In this document: piece by piece, positions 1 through 64,000 of the stretch
Layout: the number at the start of each line of letters is the position of its first letter
Numbering within the stretch: the stretch's first letter is position 1
Origin: Fistulifera solaris
Lineage: Eukaryota
Length of the DNA stretch: 64,000 nt
Assembly (NCBI GenBank): GCA_030295235.1
Contig: AP026131.1
Coordinates: forward strand, 62,001 to 126,000
Direction of reading: 5' to 3'
Notes under the pieces: generated by a model
The model's database searches: none
Told to the model about the DNA's origin: nothing
The model's input: the letters and a program-made list of their open reading frames with translations, nothing else
Program-made: the position numbers and the translations under genes

Positions 1-257
1 AAGAAATCTTTCAATTTCTGCACATCTTTCGTGTCATCTTTCAATTGCTGTGCACAATTAATCTGCTTTGATTCAATAGACTGTACGCGCTTCAAAGTCT
101 CATCGTATCGTTGTAAAATGGCTGTTTTCGGATCGAGAAGAGATGGGGATCTCATCATGTCGGTGTTGTCGCTGCCTAGTTCCTTCTGTTCGTCTTGTGA
201 AGCAACCGAAGTTGAACGATTACGCACACGATAAATAGCAGGGCGATTTGGAGACAT
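1..257 (-). CDS. 5' end of a hypothetical protein running off the window (MSPNRPAIYRVRNRSTSVASQDEQKELG...)
   Basis: Manual translation of the minus strand from ATG at 257 is open to position 1, with coiled-coil-like composition. No family recognised. Confidence 0.55.
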   Translation of the reverse strand, partial: MSPNRPAIYRVRNRSTSVASQDEQKELGSDNTDMMRSPSLLDPKTAILQRYDETLKRVQSIESKQINCAQQLKDDTKDVQKLKDF

Positions 258-387
258 AACGTTCGATTTTAATGAGTGAACTAGTGAACAAATAAGTTAC
301 AGATTGCTTGTTATGTTCATCATTTGTTTCAATCAACCCTTACGCGATAAAAAGCTCGACGACGCGAACACGCGCTGGCGGGCGACG

Positions 388-1178
388 TCCACAGAAAATG
401 TAGGCGAGTGGTATTTTCACGTCTCCAGAAAATGTGGGGGAGTGCTGTTTTCACTTGTCCAGAATCCAGAAAATGTGGGCGAGTTGTATTTTTAAGTGTC
501 CGAAAATCTGGGGGTGTGTAAAATTCACGTTTCCAGAAAATGTGGGCGTGTGCTGTTTTCACGTGCCCCGAAAATCTGGGCGAGTGCAAATTTCACGTCC
601 CCCGAAAATCTGGGGGTGTGCTGTTTTCACGTGTCTCGAAAATCTGGGCGAGTGCTGTTTTTACGTCTCCCGAAAATCTGGGCGGGTTCTGTTTTCACGT
701 TTCCAGAAAATCTGGGTGATTTCAAATTTTTAACGTGCCCCGAAAATCAGGGCGAGTGCAAATTTCACGTGTCCCGAAAATCTGGGCGAGTGCAAATTTC
801 ACGTGTCCCGAAAATCTGGGCGGGTGCTGTTTTTCAAGTCTCCAAAAAATCTGGGCGAGTGCAAATTTCACTCGTCCCGAAAATCTTTGGGGTGTGCAAA
901 TTTCACGTCTCCCGAAAATCTGGGGGTGTGCAAATTTCACTTGTCCCGAAAAATCTGGGGGTGTGCAAACTTCACGTGTCCCGAAAATCAGGGCGTGTGC
1001 AAATTTCACTTGTCCCGAAAATCTTGGGGTGTGCAAATTTCACGTCTCCCGAAAATCTGTGAGTGTGCAAATTTCACTTGTCCCGATAATCTGGGCGTGT
1101 GCAAATTCACGTGTCCCGAAAATCTGGGCGAGTGCTTTAGGTGCAAATTTCACTTGTCCCGAAAATCTGGGCGTGTGC
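388..1178. repeat. 34-bp minisatellite, about 23 copies; consensus CCCGAAAATCTGGGCGAGTGCAAATTTCACGTGT
   Basis: The AAAATCTGG core recurs at 571, 605, 639 and onward (period 34). Copies at the left edge are more degenerate. The repetitive ORFs in the track are artefacts of this array. Confidence 0.95.
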
Positions 1179-1307
1179 TAGACATTTAGACCAATACAAG
1201 TACGGTGCGCAACGCAACGCTGCATCTTTGCACTGGAAAAGCTCGCGTCACACCGTTCATTTTTTTTTATAAAAAATAAACTTTTACGCCTCACAGGCGC
1301 CGCCAAC

Positions 1308-1368
1308 AATTTCACGTTTCCAGAAAATGTGAGAGTGTGGAATTTTCACGTGTCCAGAAATGTGGGGG
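1308..1368. repeat. Two detached degenerate copies of the 34-bp unit
   Basis: AATTTCACGTTTCCAGAAAATGTGAGAGTGTGGAATTTTCACGTGTCCAGAAATGTGGGG matches the array unit. Confidence 0.8.
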
Positions 1369-1547
1369 TCGACAATAAGAAAACGTGTTGCAACCAGTTG
1401 CAACGATGAGAATGCGAAGAATGAATAATATTCGATCGAGTTCGTCTTTCATTAGTTATCGATCAAAATCACCATTACAATATAATCGAATAGATGCACA
1501 AATCGTAAAAGTAACGAATAGCAGCCGATTTCTCTGCGTAAAGAAAT

Positions 1548-2690
1548 ATGGTGCATCGTAGGGCGACGACTGTACGCTGTATTCTTCTTCCCTTGATTTG
1601 TCTTTTGCCCAGCTACGCTTTGCGGGCTACTCGAACAAAAGATGAGAATATCACTTACAGCAACTATTTCACCGAAAATAACAGTACAGTCCCTACGAAC
1701 AAGCAACCTATCAAAGTCTTTTTTACTGTCGGGGCAGAGCAATATGGTTGGCATGGCTAGTGAAGAACATTTGCGCAAGTTGATTGAGGGCACTTCCGAC
1801 GGCGATGAATGTCCTTGTGATTATCAAACTCTTTGGAATGGTTCCGATTTCAGAGAACGTGATGATGTTTTCATGCAGTTTGAAGATCGACGGGGGAAGC
1901 TGCGTGCTGCGTATTATGGTGCGGTGAAAGGACGTTCGCATCATTTTGGGCCGGAAGTTGGTTTCGGATGGACCGTCGGTGATGCGTTACACAATGAAAC
2001 GATCATAATGATAAAGTCGGCCTTTGGAGGGCGCAGCTTAGCGGTAGATTTCCGTCCACCATCGGCGGGAGAAGGCAATTACTCCAATGTACTACCATCG
2101 CATTATGGTTGGGAGTACCGTCAAATGGTTACGGATTTCAATGATGCCTTGCAAAATTTGTCTAGTATTTATCCCGACTATGACAAGGAGGCCGGGTATG
2201 AGTTAGCGGGCTTTGTTTGGTTCCAAGGATGGAACGATATGCTGAATGAAGACACAACACATGAGTATTCATCAAACTTGGCGCATTTCATTCGAGATGT
2301 GCGGTTAGAATTTAAATCGCCTCTCATGCCGTTCGTGGTAGGGGAACTTGGTATGCACGGTCTGCATCCTGAAGGCAAATCAGCTCCTCGTGTCTTTTAT
2401 TTTCGAGGAGCTCAACGGAATACGACGCTGTTACCCGAATTCCGCAACAATACACTTTTGTTCCGACAGCATCATACATGAAATTCAACGTGACTACATA
2501 CAATGGAGGTTATCATTACAACGGTCGCGCTGATACTTACTATCGCATCGGACAAGCCATGGGACGTGGCATGTTGCAATTGTCGAAAACAACGAAAACA
2601 ACAGCGGTCACAGAACAACATTCGCTGCACGAATGGTGGAAACTGCGACAAAATCGTGTAGCTTGCGATCTACCAGCAGTCACCGAGTGA
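1548..2690 (+). CDS. Secreted SGNH carbohydrate esterase (SASA / sialate O-acetylesterase-like, DUF303)
   Basis: Signal peptide, then VFLLSGQSNM, FGPEVGFG, GFVWFQGWND, PFVVGELG and YHYNG. Three ORFs (1548, 1642, 2478) join through T-run indels near 1720 and 2457. Confidence 0.85.
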
Positions 2691-3178
2691 AAAATATCAT
2701 ACTTGAAAGTTCTGACAGTTGTCACTTCTATTGGCGGAACAAATCCTGTTTCGGGCTTTTATTTACCAAAAAGACCTAGTTCTCCGTACTTTCTTCCCTG
2801 ACCCCGAAGGGTTTTCTTGGTGCCTGCGTGAAAAGTGCGTAGACAGTATAAATCGCTAGGGACCTCTCCTTTGGTTAGCCTCGATTTACGTGAATTCGTG
2901 GCACCAATACAAAAGTCCATTTCATTGCAATCAGATACCAGTAGGTCTAAGCGTTAGCTAGAACTAGAAAGGGACATTTCGCGTTGTTAGTGTAGCTTAA
3001 GGTTAAAGGTAATGCTTCCGTCTTTCGTTAAGCCTTACCCGCATCCCGCATCATCGCGAATCGCGACGCGCAATCTGCGCGGCTTTGACCATCTTATCAA
3101 CAACAATAAAAGTTGTATAATAGCTTTCGTCTTTCTCCCTTTCTTCACAAGCTTAAAGCTTCCGCAATCTACAACAAA

Positions 3179-3744
3179 ATGTTCTCGTCATTCGTTATTC
3201 CGAGACAGCGAACCGTATTGGCGAAAGTGTTCACTGCGTCGATGATGCCCGCGCAGTCGACGCGCACTTTCACGCATGCTACCTCTATTTGCCCGATGCC
3301 TTTGAGTGAATTTCGGGATCCTGTTTCACGTCAACAACGAATGAATGAACCTGTGGGACGATCGTGGAGTGCGCGAGAACTGCGTCGCAAATCTTTTGAT
3401 GATTTGCACAAATTATGGTGCGTTTGTTTGTTGCGTGATCTTGTGAAAAAGCATTCATTATTCTTCAACGCGTAACAGTGTCACTCACTATGTCATTCTC
3501 CCTTGATTAGGTTGGTCTTGTACAAAGAAAACAATATGCTCTTGACTGAGCAACAACTGAGCCGCCGACGCGGTATTATTTTCCCCAACCGGATCGTATT
3601 CAAAAGGTCAAAAAGAGTTTAGGAGCTATCCGACAAGTCATGGGAGAAAGAAAACGAGAAAAATTGAGTCAGATGGCATTGCAACAGATGGAAGAGGATG
3701 ATGGCGGTTTGGATGACAAGACTACGGAAAAAGTCGCACCTTAA
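3179..3744 (+). CDS. MRPL47: Mitochondrial ribosomal protein uL29m (MRP-L47)
   Basis: Mitochondrial-type presequence, then GRSWSARELRRKSFDDLHKLW|LVLYKENNML across GT-AG intron 3418-3510. One indel near 3582. Confidence 0.9.
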
Positions 3745-4199
3745 CACTTTAAAGTAATCAGAACTGAAAGTTATTCACGCTTCGGGCTTGCTCGGTGCTT
3801 GTTTTTAAGATAGACAGCGCCATGTGGTTCTATTTTGCACTATAACTTGAGGTCTATTGTCAGGAACTAGTAAACATTAGCATTCTTTTATCTATTTATT
3901 TTGTCAAGTGTTCCTAGTTTTTCGGTTTTTCGATTGAATTGTCTGTCCTTCGGCTCGTCATCTCGAAGGAGGATCCACGATCCTCCGTGCAATTTCCACG
4001 TGGCATTGCGTCCGTGTCGTGTTTTTTGGTTATCTTTTCGTTCCTTTTTCATTGCGTTGCAACAAACGAAACCATCCCTCGTCCTCATTCTATAGTTAAT
4101 CATTCATTTACTTCGATCTTACTACTAATTATTGTTATCCTTACCTTGGATTCATTCGTTGCGAGAATTGACGCTAAAACTATTGTCAGAAAAGACAAC

Positions 4200-5085
4200 A
4201 TGCAACGACCACACCGACCACAACAACAAATCATTGCTCTCCCCAATCCCGACCAGATGGGCACTCTGATACTGAGGGGATCTGTTGCATTCGTACGACG
4301 GAATCCGGTTATTTCCGGTACTTACTTTCTCGGTATTCTCTTGCTCATCATTTTTGGAGGCGGGGGACGCCCTTTGACGCCCGAACAGCATTATGAATAC
4401 CATCGTATATTACAAACTGTCGATCTGCAAGCCGAGTATCGTGCTACAGACGACTATTGGCGAGCGTATCATGCGTATCAAGCTTCGCGAGGATGGTTGT
4501 GGGGATGCGATGCCGTTTGCACGCGCAACTATCAACGAATGAAAGAAGCGGAACGCATCATGCATCTTATACAACAAGAAGGAGCGGCCCGAACTGCCGA
4601 TGCTAAAAATGCGGCGGGTTTACTATCCGAAATTGGAATTGGGGAAGTTCAGGATTCCTTTTGGGGATACTTTCATGCCGGAAAACGATTCGCGAAACGA
4701 CAAACTATGTGGGATATGATGTTTATGGGCATTCGATCCATGTCACGAGGGCGCGACGAAAGTTGGATGGAGTTTGCGCTCAAGGTACTTTTACAGGTGC
4801 TTTTGAATTTATCCATGGGACTTGTCATGGCTTTGATATTCTTTGTGATGGGTTTATGGACTATAGTTCGCTCCTATCAGCCCAATCCGTTGGTAGCGGT
4901 TTTGTTCTTTTGTGGAGGAGCAATCGCTGCTTTTAGCTTCGTGGTCACTTATCTATTGGCGGTCTATGGGGCCGCTGCAGGGGGGAGTTTATACTGTTTT
5001 GAAAGTAGCCGAAAATGCATCACAAGCTCGCATTGCCGACCAGCAACGACAGCGAGTGCAATACGGTCGCCCTCATTATGACTGA
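4200..5085 (+). CDS. Hypothetical multi-pass membrane protein
   Basis: Long ORF with several hydrophobic segments; likely ATG at 4200. A G-run indel near 4980 alters the C-terminus, giving a probable stop at 5083-5085. Confidence 0.7.
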
Positions 5086-6136
5086 AAGTTTTCTTTTTAC
5101 TCCGATTGTTAACTGCTAGCTGGGGTTAATCTTGATTTTATAGTCTAGTGTTTATCAAGTTCCAAGCGAGTGCTACCAGCCTGCCAAGTTCGCTTCCTGG
5201 TTAGCCAATAGCTAAACGACAACTTCTACTTGTACTAGTTACTGGAGGCTCCTGGCTTACAGACTAACAGCTTCGTGCCGCTAATTAGTGATTGGACTGC
5301 TGTTGGCTGATGCCCGATGCGCTGAAATGATAGTTTTGTGTGTTGCATGTTGCGTCTGTTGTACCTTAGTTCTCTCTAGTCTCTCTCTAGACTCTAGACT
5401 AGTCTCTTTAGACTTTAGACCCATGATGGTCCTACTACTGGAGGACTCTATGATTGATTTTAGGATGGTCGGTGTCCGCTGTCCGCTCCGCGTTTCGCCA
5501 TTTCGCCGTTCGCGGCGGAGATCTGATCTCCGATAAGTACGCCACCGCTTCCGTATCCGTACTCCGTACAGTACCACCGTGTACTGTCGTTCATCAAAAA
5601 TCATACTCCGTAAATCATAGCTATACTGTAGCAAGTCATAAGGTTCCTTGTTCCCTGTTCTTGATCTTGTTCTTGTTCTTGTCTCTTCTTCCTTCTTCTT
5701 CTTCTTCTTCTCTCTCCTCTCTCTCTAAACTCTAGACTCTAGAGTTCTTTAGAAGGTTACTCCGTAGTAGTTAGTAGGCCTAGTGCAATAATGTTTCGAT
5801 ACGTGATACGCACAATTTGTGCATTTGTGCTCTGCGTTCTGCGTTGCGCCACGTCAACAAGCGCCCCCGGTTAGTCCGCGTCGGCTTTGGGCTTTGGGCT
5901 TCTCCATTCTCCGCTGAAAAGATAAAGTGCGGAGTTATTTTTCGCCATTTGCCAATACCGACTTTGCGATTCGGCACATTACGTAGTAAAGTAGTAATCC
6001 GTAAAACCGAACAACCGAACCGGAAGGCTAATATTTCGCTGCATGCTTCATCACAAAAAATCAATCACAAAACACTAACACAAAAAACGCAGCCTTTCCC
6101 TTTCTTTACGATTATTATTCCAACCTTCCTTCCAGC

Positions 6137-6874
6137 ATGAATGCTAGCTCTCATCAATATAGAAGCGCCCTTGCGCTCAATAACATGGGTGTTCGTCTCC
6201 TCGAAAAACACTGCTACAAAGCCGCGGTCGAAACGCTCCGAGAATCCACTCTTTTAATCAAAGCCGTTTTGAAGCGGGCTGCTCTTGATAAAGATCTCGG
6301 TAGCATCAACAATACAGTGCAAATGGCAACCAAGCGATACGCTCAAGCCAAGCCTTCCGCCAAGAAAATTATCGTTTTGCAAATGCTCACGATGTCGAAT
6401 GGCTTTTTGTTCGAAAATAGCGACGACGGCTTCCGACTGGGCATGTGCACTGCAGTCCTCGACGACGCTCCTTCGTCCAGCGTAGCCTTTCCAATCTTGA
6501 TTGAAGACGACAGTCTGTTAGAAAAGGATTCATGGGGCGATAATATCAGCGATGAGCAAATTGTGACCCTTTATACCCAGGCAGCCATTATGTTTCACAA
6601 CGCAGCCATTGCTAGTCGATGTTGCCACCAGCACAAGCGAGCTCTTCGGTTTGCAAGGATCGCATCAGAAATATTTAGCCAAGATCAAGTCCATTCTCCA
6701 ATCGCATCTTTGGTGGTGCACAACACACTCATTCGATGTCTGATGGACAATCAATGCACACAAGAGGCCGCGGAACGATACGGCGATCTGGTGGAAATCA
6801 GAGCCATTGCTCACAACGAGTCATCATCGTGCGATTTCATTGATATAATCGCGACTGCCGCTGCCGCCGCATAA
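6137..6874 (+). CDS. Hypothetical helical (TPR-like) protein of the diatom 'LNNxGV...AAAA' type
   Basis: Intact 245-aa ORF with N-terminal ALALNNMGVRLLE, internal AAIMFHNAAIA and C-terminal ATAAAAA. Confidence 0.75.
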   Translation: MNASSHQYRSALALNNMGVRLLEKHCYKAAVETLRESTLLIKAVLKRAALDKDLGSINNTVQMATKRYAQAKPSAKKIIVLQMLTMSNGFLFENSDDGFRLGMCTAVLDDAPSSSVAFPILIEDDSLLEKDSWGDNISDEQIVTLYTQAAIMFHNAAIASRCCHQHKRALRFARIASEIFSQDQVHSPIASLVVHNTLIRCLMDNQCTQEAAERYGDLVEIRAIAHNESSSCDFIDIIATAAAAA

Positions 6875-7082
6875 TTTAAACATCGAGCAACACCTTGAAC
6901 GGTAAATCTACTAAATAATATTAACTTGTAAGATTAGAAACATTTTGCAGTTCATTTTCACGGAAATTTCGAGAACGGGAGACTTTTTTCTTTTATTGAC
7001 GGAAACAAGTAATCGTGACTCACGTCGGGCGGGGTTCCAGTCAGAAAGTTCGTCCTTCGTATCGTGTCGAAGACGAGGCAGG

Positions 7083-7122
7083 GTCGTCGTTCGTCGTTCG
7101 TCGTTCGTCGTTCGTCGTCGTC
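7083..7122. repeat. (CGTCGTT)n microsatellite
   Basis: GTCGTCGTTCGTCGTTCGTCGTTCGTCGTTCGTCGTCGTCG, upstream of PRP22. Confidence 0.85.
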
Positions 7123-7265
7123 GCCTCGCCCGGAAAACCGAAAAAATACTGTTGCAATAATACAAATGCTGAAGTTGGTGTTCATTAACAACGTCTCTTC
7201 TCCCGTACAAGTACTCCTTTAATTTCCACGGCCGTTATCCTTTTCGCTTCATTAGGTTGCGCGTC

Positions 7266-10200
7266 ATGACAGAGACAGAAAATACAAAGAAAAAAGCCTT
7301 TGAGTGCGGTGGAGCGATTGCAAGAGCTGTCGCTCATTAAAAAGGTTGGAGAAGAAATGCAGAAACACATGGACGGCTTGCAAGACAAGACATTGTCTGA
7401 ATTTCTAATTGCTTTGGCGGAGAAGCAGGCCAAGAAACAATTTAAAAACAATACAGATGACTTGGAGGCTGCTCAACTGCTACGGGCGGAGCTTAACGAA
7501 AATGGAGCCGTCATTCCATTTAGTTTTGCGTCGCTTCTTTTACAACTCGTTCGTGAGCAAAGTCCCCGTTTCAAGCGGTTTCAGGACAAATTAACCGCGA
7601 AAGACACAAAAACAGACAACAACAAAACGCCCGTTTTAAGTGGTAGTAGTGTCTTGACAGGATCGAAAAAGGAAATCGCTCAAGCCTTCCCTGGGTTAGC
7701 GCGATCCAATCTCTCTCAACCAGTTCCTCTGGAAGAGTCCTTTTACGAACATGACAAGCAGGAAGATGACGATGGAAAGCGAGTTAAACCCAAAGAAGAA
7801 GATACTCCGCTTGTAGATAAAGGCCGCCGAGGGCTGTCGAATCTACCAGCATGGATGACCAAGTCAGACGGTAATATGCCGCCGCCTTCGAAGCGACCAC
7901 GCCAGGATGTGCTTGAGGAATACTGCATATATCAAGGAGTTGTTCGAAAGATTCTAGATTTTGGGATGATTGTGGATATTCAGCCCCTTCAAAAAGAAGG
8001 TATTGTGTACAACTCCCATGTCTCAAAAACCAGAATAGACCACGCCTCTCAAGCGGGGTTCCGGCGAGATCAAAGAGTTTGGGTGAAAGTGATTTCCATG
8101 AAACACGGGAAAATTTTATTTAGTATAAAAGATGTGGACCAAGATTCTGGAAAAGATCTTATGCCGCATCGCTCCATAGCTGCGGCAGAGACGCCTTTCC
8201 TTGATCAAAAGGTCCCTCCTCTACCAGCGTCGTGCATCCTGGTCTAGATATTGAGGCATTCCGGAAACGCGAAGCGGAAGAAGAAGCAACGAGACTGGTG
8301 CAATCGCACTCGGTGGCAGGTCATTATGGTCCGGTAAAAGCGGCCTCTGTAGAGCCACCAACTGTCCGTAGAACCAAGCAACTAACGGAGCACGAACTTT
8401 TTGAAGCTCAACAACTCATCCGATCGGGTGTCCTTCCTGTCGATCAATACCCGACATTTGATGCCGAAGGAGGATTGGGAATGCTGAATGTGGAGGAGAC
8501 GGAAGAAGAAACTGATATCGAGTTGGCGGATGTCGAACCTGTATTTTTGAAGGGACAAACAAAACGGAGCGGAAAGGATTTAGAGCCTGTTCGTATTGTG
8601 AAAAACCCAGACGGATCGTTACAACGTGCGGCGATGCAGCAGGTTTCCATGGCGAAAGAGCGCCGTGAAATGAAACAAGCTCAGGCCAATCAGCTCATTG
8701 ACTCTATTCCGAAGGACCTCAACAGGCCGTGGGAGGATCCTTTACCGGAGTCTGGGGAGCGGCATTTTGCTCAGGAACTGAGAAGTATCAACATGTCAGC
8801 TTTCGACGGTGCACCGGAATGGAAAAAGAAAGCAGAGAAAAAGACACTGTCGTATGGTATTATATCCAACAAGTCGATTAAAGAGCAAAGGGAGTCCCTT
8901 CCTATTTATAGACTGAAGAAGGAGCTTCTGGAAGCTGTGAGAAAGAATCAAATACTTGTTGTGGTCGGTGAGACTGGAAGCGGGAAAACGACTCAAATGG
9001 TGCAGTATTTGGTGGAATTAGGTCTCACTAAAAACGGGGGGAATGGTCGGGTGCACTCAGCCTAGGAGAGTAGCTGCTATTTCGGTCGCCAAGCGCGTTT
9101 CAGAGGAATACGGCTGCGCACTCGGGGAAGAAGTTGGCTACTCAATCAGATTTGATGACATGACCTCTCCGTCAACCAAAATAAAGTTTCAAACAGACGG
9201 TATGCTTATGCGCGAATACCTGGCCGACAACGATCTGCGCCGCTACGCGGCAATCATGTTGGACGAGGCACACGAACGTACAATTCACACGGACGTACTT
9301 TTTGGTCTTCTAAAAGATCTGTGCAAGCGCCGGCCTGATCTCAAGATAATTGTCACGAGTGCGACGCTTGACGCTGGCAAATTCTCGGAGTACTTTTTCA
9401 ATTGTCCGATCTTCACCATTCCCGGTCGAACATACCCTGTGGAGATTCTTTATGTAAAGGAGCCTGAAAGTGATTACCTCGAAGCTGCCATCATAACAGT
9501 AATGCAAATACATTTGGATCAACCCGCAGGAGACATTTTAGTGTTTCTTACCGGACAAGAAGAAATCGACGCTTGTTGTGAAACTCTTTTCACACGAATG
9601 GAAGCACTCGGCGACTTGGCTCCCGAGCTGATTATTTTGCCAGTTTATTCGGCGTTGCCTTCAGAAATGCAGTCGCGTATTTTTGAACCCGCCCCGACTG
9701 GTGCTCGAAAGTGCGTGGTGGCCACAAACATCGCCGAAGCGTCACTAACTATCGACGGAATTTACTACGTCGTCGATCCCGGTTTCTCGAAGCAAAAAGT
9801 CTTCAATCCTAAGTTAGGAATGGATTCTTTAGTCGTTACCCCTATCAGTCAAGCTTCTGCGAAGCAAAGGGCTGGTAGAGCGGGCAGAACTGCTAGTGGA
9901 AAGTGCTTTCGTTTGTACACAGAACAAGCGTTCAAGACAGAAATGCTGCCCACCAACATACCAGAAATCCAGCGCACGAATTTGGGCAACGTCGTTTTGC
10001 AATTGAAAGCGATGGGGATCAATGATCTGATAGGATTTGATTTCATGGATCCTCCTCCAGTGGCAACACTGATTGGTGCATTGGAATCGCTCTTTGCGTT
10101 AGGGGCTCTCGATGAAGAAGGATTGTTGACGCGGTTAGGTCGCAAAATGGCCGAATTTCCTTTGGAACCCAACTTGTCGAAAATGTTGATTCTTTCGGTC

Positions 10201-10866
10201 GACCTGGGCTGCTCGGATGAAATTCTTACCATCACCGCTATGTTGTCGGTCGAGAATCCATTTTATCGTCCGCGCGACAAACAAGCGCAGGCTGATATGA
10301 GAAAAGCCAAATTTCATCAAGCCGAAGGAGACCACTTGACGCTTCTGACTGTATACAAAGCTTGGGAAGCTGCCAAGTTTAGTAACCCGTGGTGTTTTGA
10401 GAACTTTGTGCAAGCCCGTAGCATGCGCCGTGCGCAAGATGTACGAAAGCAACTGGTCACGATTATGGACCGATATCGGCTGTTATTGTTGAGTGCAGGT
10501 AAAAACTACAAACTGATTTGCAAGGCCATCACTGCCGGTTTCTTCACCAACGCCGCCAAGAAAGATCCGCAAGAGGGATATCGGACTCTTGTCGATCAAA
10601 ATCCAGTTTACATCCATCCATCTTCCTCTTTGTTTCAAAAGAACCCAGAGTATGTCATTTACCATGAGCTAGTGCTGACGACAAAAGAGTACATGAGAAA
10701 CGTCATGGTGATTGATGCCAAATGGCTGGTAGAACTGGCGCCCTCCTTTTATAAGTCCGCCGACCCGAACAAAATGACCCGAGCGAAAAAGAAGGAAAAG
10801 ATTGAGCCTTTACATGATCGATTCAATCCAAAGGACGCTTGGCGTTTGTCAAGAAGGAAAGGATAG
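7266..10866 (+). CDS. PRP22: Pre-mRNA splicing DEAH-box helicase PRP22/DHX8
   Basis: S1 domain, [34 protein letters not shown] and C-terminal WRLSRRKG. ORFs 7300, 8232 and 9043 join through indels near 7295, 8220 and the G-run at 9036-9041. Confidence 0.95.
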
Positions 10867-11100
10867 TATTCTCTTTTGTGGATAATGTATCGGTGCAAGT
10901 AGGGATTCTAATTTCTAAAAGAGAACCTCGCACTAGAGTTTGTCGACTTATTGCGAGCTTTTCCGACTTAACTTGAATTCAGTCCCGACAATTTTCGACG
11001 TATTTTATTGCAATGAAACTCACCATTCAACCATGGTGATGCAAAATTCTTTATCTCTCTCTCCTTCTTTTCAATTCCATAATAGTACATTTCAACTTAT

Positions 11101-12696
11101 ATGCCACGTCGTCGCTTCTTGCCGTCGGCACTCTGCCTGTTAATAGCCATTGCGTTCTTTCTTTACCGAAATGAATTTATCGCCGAGAATTCACAAGCGC
11201 GCTTCGATGCTCGACAATTTGATACTTCCTTTTCTCCTCCGTTAAACGCCGTGAATGACGAATATACTTTAATAGCAGTTGCTCCGAATGAATTACCTGG
11301 TTATACAGGATGGGCTCGTTCGGAGCTGACGGATGCGGGGCATTTTCGCATAGTCAGAGAGCCTTCTTCTAAAGCAATAGCTGGGCAAGAATGGGAGATT
11401 ACGGTCGAGTGTTCGTCGTGCACAAGTGAATCATGGTTTTATTTACGAGCCTATGGTCCTGCAATTATCACAGGAACAGTTACATCCGAAAGTCCTGGTC
11501 GCTATCGCATGCGTTTTCTCCCGATCGATCCAGGAATTTATACCGTTGAAGTGGTCTTGACCTTTTCGGCCGTACCTTCCCTCACGGATTTTCCACTTCA
11601 GGATACAAAAGTGCCCAAATATGAAGGATATTTGTTACCAGGATTTCCTTTCTTCTTGACGGTTCAAGGAAATAATCCTTCTCGCGAAACACAGCTGCCG
11701 TACTGTACCTTTGATCAGTTGACAACCACCAACAATCATATTTCACCGTTTATTAATGCGCGATGGAAGCTCATTGATTCCATTCGGAGCTCAACACATA
11801 CAAAAACGGTACCGGGAGATGACACAATTCAACTGGCAGCTTATCAACAATCGTTTCACGGATTGGGTCTTCGTTTTTCTTACGAGCGAACGGATTGTCG
11901 TATCGTGGGTGTTCCTGACTCCAAGTTCCATCCCATCGAGGACTGTATTGCCTCACTTTCCAAACCTTTGCATATTATTCTGATTGGTGATTCGGTGATG
12001 CGATTGCAACGCTCTGTCTTGGAGGGGTGGATGAAACAAATGATTGAATCCGGACAAGCCAAGATTACATTTTACGAATTGTATGGAGGAACGTTGCGCT
12101 CGGAGCGACTATCGGGACCGAAAATCTCTACGATTTCGCAAGAACAAGCGTCGTCTAATGAGCAAAAAATTGTATTGTTCAACTCGGGCTTACATGATAT
12201 TCATCGTCTCTGTGGGGACGAGTGGAAGGACGATCGTAGTAGCTATTTGAATGATTTGGAGCTACAGCAATCTTGTGTGGACATGTATCAAGTAGCGCTA
12301 GACACTCTGTTCACGAATGTACTTCAAATCGCAGAAGTGGACTTGTTTGTCTTTCAAACAACAACGGCGGGATGGCCCAAGTACGGAAATTACGGAGTGG
12401 CATGGAGTCCTATTGATGGTCAGGGGTTGCCGTTAGATGCCGGCTTTGTGGATCGGTTCAATCTTATTGCGATCGATTACATTTCGAAAATGAAGCAAGG
12501 TGGAGCCTATAGTAATTTGCACATCATGGATGGATACTGGGTCTCTTTACCGAGACCCGACAACCGCGAAATCAGTAAAAAAGCGGACATTGGCAAGAAA
12601 CTCTCGCATCCAGGACACGAAGTAACATATGCCATGGTTCTATTCTTTTCCATGATGGTGTTACAAACAATGTGTCCCGCATTGCTTCATGCCTAA
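11101..12696 (+). CDS. Membrane-anchored SGNH-type esterase/acetyltransferase (PC-esterase/NXPE-like) with an N-terminal Ig-like segment
   Basis: Intact 531-aa ORF with an N-terminal signal anchor and motifs LIGDSVMR, FNSGLHD, TTTAGWP, MDGYW and SHPG. Confidence 0.7.
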   Translation: MPRRRFLPSALCLLIAIAFFLYRNEFIAENSQARFDARQFDTSFSPPLNAVNDEYTLIAVAPNELPGYTGWARSELTDAGHFRIVREPSSKAIAGQEWEITVECSSCTSESWFYLRAYGPAIITGTVTSESPGRYRMRFLPIDPGIYTVEVVLTFSAVPSLTDFPLQDTKVPKYEGYLLPGFPFFLTVQGNNPSRETQLPYCTFDQLTTTNNHISPFINARWKLIDSIRSSTHTKTVPGDDTIQLAAYQQSFHGLGLRFSYERTDCRIVGVPDSKFHPIEDCIASLSKPLHIILIGDSVMRLQRSVLEGWMKQMIESGQAKITFYELYGGTLRSERLSGPKISTISQEQASSNEQKIVLFNSGLHDIHRLCGDEWKDDRSSYLNDLELQQSCVDMYQVALDTLFTNVLQIAEVDLFVFQTTTAGWPKYGNYGVAWSPIDGQGLPLDAGFVDRFNLIAIDYISKMKQGGAYSNLHIMDGYWVSLPRPDNREISKKADIGKKLSHPGHEVTYAMVLFFSMMVLQTMCPALLHA

Positions 12697-12751
12697 CAAT
12701 TGTGCGGTGTTCTTCGCCCATAATTTTCGACAAATTAAAACAAACTTAATG

Positions 12752-13984
12752 CTAATGACTATGATACTGAATGGCCGGCTCCACTCCTCCGTTTCTCTGT
12801 ATCCAATCGTTCCACAACTTGTGCATGACCAACTGTTTCTGCGTGGCTACATCCATCGATTGCAAATACTGTTTTCGTTCTGACCCGTCCGACATAGTCA
12901 TTGCTGTTTCTTGTACACGACGTGCTAGAGCTGCTGCTCGTTGGAGTGTTTCCTGACGTTGTTCGTCTCGCAAAGATAACAATTCGGCCCAAATTTCTTG
13001 TTGCAACTGTTCGCCCGCAATGGGCAGCGTGTGAGTCGGAGGTCTAGTAGAAGATGACGAAGCAACGGTTTCTTCTTTTCCGGTATCGGGGTCTACAATT
13101 ACTATTGATTCGGAGTATTGGACGGAAACGATTCGAGTGGTAGCGTCATCGTGGTTCGTGAATTGCGGCATAATTTGTGATGTGCTCTGGAAGGCCTGCT
13201 GTTGTGCTTGATGCGTTGCAGTTTTAATGGCGGCATTCATTGACGTCACCAATTGAGCAAACGTTGATTGAACGACATCATCATCCGTGAATTCATTCTT
13301 CTCTTGTTGATGAGTGGTGTGAAAGAACAAACGTTGCAATTCCGCTTTGACAGTCGAAACATCGTAGCCGAGTAAGTTCCAGAAATGTTGCTGCATATGT
13401 TCGAGTCGTTCATGTGGAAATGTGAACTCATCTTTCGTTGTTGCTTCAACTTCCTGAGCAAACGGCATAGCCTCCTTGTGACCATGCGCTAAATACTGTT
13501 GTACGATGGGCAACTGCACGGCCGCGAGACACAATCCGCAAAATTCCAGGAAATGTGCCCTTTGTATGCGATATTTTCGAAGATTGGCTGAAGGGATTGT
13601 CGATTGAGCCGTAGTAACTGTTACTACCAAACGCGCAAAGGCAAGACGCGCTGCGTGATCGAGTAAATGAGAATGGGATTTTGAATTTCGTAACGCTTCC
13701 TGCACATGTAAAGTAGTGATGACTGGCGATGAGGATCCTTTTGACTCGTCTTTCGTTAACTTTCGGCTTTTATTCCATTGTGACACCACTTTTGTCAAGC
13801 AATCGTGCTGGTGTTGCAGCAAACAATGCCGTAATTGTGACAAGGAAGTAGAGCACGATTCGCTGTCCTTCTTGAGATCATCGGTCTTCACGTAAAACGT
13901 TTGTAAAGAATCAATGCATCGTGTTACAAACGTTTCTACGAGCTCAAGAGGAACAGCGGAATCAAAGGAAGAAAGGGAAGGCAT
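12752..13984 (-). CDS. Hypothetical protein
   Basis: Intact 410-aa ORF, convergent with the preceding gene. No family recognised. Confidence 0.75.
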   Translation of the reverse strand: MPSLSSFDSAVPLELVETFVTRCIDSLQTFYVKTDDLKKDSESCSTSLSQLRHCLLQHQHDCLTKVVSQWNKSRKLTKDESKGSSSPVITTLHVQEALRNSKSHSHLLDHAARLAFARLVVTVTTAQSTIPSANLRKYRIQRAHFLEFCGLCLAAVQLPIVQQYLAHGHKEAMPFAQEVEATTKDEFTFPHERLEHMQQHFWNLLGYDVSTVKAELQRLFFHTTHQQEKNEFTDDDVVQSTFAQLVTSMNAAIKTATHQAQQQAFQSTSQIMPQFTNHDDATTRIVSVQYSESIVIVDPDTGKEETVASSSSTRPPTHTLPIAGEQLQQEIWAELLSLRDEQRQETLQRAAALARRVQETAMTMSDGSERKQYLQSMDVATQKQLVMHKLWNDWIQRNGGVEPAIQYHSH

Positions 13985-14052
13985 GATAGAATAAATTGAA
14001 GATGCTCTTCCTTCATCGGCTCTTTCAGGTATAACAATGCTTACCTGGTAGC

Positions 14053-14457
14053 GATCCAGAAGTTCTGTGGTGGTCCAGAAATTCTGGACCAGTTGTTTCG
14101 ATTTTCTACAAACAGCGTATCACAGTAAATTCCAGAAATTCTGGAAAGTGCGATCTCATCATACAGAAATTCTGTGGTGGTCCAGAAATTCTGGACCAGG
14201 TGATTTTCATCTCACAGAAATTATGTCCACGTTCAAGGAACGTTAAAACTCGTTGTAATGGATCATAAGGTACAAGGATTCCGCGCAGATTCCAGAAAGT
14301 CTGCACACGGGATTTTTCAACAAACAGCATTTCACAGTAAATTCCAGAAATTCTGGAAAATGCGATCTCGTCATACAGAAATTCTGTGGATGGTCCAGAA
14401 ATTCTGGCCAGTTCTTTCTATCCTACCGAAATGAGTGCATGTTCCAGAAATTCCGGA
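14053..14457. repeat. Cluster of about 11 palindromic CAGAAATTCTG boxes, including a ~90-bp block duplicated at 212-bp spacing
   Basis: TGGTCCAGAAATTCTGGACCA and TTCCAGAAATTCTGGAA are palindromes around a central A. Block 14109-14199 recurs at 14321-14411. Confidence 0.9.
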
Positions 14458-14597
14458 CAGCGTGTTTGTGATCACAACGAAAAAATGTGCTTTTTGGTGT
14501 TGCTGAAGATTAAAGTATTCTGAATATTCATTCACGACGTACCAAGCTAGCAGAACTTGTTCAGGTTGAAAAGCTATGTGGCTCGAAACTATATGGT

Positions 14598-14652
14598 TCA
14601 TGACTGAAATGCAGTCATGATAAAAAGTCGTATACATTTTAACGGTATAGTA
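14598..14652 (-). repeat. Inverted solo copy of dispersed repeat family B core
   Basis: The reverse complement reads TACTATACCGTTAAAATGTAT...ATCATGACTGCATTTCAGTCATGA, matching the copies at 26385, 26621, 54870 and 55095. Confidence 0.65.
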
Positions 14653-14789
14653 CAGTGAGTACCGGTCAGATTTTCGCTTGCGGTCTCAGAACGGAGTAAC
14701 GCAACCTTTCATTCTCAACAATAAAAATGCTTGTCATATCAATCTCACACCTTTTGTTAGTGCTATATACTTTTTGAACGTTCCCATTC

Positions 14790-17048
14790 ATGTGGAGGCC
14801 GTTAATATCGAGACAAGTGCCTGTATTTTGGCCGCGAATACCGTATCGCAGTGAGGCACGCGCCGTAGCAACTGAATTATCGAGACGACGACCTCGAGAC
14901 AACTTTCATTTTTCGTGTTCCTATCTCTCTTCGTGTGCTACCAACAGCGATGATGCAAATAATGCTACCAGTAATATGACAACAACTCCCTTTATTCCCC
15001 CCTTCACAACGTTTTGATGCCGCAGTCAGCAATTGGGAAGACGTGACACGAGAAATATTGCAACATCCTATCACCACGGAGCGAGTTTTCGATCAAGCCG
15101 AACAAGCTGTACGTTACTGGACGACACAACAAACGCCGCAAGCTATTGATTTTGCTTTTCAAATATTTCGTCACATGGCAACACAGCTGCATCAGGAGCA
15201 GCCCGAACTCATTCAAGTTGTTTATTATTGGGATCGGGGAGCTTTTCCTCGTGCGACATCGTTGTTGAATGCCCTCATGGATGCGTGGCGCATGGCGTGG
15301 CAGCAATCGATTATATCAAATCCCACTCCGTTCGAAGCTTTAGAGTTTGTAAAAGAAATGGATGCCTTACAAGTACCCGTCGAATGTCGTTCCTTTACAT
15401 ATCCGATGCAAGCCGCATTGCAGCGACCTTTACACCTGACGTCTGCCCCGTTGACTTTTGTGAAAACATTTTGGCTTTCTTGTTAGTACGAGGCTCCGAA
15501 CAAGACAATTGCTTGCCCGATCGCATTGCTTGGACGATGGCATTGAATGCTTGGGCGAAAAGTCCACGTCCGGATGCGGCACAAAGGGCGATGCAATTGT
15601 GGCAGCTCTTACTCGACTTACAACATCAACGCAAACTGAGGGAAACGCCCAGTACGATCTTGTATAATGCGGCATTAGAGGCACTCACGAAAACACGACA
15701 ATTGGCTGATATGGAACAAGCTGAGACTATTTTAATGAGTATGAAGGAAACGCCCTTTCCAGAAGTGGTGCCCGATACCGTCAGTTATCGGTTGGTCGTG
15801 TTTGGCTGGAATCAATTGGCTATCGAACCTTTTGCACAGCAACGACAACGAAAGGAACGGCGACAATCTGCTTTTACAGCACGGGATGCCATGGAACGTG
15901 CGTTTCGTGTCGTCAAGCTAGCATCTCGCGATGTGAAAGAAGGCCAACCTGTCATCGATGCTTCGTTCTTTTCCATACTCATTTCAACCTTGTCACGGCA
16001 TAGTCGAGACTATGCCGATCACAAGCGGGCTGAAGAAATATTTCATTATCTTAATCAACAGTACGAACGCACCAAACATGTACACTTCCAACCTGATGCG
16101 CACATCATGAAAGCGATGCTCCTACTATATGCCAAAACGGACCGACCCAAGCAAGCCCAAGCTGTTTTGCAACATTTGGAGGCCTTGTCGGAACAACATA
16201 GTGATCCTAAGGTGCTTCCGAAACGTGGACATTATCGCGATCTTATTCAAGCATGGATACGTTCGAAGTCTTGGGATGCGCCCAAGTATACACAAACACT
16301 CGTGTCCAAACTTTTGGACTTGGCACTCCAACCGGGAAATTCGGATTACATACTGGATCCTTCCGACATAGATTCCGCATTGAAAAAGGTATCGCGAGGT
16401 ACAGGAGGTGGTGTTGGGAAGCGCACCGAGCAGATGTTCCGGAAATTCCAAACAACTTACCGAAAGTCGGGCGATGCTCGATTAGAACCCCTGCCGATTC
16501 ATTATTTGCGAGTTATGTATGCATATTCTCAGACGGATGCTCCGAATGCCTCGCAACGAATTCAAGCATTATGGAAAGAACTTGATCAATGGTGTCGTGA
16601 AAGTCCTTTCCGAAAACTAGATTGTTTTGATTGCACGGCGGCTATTTCAGCCTTGTCGAGCGTTCGTCCTTTGGACGCAACGACGCTTGATCAGATCAGT
16701 TCTATTGTCGAGCAAGCGCAAAGGAATTACCAACAGACTGGCAACGAAAAGTTACGGCCCGATACGATGTTATATCAAGCCGCGTTAAAGGCGTGTCGTG
16801 CGGCTGGAGATGGCGAGCGTGCTGAATCGATCTTTCTGTCTATGTTACTAGACCATGATTCTGGCAATAAACTCGTACAGCCAACATCACGACATTTCAA
16901 TATGACCTTGGCGGCCTGGCTTTATTCTAAGCAGACTCATACAGCAGACAGAGTCCGAATGCTAGTCGAGAGGGTGGGCAACCGAGTTGATGCTCGTCCA
17001 GATGAAGTGACACAAGATATTTTGCAGAAGATTTTTCACAAAGACTGA
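14790..17048 (+). CDS. Pentatricopeptide-repeat (PPR-like) protein, probably mitochondrial
   Basis: Arg-rich presequence, then repeats such as PDRIAWTMALNAWAKS, PSTILYNAALEAL, PDTVSYRLVVFGW and PDTMLYQAALKAC. Three ORFs join through indels near 15012 and 15430. Confidence 0.85.
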
Positions 17049-17243
17049 TCCTCTACGCAATCCGATTGCACCGTAAGCTTTTAAAATAAGTAGCATTCGA
17101 CCTGTTATGATCAAAGCATTTTTATCACTGCCATATTTTTGTCAAAATCGTTGAGCCAATTTTTTAACGGAGTCGATTCGTCGATTCGTTTTGAAGTCTA
17201 GGCAAAATCCGACGTAACTGTCTCAATCGCATTCCAGCCACAG

Positions 17244-18482
17244 TCACTTCGGTTCATCGATCAAGCGAATGCGGAACATGTTAGGCCATAACTTTCCGGT
17301 GACCCAATATTCGTCGCTGGTACCCGGAACAAGTGCAATGCCATTAAAAACATCAGAAGTCACATCTCTATCAGAATACAATGTGCTCAAATCATACTCT
17401 ACAGTCACTAATCCCGTGTCTGGATCGATCCTTTGAATCGTATCGCTGTACCATACGTTGGCTAAGATCGTGTCGGTTGTCGGATCCCATTCTAGTTCGT
17501 TGAGATTGTTGACTGCATTCGGGTCATCCTCCAGATTCTCTCGAGACGTTACTTGGACGCGACGAAACTCCACAAAATCCAATTGATTCCAGAAATGCAA
17601 ATAAGAAGAGCCGTCACTAACGACGAACATTTTATTTCCGTCCTTTTCTCTCCCAGTAATGCCCCAACCTTCGTTCCGAGTAGTGGAAAACGTTCTATTG
17701 GCTAATGGCTGTAATGTCTGGCTATCGTAGACGAATACGGTCCCTTCCTGCCATGTCAACTGTACAATACGACCTTCTCCTGACTCCGTTTCATAATAAG
17801 TAATCCCTTCTCCGAAGTAACTATCGGACAATTCTGTTTGAACCAATACATTCCCCGTCAGTAGATCGACGCGACGAACATCTGATTCTCCATACAGCCC
17901 CGTTCCTTCATAGAGCTCATGCTGATTGTTGTCTCGAGGGACGAATACCAAGCCTTGCGTGAAAGCATCTGGATCATGCGGTACAGTTTCTAGCAATTCA
18001 AAGGTCCCCCTCCGAGTTACATCGGGCTCTGGAGATGTCTTCAAGAAAGGATCAGGAAGAGTGAGCGGTTCAGCAGCTACGAAAATTGCGATACTGCGAT
18101 ACGACATCTTCTTTTCACAATGTCTCTCTCGGCGTTCGCATCTCTGCGTATGGAGATGCAATAAAACTTGTGACTCTCTGTTGCTGGTAATTCTCACCTT
18201 GGCTATTGTTGGCGCGAATGTGGGTGCTGTAGCGATAGGTGACGAATTATCGGTCGAGGCGGGAGAGGTTGTAATTTGAACAGAAGGAGTCGTCGGGGCG
18301 GATGTTGTAGTAGCATTCGATGATTCGTGATCGATTGATATGGGAGAAACATTGTTGTTGTTTCGGCAAATCAAGACAGCTGATACAATCGCAGACGTTA
18401 ATATTGCTACACAAAGGACGCCACCGATGAAACGTTTTCGTTTACGATGAAAGGATGTTGCATCTGTTTCGGGTGTTGACAT
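17244..18482 (-). CDS. Glutamine cyclotransferase (type II, plant/bacterial-type glutaminyl cyclase) with N-terminal membrane anchor
   Basis: HDPDAFTQGL, YEGTGLYGES, FGEGIT, QLTW, EGWGIT, SDGS, LNELE, NGIA and VTGKLWP, preceded by a TM segment and an S/T/P stalk. Possible intron at about 18077-18197; start uncertain. Confidence 0.9.
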   Translation of the reverse strand: MSTPETDATSFHRKRKRFIGGVLCVAILTSAIVSAVLICRNNNNVSPISIDHESSNATTTSAPTTPSVQITTSPASTDNSSPIATAPTFAPTIAKVRITSNRESQVLLHLHTQRCERRERHCEKKMSYRSIAIFVAAEPLTLPDPFLKTSPEPDVTRRGTFELLETVPHDPDAFTQGLVFVPRDNNQHELYEGTGLYGESDVRRVDLLTGNVLVQTELSDSYFGEGITYYETESGEGRIVQLTWQEGTVFVYDSQTLQPLANRTFSTTRNEGWGITGREKDGNKMFVVSDGSSYLHFWNQLDFVEFRRVQVTSRENLEDDPNAVNNLNELEWDPTTDTILANVWYSDTIQRIDPDTGLVTVEYDLSTLYSDRDVTSDVFNGIALVPGTSDEYWVTGKLWPNMFRIRLIDEPK

Positions 18483-18916
18483 GCTAAGAATGAAGCCTCT
18501 TTTAGAAGGCATTGCGACTGTTGCATCGATTCTACCAATCAACAGGCATAGAAACGGAATTGAATGACGACGAAGGTAAGTTTTGTTCATTATTATTGTT
18601 GTCGCTTACATTCGGGACTGCAAAAGTAGTTCAGTCGCCTCTCTACTACACTCTATCGAATACCTGGTACTCCGTCGTGAGTAAAGATTTTAAAAATGGA
18701 ATGCAATTCTCGTCAACAGGCTCCTGCTCCCTGACTCATTGGTTGCACCATCATCAACACTAATATCATCGTGATCGCTTATTTTATAAATGGCTCTGAT
18801 GCCACAAGTCCTACCTACTTTGTAAAGGGCAAAATACACACAGTTTCCAGTGAGTTCGACTGTAGTCCTCGGGACTGTACGGCGAGGACCGAATTGTTCT
18901 TGCTATTTAGCGTTAA

Positions 18917-19413
18917 CTAAGTCGAAGCTATCAGGGCCCCCATTACCATAACCAAGCCAATAATAACACCCGCAAAGAGTCCTAGTTGCTCAAAGCCGGG
19001 CGTCAACAAAATTATTTCCTCTGACACCACCTGCCAAGTCAATTTTGCCTCGCCCCGGACTTCTAACAAACTACCTGGTCGCATTAGGAAAGTTTCCTTT
19101 TGCGGTATGTTTTCCTTCGCTACTGTCACTTTAGCTTCTCCGTCTAATACATATCGAACGAGAATCTGCCCCTCCCGCGACACTTCCTCAAACGATCCTT
19201 TCGATCTTGCTTGTTGTGGCCATTCTCGAATTCCTAATGATTCCGCCTCAGATTGAGAAGGCATTGTGAAGCGAATCAAATCAGCGTTTTCATTTGTGGC
19301 CATGAAAAAGGGAGATGCGGGCGAAATTGACTGTTCATCGGAACCGGAGCAAACGAGGAAGCCGCCAAAAGGGTCATTATAAAATGTAATGCTATCATTC
19401 TAGGAATCGTCAT
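18917..19413 (-). CDS. Small plastid-targeted cupin-like (Cupin_3-like) protein with C-terminal TM helix
   Basis: ATG 19413 gives MTIPRMIALHFIMTLLAASSFAP (signal + ASAFAP-like motif). It joins ORF 19303 (ESLGIREWP...YVLDGEAKV...PGSLL) through an A-run indel near 19305. Confidence 0.65.
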
Positions 19414-19774
19414 GGTAACAGCCGAACTCGAAGCACACTTTGCTAAAAAGCAAAGTCAAAAACGCGTTGGGAGTTATAAGAAGTGGAAAGAATCCAATGA
19501 TAAAAAGTGAAACACGGGTTTTTATTAAGTAGGTTGTGTGATGTTTCTCGCGTTCGTCGTTTGTAGTCTATGATGTTCGCCAACTAAAAAAAGGCATGAT
19601 CATGACGGAGCGGCACTGGAGCTACGTACCATCAAGGAGTTGTATGATTAACTAAAGCTGCATTCTGCATCCCTTCAATCAATTTGAATTGGATCTCTAT
19701 AGAACGTTCTTCTAATTACATTTGTTAAGCAAAGACAAAATAGCACTTACGTATTGGTGCTCAAGGAACGAATT

Positions 19775-22700
19775 TCAGTCGATATCCAAGGCCTCGCACG
19801 CAGCGAACGCTTCTATTTCAGCTTCACGAAGTCTGTGGCGTTCATAGGTTTCTGGACAGTCAATGCAAGAGCAATTTGCCAAGGGAGTTACTAATCCGGT
19901 TTGAACCGTTTTCTTGTTTTTGCCGGAAGACGACACTGAGCTTTGTGCAAACGTTGATGCATCTTCTCTGCACAAGTTACAGGCAGAACAGATTTTTGCT
20001 ACCTGGAAAGCTTTATCCTGGATGTCTTTGAGCCGCGAAATGGTCTGCAGCGTAGCATCCACAGGATTTTCCCGACACTTGTTGCAAATAGCAGTTCTTG
20101 ATCTCCCCTGTGATGCACACTTATTCTGACACAGATAGCAAATATCGCTTCCAAAGTAAGATGATATCATGATGCTACTCCCTGATCTCGTTATTGGCCA
20201 GAAATGAATTCTGCTGCGTGGCTTAGGGCATGAATCGTACCATGAAACGACGTCAATATGATGAGGGGCAAGGCTGAGGCATCGTTGCAAAGCAGCGTTC
20301 AAGTGTTTAGTAATATAGTATGCAGCATGGATCGTGTATGCGTCCCATTGTTCCAATAATTCCATTGGCGTGAGTACACAGTCACGGAGTCGGAATGATT
20401 TGCCTGGAGTAGCCACGATAACATATGCCACTCTCTCTTTGTGTCGCACTAAGCGGCCCGGATCTGCCTCACTCAAGCGCCGAGCTAGAACTGCTTGGAC
20501 CGGACCAACACGCCCCCACGGTATTTGGAGCGAACACGACCAGTTAATACAAAGTCTGAAACAGGTAGCTGCCCGGCTAAAATTGCGTTCCATTGTCTGT
20601 AAGGTAGTCTTTCACCGCCACTGTGTCGCGCTGAAAGAGGGTGATTAGGCTGTTTTGAAGTACTTTTTGTGTCAAAGCACACTGGTCACGGCGGATGGTT
20701 TCCAGCCCTTTGGCTTCAAAGATTGGTTTCGTTTGATCTTTCGACTCGAACTTCATGCCACAGTATTTCTTTTTCGTCTGTAAAATACATCCGCCGTAAA
20801 CTTTTTCGAGCTTAAGTTGTACAGGAGGTGGATTGCTAGCAGTCACTGCCGCGCAGAATTCCTCCCCAAATTCGAACCCTTCTTGGACAGAACGGCCTGG
20901 TAGTTTTACAAAAATCGAATCTGTATCTCCATACAAGACCTCGCATCCAGCCCATTTACCGTTTTCATCGCGACCCCATCTATTTGCAAGACTAATGGCT
21001 TTGTTCAACGTTCTGCGTGCGCATTCGACGATTGTATCCGCCAAAACTGGCATAGCGCATCGTCCTGAAAATGTTGCAGATGTATAACCTGATACAAAGG
21101 AGCCTGAGCAATGCTGGTTTAAAAAATAACAATTCCGCTGAAGTACTTACCATAAGTCACATTCGCAACATATTTCAAAGCGAGCTGACGCGCTTCCAGC
21201 TGTCTCAAGATAGATGGCGACAAATCTGCGACATTCTTTTTGTATAGTTTTGCGGCCTTTTTCAGCATTGCTCGTGTACTCAACATTTCATCGAGAACTT
21301 GCGGGAGGACGCCTTTAACAACTTCCTCGCTGACGAAAATAGTACCTGTTGGAGCAACATATGCTCGGTCTGACTGATCAGTGTTAAGTGATCGGATGTG
21401 ATGTTTAAAAACAGAAGCTGATCTCCGTTCGCTATAATGAAAGGGACCAATCCTTCCTTTCGTTCTGCCTTGCGTGCGCATCTCGGACCGGGTTGAATGA
21501 TAGTCCAGACGTCCAGCACAAGTGGAGTAGCACAGATTATAGGCAATGACGAGGGACGGGTACAAGGCCGTAAAATCGCAGACGACAACGGGATCGCGGT
21601 GATGTCCAGACTGGGGTTCGAGCGTGAGTGCCTGAACTTCTAAGGCTTCTTGTTTGTCTGAATCTTTGAGGGAAGGCGAATAAAAGAAGTACGACCGATT
21701 AGACAAATCGTGGCAAGCTTCCCCCTCCACCTCCCGTTCACGTCTCCTGGCTTTCCATGGGCTTTGGCTCTGTGATTTTGTCTCAGACGACAAAGAAGAG
21801 GATGTATGCATGGATGAAGGCAGCCTAATTTTCTTCCCCTTCTTCGAACCGCGCTCGTTAGCATTCAGACTCTTTAAGGCACGAAGAAGGACACCCTCAA
21901 CTTTATATTGGCTGCCTCGTATGCCAGGAAAACTCTGTGAAAATTCCACACCACTCAAACGAGCTGCTTCTCCAGATCGACCGATCATATCAAGTGCGTC
22001 AAACAGTAGCAAAGAACACGTTGCTTGTAATAGACGATAATGTAAGACGCGCCAACGTTCTTTTCCATTATTGTAGCCATAATATTCCGAAAGAATAATA
22101 TTGTCATGAAAAGGAATCCGCTTCCTCAAGACTGATGACACTATTGCAGGCAAATATGAAGCATTCGGATGTTTGACCTCCTCTGCAACAATCTTCCAAA
22201 CTGCGAATGATATTCTACCAACCTACAAAGTAAGCGAGACTAGGAAGTTAGCCCGAGAATACCCACGTCATCTGAACATATCCAGACTTACTACGGATGC
22301 AGCAGCAGCCCCTGCACCGACTCTGTCATCCCATTCGACGCCCAGACCACTACCTTTCCAACGTGACTCGTCTTTAATGGTCGTTCCGGGCGTGGATAAA
22401 TCAAACTGTGATTGTGGAACGACTATGTTAGTACCCGAGCCTCGGAAGACGGCAGAAGTTGTTGGAGTACGACCAAATAAACGCGCCAGATCAAGTTCCA
22501 TAGTACCTGATAGACCCGACGACGCTGCAGCCCTTGTTGCAGTTCGCTTTTCTTTACCCAATGAAATTCCTCTTTCAATCAGATACCCTGTACCTAGACC
22601 TTGCGTGTCCCAAGACAGAAGCATGTCTTTCAGCGCAGCAACATTAGAATTCAATTACTTTCAATGGATGATTTGACTACTAGTGCATGCTTACCAGGAT

Positions 22701-25700
22701 CCTTCAAACGAATGATTGATGCAATACGGAGAAGAAGCTGCCGTTCATCTCTAACCGCTTCGACAGATAGAGGAGCTGACACTCCTAAAACGTCTCTCGG
22801 CATACTTCTCCGAACTGACGCAGCCAACGACTCCAAAGGTTTCTCATTTTTCGTACTAACTATTTCGATCTCCTTGCCAACGGGGACGAAAATGCAGCCA
22901 CGTTCAATAGTCTCTAAAGCTTCCCCTCCCCCTGGATCTCTTCCAAAAACATAAACAACAGCGGATACCTTGTCTCTGTCAGAGTCGGGGGTCATCGATA
23001 TGACTTTCGAGTCATTGACACCAGCTCTGCCAGTGCGGCATTGGACATGCACTTCCACAACCATAAGTGTGACAGGAGACGGTAGATACGGTTGTGTGCT
23101 TGTTGTTTGTGTGGCGCGAGATGCGTGTATCTGAGAAGGTCGCGTTTTGGCTTTTAGTTCTCCTCCTCCCTCCACAAATAGTCTGCCACCTTGGTTACCT
23201 ATACCCTCAAGAATTTCTCCGCGTGTCGGTGAAGCGGACTCAGGCGTATCATCAAAATTGTTTGTCCTGGGTGTCAAAATTGGTTGCGGAGACTCATCCT
23301 CAACCCACTCAGCTTCATTTACTATTGCTTCCTCAACCGACATATCCAAAGAATGAACGTTGGCGACAAATTTCTGGCAGCTCTCGTCTTGCGGCGACTC
23401 TGCTGCGACCTCCTCTTTCAATGAAGGCTGACGACTGCTGGTACTGCAGGTTTTCTTGCCTGTCTTCTTCCGTTCAGTCTTCAACCACAGATCCACCGCC
23501 TTCCGGTCCGGAGGCTGGCGAACTAACTGTACGTTACAGTTCTTAGCGCGTTCTGATGACATGCAAAATTTATATTTCGACTCTTTGCGCTTGTTGTACA
23601 AGTATAGATGGCGCACCCACTCTGGAGTGACATTCTCAGCTGACATGGCATGCAACCCGGTCGCTTTTCCTCGAGACAAAACTTCATCGCGCGTTGGTGG
23701 CCGACGTCGCAATGTCATGAAATTCGGAACTTTTGTGACGTTCGAATGCAAATGGTTGACAGGCAATACTTGCATTTCAGCACTAGTGGCGTTTACATTG
23801 AACTCATCCCATAATTCTTTGCTTTCCGTAAAATCGTTGTCCGATTCGAATGAAGGATTAAGAGAGAACTTCTGGTTGACAGTCTGTATCAAGGGTTGAG
23901 TGGCAAGATCATGGAGTTCCTTTTCTAGTTGATCTTCACTCATGTCCTCTCCGCCGAAAACATCCTCATCTTCATCCTCATTTACGTCGTCATAAGGAAG
24001 AAGAGTGTGCGGATTGATGAAGTCGTCTAGTTCCTCATACGGACCATCCGCGACAATGCCTTCACCGCGCTCAATTCGCTGACTCATTTCATACTCAGTA
24101 GACTCACAGTCGTCCATTTGACTCTGCCGTAAGTCATAATAAGACTGGGAAAGTTCTTTAAGGCGCTGATCATTCTGAGAAAGAGGCAAAGCGCTTTGAG
24201 AGAGCTGACTAGACAGTAACTCAATCGAAACTTCCTCCTGACTCTCTGCCTCCGCGGAGAGAGACGTTGGTGATGATTTACCGAAGAGTTCGCCAAGTGC
24301 ACCTAGATCTTCGAGGACCTCGTCATTGTCGGGTGTAAACGTGGTTGCTCGTTCCACTTTGGAATGCGGAGTCACGATAGGGCGTTTTTGGAGATAGTCG
24401 TCAACTCTCTGAATAGCCCTGTTATGCCTCTCTACGATTTCCTTTAGCACGCGTTGAAAGTTCTCCGTCAATCCCGGTGTAACGTCCACGAGGTCACGCA
24501 TACCTTGAACCGCTAAACGCGCCCCCGGTTTTGCAGCACCTTTCTTGACATTTAAAGTCAACCCTTGACTCAAGAAATCATTCGATGGTGGAACCAACTT
24601 GGCCATGCGTCGTCGTTCTTCCTGCCATATTTCTCTTAAACTGGGCACCGCTCGCCAATGCACCGTATCCTTGTCTTCTTCCTCAACATCCGTCATGACC
24701 GAAAGAACATTCAAAATAGCTTCCACGGAAATATCCAATTCAAGTCCACAGCTGGTTTCTTTCTTAGCAATGAAATCATGCTGAGCAGGAGACGCATCGG
24801 AATCAGATGGCTGTTGTTGCTGCATTAGTAACGAATGAATGTCCTCCTCAGATGCAACGCTATTGGCTTCATCCACGACAATAGATGTTTCTTTCCAGCG
24901 GTAAGAATCGGGTGTGTTGGATTCCAGAAATAAGAAAGTGTCGTCCACTGAATGGCTGTTCGATTGCATAGGTATTCGTTTCGGCAGCGGATCACGAAAT
25001 CGTAGCAAGCTGTGCTGCTTTCCATCGCAAGAAGTATCACTCAAATGAATATAAGCCATTCCCGACAAGTTGTAATCCTTGAAGAATTGCATCGTGTAGG
25101 GTATATGCGCCTCGTAACAATGAAATGATAGTGGCATGTTTGAGTCTTGCGGCAAGCAATCGTACTGCGCATGATCCGGATAATAAATGGAAGGCAACCC
25201 CTCCAATCCCCTTTCCAATTCTCGTTTAACTTTCCATCGCAATGCCGGATTGTAATACTCGACGCGCAAAAAGGGTGCTGTGGGAGTGGAGTGAGACAAT
25301 TATACGCTAACATAGCATGTTTCTTGTGATGTTTCTCTTACCAGAAGGACCCGGACAATACGTGTAGAAACCCCGACCTTCGACGACAGTGACCCGTCGA
25401 ATAACAGGCATACGTTGTTGCGGAGGATGATTGGAGGAGGCGGCTTGCTTGGTGGAATTGATTTCGAAACTCGCTTGAATGGCCGCTTCCAAAGTTTCCT
25501 TCAATACGGGTAGCACTCGCTCAATATCCTGCACCGAATCCCAATTGATTTGTTCGGTTTCACGACCCGGAGACAGATAATGCGATCCATCGGGTCCTGC
25601 CGCAACGGGCCGTGCGAGAATATACGGAAATGCATTGTGAATGTAGAGACATGCCGTTTGTATGGGTTGCGGCAATACCGCCAAATCTCGTGTCGTATCA

Positions 25701-25921
25701 CGGCGAAGAATGGGACCAAAGACACGCAAGACAGGGACTTCGACGGGTATGGCTTGATGATATTTAGGGTCTTCCAGAGGACATGGCGGTCGCATAACGT
25801 AATCAATAACGGTGTTGAGAACGGAACAGATAGGAAGGGGATCATTGAGAACGTTGAATGATTCGCTTTGTTGTATATTATCGCCATCGCCCTCGTTCTT
25901 GCTCATCAATGGGGTATTCAT
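19775..25921 (-). CDS. REV3: DNA polymerase zeta catalytic subunit
   Basis: VPVLRVFG, CLYIHNAFPY, YEAHIPYTMQFFKDYNL, RGSQYKVE, DFTALYPS, RQLALKYVANVTYG, YGDTDS and a C-terminal Cys clusters region. Several introns and indels. Confidence 0.95.
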
Positions 25922-26382
25922 AGTGTATTACAGAGACAGTTGTTATTCAAAGAGGAATATTGTTCAGGTAGAGGAAAGATAAACGGAGAATCTTCACATA
26001 ATAAACAAAATAACAACAACCTTCTCGAACGTGGCGCGTATCGATGTGACGCTCCTTAATGAACGCCACAAGCGGGTCTCTTGTCCTATGACAAAGTACA
26101 GATTGACGAACTTTACCCAAAAGCAAAGAAAATGATAAACGTCAAGGTTTTTCCATTTTATTGGGAGTGAATGAACACATCAACAATATAATAGAGAATA
26201 CTGGTAAGGTTAGAGCCACAGCAGCGCGTCAACCTTCATTATTTATTTTTCGGAGGGATGTTTTTCATCGCAGTATAATAAGGGCGATGTTCTCTCTACT
26301 AAGGTTATCGGTAAGATTACTGCGGTGCCCACTCCTTCTCCCGAAGTTACGGAGTCATTTTGCCTGCGTCTCTTACCTGGAC

Positions 26383-26688
26383 TAACTATGGCTCTAACTG
26401 TATGGTCAATCATCCACGACTGCATTTTAGTCATGAGTGACTTTTCCCCCGAGCGCGCATAATGCGTCAACTAGACCAAACGTTCATTTTTAGCTAGCTT
26501 TGTAAGAACCTTTTGCTTTTGGAATGATTCATTTCACCATTGGTATGTTTAGAAAGCGGATCGATCGATGTACAGGTATTATTACGAAGAAACGTTTGCG
26601 GACCGTTTTCCTTTGCAATTACTATAGCTCAAAGTGTTGGCCGTTTCTCGTCACGACTCACTCCATTTCAGTCATGAGCGCTTTACCA
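26383..26688 (+). repeat. Two copies of dispersed repeat family B core, about 236 bp apart
   Basis: ACTATGG...CCACGACTGCATTTTAGTCATGAGTG (26385-26439) and TTACTATAGCTCAAAGTGTTGG...CATTTCAGTCATGAG (26619-26678). The latter matches 54871-54892 at 20 of 22 nt. Confidence 0.7.
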
Positions 26689-26833
26689 GGTGCATGCATG
26701 TATTTCTTACATCGATCACCGATGGCCTTTCCTGTGATGAAAAAAAAAAAAAAAATAAGTTACGAAGTAAACGCCCTGCTTTGAAGAAGTCGAAAAGCAA
26801 GCGTCGGTTCTTCTTTTGACGCGAGCGCAAGTC

Positions 26834-27781
26834 ATGTCGGCTGCTACTGACGACGACGGTTCGCGGAAGCGCTTTGAATGTCAATTGCTGGATCCTTTGC
26901 TTTTGTCGCGGTTCTTTTCATCCGACGATGATAACAATAACATACCGTTGTTCGAGGTTTCATCAGATAACAACAAACGCGCTGAATTTAATACAGAAGA
27001 GACACTTACGGACTATTTGGAGTTGAGGAGACAACAAAATGCCAGTTTCGCGGAGAAACAATTAATCGATGGAACTCGAGCTTTACAAGAAGGCGATACT
27101 AAAATAGCTCAACAGCATTTCCAACAAGGATTGAACATGATTCCGAATCATCAAGGCTTGCTACAAGCGATGGAACAATTGAAAGTCAAACTTAGGCCCG
27201 CACTGGCATCGAAATCGGAACGAAATTTGCGGAATGCGGCTCTGGAAGTAGCCTTTCTTTCCGAAGCGCCGTCGGCGGTGACCACCACTGATCCCAAATA
27301 TCCACTTTTACATGATGAACCAGACGAGGACGAAGAGAGTGAACCATCCAGGCGTCGTAGAAAACGAAGTAAGAAACGGAAGAAGGAGAAATACCATAAA
27401 AAGAAAGTAAAAAAGAAAAAGAAGAAGAGACGGCGGAAGCGTCATAGATCCGATAGTAGTACTACCAGCAGCATGTCATCCATGACAGAAGCCCTCGACG
27501 ATGACGAAAGTAGTACGAGCGCATCTCGAAAGCTAAAGCGTACGAAAGGAAGTCATCGCCTTGGCAATGATCACACCCGCCGTCATCACGACGAAGAAGA
27601 AAACTATGGTGGTGTCGGCGACGATTGCGACGACGATAGTAGCCATTTATTTGAAAAAGAAACCGCCGATCGGTCCCCTTTGCAAGCCAAGCGAAAGCAT
27701 TACGCGGAAGACGATTCTCCAGGATCTCTGGGAACAGTGGATTCCTTAAACATCACTCGAAAGAAACAACGACGTCGATAA
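26834..27781 (+). CDS. TPR-containing protein with Lys/Arg-rich low-complexity tail (possibly TTC14-like)
   Basis: LELRRQQNASFAEKQLIDG...AQQHFQQGLNMIPNH is a TPR-like segment, followed by a KKKK/RRRK-rich nuclear-type C-terminus. Confidence 0.6.
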   Translation: MSAATDDDGSRKRFECQLLDPLLLSRFFSSDDDNNNIPLFEVSSDNNKRAEFNTEETLTDYLELRRQQNASFAEKQLIDGTRALQEGDTKIAQQHFQQGLNMIPNHQGLLQAMEQLKVKLRPALASKSERNLRNAALEVAFLSEAPSAVTTTDPKYPLLHDEPDEDEESEPSRRRRKRSKKRKKEKYHKKKVKKKKKKRRRKRHRSDSSTTSSMSSMTEALDDDESSTSASRKLKRTKGSHRLGNDHTRRHHDEEENYGGVGDDCDDDSSHLFEKETADRSPLQAKRKHYAEDDSPGSLGTVDSLNITRKKQRRR

Positions 27782-27883
27782 GCTATAATTTGGCAATTTA
27801 TCACGTGACCATTCATAAACTATAGGACTTTTTGACCGTAATATAAGACATGAGTTATAAGTAATGACGATGTAAAATAAACA

Positions 27884-28149
27884 TTAGAATTGACTTCGTG
27901 TTTTGGCGGTGCCCCAATCTTCATCGAGGTCCATGGTGTTGTTCACATCACCTCTGCTTACTTCATCGTCACTGTCAGCAAATTTGTCTTTCGCGGTCGA
28001 ACGGTACCGGTACTTCGTTGCCGATGTTTTTCTTCGCAGGTGCGGCTTTCCTGCCCGCTGGTTTTTGCGCCCTCGATCGATTCGCAGCTGGCATTTTCCT
28101 GCGTTTCTTACCTCGACCAGGGCTATCGCTGTCGTCATCCATCAAATCA

Positions 28150-28196
<47 letters not shown>

Positions 28197-30457
28197 CTCA
28201 TCTTCCGGAACGGGAACAACTTCAGGATCATCGTCCGAATTGAGATTTTCGTCATCATCGTCTATGCTATAGTCGACACGCTTTCCTCTCGTATTACGGC
28301 GGGTCGATTTGGATTTGGTGGGTGCATCGAAGTCTACTTCCTCAACATCGCTGAGCTCATCCAATGCCTTTCGTCGGGCCGCTTTGCGTTTCGCATCACC
28401 CACAAAAGACAGTTGGGAGTTCGCCCACTCGCCATTGTTACTCCCTTTTGCGGGCTTTTGCTTTACCACGCTTCGAAGTGCCATTCTCCTTTGGGTCGTC
28501 GTTCTCACGGCCTCGTTTCTTGTGACGGTTGGAATTACTCGCCCGATTGGTAAGTTCTTCTACAGAGTCGTCCTCCATCACGCTACGATCCTCCATTTCT
28601 GTCATGTCGAAGGAGTCATCTGCGGAAGTATTCGCCGGACGACGAGTGCTCTTTGTGATTTCGATCGTCCCTCGTTTACCAATATGTCCGCTTCCATGGA
28701 CTGCTCTACCAGACTGTCGTTGAATTTTTCCTGCTTCGATCGGTCTGCTTTCTCGTTGTCGTCATCGTCGTCCACTTTTCGCGTGAGAAGAGCCTTTTGA
28801 CGTTTACTGAGCATACGATCGGCCGCTTCATCAAGAGAGGTGACCACCTTTTTGTCGACAAAATTTTCCATGGCTTCGGCCAAAACCTTCTCATCGAGAA
28901 GTTTCAACTGCGTTTCCGGCCCTTCCAGTATACCATTGACTATATCATCCATGTCGGTGTCTTTCAGTACTTCGGGAGCGATGGGTGCGGAAGTGACCTT
29001 GGCCTTTCTCGTCGCGGCGGCTTTGGACGGATCCTTTCGTCGGTGAAAAAGCAGAATGTCTTCTGGATTCGCAACTTGTCCGACGAAATGTGCCCCAAAG
29101 CGTTGATTGCTCAGTGTGGAGAACCCCGTGTGCTCGACACGCAGACGAACGAGTGGTTCACCGGGCTTTTCCAGCTGGTACATCAACGGACTGTCGTCAT
29201 CTCCCGCATCGTTGCCCAACCGACGAGCCTCTCGTAATAAGTCCCGTCGTTTGTCTTGCGCACTACACACCATGACTTTGACCTCTTCCTGTAAGACTGT
29301 TGCTACATGTTCATCCACCCGAGGATCTTCTGGATCGAGTTGTTCACGATGTTCCTGCAAGGATATTTCTGCCGTGACAAACGGCCGCACTTGCGTGAGC
29401 GGCACCGGTGTCAAACGATATTGCTTTCCCTTAATATCCAAGACACCCACTTTCTTCCGCGCGGCTTCTCCAGCTACCAGACTTGTTGCGACGGACGAAC
29501 CTGGTTGCGTAATACGAAAGGTACCCACAACGGATTCAAACAGATCGACGATACATTCGTGCTCGTGTCCCCACACCACCAAGTCAATCCATTCGGGTAT
29601 CATTGTTTCCTGAACGCAATTCTTGCCTCTTCCCAAATCTCGATTCTGATGCAACATGAAAATGTTAAAGAATCCCTGAGTGTCGTCGTTTTCTTCGTCG
29701 TCTTCGTCGGAGTTGTTCGTTTGACGATGATTCTGTTGATCAATATCTTGTTGCGGACGCAAAAACGAACTTTTGATTTTTAAACATGCGATGCAATCGT
29801 TCATCCCGCATACTTCCCAAACTGTAAAGACACAATTGCGTTTCTCCTTTTTTGAGAATGACGGGAGCGATTTCAATTTGTTCAATTTTATCTTGCTTTC
29901 CAATGTAATTGATTAAATTACAAGCCGCCAACAAGTCTAATCAAAGAGATTGTGAGATTGCAGAGAAGAAGACTGCATAGTGTGTAGGCTCTGCTTATTG
30001 ACTTACCCAAAGAGGCCAAGAAGGTGGTGCCTTTTCCATCGCGAATCGGATCGTCGTGATTACCGTGAATCGAAAAAATGGGCAAGTCAACGGAATAATT
30101 CGGATCTTGATAATTGACGACATGATTCGAAGCAAAATTCTTGGTAGGATCCGAGAGTATTTGTATTCGAACAGGATTATCGCCCATGCAATACTTTCTT
30201 ACAATTTGCATCGTACGAAACAAAGTTGCTCGACTTGGTCGATTCTCATGAAAGAGATCACCCGCCAAGAGCACCATATCACATTGATATTTCTTTGCTA
30301 GATAAAGAACTTCTTCAAAAGCGGCAAACGAATCCATTCCTCGAACAGCATCGCGTTCGTTGTAACCTAAATGATTGTCGGTAGAGATCATAATACGCAA
30401 CGTATCCTCATTGGGGAATTCTAACACCGGCGGAATCTCCTCTTCTTCGTCACTCAT
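27884..30457 (-). CDS. MRE11: Double-strand break repair nuclease MRE11
   Basis: STDNHLGY, LAGDLFHEN, FSIHGNHDDP, LHQNR, WGHEHEC, TQPGSSVATSL, PLVRLRVE and NQRFG...VANP. Intron at about 29937-30006, several indels, and a poly-Asp (GAC)n tract at about 28149-28196. Confidence 0.95.
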
Positions 30458-31135
30458 ACTGATGATTCTTCGAGGGGACTCAAAGATTAAGAAATAGGCA
30501 AGTTGTTACTCGACTGCTGAAGCTAGAACTTGGGAATAAGAAGATCCTTTCCATGAGGCGGGAGAGAATGACAAGAAGTACTAGGTAACAACGCTGCGTT
30601 CGCGCTCGCTTTTCATCATCACACGAGAGAGACGGCGCACTTTTTGTCAAACTTTCCCGCCGAGGAGAATGAGTCATGAGTGCAGTCAATCATGTGAGGA
30701 AGAAGGACGGACGCCTCATTTTATCTTCTTGTCACACTCGTCACGCGCCACTTCGTCACTTAGAAAAGGTGCGCGGAGTATTCTGTCAACTGTGGAGTAT
30801 ACATTTACAGTGATTAATGATTTATACAAATCTGGTACTCTAAATCTCAGTGTCAGCGAGCCGGCCTCTCCTATATTTCGTTGCATAATTATACACTTTA
30901 TCCTATAAATATCAAAGCATATACACAATTAGAGTAGCTGAAAGGGTCTCAAGTTCGCCGTTGGAGTCACTAACGGTCAAAAACTGATCCGGCTCCAAAC
31001 AACGAGAGCGTCTCTCCGTTTTTTTCGCCTCGCCCCCACAACCCACAAGCACAAGCATCTTCGTCACACAAGTAGTCGTCAAGTGATTTGCCAATCAATA
31101 CAGCTTTACTTCAGCCACGAAGTAACTCACTAACA

Positions 31136-32352
31136 ATGACGACAGCCGCCGCAGCATCGGAGGACTATGTTCCTCAAAACATCATGATTACGGGAGGAGC
31201 CGGTAAGTAACGAAATGACGCATGTTGTGTGCACTTCGATTTCGTGTGACCGTCGACTCGACCGCACCTTTTTGTTATTGTCTTACCCATTTTCGTTCCT
31301 CTTCTCGAATAGGATTCATCGCTTCGCACGTAGCTATCCTTCTCTGCAAAAAGTATCCGCAGTACAAGATTGTCGTCTACGACAACTTGGATTATTGTGC
31401 TTGCTTGGCGAATTTGCAAGAACTCTTTGATGCACCCAATTTCAAATTCGTCAAGGGAGACATTACTTCTCCTGATCTTGTCAGTTATGTACTTAAAGAG
31501 GAAAAGATTGATACCATTCTGCACTTTGCGGCGCAGACGCACGTCGATAACTCGTTCGGAAACTCATTTGCCTTCACGCAAACCAACATTTTCGGCACTC
31601 ACGTCTTGCTCGAGTCGGCCAAATGCTGTGAATACATCAAGCGATTCGTTCATGTCAGCACAGATGAGGTCTACGGAGAAGGAGAAGACTTTGATACGGA
31701 TCCCATGTCCGAAGAGCATGTTTTGGAACCCACAAACCCATATGCTGCCACCAAAGCAGGCGCAGAGTTCTTGGTCAAATCATACTTTCGATCCTTCAAA
31801 ATGCCCTGTCTCATTACTCGCGGTAACAACGTTTACGGACCGCATCAATTCCCGGAGAAATTGATCCCCAAGTTCACCAACATGTTACTCCGCGACATCC
31901 CCCTCACCATTCATGGAGATGGTACCAACACCCGAAACTTCTTGTACGTTACGGATGTCGCCAACGCCTTTGATACAATCATGCACAAGGGAGAACCCGG
32001 TCATGTCTACAACATTGGTGGAAAGAACGAAATCGCCAACATTGATGTTGCCCGGGCTTTGCTCAAGTTGTTCGGAAAAGAAGACCGAGAACAAGAGTTG
32101 ATCACCTTTGTCCCCGATCGTAAATTCAACGATCTTCGATACACCATCAACTCGAACAAGTTGCACGAGTTGGGATGGAAGGAACTGATGAACTGGGAAG
32201 AAGGACTCAAAACGACGGTGGATTGGTACAAGCAGTACTCGCACCGTTACGGAAACATTGATGCGGCGCTCGTCGCGCATCCTCGCATGTTGAATACCAA
32301 ACAAGATGTGGAAGCACCCATTGCGGAAAAGTTGACGGGTAAGGCCGTGTAA
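31136..32352 (+). CDS. NDP-glucose 4,6-dehydratase (rhamnose synthesis; RHM N-terminal / RmlB-type)
   Basis: NIMITGGAG|FIASHV across GT-AG intron 31203-31312; HFAAQTHVDNSF, HVSTDEVYGE, YAATK and YGPHQFPEKLIPKF. Confidence 0.92.
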
Positions 32353-32516
32353 AAAAGAAAGTAAGAGTAGGTTAGGGTGGAGGCCTCGTTTAGAATGGTA
32401 CTGAATCATTTGGATGGGGGCCATCGCCTCTCTAGCTTTACTAAACTAAAATACTCGGTCACTCAAAGTTAGACACCCTTGGACTACTTCAATAGTAAAT
32501 CGTTATTGCGGTATTC

Positions 32517-34362
32517 TTAGGGCGTACAGCGGTTAGGATCACGAGGGAACATGGAAGCTTTACGAACATTGTCCAATCCCAAGTAAAGGAATACCACTCG
32601 CTCGAGACCAATGCCGGCACCCGCGTGAGGACTCACACCGTGACGGAAGGATTCAATGTAAGCAGACAATCCTTCCCCTGGTTCAATGCCTTTGTCTTGC
32701 AGATTTTTCACTACGAGATCGGGATCATGGCATCGCTGGGCACCGGAACAGATTTCTTGTCCTCGAATGAAGATATCGTACGAATTCGAATACCGCTGGT
32801 CTTTCGGATCGGGCATGGTGTAAAAGGGACGAATGGTAGAAGGATATTTGTCCAACATGAAGAAGTCCGTGCCGTACTTTTCTTTGACAATGCGTCCCAG
32901 CTCTAGCTCCATTGCTCCATTCAAGTCGCCCATACCGTCCCCCAAATCAAACTTGTCTTTCAAAAGATCCATGGCCTCAGGCCAGTGCAAGACACACGGT
33001 TCGTCTGTAAAAGTGACCGGTTCCGATGCGTATTGTTGACGGACGACTGCCAACTCCTTGGCCCAGCGCGTCTCCAGACCATTGAAAATGTGTTTGAACA
33101 TTTTGTGAATGACTTCTAATGTTTCCATGTAATGATCATCAATGGCCATTTCCAAATCCAATCCGGTGAATTCACATAGATGACGACGCGTATTCGAATT
33201 TTCCGCCCGAAACACCGGTCCGATTTCAAAAACACGCGGTAGATCTGACGCAATCGCCATTTGTTTGTACAATTGTGGAGACTGGGCCAAACAAGCCGTC
33301 GTTCCAAAATAATCCGTCGTAAAGACTCCCGCCCCACTTTCACTTTCTCCCGCAATTAACTTGGGGGAGTGGATTTCCACAAACCCTTCCGCGTAAAGTG
33401 CTTCTCGGAACAACTGACATACCGCCGATTGAATGCGCATTATGGCATTGTTGGCGGGCGCCCGTAAATCCATCCAACGATGATCCAATCGAATTTCTTG
33501 TCCCAATCGAGGGAACGGCCGATCCGTGTCTTGTGAAGCCTCGACTTCCGCTTCACTGCGTGCCGCGTCTTCAACGAGGAATGGCAAAACCGCCGCGGCC
33601 TTTGAAACAGTGTGAATGCGTCGAATGGTGAGTTCGACGTCTTGTACGGAACACGATTTGACATCCGCCGGCACCACTGTTCCTTCTAAATCAACAATGG
33701 ACTCGACGGTGAGTGATTTCAAATATTTGAGCATTTTCTGCGAATCGTCTGGGTTCTCTTTATCTTTGAAATAACACGCCTGTATGGTATGAAAACTATC
33801 TTGTCGGAGCACCAAGAAACAGGAGCCTCCTTTGACACGTATCGAATGCAATCGTCCACGCAACCAAACAGTCTGTCCAGCATTCTCTTGCGACAAATCA
33901 GCGACCGTTGCGAAAGGACGCTCCGTTCGACTTTGTGACATGACTCGCGTGAAATCTCCCATGGTCGGATAAGTGTCTTGTTGACTGTAAGAAAGGTACG
34001 TAACAGGATCGATGCGATCTTGTGCTTCCTTGGCCAGACGCTCAGCTTCCTTTTTGGCTTGCTTCTCAGCTTTGAGACGTTCCTTTTCGGCTCTAGACGA
34101 GGGAGAAGAGAATTAGTTGGGTTGTGTCTATTGGATATTTGGAATAATAGTTTCGAATACGTACTTGCGGGCATCCCGTTCGGCTTGTATCGCTTGCAAT
34201 TCGGCCTCCGTTCTCTCTCCTCTATCGGAAGAGAGATATCTTTGAATTAAAGAAACAGAACGGACGCGAGGATACGCATGGCGATACTGCAGAGCAGAAA
34301 AAAGCTTGCGTTGTGGTACGCAAGGCAGTCAAAAGCATCATTATGGTGAGCTGTCGCGACAT
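32517..34362 (-). CDS. DARS: Aspartyl-tRNA synthetase, eukaryotic/cytosolic sequence type, with a putative N-terminal presequence
   Basis: OB fold (VWLRGRLH...FLVLRQ), LAQSPQLYKQ, VFRAENSNTRRHLCEF and GAGIGLERV...FPRDP. Intron 34093-34164 links a K/E-rich exon in frame; ATG 34362 requires one indel at the A-run 34298-34303. Confidence 0.93.
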
Positions 34363-34731
34363 GGATTGCACAAACGATAGCCGAAATACGGAGTAAATCT
34401 TAGTTTGTCGAAAAAGGGAAGAAGTACGTTTGTGTCGATGAAGCAACCAATTCGTGGCTCCTCGAAACAACAAAAAGGAGCAACAAAAGGCAATTGAAGC
34501 TCTTTAAAAGCACGAAACGAAGGGACTTTTAGATGATACAATAGGAATAACATCAAGGTCAAGTTTGACCTGCCATCAAAATAATGAAATTCTCCAAAGG
34601 TGGGGAGAAAACGTCAGTCATTCTATCCGACGTCAAAAAGCGGGCAAACGGCAAACCTCTTCGTCTTCGTTGTGTTTATCGTAAAAGTTTAAAAAATGAA
34701 CGGTGTGACGCGATCTGGTACTGGTGTTAGA

Positions 34732-34950
34732 CATCCAATTCTTGCCCCTAAGTGCATAGATGCGAACGTTTCTTTTCCACCATATGTGCTTGGTATCAGA
34801 AAGCAATAATCGTCACTGATTTGAAAACAAAACAAAACGTGGATGGAACAAATGATGCAACGCGTCGAATATCTACGTATTGTTACGTAGCTCTCGTAGG
34901 AAATTTATCGACAGAGGGGATTCCGGATGTGGGCCTGTTATTTGATTACA
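34732..34950 (-). repeat. Inverted solo copy of the ~215-bp family A monomer
   Basis: Collinear with the reverse complement of about 58555-58770. For example, 34885-34919 matches 58584-58619 except for one base in a G/C run. Confidence 0.88.
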
Positions 34951-35298
34951 GTAGACTTTTCTAGACTTTCCTTTATAATCATCAGTCATCATGAATGTTT
35001 TTGTCCGTCATAAAATCTCTAGGCTACATGATAACGAACACATAACTCGCAATCATCCATGCCGACCCATTGGATGGTGGATATATTTGGCTTGTAACCT
35101 TATTTGCGGATCTGAACCAGTCTTGTTTACGAAACTCGTGACTAATAATGCGTCACTCATCGCAAAAGTGACTGGCGGCAGAGATTCACCTCATCTCCTT
35201 CGCAACGGGAAGCGAACGAAGCTATTGCATCCATTCCTTCTTCTTCATTCGCTTTCTTTTTGATAGCATTAACAACACACACTGTTGATTATATTAAA

Positions 35299-37296
35299 AT
35301 GCCGAAAGCAGTCGATGAAGATCGCGCTCGACGCCGCGAATTGTTAGAACAAAAGCGCGCCGCCCGACGCTTGACGAAAGAACAGCAAGAACAACAACAA
35401 AAGAATGCTTCAAAAGACGCTCCCACCACCGCTTCTACAGCAACAGAGGCTCCCCGTGGACCTTGTTTATTGTTTCAAATGAAAGAAGATTGTTGGAATT
35501 ATACCATGGGTTTTCTAGCGGCGGCCGATATGGGTCGACTGATGATGACCTGTCGATCGGCATCGCGATTCTTTTCACCGCTGGATTATTTAGCGACGCG
35601 TTTACAGGCATTTCCGGATGTACAGTACTGTCCTGCGTCCACCACAGAGCAATTGGAAATGATTTGGAAACAAGCGGCGGCGGGGGGTGAGACGGGGCGT
35701 ATTCTTCCTCGACGGCCCGTACAACCAGCGTATCCAGATTTCCTGGCGTACGCCCGTTTCCTGGAACAATCGCTACACAAATACTCGCGATTGAAACAAC
35801 CTCATCAACAACCAGTATTATTAGGAAATGGTGGAACTATGGTGTCCGTTTCGCCCGAACATTCCTTGGTGCGATCGTTTGATGGAGTAGCTTCATGGGG
35901 TATAGGGAAACGTGGTCAGCTGGGGCACGGCAAACGCAAAGATGAAAAATTACCACAGCTCATTCGGTTTGGGATAGGCCATTCTGTAAAGATTGTACAA
36001 ATTGCCGCGGGAGGTGGTCTTGTTCGTGTAGCGCATTCGCTCCTTTTGACGGAATTCGGTCGCGTGTTGTCCTTTGGGACGGGACAATACGGTGCTTTAG
36101 GACACGGATATTCAGCCGCCAAACAACTTCCGGATATCATCAAGCCAAAATACATTGAGTCACTTCACTCTATTGTCGCTATTGCTGCGGGAGAACTGCA
36201 TTCGGCAGCGGTGAACTCGGATGGTGATCTGTTTACATGGGGGGATGGATTTTGTGGACAATTGGGACACGGAGATAAGAGACCGCAGGTGTCCCCGAAA
36301 CAAGTCGTTTCGGGAGATCTTGCCGATGAGTGCATTGCTGGTATTTCTTGTGGTAGTCGCCATACAATCGCCATTACAGAAGACGGGGACGTGTTTACTT
36401 GGGGGTTGGGGCATTTTGGAGTATTAGGAAGAACATTCACGCCATTCGATTACGACGCGGATGCTGCGGTAGTGGCATTGAATAGTGTGCCGGATGAGGA
36501 TGGAGTTGAAGCAGTTCCTCCCAACCATGTTTTGCCAGAAGTACCTCCGCCAGAACGAGACGCGGCTGCAGAACTTATGGCGCATATCGAACTCATTGCA
36601 AACCTATCTTTGGAAGATTCGAGTGATCAATGTATACCCATGCAAGTGGAGTCACTTAAGGGTATTCGCATTGTCTCTTCCAGTGCAGGTCATCGTCACA
36701 CGCTGTTGTTGGATAGTCAAGGAGGAGTGTACTCCTGTGGAGCGGGTATTGCAGGTTGTCTTGGTCACGGAGATACCGAAAGTCAAATGTTTCCCATGAA
36801 AATCAAGTGCTTCGACGAAGAGCAAGTGCGAATAAGAAAAATTAGTGCAGGAGTAGATATGAGCATGGCGATCTCGGCAGATGGCAGAGTCTATGGCTGG
36901 GGCAAAACGGACGATGGAAGGATTGGTTTGGGAATGTCACGTGGACAAGTTGTTTGGCCTCGTCAGGTGATTATTCAAGATCCCAAATCTGGCGACAACC
37001 TTAGAGCAGTGGATGTGGAGTGTGGCTATGTTCATTCCATCATCGTCGCACTCAATGGTACACTCCATGTGTGTGGCGGCGTTGGCGTAGATGGCGAAGA
37101 CGACGGTCAGTCACTCGAAGCTGGTAATGCCGAACTGGACGCAGCCAAGAAGGGCAAACCTTATCAAATAGAGAATATTAATGTTTGGCATCGAGTCCCG
37201 GAGCCCAAGGAGGGCGTGGAGCCGAAGCCAGTTTACAAAAAGTATGGGAAGTACGAGATCCGTGGTCGATCGAAAATGATGAGTGGCGCCGATTAA
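35299..37296 (+). CDS. RCC1-repeat (beta-propeller) protein
   Basis: Repeated WGxGxxGQLGHG, IAAGELHSAAV and CGSRHTIA motifs in an intact ORF. Confidence 0.9.
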   Translation: MPKAVDEDRARRRELLEQKRAARRLTKEQQEQQQKNASKDAPTTASTATEAPRGPCLLFQMKEDCWNYTMGFLAAADMGRLMMTCRSASRFFSPLDYLATRLQAFPDVQYCPASTTEQLEMIWKQAAAGGETGRILPRRPVQPAYPDFLAYARFLEQSLHKYSRLKQPHQQPVLLGNGGTMVSVSPEHSLVRSFDGVASWGIGKRGQLGHGKRKDEKLPQLIRFGIGHSVKIVQIAAGGGLVRVAHSLLLTEFGRVLSFGTGQYGALGHGYSAAKQLPDIIKPKYIESLHSIVAIAAGELHSAAVNSDGDLFTWGDGFCGQLGHGDKRPQVSPKQVVSGDLADECIAGISCGSRHTIAITEDGDVFTWGLGHFGVLGRTFTPFDYDADAAVVALNSVPDEDGVEAVPPNHVLPEVPPPERDAAAELMAHIELIANLSLEDSSDQCIPMQVESLKGIRIVSSSAGHRHTLLLDSQGGVYSCGAGIAGCLGHGDTESQMFPMKIKCFDEEQVRIRKISAGVDMSMAISADGRVYGWGKTDDGRIGLGMSRGQVVWPRQVIIQDPKSGDNLRAVDVECGYVHSIIVALNGTLHVCGGVGVDGEDDGQSLEAGNAELDAAKKGKPYQIENINVWHRVPEPKEGVEPKPVYKKYGKYEIRGRSKMMSGAD

Positions 37297-38050
37297 TTTT
37301 CGAATCCAAAGCTACAATTCAAATATGACGCCTATCAAGCTCGTTTTACGGTTTCACGACAGCAATCTGAACAAGCTTATAAGGTTTTCACAGAGTAAAC
37401 TAAGACAGGAAGTCGTCGCGCACGTAATTATTCATTACAATCATAAAAGTGATTACAAGGATTACACCTTAGCAAATTTTAACCTTAATTAGCACACAGA
37501 CAAGATGTGGGTTTACGTCATCATTCGCAATCGTCACGCACGACAAGTCGGACAGACTACCAGTAACATCGCAGTAACGCGTACGTCACATTTTCAACGT
37601 CCGATCAACAACAAGGATGTGCTTCAACTTCGAATAAAGATGGCGCGCCTTGATACGCAGAAATTCTTTTCTCGGGCTGATACTCTTTCTAGTTCTTCTT
37701 GTAACTCTAGTTTCTCGGTTAGGGCAGTTTGGAGTCGCTACTAAGCCATACATGAAAAGGATTGAGAATATTTGCAATCGCTAATTAGAGATTTAATTAT
37801 CTCAATGATTGTGTGTGTGAAAAGCAGCTTGTTTGTAGTTTGTCGACAATCAAGTTCGCCATAAGCTACATGAAACAACGCATGCCTTAGCGTGTCGAAT
37901 AGATGATGTGAGTTGTGCGGGATGGGCTAGCGCGATGTAGACAAGGATAGGTGCTAGCTGCTGTCATCTGCTCGGTTGTGGTGCTTTCATGGAATGAAAA
38001 TCTGAAATGCGTGGTGGGACGAAAAAAAGGACACTGTCCGACTGGCTTGT

Positions 38051-39203
38051 TTAGGGCTTGACAACGGCATAACCAAAGAGAGTGACGGCTTCTTCCAGAC
38101 TAGGAAGCTCATTGTCGTATACATGCTCTGCGGACCGGCAGGCGTCTTTCCACAGTTCGACACTAAATCGTCGAAACTTGGGGCGGGGGACTGTCAGTTC
38201 GGCTGTGTTTTCAATAGAGTCTACTACTTTTCGCTTTCGACTCGCAACTTCATTGAGATATAGCTGCAGGCACTGAGCCTTGACTCGCGTAATTTCCATT
38301 TCTTTGCGCAGCTCAATCTGTTGCATAAAGTAATTCATAATTTCTGTGAGACATCTTGTTGTTTGTATCCTCGCTTAAATATAGCTAGCTTTGAAAAGAC
38401 ACTTACCTCACTGTGACTACCGGATGATTCATCCGCTGACCCAGTGAAAATAAGCTCGCAGTTGGAAAAGGATCGCAAAATGCGCTCCTCGCAAATGTCG
38501 GAACGCGTCGTGATATCTTCCATTGTAGGCGCATCACCCGAAGAAGGTTTGAGAATATGCACCGTAATCCTTTCTCGCTTGGTGATAACTTCGTCTCCTT
38601 CTGCACCCGAAGCACTAAGATCCGCCTCACTGTCCGAAGAAGTGATACTGTTGTCTTCAGATGTAACGGATTGCATACTAATCACCGACCACGGAGAAAC
38701 AAGTGACGAATTGCGATCGGGCAAACCGGCCGAGGAAATACGGCGGGGCGTCTGCAGACGACCAACTTCTTGTTCGTGCATTTGTGTGACCATATCGACG
38801 AGTGAAATGTTGTTGTTGTGACTGTCGTTATTGAAACTAGCATCGCTGTGTTCGCGAGTGGACGACTTGAGCGGCAGGGGGATATTCTTCAAGGAAGAAG
38901 GCTTGCGAATCTTGGCTTCGACACGAGGCTTCCAGTATCTCTTGCGATTGTTGACGAACCAGTTTGTGAGTTGTTTCATTTCAATGCCTGTATCTTCCAT
39001 GATTTGCGCTTTCTCTTGCTCGGTAGGATAAGGATGAGCGACATGCTCGGGACTCATAATCCATTGCTTGAGATACTCGACGGTTTCCGGAGGCAAACTG
39101 GAGGATTTTCGACTTTTGATTTTGCGAGTGACTTTCCGAGACTACTACTGCTGGAAGAATCCATCATCTTGCTGGAGTCCTTCATGGCAATCGAAACGCT
39201 CAT
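38051..39203 (-). CDS. TALE-class homeodomain transcription factor (Homeobox_KN)
   Basis: LKQWIMSPEHVAHPYPTEQEK...QLTNWFVNNRKRYWK contains the PYP loop. Intron from about 38406 to 38319; the 5' end needs one indel near 39120. Confidence 0.88.
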
Positions 39204-40885
39204 TGCTTGTGTCTTTTGGAAGAGTGAGAAGAAGCGATTACTGCAGAAGGCGTGTGCGGGAAAGTGATCTGCGCGTGATGGGAAAGTTGATGGGGAGGAA
39301 AAAAGAACAGATTTCGAGTTTGATGTGTGTGAGTTGCCATCGTCGACAGAAATTCATACAGTACACACAACGATTGTCGCAATCAGGGACGAAAAGAACA
39401 GGACAAATGTTTTCATCAATTGTGATTGGTCCATTGGGTGGTGATGTATCCTTTCCACGAAGGCAAGTGAAAATTTCGGCGGCAAAAATGAACACGTCAG
39501 ACGATTGGGGACAGCTTACTATCACGGATTGTACTCAAAAGAATTAGTCGTTTTGATATCTGATGACAAGAGTACTCTAATGGCCCCTGTCATCTGCTTG
39601 TTTCGGTGACGAGTGTCTGCGTCCGTGCAAGCGACAAAGATCGGAGGACGGCATCAAGTAGTGTTCACCGTGTTGCGCGCGATGGTGGTGATGGGTGGTG
39701 TGTTTTGAATGTGATGGGCGATGGAAGTGCGTCGGACAATGGCATCGAAACTAAAACACATTGAGCTTGTGATATTAAAACATTAACAACTCAATCTTTC
39801 GACCATCGTTCCGCGCATGCCGAGCACTTTGAATGCAAAGGAGCGTGCGTATCAAAAGAACAACTTCCGCCGTCCTTGCACATCTTTGCACCTCAACACT
39901 GACGTTTCACTCCTTTCGATGCGATCCTAACGACCGACGATATCGTCAACAACGACGCGTCTGAGAAAGCAGTGAAATTGTCTCACGCTCAACAAGACAA
40001 CATCAGGAAAAAGCGAGGAAAGATCGAAGAAGAATCTTTCTTTCGTCGGTTGAAGAAGAATAATGGAAGAAGTTGCGCATCACAAACGAGTAAGTCATGG
40101 ATGTATAAACGATCATGACAAGAAACACAAAGGCAGAAATGTACGATAGAAACGAGAAACAATTCGACTTGTTTCATTGATGGACTTACCTCTGCAGCAC
40201 CGATTATGATTATTTGTGATGATGGTTGCGAAACAAAAGATTTTTCGTGCTTGACAAAAAATTCTGCTGACGACGATGGCCACGAAACGTAATGGTGCAA
40301 CTGACAAGTGTTTCCAGCCAACGAAATTGCTCCATCCGCCGATGATGATTCAACACGACGAATTTGCGTGGGAGGATCGAATCCCAAATCCCAACTTCAT
40401 TGTCTTCCTCCTTTCCGATTCGAGATTGAAGTAGTCCTACTAAATCTAACGCAGTCTGTGTTTTGCGGCAGAAATTGTAGAGACCAGATGGCTTCTTTCT
40501 TCCTTCGACAACTATTGGAGGAAGAGGCATCGTCATCTATTGCTTCTACTTTGTATTGCAGTGTAAATCGCTCCCTTTCTGCTTTCATGATTGATGAGAT
40601 CGGCACGCGACTCGCGACTCGTGACCGAATCATGAGCTGCGTGCACCTTTCCTATACAAAAGATCTTAACGTTGGATAACGGTTACCTACTACATAATAA
40701 ACAATACTAGGTTTTCGTTATGAGAATGAAATTTTGGTGTTGATACAAAGTAGTAATATGTAAAAATACTCCTCCCCCAACACTCAGCCGTACTCGTCAT
40801 TCTCTCCACGAATTCCGTTCCCAATGCTGGTTAACCACCACATTCGCGTTGTCATTAACTGCACCTTACAAACAACTTGTTGAAG

Positions 40886-42016
40886 ATGCGTATTTGTTTA
40901 CTATCACCGCTTTCTCTCTTTTGGCTCATCCCTGTCGTGCAGGCTCGTTTTATACGAGATTTGTTCAACAATGCCATTGGGCGCTCGGGAGAATTTGAAA
41001 TCACGCTGGCTTTCAACAACGTGCCTTTTCTACATCGTCTACGATACTTTTTTCCGGCTAGACTTCAATGGCAGAATACAATTGTGGGAGATGTTGTTGA
41101 TGTAAATGACGAACGTTTACCCACTTTCGATCCCACGGACTGTGGACCTTACCCCGCAGCCGTGGATGATCTGTATATTTGTGTTTCCTACACAGATATG
41201 GATGGAGCGGGTGGAATCGTTGGTGGTGGCTACGCGTCCATCTATCGTCTTCCGTCTTACTTACCAATCGTAGGATCGATGGTATTTGATGAAGCCGATG
41301 TACCAGGCCTTCGACGTGATAGTTTGTTTCGCGCGAGTATTCTCAGTGAAATGGGGACAGTGGTGAGTTGACGAAAGGCCTTTCAACTGTATACTTTTCA
41401 TTGAAGACGATGCTCTTACTCATTACTGCCTCAGCTCGGTCTGAATTTGTTTGCTTGGGATGGCAAAGATCTAGTAACCAGTGCCACTGGCAGTCCACCG
41501 TGTGTATACAAATCCGACAGCAACGCAACACGAGAATGGCGATCCCTTTCTGGTTGCAGTAACTCGGTTCCGGTCGAAAGTAGTTTTCCGGACGACGCTG
41601 CGATACACTGTGGACACTGGGATGAAGTATGCATGCAAAACGAAATCATGACACCTAATGTACAGCGCCGCGGGCCGGTGTCGCGTGTAACAATTGGTGC
41701 TTTGGAAGATTTGGGATATAAAGTCGATTATTCCAAAGCCGATAATTACGGTCCATCCGATATAGCCGCGTCTTGTCGATGTTCGGAGCCATCGAGTCGT
41801 GCATTGATTCGAAAAGTATCAAGCAAATCGAAACGAAAACTTTCCTCCAGTGGATTCGATGCGGCTGTATCGTATGGGAAAGAACTGATCAGCAAACACC
41901 ACTCAAGTATGCGACAAGAATCGGATTTGGTTGACACAGACTACGCTATTGGTAACACTGCAATTGTATTGGTGTATGAGAATGGAGAATTGTTCAGTGT
42001 GACCACCACATTGTAA
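40886..42016 (+). CDS. Secreted leishmanolysin-like (M8-related) metallopeptidase homologue with degenerate zinc motif
   Basis: Signal peptide; DDLYI, DGAGGIVG, GSMVFDEAD, ILSEMGTV|LGL (GT-AG intron 41363-41434), GHWDE...NEIMTP and SRVTIGALEDLGYKVDYSKAD. Confidence 0.82.
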
Positions 42017-42076
42017 ATAATAGAGACTGCGCGCTTTCATGAAAACTTATTGTAGCTCTACTAACTTACCAGGTAC

Positions 42077-42834
42077 TCAACCATTCTTGTTACCTCCGCC
42101 AAAACCAGAGAAGCCCATCATTGCAGCTATTGCCGGATCAATGCCCTCGACTTCTACCTCCTCCTCGCCTTCGTCTTCTTCTTCTTCTTGCTGCTGTTTT
42201 TCCTTTGCTTTCCTCTCTTTTCGTATTCTCTTCTTTTCTTCTCGCTCCCTTTGCATTGCCTCATCTTTGCTTTGTACCAACTCATCTAGATCTACTATAT
42301 CATGCAAGCTTGTTTCCTTTTGCAACTTTGTTGTTTGTGTTATGGATTTGAGACGATCTAAAACTTGATCCTTGGTCGATCGTTCGACTCGCATGGTAAA
42401 TCCCAACTTTCGTTGATGCTTTTTCCCGTTGATATGATCCAAATAGGTAAGAGAATCCTTCAAAAGCAATCACACACTTTACAATGCCAGCCGATTCCCG
42501 ATTTGACCACGGCGTTATCCGCAGACACCATTTCCGAAGTTCCTACTTTCGATTCTAAATCAATGGCTTGCTGCCGTGCTCGTAAAAATGCCCGTTTTGA
42601 TCCTTCCGGACCTGCCGCATCAGCCGGTGCTGCCTGAAACTCTTCTTTGTTGCTGTCATCTTCGTTCTTAGTATTCAATGTGCTGTTATCGGTTGCTTTC
42701 TTTCTCGTGTCCTCGAGAGAGCCAGCCTCTTCCTCCCGGGCCTGGCGCTCTTTGGCCCGTTGCTCGTACGATTCCACGTCCCATTTTCTTCGGGAGACGT
42801 TTGCTACTTGCTTGTAATTCAAATTAGATGCCAT
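42077..42834 (-). CDS. ZMAT2: U4/U6.U5 tri-snRNP zinc-finger protein Snu23/ZMAT2
   Basis: RRKWD...YE, [33 protein letters not shown] and AAMMGFSGFG. One indel near 42463. Confidence 0.92.
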
Positions 42835-43135
42835 TGCAGTTGTACATGCATTAGTTAGTTGTTTTTTAGATGTTTTGTTATACAAAATACGAGGGTATCT
42901 GCAGCTGCAGGTGCTGTTATTGCAGGTGTGTTCAATCGAGCCTACTGTAGCCCAAACAGTAAATTACTTTTTCTTGGCGACTCAAATGTTTGTTCAGTCC
43001 CGCATGTGTTGGCTCATTGATCTCACCGAAAAAACTCAAATTGAGCACTAGTTCCGAGGTGTTGTGAATATCCATCTACATTGCTCAAAGTCAAGCTGAT
43101 TATAAAAAAGTTTGCAACTCCAACATGACTTTATT

Positions 43136-43770
43136 TCAGTTCGAGAAGAATTTGGTGCTGGATCCATGCGAGTTTTGTTTAGCTTCATCGAAACATGTCC
43201 GAGCATCCTCTATTAGACCGAGCGTCATCAGTTGCTTGCCGAGCGCTTTCCATATGGAAGACACATTGACATTTTGACTCGCCAGAGCGATCGCGAGTGC
43301 TTCACAAAGGCATTGAATAGCCGTTTCGGGTTGACGTAGATTCGCGTATTCATTTGCGAGCTTTTGTAGCACCACCGCCACTGGAGGACTCCTTGGTCCG
43401 TAATAAGCCACTAACATCTCCAAACTATACTGCAATGCGTAGATGCTCTTGATCGTATCTTTTCTGGATGAATGTACGTTGGAAATTGCAATGAGAACCT
43501 CTGCTTTGATAGGGAGCAATTCGGGTTTGTATTCTCGTTGTCGTAGAGCGCGTGCAAAGTGAAACAGAGACTCCGAAACCTTTCCTTCTCGATAGTACAT
43601 AAAGCCGGCTTGTACCACCTCGTCAAACGTTGCTTCTTCTCCTTCGGCAGATTGTCGGAAAGAAGAATCCGAGGAAAGCTCATTGAGGCTCATGTTGTTG
43701 AATGAAACTTCAATGCGCTCCTGCAGGAGCTCCACATTTTCTTCGATGGAAAGGATGTGTTACGAATCAT
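43136..43770 (-). CDS. TPR-like hypothetical protein
   Basis: 199-aa ORF with TPR-type helices (VAVVLQKLANEY...AIQCLCEALAI; LGLIEDARTCFDEA). Start uncertain. Confidence 0.65.
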
Positions 43771-44490
43771 TTTGAATAGTCGTTCGGCCAGTTCTATACC
43801 ACTCCGTCTGATAAGAATGATTTGTTTTTATATTGTGATATTAATCGAAACAAGAGCACGATTTCATTTCGTCTTTTATACCTTTGGTCAATCCGTTGGT
43901 GTCAACGGGAGTGCCGATAATTCTGAAAAAAGAATGACTGCGCGGTACCGGTACTCACGAGAGTCTCCAAAAAACTGTAAGGCAGTCCAGTCGTGGCACC
44001 TCTAGCCTTTTTGCTTTATGATCTTTTTCTATAGCGGTTGAAATTTATGGCCATGTCTATTATGTGCATGTCACTTCACTTTCGCGGTTTGCGGTTTGCG
44101 GCCAGTTGGTTGGTCATTTGTCACAATAATTTAAATACTAAAGCTGGTTGAAGTAGTTGGGAATTATGTGTGCCTTTATTCTTCGTTTATTGACGCTAAT
44201 GCAACATTGTGATTAATGATTTATGTAGACCTTCGCGTTCGCGATGAACAAATAGCAAATCCTCGATCCTCGATCCTCGATGATCAATTATCGTCTATCG
44301 TCGGTACAATTTGACGCGGTTCTCTGTAAAAAGTAAGATCCATAGATCCGAAGATCATTACTCATTACTCATTACCGTCTACACCATTCTTAATTCTTAC
44401 TGCTCTCATCTTCATCGCCTATCGCCTTCCTTCGTCCGCTCAGCTGTTCTTAAAATCTGTAAAGGGTAATTTTAGACTAGTGGTCATTTA

Positions 44491-45140
44491 AGACTGGCGC
44501 AATAAAAACCCACATCAGCTCTGTACGTCCACCGTCAATTTTACCGAATTGCACTGTTGAGAAAATCGCGTCGAAAGTTTTCAGACTCTTCATGCAAACT
44601 TTTTGTATTGAAAAAGATTGCAAAACAATTTGATTTTTATATCTAATATAAACAATAATATCATGAAATAGATTTGTTATTTTAAATGTCTTTTGCATGT
44701 TCAAGGTTGTCCCTATGAGCCTTGTAAGCTCTTGCTCTCGCTGGTTCATTTCTCATTTCTCTTGAAAGTGTCGGTCTACGGGCTTATTTTCCATCCCAGG
44801 CAACACTCGCAACTTGTCTTTACATTAGTTGCTGCAATTTAGTTCTTTTATCAAGCAAAAAGCATTCAAAGGCTGCTCTGCATTCATGATGGGCTTTGTT
44901 CTATTCTGCCGAAGGGATAGGGGATAGAGGTCTACTGCGTAGACAACAAATACCATAATTTTTGAAGCAAAATTTTAAACGCACGCAAATCAACAACCTG
45001 AAAGAATCTGTTTTATGTAAAAACATCACTAAAATCCTCGATAGATAAATTTTTTGACTGTATAATTTTTATTTTTTGCGATGTTTGATAGTTTCGTACG
45101 ACGTACGTACCGTTGATGTGGGTTTTTATTGCGCCAGTCT
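44491..45140. mobile_element. 650-bp non-autonomous DNA transposon (MITE), probably Tc1/mariner-pogo type
   Basis: Perfect 27-bp terminal inverted repeats AGACTGGCGCAATAAAAACCCACATCA (44491-44517 and 45114-45140), TA on both flanks, and an AT-rich non-coding interior. Confidence 0.88.
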
Positions 45141-45810
45141 TATTTATCGTTTATCGTCGGTTCTTTGTTCTTTGAGTTTCGCTGGGATTGGGCAACGCCC
45201 AACTCCAGCGCAAGGGAAAAGAGCGATAAATCTGAATATAATTATGTGAAAATCGTAGATCTCGTTTCCCTTCGTGTCTCTCAGTATTCAGATTTATTAC
45301 ACATATTACTTGTACCGTCTTGTCCGTTGAGAACGGCATGGAATCTTTCTCACCAGTTTTATTCTCCTTTTTATAAGCATTACGATTTCGAAATAATAGA
45401 ACAGAAACTATAAGGGGGGCAAGGATCAAGGATATGCAGTGAAAGCGACGCGGCAACTTGGATCGGGTACGTATTTTTTGTTAACAACATTCAAGATAGA
45501 AGATCGACGTAGCTTTGGAATTCAGCGGTGCATAGTACCTGACACTGTCTACTTCATTATTCTCCAAATAGGATGCCACAATTTCGTTGTTTCGTTCGAT
45601 CTTCCTTTCTTAGAACTGTATCGGAGACTGGATAAAATTAATGAGATGCACAAGATGCAAGGAACGAACCTTGCGATGATTCGTTATTTGGAATGTAAGT
45701 CAATTGAAAAGTCGACAATCGATGAACACGCTCTCAGCAAAAGCAGATTGCTTGCACGAAAAGCAAACTCAGAGTCATATCTTTTGTTTCAACCTCTCCA
45801 CCTTCTCTCG

Positions 45811-46443
45811 CTAGTTCTGATTCATTAATGTATTCGCCGCCTCCGAAAAAGCAGCAACGCCTGTTAGCGTCATCCACGGAGGCGACCTTTCGTGAATCTG
45901 CTCCAATGCCTTCAAGCTCGCGTATGCTATGCCTGTTTTCGGATCCTTATATATTCCTGGCAGTCCGGTTACCGGACAGAATTTGCGCGGAGGCAAGGGG
46001 TGTTGAGTGAACGCCTGGGATTTCAGAAACGCTTGTGCGACACTATGTTGCGGTCTACTGGCTTCCTCCATGAGAATACTGGCTAGCGAACGAGGCAAGA
46101 ATCGTTTTGGTAAGGCAGTGGAGTTGTTTGTGGTACTCTTTCTGCCTCGTTTCTTCGGTTTGCCTCCTCCTTCATGTTCTTCCAGTTCATCGTATTCCTC
46201 TTCCTCATCCTGAACCGCCCCCATATTCGGATCAACTCCCTCCAACGCATCAATCCACAAAGAAACAGCAAGTTGTTCGTCTTCTTCTGAAGTAAGCGTC
46301 GCTTTTCGTGCTTTTTGTCGTCTTTGGGGATCTTTGTGTCGATCAGATCGTCGTTTCCGAGGGGCTTGCAGCGCCGGAGGCAGCGCCGCACCGGCGGTAG
46401 CTTTCATTGCATCGTTCCACGCTTTTCGAGCTGTCGCGGGCAT
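45811..46443 (-). CDS. SWR1/INO80-family chromatin remodeller subunit (YL1-C / degenerate HIT-finger; SWC6- or Ies6-like)
   Basis: PPRKFCPVTGLPGIYKDPKTGIAYASLKALEQI, preceded by WIDALE and LASILMEE. Confidence 0.72.
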   Translation of the reverse strand: MPATARKAWNDAMKATAGAALPPALQAPRKRRSDRHKDPQRRQKARKATLTSEEDEQLAVSLWIDALEGVDPNMGAVQDEEEEYDELEEHEGGGKPKKRGRKSTTNNSTALPKRFLPRSLASILMEEASRPQHSVAQAFLKSQAFTQHPLPPRKFCPVTGLPGIYKDPKTGIAYASLKALEQIHERSPPWMTLTGVAAFSEAANTLMNQN

Positions 46444-46950
46444 ATTCAAATTGCTGCTTTTATATACAGATAAGAGTTAAACAAGGTAGAAACGTTGATA
46501 TCACAAATCAATACTTCGAAGCTCTCTAAGCAACAAGATTGTTGCCGAGTCGCAAGTTGCAACAAACGAAACGAAGGGGCTATTAGACGGAAGGGCGGAA
46601 GGACAACAGAACGTTGTACGTCGCTTCGTTACTCGTGAACAAATAATTCTCCCCCGCTTTCCAGACTGCAACAAAGTGTAGCCTCTTTTTTCACCGCGAC
46701 CAATGAAATAGTTCGCTTTCTCTCAGCGAAGAATAGTATATCGTTTTATGTACCGACTCACGTTCTTCCCAGCGAATCAGGGAAGAGGATTCATTTTTCA
46801 TTCGGGAGTTCGCATTCTGCAATGCGAAACGAGAACGCTTTTGTGAGAATCCTTCGCGCTCCCATTCTTTCCACAAAAACCAAAACATTCCGATCCAATC
46901 GAAAAGCGAAAAAAACAAACCAAACTCAAACAAAAGAAACATTCAACAGA

Positions 46951-49766
46951 ATGACTGATCTTCAAAAACTCGACGAGCTCGTCAAGCGTGTCAATGCGGC
47001 TCAGAAAGTCTTTGCTACGTACTCACAAGAACAAGTCGACCAGATCTTTCGTGCGGCAGCGTTGGCGGCGGCCGACGCTCGCATTCCGTTGGCTACCATG
47101 GCCGGCCGAAGAGTCGGGAATGGGTGTCATTGAAGATAAAGTGATCAAAAACCACTTCAGTTCGGGAGTACATCTACAACAAATACAAGGACGAAAAGGC
47201 GTGTGGAGTTCTCGAAGTGGACGACGAAATGGGCATCATGATCCTTGCGGAGCCCATCGAACGATATGCGGTGTCGTTCGTGCACAAACCCAACGTCTAC
47301 GACTATTTTCAAGGTAAATATCATCATAATCATTTTCAGTGAACAACTTTCTGGTTCAGCCGGCTCACAAACATGATTTCTTCCGGCGCAGGCACTTATT
47401 TGTTTAAAGACTCGCAACGCAATCGTCTTTTCTCCTCATCCACGTACCAAGAAATCTACCGCGTACACTGCAAAATTGGTTTTGGGCCTTGGCCGTGGCT
47501 GCTGGAGCTCCTCCGGATATTATTGGCTGGATTGAAGAGCCTACTTTGGACCTATCGCGAAGCTTTGATGCATCATGACGGCATTGATCTCATCCTTGCG
47601 ACGGGAGGGCCAGCCATGGTCAAGGCGGCCTATTCTTCGGCAAAACCAGCTATCGGAGTGGGAGCTGGTAACACGCCGGTAGTAATTGATGAGACAGCTG
47701 ACGTCAAGCGAGCTGTATCGTCGATTCTCATGTCCAAGACGTTTGATAACGGAGTGGTGTGTGCCTCCGAGCAATCGTGTATTGTCGTGGATAGCATTCT
47801 ACGAACAAGTCAAGGAACGCCGCCAAGTACGGAGGTTATTTTTTTGAGTGCAGAGGAGGCGGACAAAGTACGCTCTTCTCTTTGTCAAGGGTGCCTTGAA
47901 CGCCAAAATTGTCGGTCAATCGGCTCTCAAAATTGCTGATTTGGCTGGAATCACCGTCCCACCTTACACCAAAGTGCTTATTGGTGAGGGCAAGGTCTTG
48001 TCAGATGAAGACGAGTTTGCTCATGAAAAACTCTCTCCGACTCTAGGGTTCTATCGTGCCAGTGATTTCAACGAAGCGGTTGACATGGCTGTTACGGCTG
48101 TCGCTATGGGTGGCGTGGGTGTAAGTTTTGAAAATATGATCTTTTGTTGCTGACTCTCTCTTCATCGTGCCTGACTTTATTCTTCTTCTGTATGCAACAG
48201 CACACGTCATGTCTATACACCGACCAAGATAAGAACGACGACCGCATTCAGTACTTTGCCAAGAAAATGAAGACCGCTCGAATCTTGTTGAACACGCCCA
48301 CCCTCGCACGGGAGGAATCGGCGATTTGTACAACTTTGCACTGGCTCCTTCTTTGACACTGGGTTGCGGTTCATGGGGTGGTAACTCCATCTCAGAAAAT
48401 GTTGGGCCCAAGCACTTGATTAACAAGAAGACGGTAGCCAAGCGTGAAGAAAATATGCTCTGGCACAAACTTCCTCCGTCGATCTACTTTCGTTCGTGGG
48501 GCCATGGCGACTGCCATGGAGGATTTGAAAAGACTTTAAAAGGGCCGCCATTGTTACGGACAAGTTTCTCTACAACAATACTCCACACGTCCATGAGTTG
48601 CACGACTTGCTCAAAGCCCGAGGAATCGAGGCATAAACGTTCTCTGAAGTCCAAGCAGATCCAACTCTGACTACCATTCGAAAAGGAACCGACATGTTGG
48701 AAAACTTTGCTCCCGATCTCATTATCGCCATTGGAGGAGGAAGCCCCATGGATGCCGCCAAAATGATGTGGGTCTTGTATGAGCATCCTGAAGTAGATTT
48801 CAAAGAGTTGTCGCTCCGTTTCATGGATATTCGCAAGCGCATCTTTCATTTCCCAAAAATGGGGACCAAAGCAAAGCTTGTCTGCATCCCAACTACCAGT
48901 GGAACCGGAAGTGAGGTGACACCTTTGCTGTCGTAACAGATGACTCCACTTCCCAAAAATATCCGTTGGCGGATTACGAATTGACGCCATATATGGCGAT
49001 TGTGGATGCTAACTTGATTATGGATATGCCCAAGGGTTTGACGGCTGCTGGAGGCATTGACGCTGTCACCCATTCAATCGAAGCCTATGTCTCTGTGCTC
49101 GCTAACGAATTCTCTGATGGACAGGCTTTACAGGCTTTGAAGTTGTTGAAAGCTTATCTCCAGCGTGCCTACAAGAAAGGTGCCAACGACCCAGTAGCTC
49201 GTGAAAAGGTTCACAACGCAGCGACCGTAGCTGGTATAGCTTTTGCGAATTCGTTCTTGGGAGTTTGTCACTCAATGGCACACAAGCTTGGCGCTGAATT
49301 CCACATTCCCCATGGAATCGCCAATGCTCTCCTCCTGACCAACACTATTCGGCTTCAACGCAACAAACTTGCCCACCAAGCAGACCGCATTTTCGCGAGT
49401 ACGATCAGCCCAAATGCTCTTCGTCGTTATGGCGAGATCGCCATGCACTTGGGCTTTACACAGGAGCACACTGTCGATCGTGTGAACGCGATGTTGGATT
49501 GGCTTGACGAATTAAAGCGCGATTTGGATATTCCGATGTCAATCCAAGAATGGGGAGTCGACGAAACAGAGTTTATGGCAAAGGTTGACCAGCTGGCAGT
49601 GAATGCTTTTGATGATCAGTGCACTGGTGCCAATCCTAGGTATCCTTTGATCAGTGAACTCAGGAGCATCCTCATTGATTCGTATTATGGGGGAGCCCTT
49701 CACGTTGAGGGAGTACGAGAGGACCTATCCGCAAGAATCAGTCCAAGGATTCTTTCACTATCATGA
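46951..49766 (+). CDS. adhE: Bifunctional acetaldehyde-CoA/alcohol dehydrogenase, heavily frameshifted in this assembly
   Basis: QEQVDQIFRAAALAAADARIPLA, ILATGGPAMVKAAYSS, SKTFDNGVVCASEQS, HEKLSP, LTLGCGSWGGNSISENVGPKHL, GGGSPMDAAK, PTTSGTGSEVTP, GVCHSMAHKLG, PHGIANA and AFDDQCTGANPRYP. GT-AG introns at 47314-47391 and 48121-48200. Confidence 0.93.
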
Positions 49767-49985
49767 GCCCGGAAATGGCTCTGAGCACTCCTTTCAGATG
49801 GTAGGATCTACCGGTGAGGCTGAGAAGAAATGAAAGGCTGATCACTCGAACGTCTCTCTTCGATGTAAAAAATGAATGTATAAACTGAAAAATGAATTGT
49901 ATATCCTCCTCTCCCTCTTTGCCTGTTGATAGCAAGCGATCAATTCTCTGTTGCCGGTGCCTCCTCAATTGTTCCAACTCATCAT

Positions 49986-51456
49986 CTATTCAATCTGTTT
50001 CTTTTCGGCGAGAAAACAATAACGACAACGCTCCAAACAAACCGAAACTTCCTGCTAATGCACAATCTGATCCGAACACCGAAGTTGTCCGCCAAATAAG
50101 CCGAGAATAAAGGGGGCAACAATGTATGTCCCATCTCCAGAGGCCCTGGGCAATGCCATAGCTGTTGCTTTCGGCGTCGTCTGGGGCCAACTCTTGCGGC
50201 GTCGCCGTTAAAGCCGGACCTTGTGCTGTTGACCCAAAACTCCATAAGAGTACCACAGCAGAAAAAGCCAACGCTTCATTCGACATGGCCTCGTTGTTGA
50301 AAAGAGCAAACGGAGAGTCGCCATTCAAGGAAAGAGCCCATGGAATCGAAATTAAGCCCGTTGGCGCTAATCACCCCACCCAACACGCACAAGTGGCACG
50401 TGCGCTTATCTTGTCTGTGCAGAAACCACCAACTGGTGCACCAAGTAGTCCGGTCAACCCGGCCGCTGACAACAGAAGACCTGTGCCAGCGGCACCACCA
50501 GGCAAGCATTCTGTAGCCAGTATCGGTATTGACGCCAATTTTCGCAGCAAATCCAAAACTTGCACCGCTTTGACATAGAGCCAAACCCTGCCAGCTACGG
50601 CTCTCCTTTAAGAGCGAAATCCAGTCCCCCCGAATCAGATGTGATAGTCTCCGTTTCCACATCATAACTATTTTCGGTGCTTTCGCGAATTAGCAATCGT
50701 TTCAGGTAAAAACCAATACAGGAGCCAACAAATAGTTGCAGCAGCACTGACGCACAAGAATGACACTCGAGGTCCGTATTCTTCGACTAACAGACCTCCG
50801 ACGGGTGCCCCAATAGCAATACCGAGAGCTGCAACTGCTTGTTGTGCGGCAACAACTTTCCCTCGCTGGCTTTCGACTCGCTGTGCTAAATCGGCCAGCA
50901 TCCCCCTTTCTCCCGCCCGGACCAACTACGACCGACCCCCAGACCAAATCGTGCTAAAATGAGCAGCGGCAGATTGGTAGCACAAGCGGTCCCGAGATCA
51001 GCGACTGCAATGATAGCCATTCCCCAGATCATCGCTGCTTTGCGAGCCTTGTCGGCCTGCTTTCCCGACCAATTGGCCAGAAGCAATAATCCTATTGCAG
51101 GTGTTGAAATTACGATTCCATTTGCCGCTGAGGAAAGGCCAATTTCCTTTCCGTATAGAGGTATACTTGGGATAACAGCTCCTACTCCGAGAAACAGCAC
51201 GAACTGTGAAAGCAAAAGCAGCGCAAGCGGCTTGGCGACACTTTCAGAAGGAAATCCAAACCATTCGGGCTCACGGTTCTCAGAAGGTAGACCTTTCACA
51301 ATAGTGATATGAACATTTGGCTCCACTGCTTTAGGATAGACGCGATGGGAAGGTCTTAGCACGGTGGGGCGGCATAGCGTAAAGGGTTTCACACAGCGAG
51401 ATAGCAACAGAAGGACCCCGCAAATGCAAGAAGTTCTACTCCCTCGCGGCGATCAT
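49986..51456 (-). CDS. Major facilitator superfamily transporter (several indels), possibly with a bipartite presequence
   Basis: FVLFLGVGAVIPSIPLY, GKQADKARK, LILARFGLGVG, GAPVGG and LYWFLPET, spread over minus-strand ORFs 50886, 50702, 50371 and 49990. Confidence 0.8.
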
Positions 51457-51898
51457 CTTTACAATTGTATATATTGTTATCGAGCATTCTGAGGAAAGGA
51501 ATAAGTTAGGGGACTTTGGCTTTGTTTTAAAATGTTTCGTCATTATTTCCTCGATCGTAACGCACACATCGCGTTTTTCGCTTCATTTTTTTCGCCCCCA
51601 GTGCTCGCTTTCGCGTCGCGCGCTTTCGCGGTAAGAATACTTAAGTGTTAAAGACGGCGCGCGCTGATCACTATGGGACCACGACACTATCTATTGATAA
51701 ATATAGTACTTTATGGCTCCTAAGTGACTACTTTTGATTGGAGACAACGAAGCTAACGGACAAACGAACTCATCAAAGCATTCAACTCGAACAAAGCAAC
51801 ATTTTCGTTCTTGTTCTATCGTATTGAAACAAAGAAAACCATTTGCGTCTCTTTTGAAGATAAAAGGTGTATTGTGAGCAAATTAGGTCTATGCAGAC

Positions 51899-53930
51899 AT
51901 GACGGTATCATCGCTGTGGAAAGCGCTCAACTCCACAAACTGTGGAAAGTCGATCGGAGAAAAAGAGCTCTCGACAGGATTGGCGGATCTTCGCGGCGTG
52001 AATCCGTGGAATTACAATGAGCGAGTGCGCTCACAGACACTCGCCATTGACCTTTCCATTTGGATCTGCGAGTCGCTTACTTCTCACGGTCTCAATGAAC
52101 AAAATGTGAATCCGACACTTCATGTCGTGTTCTCGCGAACTGTAAAACTGCTCAGTCTCGGCATCAAGCTCATATTTGTCGTCGAAGGAAAGAGCCGGAT
52201 TCGAACACAATCGGATGAAGATGATCGATTTCGGAAACGAAGAAGCGGAACAGCTTTCTGGAAAGCGTGCAAACAGTGCCAAACAATGCTCGAACAACTG
52301 GGAGTGGTGGTTGTTACGGCCAAGGCGGAAGGGGGAAGCGCTTTGCGCTTTGCTTAGTCAGCGTGGTCTCGTGGATGGTGTCATTTCGAATGACGGCGAC
52401 TGTCTTTTGTTCGGTGCAGAGCGCGTCTATACGAAGTTCTCTCTCGAAAACTTGGCAAACGGATCTATCGTTCGCTACGATTTGGATGATTTGCGATCGT
52501 TCGTCGAGCGCAGTGGATCGTCCGATGACCAGTCTTCCAATGCAGACTTACAGAAAAGCGCGGATATGAAGATCAGTCGAGAAGATTTGATTGTTTTTGC
52601 TCTCTTAACGGGTAGCGACATGGCCGGAGGTGGACTAGAAAACGTGGGGCACAAGAAAGCGCTAAGATTCATTCAGAAATGCAAGCACGACTATCCTCTC
52701 AGCGTAGACAGTGCAGCGCTTGATGAGATGAAATCGTGGGCCCGAGCTGCGAAAGCCGGTACTATCCAATCGCACACTTGCGACGGCGGCGAGCAACAGA
52801 AGCAAGAGGCTTGCTGCTCTCGATGTTGCCATGCTGGAACGAAGCGTAACCACCGAAAGCATGGCTGTGAAATATGTGGGACACAACCGGGAGAGCCGTG
52901 TTATAAATTCAGTGCAGACGACCGCTTTCGGCAAAGTTTACGTAGCAAGGCATTGCAACTCTATCCCAAATTCGATCCCTCGAAAGTCCTCGCAGCTTAT
53001 ACGTCTCCCAATGACAATCAATTGCCAATTCAGTTGGTTTCCTTATTAGGACAGGGAGGTGCAATTAAGATGAAGCCGCCACAATTAAGCGAGTTGATGC
53101 GAATGGACCTGGTCATCAAAGGATTCAATTTGGCGTCAAGTCGAGAATACATTCAGCAAGCTGTAGGAGGTTTACTTTCTCGTTACGAATTGATGGAATC
53201 GGCTCCTGTAGATATGGACAGTGGACCTGTGACGGAGACTCTTGTGACCCACACGAAACGTGAACGACCGGTCCCAAAATCCATTCAGAAATCGCTTACC
53301 CATCAAGGAGCGCCCTGCTACCAGATTCTCTGGCGTGTCAATGGTACTGTAACGGATGAAAGCGGCGAAGGAATCGACGGGTACGAGTACTTGACCATCG
53401 AACCATGCGAAATCGTCGAAAAGCGCTATCCAGACTTGGTTCATCAATTTCGAGAGGAAGAAGTAGAGCGTCTCAAACAGGGAGATAAGGAGAAGCAACG
53501 TCGTCAAAAGTTCCTGGAGGACATTTTATTCGAGACTAAGGTCGATGATGACGCTCAAAACCGAAAACGCAAACTGGCTTGCATCAAAATGCGGGGAGAC
53601 TTTTTCGAGCAAAAAATGCCGACGCGAGATAGCCATGATCACAATATTGACGGGCGCCAAAGCCACGACGTCACTCAATTGCTGCGTTTTGTGAAAAAGC
53701 CAACCGCCCTGTCTTCTTCTCCTTTGACTACATGCGCACAAAAGACAACTTTCAAAACGCAGCAACGCAACCAGTCGTCTCATATACCGTCGTTGAGCCC
53801 TTCGCGAGAACTCTTTTGTAATATGGGTGAACTGTTGGTGCCGTTGACACCCATCATGTCTCAACGGGGCGTTTTTCCTCCGCATCACATTCTCCTTGTC
53901 AAAAACGTGACTGAGCATGACGAGCAGTAG
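51899..53930 (+). CDS. GEN1: XPG/Rad2-family nuclease, GEN1-like
   Basis: MTVSSLW, LAIDLSIWICE, IFVVEG, EGEALCA, ISNDGDCLLFGA, ALLTGSD and GLENVGHKKA. One indel at the G-run near 52331. Confidence 0.8.
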
Positions 53931-53938
53931 AGTCGTTC

Positions 53939-54724
53939 TTATCCTTGTTGCTTCGTGCTGTTTTGATCATGAAGAATCTCCCCCGAACTAGTAGTAACAC
54001 GAGCAATATAATGCAACGAAAGCTTTCCATCTTGTTTACCAGGTGTCAATAGTACTTCATTCGCACTTTCATAAAAGAGAATCCCTTCATCAGCACATTT
54101 CACAGCATCCACATAAATATAAACTTGCGACGACTTTCGCATTCCGGAGATGACTTCTCCCGGCAATCCTTTCGCGAAATGAATATGCTGTCGATTCATC
54201 CGACTCAGATAACCCGCATCTTGTATGTTCTTCCACGCCTCCATCGAAGTTCCATGTACAATGCACGGAATGTTTTTCAGTTGTTCGGGAGTGAGTGCCG
54301 TGAGCAATTGCTCTGGATCAACCACGTGTTTCGGTAAGGAATGACCTTGATTCGCACGAATGCACCAAATAATCTCTTCTGTTTCTGGATGAACGAAAGG
54401 ACTATCCGCATAATCAATCGCCGGCTTTTGTTGCAACGCAAAGCGCTGTTTGTCATTGTTTTGTACAACCGCTTCCACTTGTTCTTGGGTATATCCACGC
54501 AATTTGGGATGTTGGCTTTTTAGAATTTCGACGAGAGGAACAAAACCATCCGTACGCATCGTTAATTTCAATTGAATGGCTTGATGCCGTAATGCCCACG
54601 ATAGTGCGTGTGATAATTGTTTCAACGGATCTTGATTGTTATTGTGATTCTTTCTTCGGTTGTTGCGTGGCCGTTTGGCTTTTGGAGGACACGGATGATA
54701 ATGATTCGAATAATCGTCAGTCAT
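53939..54724 (-). CDS. TPT1: RNA 2'-phosphotransferase Tpt1/KptA
   Basis: LSWALRH, NDKQRF, IRANQGHS, VHGT, SRMNRQHIHF, SGMR and NEVLLTPG in an intact ORF. Confidence 0.95.
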   Translation of the reverse strand: MTDDYSNHYHPCPPKAKRPRNNRRKNHNNNQDPLKQLSHALSWALRHQAIQLKLTMRTDGFVPLVEILKSQHPKLRGYTQEQVEAVVQNNDKQRFALQQKPAIDYADSPFVHPETEEIIWCIRANQGHSLPKHVVDPEQLLTALTPEQLKNIPCIVHGTSMEAWKNIQDAGYLSRMNRQHIHFAKGLPGEVISGMRKSSQVYIYVDAVKCADEGILFYESANEVLLTPGKQDGKLSLHYIARVTTSSGEILHDQNSTKQQG

Positions 54725-54869
54725 GTTCTAAAATAATATGCTTTATTCTTTTTATTACTAGCTCATAAATAATATTCGAGGCGAATTTGTGTTGCTGCTA
54801 GCATTTATTCGTCATGGTCATGGTCATGGTGTCGCCGCTGTCGCGGAGGAGTTTTTTATCTTGACTATT

Positions 54870-55400
54870 TTTACTATAGACCAAAGTGTTGGTTCAAGGA
54901 AACCACGATTGCAATCCAGTCACGAGTGAAATATTTTGCGAGAAAGGCTGCTGTTTCATTTCACATCGAACAGCCCAGTTTTTCAAAACCACATTAATTT
55001 TTCTTGGAATCAAATTACCTATAGCGTTGCTCAAACTCCTAATGCGGATTATAATTTTTGAGTCGAAAAGTGTTGCGCTTCTTTCTCTTCCGAATTTACT
55101 ATAGCCCAATGTGAGGACGACCTTTTCCACGACTGCATTCCGGTCACGGGTCCATGATTTTTCCGAGACCGACTGATGCCTAATTTTCCTGTCGTTCTGC
55201 TTTCTCGTAAGCTACAAATGTCTTTCTTGCAACAAAAATTACTAAAAACATTGTTCATAATGCAAAATATAGTTACTTATAAGACAAAAATCATAGAAAT
55301 TTGATGGCTTCGTATTTACTATAGGCGGAAGTGTTGTCTTAAGGAAGATCATCCGCGACTAAAAATCCGGTCACGGGTCAAGATTTTTCCGAGACAGACT
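54870..55400 (+). repeat. Three copies of the family B core (~75-85 bp) at 225 and 220 bp spacing, with diverged linkers
   Basis: TTTACTATAG at 54870, 55095 and 55315, each followed by CC(A/G)CGA(C/T)T...CC(A/G)GTCACG(A/G)GT...ATTTT..CGAGA. Confidence 0.82.
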
Positions 55401-55749
55401 TGTCTATGCGTGCCAAGTCAAGTAGAATGCCTACCTTTTCGTTTCTTGCAATGCGATCATTTCTTTTATGCAGATAATGATTGTGTGTGTTGAAAAGTGT
55501 TCAGGCCAGAATGTGCGGAGTTAGTAAGTACTAAGATCACATCGTCTGAACGTCATACGTCACCGGGTAGACACTTGAGTGAGACGCATCACGCACAGAC
55601 CCGGCCGTCGACTTTCACGCATTATTTTATTTTTTACTAGTAGCGTTGCAGGATGAACTTATTGGCATTCTTTTCCAGGATCATCAACATTATCTTGTCT
55701 CTTTGTTGCATTTAGATTTTAAGACGAAAAGGCAGACAAGAAGAAGAAG

Positions 55750-58033
55750 ATGGCGAAGAAGGGCAAGAAAGATACGGAAAAGAAGGCGGCATTACAAGCT
55801 AAAAAGGAAGCCAAAGCCGACAAGGCTGCTCGAAAACGACTTACGAAAGAAGCACGCAAAGATGCACAGCAGCAGGGCGATCATCCTTCCAATTCAAATA
55901 ATAAATTGATGGATTTTGATTTGGATGCTATGCTACAAGCCTATCGACAGAGCGATAATGTTGTCGAACAGACTCAAGTCGAACCCATCGAAGGATTCCC
56001 ACCGGCCAGAGCGAACGCGACATTGACTCTAACAGCCGATAAGAAACAACGCAACGCTTCTCTCTATCTATTCGGTGGAGAATATTACGATGGAGTCGAA
56101 AATATTGTACTGGATCAGTTGTTTGTGACAGATTTGACGAACTGGAATTGGAAACGAATTCAGACTCCTCCACCGACACCGCCGCCTCGATGTGCACATA
56201 CAACCGTCTATTACAATCAGTCACTCTACGTATTTGGTGGAGAAATGGCGACAGCGGATGAGTATCATCATTATAAAGATATATGGAAGTATCATATACC
56301 CTCTCAGCAGTGGACGGAAATCAAACCTTCTTCCAAATTCGGGACACAACCAACACCGCGGTCGGGACATTCGGCGGTGGTTTGGAAGCATTTCATGATT
56401 CTCTTTGGGGGCTTTTACGAAGCGGTTCGTGATGTACCCAGATGGTACAATGATGTGACGGTGCTAAACTTACAGACAGAACAGTGGATGGATATACCAC
56501 ACAGTCGATTGACACAGCGTCCGGAACCGCGGTCCGCTTGTAATGTAGTAGTCTTGCAAGACACGATGCTCGTGCAAGGGGGCTTTTCGAAACTGAATCC
56601 TTCCGCTAATTCCACGGAAACAAAAGTACACACGGATGCATGGGTATTGCATTTGGCGCCATTGTTGCAAAATAAGGCTCCAACGTGGGAACGACTTTTT
56701 TCGGCCAAAACAAAACGATCCGGGACGAGTGCTGTAGCTTATCAAGACAAACTAATGCTTGTGTATGGCGGAGTAGTCGATGCAGAAAAACTCAATCACA
56801 AGATCGAATCGGTCTTTTACAATGATATGTTTGCGTTGGATGCAACGCGGCGGAAATGGTTCCCCTTGACGGTACGGAAGCTGAAGCAGGATGTGACTAA
56901 TACTAATACCGAGACAGAGAGCACACTTCAACAAGATGAAACAGAAGAAAAAGACGACGACAGAAACAATGATATTGGAGAGGACGATGTCCTGCTTTTG
57001 GAGGACGACAATCTAGACGAAGCAGCAGCATTGAACACAGAGGGTTGGGATGTGGGAAAGCTTCGCTCCAACATGTTCGCCTTCATCGACGGAGAAGGTA
57101 ACCTTGTCTACGAGAAGATTGGTGATTCCGATGATGAAGGTGATGGTGAGGAGCGTGTGAATGATGATGAAGAAAAGGAGGAGGAAAAAAGACAATGAGG
57201 AATATGATGAAGAAGAGGAAGACGAAGCAAAGGGGGAAGAGGAAGAAGAGGACGACAAGCACCCAAAACACAAACCAGAGGGACAAGCCTCGAAGGAACC
57301 ATCAACGACGATTACATCTTCGTCCGTCATGACGTTACATCCCGAAACGCGTGCCCCGGAAGCAGTGATTCAAAGTGAACCACTGCCGCGCATCAAGGCG
57401 CTGTTATTTGTGGCAGGGCATCACCTCTACATTTATGGCGGGTTATTAGAAGTAGGGGACCGCGAAGTCACTTTAGATGATCTCTGGCGACTTGATTTGC
57501 GTAAGCGCAATGGTTGGGAGTGCTTGTTCGTTGGGACGATGCATCAGCAAGTGTGGAGAGGTGCCATCCACGATGACGACGAAAGTTATGTCAGTAGTTC
57601 TGGTCCAGGCGGTGTCGATAACGATGAGGATGATGATGACAATGACGCATACCAGGGCCAATCAGCAAACTCGTCATTGCAGCAGGAAATATTTGCGCTG
57701 AATCAACAGTCTGAGTTGACAAATGCGAATCGCACTCCTCAACCATCCGAGATCCTAGCAGACTTTTACGCACGGACAGCGGACTATTGGAACGAACGAG
57801 CTGCCCACATAGAATCAGGAGAAGAACTGACACAAAAAGAACTCAAACGCAAAGGATTTGGTTTGGCGAAGGAACGCTACGAAGAGTTAAGGCCCATCAT
57901 GGAACGGCTTCGTGAGTTGGAGATAACAACCCCGCGTACAGAAAAGATTAAAAAGGACCGTAAAGACTCAAAAGAAGAGAAGAAGAAGAAGAGTTCTAAA
58001 GAGTCCAAGAAAATGCGTCAGCGCGAAAGATAG
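55750..58033 (+). CDS. KLHDC4: Kelch domain-containing protein 4 with DUF4110-type C-terminus
   Basis: LFGGEYYDG, PPPRCAH, YHHYKDIW, PRSGH, LFGGFYE, EVGDREVTLDD, PQPSEILADFYART..YW and KELKRKGF. One indel near 57185. Confidence 0.9.
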
Positions 58034-58220
58034 TGAGGAGTATATAGCACAGGACGATGATGCTAGACGCTAAGGTTAGCTCTAAGTTAATTGTGTCTGT
58101 CTGAAATTTTTTAAAACTATTTGAGGCAGAAGAGAAAGGATCGTCAAGTCATAAAACTGACACCAAACAATCATGTCAGCGAAAGCGAGGATGACATTGA
58201 AATAAACTAAACCGAGAATA

Positions 58221-59498
58221 CGTTCCATCATCGTTTGTTCTCAATTCGACGGCGGTAATTGCTTCCTGGTACGATGCTAATCTGCTGGGCAAGGAAACGT
58301 CGTCCTTTGGGGACTGTAATAGATCCAATAATTGGATGACGATGAAAAGTACGACCTCCGGGTTTCCCTGCAGAGATAAATTTCCTACGGTGTCTACGTA
58401 AAAAACGCGTAGACACTTAAAGGGATGTGTCATTTTATTTTTTATGTTTCAGTGTCAAACTAAATTCCATTATTATTTGATGACATGCAGTAGACTATGT
58501 ATTGTGGGGTTAACTATCGTTGACATTGGCGTCCAAATGACGCGAACAATTAATGTGATCGAAAATAAACCATATCCGGGTTGCCCCTCTGTCGATAAAT
58601 TTCCCTACGAGAGCTACGTGAAAACTACGTAGACATTCGAAGTGTTCCACCAATCGTTCCATCCATGTTTTGTTTTCGAATCGATGGCGACTCTTGCTTA
58701 CCGATACGAAGCCAATACGGTGCGCAACAAAACGTTGACATCTGTGCACTGGAAAAGCAAGAATTGGATGACGATGAAAAGTACGACCTCCGGGTTTCCC
58801 TGCAGAGATAAATTTCCTACGGCGGCTACGTAAAAACGCGTAGACACTTAAAGGGATGTGTCATTTTACTTTTTATGTTTCAGTGTCAAACTAAATTCCA
58901 TTATTGTTTGATGACATGCAGTAGACTATGTATTGTGGGGTTAACTATCGTTGACATTGGCGTCCAAATAACGCGAACATTAATGTGATCGAAAATAAAC
59001 CATATCCGGGTTGCCCCTCTGTCGATAAATTTCCCTACGAGAGCTACGTGAAAACTACGTTGACATTCGAAGTGTTCCACCAATTGTTCCATCCATGTTT
59101 TGTTTTCGAATCGATGGCGACTCTTGCTTACCGATACGAAGCCAATACGGTGCGCAACAAAACGCTGACATCTGTGCACTGGAAAAGCAAGAATTGGATG
59201 ACGATGAAAAGTACGACCTCCGGGTTTCCCTGCAGAGATAAATTTTCTACGGCGGCTACGTAAAAAACGCGTAGACACTTAAAGGGATGTGTCATTTTAT
59301 TTTTATTTTTCAGTGTCAAACTAAATTCCATTATTATTTGATGACATGCAGTATGTATTGTGGGGTTAACTATCGTTGACATTGGCGTCCAAATGACGCG
59401 AACAATTAATGTGATCGAAAATAAACCATATCCGGGTTGCCCCTCTGTCGATAAATTTCCCTACGAGAGCTACGTGAAAACTACGTAGACATTCGAAG
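58221..59498 (+). repeat. Tandem array: 430-bp unit x ~2.7 (58330-59498), itself a dimer of diverged ~215-bp monomers (family A), plus a degenerate partial monomer at 58221-58330
   Basis: AATTGGATGACGATGAAAAG at 58330, 58762 and 59192. The core TCCGGGTT..CC....GATAAATTT..CTACG...CTACGT...CGT.GACA recurs at 58358, 58576, 58790, 59006, 59220 and 59432. Confidence 0.95.
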
Positions 59499-59656
59499 CG
59501 TTGCTTTTTTACGTATCGTACTCCGTACTCCGTAATAAAATCAAATTTCAGTAGCTGTTAGGTCTACTTCTATTGTTGATCCGTGTGAAGGCTGGAGTCT
59601 TTGTTCTCGTTCTCGTTCTTGTTGATAAAGAAGTATAGTACGGAATAAAGACAATT

Positions 59657-60433
59657 ATGGTGACGGCCGGAGGAGTGAAACGAAAAGCGCCGGAAGACGG
59701 AGACGGCGACACACACGGCAGCCGTCCCATCGAAATCACGCCCAAGGTTCTTCACCAGCGGTTGTTGGTTGGATTAGGAAACAAAGGAGGAGCAAAAGGT
59801 TCTTTAACGAAATGCGTAGCACGCATCGGTGCTGTATTGAGAGATCCGGATGATGCGACATTGAAAGAGGCTGCCGTCCGCGAATTAGAACATCAACAAC
59901 TCGAATTTATGAAACTATATTGGATGGTTCACCGGAATCAGATTGAATTGGAGACGCTGCATTCTTCTATAAACATTACCAAACAACAAGCTTCGGAGGA
60001 GAGTGTTATTGTGCAAGAGAAACGTAAAAAGTTGCGGAAACAACTAACCGTCACGGCTTGTGAGCGCGAGTATGAAGCCTTGGCCAAAGTGGCCACGACG
60101 CGGCATCCCACGTCCCGAAGGGCCCTGCAGCAACAACTGGATCGTGTTTTAGAACAACAAAGAGAAACAGAAGATGCTGTGAAACGGACGAAGAAAGAAG
60201 TGGCGATTCGTCAAAATCAATTCCAGTTATTGATGCAATGTCTGTTTGATTTGAAGCAGTCTTTGCAAGAGCCATTAGATGTCTCCGCAGATGATGATCA
60301 TGCGACAGTAGAGGATAATAAAGAAAAGGACGAAGATGGGGAAGAGCTAGAAGAGAAAGGTGGAGCAATCGTTGCCATGGATGTGGAGCCTGCCATCGCT
60401 GGACCTGATGAAGATCTCTATGAGGATTTGTGA
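59657..60433 (+). CDS. THOC7: THO complex subunit 7-like
   Basis: LHQRLLV, REYEALAKV...HPTSR, RQNQFQLLMQCLFDL and an acidic tail resemble THOC7/Mft1. Confidence 0.72.
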   Translation: MVTAGGVKRKAPEDGDGDTHGSRPIEITPKVLHQRLLVGLGNKGGAKGSLTKCVARIGAVLRDPDDATLKEAAVRELEHQQLEFMKLYWMVHRNQIELETLHSSINITKQQASEESVIVQEKRKKLRKQLTVTACEREYEALAKVATTRHPTSRRALQQQLDRVLEQQRETEDAVKRTKKEVAIRQNQFQLLMQCLFDLKQSLQEPLDVSADDDHATVEDNKEKDEDGEELEEKGGAIVAMDVEPAIAGPDEDLYEDL

Positions 60434-61354
60434 TCAAGTCCACTCTTGTGACAACGAACACTAACTATTTGTTTTATATTTTCGTTCCTCCGCTGGTTTT
60501 AAATTGTTTTCTTTTTGTTACATGTCTTGTGGTTTTGTTTGTATATAAATAGTTTATAGTTTTGGCCTCTTCGTCGGCATGAGTTGGCTTCTTCGATGTT
60601 TCACATCCGGTACTCGTCTCTTCGCTTCTCGCATAAAGCATAAACAAGAGTGCTACGCATTCATCGAAATAGTAAGCAAAATCGACTATTATGCCTCCTG
60701 TGGCTCGGCGCTTTCGGTATTATAGTTCAGTAATTTTTCAATCAAATCAACGTGCGTCAAAAGCATACGGCGACAGCAGTATCTCTTCAAACCCAACTCA
60801 TCCAAAGCGTCACTGTTTGAAGAGTAAAACAGGGAATGAAAGTTTAGAACAAAGAATAAAAGATTAATTCAATTTGAAAACAGCAGCCTGAACGCACCCT
60901 TCCGAAAAATCGGCTTGCAACAAACTCAAATACGTTTCCCATTTGTTCCCAATCACCTTTCCACACGTAAAACATCGAACTGGGATAATCATCTTCTATC
61001 AATACTCTTACTAATACTGGTAAAGTGCAATGTGTTTAATCATATGAAAGCAATAACGATGACACAATAATGATCGAAACGAAACAAATGCATGCGGGTC
61101 GAAAATGTCGATGGCTTTGCAAAGAATTTATTATGGGCGACGGACAGTCGTTCATCGTACCGCGCGTTGTCGTCGCGCGGCGTAATTTTCGTACGAAGAG
61201 CAGACGCTCTTTCCCACCACCAAAAAAAAACGTTTCGCCTTTCGCAACAACAGAAAACGGTGCCTCTATTATTCATTTTGTTTATAGCGTTTGTCAAGTA
61301 ATTACTTTCAATCAACGCGACAAGATTCAATACACTCGCACACACGACAAAGAA

Positions 61355-61712
61355 ATGGCACAAGGATTAGGAAAAGTCAACAAGGTCAAAAAGTCCGTCG
61401 GCTCGCAAAAGCGAAAAGTCGCACGCAAAGCGCAATCACTCTCGAAAGGCCGCATGCAATTCAGTGCCAAGGGAAAGAAACACAATGCGGAAGAAGTCAA
61501 TACCACGAAAACTATCAATCGCAACATTGAATCACTCGTTGCGGCAAAAGCTGTGAGCAGCGGCGCCAAGTTCTTTCTTGGAGACGTGAAAGAAAAAAGG
61601 CACCAAGGAGATGAAGAAACAACTTCAGGAACGTGACAAGAAGCAAAGCAAGTCTACCAAAATTAGCGACCGATTGAAAGCGCAGTTGCGTAAAGTACAG
61701 ACCGGCGCTTAA
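61355..61712 (+). CDS. Small basic protein, UPF0390/DUF2462 (C19orf53-like)
   Basis: MAQGLGK...TKTINRNIESLVAAKA. One indel at the A-run near 61593 restores the reading frame to TAA at 61710-61712. Confidence 0.7.
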
Positions 61713-62096
61713 GAGATGTATGTGTTTGAAGTCACGGAATGCTTGTTCGACGAACGACAGGTCGTCATTGCATTATCCGAGACTTGCAACTTGCAACATA
61801 TAGATCATTTTTTCAAGGGATTGGAGGTAGATTGAAAGCCGTTTTGTGTTTCATAATGTTTGTTCGGCGAAGGTTCCGCGGTTCCTTTTACGAAACAGGT
61901 ACCGGAAAATTCGTGCACCAATAACATCGCGGAATGAACCACGATTCGCTCGTTGAGAACACGAAAACGGGTGCTGATTTGATAAAAATGGACAAGCACA
62001 TGCAAAACTAATCAATTAGCGAGCAATTCTTTTGGATCATTCCTTTCGTCCTTCCCTCATAAGTCGTCGCATTTGCGGATCTGTTGTTGAATTGTC

Positions 62097-64000
62097 ATGT
62101 CGGAAAGTATTTCACCGAAACAAGCACCAACGTGCGTAAAGGCAAAACCCGCGACTCCTCGACCTTTTCCTTCGCTTCGTGATCACATGGATCTTCCGAA
62201 AGATGCGACGAGTCCGTATGCTGCTTCGTCACGAAGAACAGGTCAATATAGCGACTACGACAGCTCACCCGAATCGGACGAAGACGACGTGACACCTGCG
62301 GCTATCGATTTGGATGAAGATGTGCGACTTGCGGTTGCCCTTCAACAAGAAGAATTTTTGGCGCAAGAACGCATGTTTCACAAGGCCAGTAAGGACGAGA
62401 CGTCATTTCACTGCAATATGGATGAACTCCTGGCTCTCAGTCTGGAAAATGCAGATGATGACGACAATGAGGAGACCTGGATAGCCAAATTTGCTTCTAT
62501 ATCCGAGACGAAATATGTATCAGACGATGAAGACGACGAGGATGACGAGAAGCGACAGGCCCAAATTGATGCGGATGCTGCTCTTGCCAAGGCAATGGCG
62601 GAAACCTTTGAGCCTTTAGATGAAGAAACTCGCAAATTGGTTGAAGAGTTCGAAAAGGAGGCCATGTTTTTGACAATATCGGGAAGAGCTACGCTCTTTG
62701 TTCAAGCCGTGCTTGACCTTGTAACCAAGACAGAAGCGACCTTGCCAACTAATATGCAGGCGAAGATTCGTGCGGTCAACAGGGATGACATGGTTTATTT
62801 TGCTGAGCGCCTTTTGAAAGCTCAAGAGGATTTAGAGGAGCAAGGTAGAGACACGAGCGTTGACGTTGGGTATCATTATACCAAGAGTGAAGAATGCATG
62901 ACGCGAATTCGTGTTGATGGGTTAATGACATTTGCCGAACGCAATGCAGCCGGCATTCCTCGTGTGTTCAACGGTGCTGCGTTTGGAGACGGAATTTACA
63001 CCGCTAATAACCCCACTTCCTATTCCGGATACGGTCCTATTGGTCTTTTAGTTGCAAGGTTGAAAGGAACCACGACAACAACCACGGGAACGCCCGCTGA
63101 TCAAGCTGACAGTGTCATTGGACATCCAGGTCGTGTTGACGAGATTATTGTTCTTCGAAATTCTAGGAATTGTCTGCCGTTGATTGAGTACGAGACGGCC
63201 CTCGCAAGTAGCCACAAGGCCCTCTTGGAAAACCTGCAAGGGGATCTACAGGCACTCATTTCGAAATACATACTCGTAGTGCCGAAGGTTAGTTTAGACC
63301 AATTACCTGCCAAGACATCGTTTCCTTCAGTCAAGATCGTGGCATTCAATCTACCGGACAATATGACTTACACGGCTCCGTCCATGCTAAACACCGACCC
63401 AATTTCGGCCACATCTCCTGCTGGCAGCTCGACTGATGAATGCCCCATTTGTCTAGCCACCCTTTCGCAATCCGTCGTTTCTTGAAACTACTGCGGCCAT
63501 AAGTTTCACCGCGAGTGCCTATTACAAAGCGCCAGAGCAGGCCAACGGTCGTGTGCCTATTGCAGAAAGCTGTTTCAAGAGCCACAAGGATTGTGCCCAT
63601 CGGGAACCCTGACTGTGTCGTATTCGAGCTCGCAAACATGCAGCGGTTTCCCGGCAGGAGTTATTACATTGGATTACAACATCCCCAACGGAGTTCAACA
63701 ATCGTATCATCCGTCGCCGGGTGTTGCGTTTTCTGGAGCTAAACGACAAGCATTTCTACCAGATAATCGCGAAGGTCGAGAGTTACTGAAACGACTCAAG
63801 TATGCCTTTACCAGAGGCCTTACATTTACTGTCGGTACGAGTTTGTCGAGCGGTGCGTCGAACACTGTAACCTGGGCCAGTATTCATCACAAGACTGCTC
63901 TATCGGGTGGCACACATGGCTTTCCAGACAATTCTTACTTTTACAATTGTCACCATGAGCTCGATAACTTGGGCGTTCCTGCTGCAGATGCATTTCAGTA
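62097..64000 (+). CDS. UIM-like + PARP-type ADP-ribosyltransferase + RING-H2 + Deltex C-terminal (DTC) fusion protein
   Basis: ART: GYHYT, FGDGIYTA, LLVARLKG, DSVIG, DEIIV. RING-H2: CPIC..CGH.FH..C..CAYC. DTC: PQGLCPSG, YNIPNGVQ..YHPSPG, RQAFLPDNREG, AFTRGLTFTVGTS, VTWASIHHKT, HGFPD. The frame is continuous apart from one TGA at 63483-63485; the probable stop lies at the window edge. Confidence 0.88.

What the first reader, a model, noticed from the sequence alone, without database searches (positions are those of the whole stretch)
46951..49766. Intron-bearing, E. coli-like AdhE in a diatom-type genome: probable horizontal acquisition of an ethanol fermentation enzyme
Seen: long stretches are nearly the same as E. 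coli AdhE as I recall it (IFRAAALAAADARIPLA; GHTSCLYTDQD; KMKTARIL.NTP; ENVGPKHLINKKTVAKR.ENMLWHKLP). Yet the gene has two canonical spliceosomal introns (47314-47391, 48121-48200) and sits among eukaryotic genes, so it is not bacterial contamination. It starts directly at the ALDH domain with no presequence, so it is probably cytosolic. Established: AdhE reduces acetyl-CoA to ethanol under anoxia and is patchily distributed in eukaryotes. Inference: gammaproteobacterial-type gene transfer supporting dark anoxic survival, for example in sediments.
Basis: partly seen in the sequence, partly recalled or inferred. Interest (0 to 1): 0.72.

Follow-up and report, generated by a model that had tools for sequence, protein, structure and literature searches.

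The report
Diatom AdhE from marine gammaproteobacteria
This diatom has a real, spliced gene for the bacterial ethanol-forming enzyme AdhE, which its ancestors took up from a marine bacterium and which several bottom-dwelling diatoms share; such transfers are known in other protists, so it is a new example of a known kind.

Summary
The gene is real and runs 46951-49833, not to 49766. It matches Fistulifera solaris GAX23271.1 at 871 of 887 aligned codons. Both introns are skipped in RNA-type contigs, which also show a poly(A) tail. A second, collinear copy lies on contig C10. The protein passes the AdhE cut-off (1392 vs 951 bits) and keeps all catalytic and iron-binding residues. It is 70% identical to E. 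coli but 79-80% to two Reinekea species. Trees place it in one raphid-diatom clade (Fistulifera, Cylindrotheca, Amphora, Entomoneis/Amphiprora; 100/100) nested among Reinekea/Teredinibacter-type gammaproteobacteria. AU tests reject grouping with E. coli, cyanobacteria or one green-algal lineage. So the transfer is old and probably single. The genome also encodes PNO, a PFL-activase fusion, an ADP-forming acetyl-CoA synthetase-type protein and a hydrogenase; PTA and ACK were not found. Cytosolic ethanol/acetate fermentation is inferred, not measured. AdhE transfer into protists is known. The most relevant survey was not available to read. The scan had no earlier diatom AdhE note.

The parts
46883..46950 (+). 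A-rich 5' untranslated leader (minimum extent)
   Evidence: Contigs of RNA-type runs X3 and X4 both begin at 46883; contigs cannot show a true start
46951..47313 (+). AdhE exon 1 (residues 1-121, start of the acetylating ALDH domain); 4 frameshifts in the assembly
   Evidence: Alignment to P0121; indels at 47164 and 47258 contradicted by contigs of all 4 runs
47314..47391 (+). Intron 1, 78 nt, GT..AG, phase 0 after K121
   Evidence: Skipped in one contig of X3; chosen by spliced alignment; same position in the C10 copy
47392..48120 (+). AdhE exon 2 (residues 122-364, with catalytic Cys244 and Glu333); 6 frameshifts in the assembly
   Evidence: PF00171 hit; residue mapping to E. coli C246 and E335; X1 contig 47639-47970 has 0 substitutions and 6 gaps
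48121..48200 (+). Intron 2, 80 nt, GT..AG
   Evidence: Skipped in contigs of X3 and X4; same position in the C10 copy
48201..49833 (+). AdhE exon 3 (His365, linker, iron-containing ADH domain with D650/H654/H720/H734, C-terminal tail, TGA 49831-49833); 8 frameshifts and 1 stop in the assembly
   Evidence: PF00465 and PF25137 hits; alignment to P0121; residues; end
49834..49901 (+). 3' untranslated region ending at a poly(A) addition site near 49901
   Evidence: X3 contig with 21 loose A letters behind 49901
45814..46476 (-). Divergent upstream neighbour with a YL1_C domain (INO80/SWR1 subunit type; that label is recalled)
   Evidence: PF08265 E 6.6e-10
50889..51452 (-). Downstream neighbour, 5' piece of an MFS transporter gene
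   Evidence: PF07690 E 2e-11
51887..53930 (+). XPG-family nuclease with chromodomain (GEN1 type; label recalled), in two frames in the assembly
   Evidence: PF00752, PF00867, PF18704

Best explanation
[quoted passage not shown] An ancestor of several raphid pennate lineages acquired it once from a marine gammaproteobacterium of the Reinekea/Teredinibacter type; it then gained introns and was kept patchily. Shown: gene structure, splicing, family, active-site residues, tree position, partner genes. Inferred: the enzyme is cytosolic, forms spirosome filaments and reduces acetyl-CoA through acetaldehyde to ethanol, oxidising two NADH when respiration stops in dark anoxia. Acetyl-CoA would come from a presequence-less pyruvate:NADP+ oxidoreductase (PNO) or from the PFL-activase fusion. 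A presequence-less ADP-forming acetyl-CoA synthetase-type enzyme, not PTA-ACK, would give the ATP-yielding acetate branch. Origin and integrity about 0.9; fermentative cytosolic role about 0.7.
For: NF010378 1392 bits, cut-off 951. E. coli C246, E335, H367, D653, H657, H723, H737, D519, F670, I460, F462 and I712 are all kept in P0121 and P0122. Splicing and poly(A) tail in X3/X4. Careful LG+G4 tree of 50 rows: diatom clade 100/100; with Reinekea and two unnamed rows 99/99; with the Teredinibacter group 100/98; marine gammaproteobacteria 100/99. The C20 mixture quick tree agrees, SH-aLRT 100, 95, 98, 99. AU tests reject diatoms plus Pycnococcus-type green algae (p 0.0013) and plus E. coli (p 0.0006), plus 3 cyanobacteria (p 3e-44), and gammaproteobacterial rows without diatoms (p 0.006). 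A phase-2 intron after residue 405 is shared by 5 of 6 metagenome loci examined. GC3 of three clean AdhE stretches is 0.50-0.53 against 0.43-0.57 for 17 long window ORFs. Partner genes.
Against: No enzyme assay, ethanol measurement, localisation or anoxia expression data. The RNA runs are labelled 'RNA?' and their culture conditions are not on record. Only 8 of the gene's indels could be read individually, since one search lists 12 of 91 indel rows. The exact donor is not fixed: diatoms plus the Teredinibacter group is not rejected (p 0.28). Reinekea GC3 (0.54 in L010) is close to the diatom's, so the composition match says little. Chlamydomonas, Entamoeba, Giardia, Chromera and cryptophyte AdhE were not in my trees. 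PFL has an N-terminal extension of unknown target. The gene tree puts Fistulifera with Cylindrotheca (100/100) rather than with Amphora or Entomoneis, and splits Cylindrotheca, which does not obviously follow the species tree. In Thalassiosira pseudonana alanine, not ethanol, is described as central under anoxia (10.64898/2026.07.20.739533, passages).
Confidence: 0.72

Rival explanations
1. Same origin, different job: the enzyme works mainly in the oxidative direction, turning ethanol or acetaldehyde into cytosolic acetyl-CoA and NADH, or balancing redox in ordinary oxic growth.
For: AdhE is bidirectional (PMC6778083, passages). Expression at ambient oxygen and possible ethanol assimilation are discussed for Polytomella (PMC5125639, passages) and oxic expression for other algae (PMC6732389, passages). 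Spliced transcripts occur in runs with no stated anoxia.
Against: The genome also holds oxygen-sensitive acetyl-CoA producers (PNO, PFL-activase) and a hydrogenase, which need an NADH sink. Oxic expression does not exclude an anoxic role.
Confidence: 0.15
2. More than one event inside diatoms: a diatom-to-diatom transfer between the Fistulifera and Cylindrotheca lines, or an early duplication with differential loss, rather than plain descent from one ancestor.
For: Fistulifera (Naviculales) is 87.7% identical to Cylindrotheca fusiformis (genus in Bacillariales) but 81.4-81.5% to Entomoneis/Amphiprora and Amphora; the grouping has 100/100. The window gene lacks the intron at 405 that deeper members share and has its own two.
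Against: All members still form one clade with one bacterial sister, so the entry into diatoms looks single. No species tree from control genes was built; the expected topology is recalled.
Confidence: 0.2
3. A decaying pseudogene: the 18 frameshifts and the stop are real.
For: Both copies in this assembly are broken, 18 and 15 frameshifts, 3 at the same codons, while the window holds 17 ORFs of 300 or more codons.
Against: Intact 905-residue records P0121 and P0122 exist. Contigs differ from the assembly by gaps with almost no substitutions, for example 0 substitutions and 6 gaps in 334 nt, 1 and 9 in 469 nt; the same excess of gaps extends into flanking DNA. All 8 listed indels inside the gene are contradicted by contigs of X1 and X3, 7 of them by all 4 runs.
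Confidence: 0.03
4. Not a lateral transfer from a free-living bacterium: inherited from the eukaryote ancestor or from the plastid.
For: An ancestral origin of anaerobic enzymes in eukaryotes is argued in print (PMC6732389 and PMC6856725, passages).
Against: Nested under three strongly supported gammaproteobacterial branches. 80% identity to Reinekea against 42% to Pycnococcus AdhE. Cyanobacterial and green-algal groupings rejected.
Confidence: 0.04
5. Bacterial contamination or a chimeric assembly.
For: High identity to bacteria that bloom with diatoms (PMC4829426, passages).
Against: Spliced introns and a poly(A) tail; contigs from two studies bridge it to the YL1_C gene; a collinear second copy within 30 kb of matching sequence; orthologues in other diatoms.
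Confidence: 0.01

Closest known systems
Fistulifera solaris GAX23271.1 (P0121) and GAX26579.1 (P0122), annotated acetaldehyde dehydrogenase / alcohol dehydrogenase
   Same: Window gene 871 of 887 aligned codons identical to P0121; C10 copy 884 of 889 to P0122. The gene is already annotated in public databases.
   Different: The window carries assembly indels that the records lack.
E. coli AdhE (PDB 6tqh, 6ahc; spirosome enzyme, PMC7080775 and PMC6778083, passages)
   Same: Domain order, catalytic triad, iron ligands, F670 pocket, linker and channel loops 561-589 and 758-772.
   Different: 69.8% identical; R488 and Q821 of the inter-helix contact are K and D; spliced nuclear gene; not the sister lineage (p-AU 0.0006).
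Reinekea AdhE (R. blandensis WP_040557247.1, R. forsetii ATX78164.1)
   Same: Nearest named bacterial proteins, 78-80% identical; same 99/99 branch.
   Different: Intronless bacterial genes. R. marinisedimentorum carries a Vibrio-type copy instead. Teredinibacter-type proteins are not excluded as sister.
Laterally acquired AdhE of Entamoeba, Mastigamoeba, diplomonads, Cryptosporidium, Piromyces and green algae (PMC1484493, section 10 read)
   Same: Same enzyme, patchy spread, bacterial origin by independent transfers.
   Different: That section places green-algal AdhE beside a cyanobacterium and names no diatom or stramenopile; a 2016 survey table lists AdhE for six eukaryote groups without stramenopiles (PMC5125639, passages).
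Cytosolic PFO + ADHE + ADP-forming acetyl-CoA synthetase fermentation of Giardia and Entamoeba (PMC6856725, passages)
   Same: The genome encodes the same three activities, each apparently without a presequence.
   Different: Here the host is a photosynthetic aerobe with full mitochondria, PFO is the NADP-linked PNO fusion, and PFL is also present. Location and flux are untested.

Membership tests
AdhE (NCBIfam NF010378 equivalog) | Score above the curated cut-off over the whole model | tested here: met
   P0121 1392.2 bits, P0122 1387.1, cut-off 951, model 12-869 of 872; tested on the intact records, not on the broken window reading
AdhE (NCBIfam NF010378 equivalog) | N-terminal acetylating ALDH fused to C-terminal Fe-ADH in one chain | tested here: met
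   PF00171, PF00465, PF25137 in order along the window; one 905-residue record aligns across it
AdhE (NCBIfam NF010378 equivalog) | ALDH catalytic Cys246, Glu335, His367 (PMC7080775) | tested here: met
   C244, E333, H365
AdhE (NCBIfam NF010378 equivalog) | ADH iron ligands Asp653, His657, His723, His737 and NAD-selecting Asp519 (numbering recalled) | tested here: met
   D650, H654, H720, H734, D516
AdhE (NCBIfam NF010378 equivalog) | Spirosome interface F670 in the I460/F462/I712 pocket; channel loops | tested here: met
   F667, I458, F460, I709 and both loops kept; filament formation itself not observed
AdhE (NCBIfam NF010378 equivalog) | Acetyl-CoA to ethanol activity | not testable with these tools
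   Needs an enzyme assay
Laterally acquired bacterial gene in a eukaryote | Integrated in the host genome and spliced | tested here: met
   Bridging contigs, skipped introns, poly(A); collinear second copy
Laterally acquired bacterial gene in a eukaryote | Nested within a bacterial clade with support; alternatives rejected | tested here: met
Laterally acquired bacterial gene in a eukaryote | Separate from all other eukaryotic AdhE | tested here: inconclusive
   Only Pycnococcus/Pseudoscourfieldia were available; one search returned no named green-algal protein among its 120 rows
Laterally acquired bacterial gene in a eukaryote | Absent from outgroup diatoms and other stramenopiles | tested here: inconclusive
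   The named eukaryotes among the 120 listed hits and the clusters opened are all raphid pennates; no other diatom genome was searched directly
Giardia/Entamoeba-type cytosolic fermentation (PFO, ADHE, ADP-ACS) | All three genes present | tested here: met
   PNO on C5/C6, CoA_binding_2 + Succ_CoA_lig + ATP-grasp_5 protein on C21/C22; the ADP-ACS name is inferred from the domains
Giardia/Entamoeba-type cytosolic fermentation (PFO, ADHE, ADP-ACS) | Cytosolic location and ethanol plus acetate as end products | not testable with these tools
   Only the lack of an N-terminal extension was read from sequence
Chlamydomonas-type fermentation (organellar ADHE, PTA-ACK) | PTA and ACK genes; targeted ADHE | tested here: not met
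   0 matches for PF00871 and PF01515 in G000, controls rang in 9 and 10 of 14 genomes; no presequence. The assembly has errors, so absence is not proven

The most novel reading that the evidence does not exclude
Benthic raphid diatoms run a cytosolic, Giardia-like ethanol and acetate fermentation (PNO or PFL, spirosome-forming AdhE, ADP-forming acetyl-CoA synthetase). Its NADH sink came from a Reinekea-type bacterium of the kind that blooms on diatoms. AdhE then marks a sediment-adapted guild that excretes ethanol in dark anoxia, unlike AdhE-less model diatoms, and it may also have moved between diatom lineages.
Probability: 0.3. Interest if true: 0.65.

Novelty: new member of a known kind. 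Interest (0 to 1): 0.4.

Why it matters
How diatoms survive dark anoxia in sediments is open, and work on the model Thalassiosira pseudonana points to nitrate and alanine routes. An AdhE in raphid pennates gives a testable alternative electron sink in a species used for genetic work. It also adds a well-resolved case, 80% identical to extant bacteria and nested three branches deep, to the debate on whether eukaryotes gained anaerobic enzymes by lateral transfer. It is not a new mechanism: the enzyme, its transfer into protists and the F. solaris annotation are all on record. I recall a 2021 survey of microalgal ADHE (van Lis et al., Plant Mol Biol) that reports several gene donors and may already include diatoms; it was not held.

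Tried and rejected
Upstream ATG as start of a targeting peptide: rejected, not conserved in the C10 copy. Frameshifts sitting where the two copies differ (polishing cross-talk): not supported, 8 of 18 within 6 nt of a difference against a background of 0.58. A search seeded with a cyanobacterial fragment to fetch green-algal AdhE returned no named eukaryote among 120 rows. A search of shorter proteins added no named diatom among 120 rows. The pattern scan of metagenomes gave 63 loci, of which 10 were 73% or more identical to P0121; two sets of three were near-duplicates, leaving 6 distinct loci. The first cyanobacterial AU test wrongly included P0537, a Firmicute-type row; rerun without it. 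The careful C20 tree did not finish, so only its quick version is cited. FastTree on 135 rows gave the same nesting but has long-branch warnings among distant rows. Contig depths were not used to rank expression. Ten literature searches listed no paper that describes diatom AdhE; this covers open-licence papers only. Two directly relevant papers were not held. The supplement of the diatom HGT preprint 10.1101/2020.01.24.918219, which included F. solaris, could not be seen and may list this family; its main text has no hit for 'ethanol'. No structure or complex was predicted, since solved AdhE structures are about 70% identical.

Full report
Observation. The window is G000:C9:62001-126000 of a 51.7 Mb, 62-contig assembly. 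An adhE gene starts at ATG 46951 on the + strand. Its pieces hit PF00171, PF00465 and PF25137 in order, but the reading jumps between frames. The nearest protein cluster holds two 905-residue Fistulifera solaris records, GAX23271.1 (P0121) and GAX26579.1 (P0122). A frameshift- and intron-aware alignment gives 871 of 887 identical codons to P0121, exactly the two proposed introns, 18 frameshifts and one stop. The true stop codon is 49831-49833.

Splicing and integration. Four public runs were laid on 45500-52600. X3 skips both introns and X4 the second. X3 ends in 21 A letters at 49901. Both lack cover over 50003-51661, so they behave as RNA although labelled 'RNA?'. X1 and X2 cover all 30 bins and show no intron skipping. 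Their contigs 46222-47043 and 46315-47183 join the upstream YL1_C gene to the AdhE start. X2 is a wetland metagenome from a different study than X1, X3 and X4.

The breaks are very probably assembly errors. One search lists 12 of 91 indel rows; 8 lie in the gene. All 8 are contradicted by X1 and X3, and 7 by all four runs. Several contigs differ by gaps with almost no substitutions (0 and 6 in 334 nt; 1 and 9 in 469 nt), also outside the gene. That is the pattern of uncorrected long reads, not of decay (inference). The remaining indels could not be checked one by one.

Second copy. A match on C10 lies in 30 kb that is collinear with window 32887-63731 at mostly 83-91% identity. It equals P0122 at 884 of 889 codons, has the same two introns and 15 frameshifts. 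X1 holds two sequence types at similar depth. This fits the allodiploid F. solaris (10.1101/2020.01.24.918219, passages).

Family and residues. P0121 scores 1392 bits on NF010378, cut-off 951. The ALDH triad, the four iron ligands, Asp519 and the F670 pocket are kept; R488 and Q821 are not (triad from PMC7080775 and pocket from PMC6778083, passages; iron-ligand numbering recalled). The chain starts at the ALDH fold. An upstream in-frame ATG is not conserved in the second copy, and related diatom proteins also start within a few to 17 residues of the same place. Cytosolic location is therefore inferred.

Relatives. Named orthologues occur in Cylindrotheca fusiformis, C. closterium, a Bacillariaceae MAG, Entomoneis/Amphiprora CCMP467 and Amphora coffeiformis, all in Bacillariophycidae. 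The nearest bacterial clusters are Reinekea (Gammaproteobacteria, Saccharospirillaceae). Identities to P0121: C. fusiformis 87.7%, Amphora 81.5%, R. blandensis 80.1%, R. forsetii 79.1%, Teredinibacter 74.8%, E. coli 69.8%, Pycnococcus 42.3%.

Trees. From 221 full-length sequences, 129 remained after thinning at 93% identity; 6 Reinekea rows were added for FastTree. I chose 50 of these 135 by hand, keeping the diatom clade, its neighbours and four distant rows as outgroup. The careful LG+G4 tree gives the diatom clade 100/100, diatoms plus Reinekea plus two unnamed rows 99/99, the branch adding Teredinibacter-type rows 100/98, and marine gammaproteobacteria 100/99. The C20 quick tree agrees. 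AU tests on 31- and 36-row quick trees reject diatoms with Pycnococcus/Pseudoscourfieldia (p 0.0013), with E. coli (p 0.0006), with three cyanobacteria (p 3e-44), and gammaproteobacterial rows without diatoms (p 0.006). Diatoms with the Teredinibacter group are not rejected (p 0.28), so the donor genus is not fixed. The green-algal rows sit on a long branch, and Chlamydomonas, Entamoeba and Giardia were not sampled.

Age. Six distinct metagenome loci 73% or more identical to P0121 were examined. Five carry a GT intron at the same place after residue 405: four by spliced alignment as phase 2, GT..AG, and L118 by its donor site; L129 lacks it. Four of the six were placed directly in a tree and a fifth through P0013; all fall in the diatom clade, on both of its sides. 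L123 was not placed. A shared intron supports one old entry. The window gene has lost it or never had it, and has two others. Fistulifera groups with Cylindrotheca rather than Amphora or Entomoneis (100/100). From recall this is not the species tree, which leaves room for hidden paralogy or diatom-to-diatom transfer; it was not tested.

Pathway context in G000. PFL on C27/C29 is fused in frame to its radical-SAM activase and has an N-terminal extension of unknown target. PFO on C5/C6 is fused to flavodoxin, FAD and NAD-binding domains, a PNO, and starts without an extension. A CoA-binding plus ATP-grasp protein on C21/C22, read as ADP-forming acetyl-CoA synthetase, also lacks one. An [FeFe]-hydrogenase lies on C3/C4. 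Acetate kinase and phosphotransacetylase gave 0 matches. Earlier scan notes on PNO, the PFL fusion and the hydrogenase agree; I had found these genes before reading them.

Mechanism. Established for the family: acetyl-CoA is reduced to acetaldehyde, channelled inside the spirosome, and reduced to ethanol, with two NADH oxidised (PMC7080775, PMC1484493). Inferred here: in dark anoxia AdhE is the NADH sink, and the acetyl-CoA synthetase gives extra ATP from acetate, the set known in the cytosol of Giardia and Entamoeba (PMC6856725, passages). The reverse direction or a role in oxic growth is not excluded.

Literature seen. PMC1484493: passages and section 10; AdhE transfers into protists, no diatom. 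PMC5125639: passages; stramenopiles not listed for AdhE. PMC3660698, PMC12924338, PMC6732389, PMC6856725, PMC12535992, PMC4829426, PMC7080775, PMC6778083, 10.1101/2020.01.24.918219 and 10.64898/2026.07.20.739533: passages only. Reinekea recurs in North Sea spring algal blooms (PMC4829426). Ten searches listed no paper on diatom AdhE. Van Lis et al. 2017 and 2021 were not held; the 2021 survey is recalled to report several donors for algal ADHE and may cover diatoms.

Verdict. It is a new member of a known kind. Interest 0.4, because the transfer is unusually clean and the physiological question is testable, but the gene is already annotated and the phenomenon is established.

Noticed in passing
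L096:3925-7364 and L097:3914-7363 (G000 C29, C27): Pyruvate formate-lyase fused in frame to its radical-SAM activating enzyme, with an N-terminal extension of unknown target.
   Followed up: partly
L114:7282-9766 and L098:2155-9191 (G000 C5): An NAD(P) transhydrogenase gene (beta then alpha domains) lies directly upstream of, and on the same strand as, the PNO gene; it could convert PNO's NADPH, but co-regulation is untested.
   Followed up: partly
L113:4714-5952 (G000 C4; partner on C3): [FeFe]-hydrogenase with large- and small-subunit domains; a second PF02906 pair on C42/C43 was not examined.
   Followed up: partly
L112:4095-6419 (G000 C21; partner on C22): CoA-binding plus ATP-grasp protein read as ADP-forming acetyl-CoA synthetase, without presequence; its origin was not examined.
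   Followed up: partly
window 46800-50900 and L005:4620-7486: Indel errors are dense in both copies of this region while ORFs elsewhere in the window reach 594-882 codons; the cause of the local failure of correction is unexplained.
   Followed up: partly
L010:3001-5610: Reinekea marinisedimentorum has a Vibrio/Photobacterium-type adhE, unlike other Reinekea, which suggests replacement by transfer among bacteria.
   Followed up: no
P0156, P0475: Pycnococcus and Pseudoscourfieldia AdhE are very divergent (42% to P0121, branch 2.3) and carry an N-terminal extension of about 60 residues.
   Followed up: no
window 45500-52600, run X2: A wetland metagenome holds both sequence types of this region, some contigs nearly identical to the window, so a very close relative with two subgenomes occurs in the wild.
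   Followed up: no
L123, L128, L156: Close relatives of the diatom AdhE in metagenome contigs with about six predicted introns, more than any other member examined; two of the predicted positions are uncertain.
   Followed up: partly
window 51887-53930: XPG-family nuclease with chromodomain is split over two frames near 52350, probably another assembly error.
   Followed up: no
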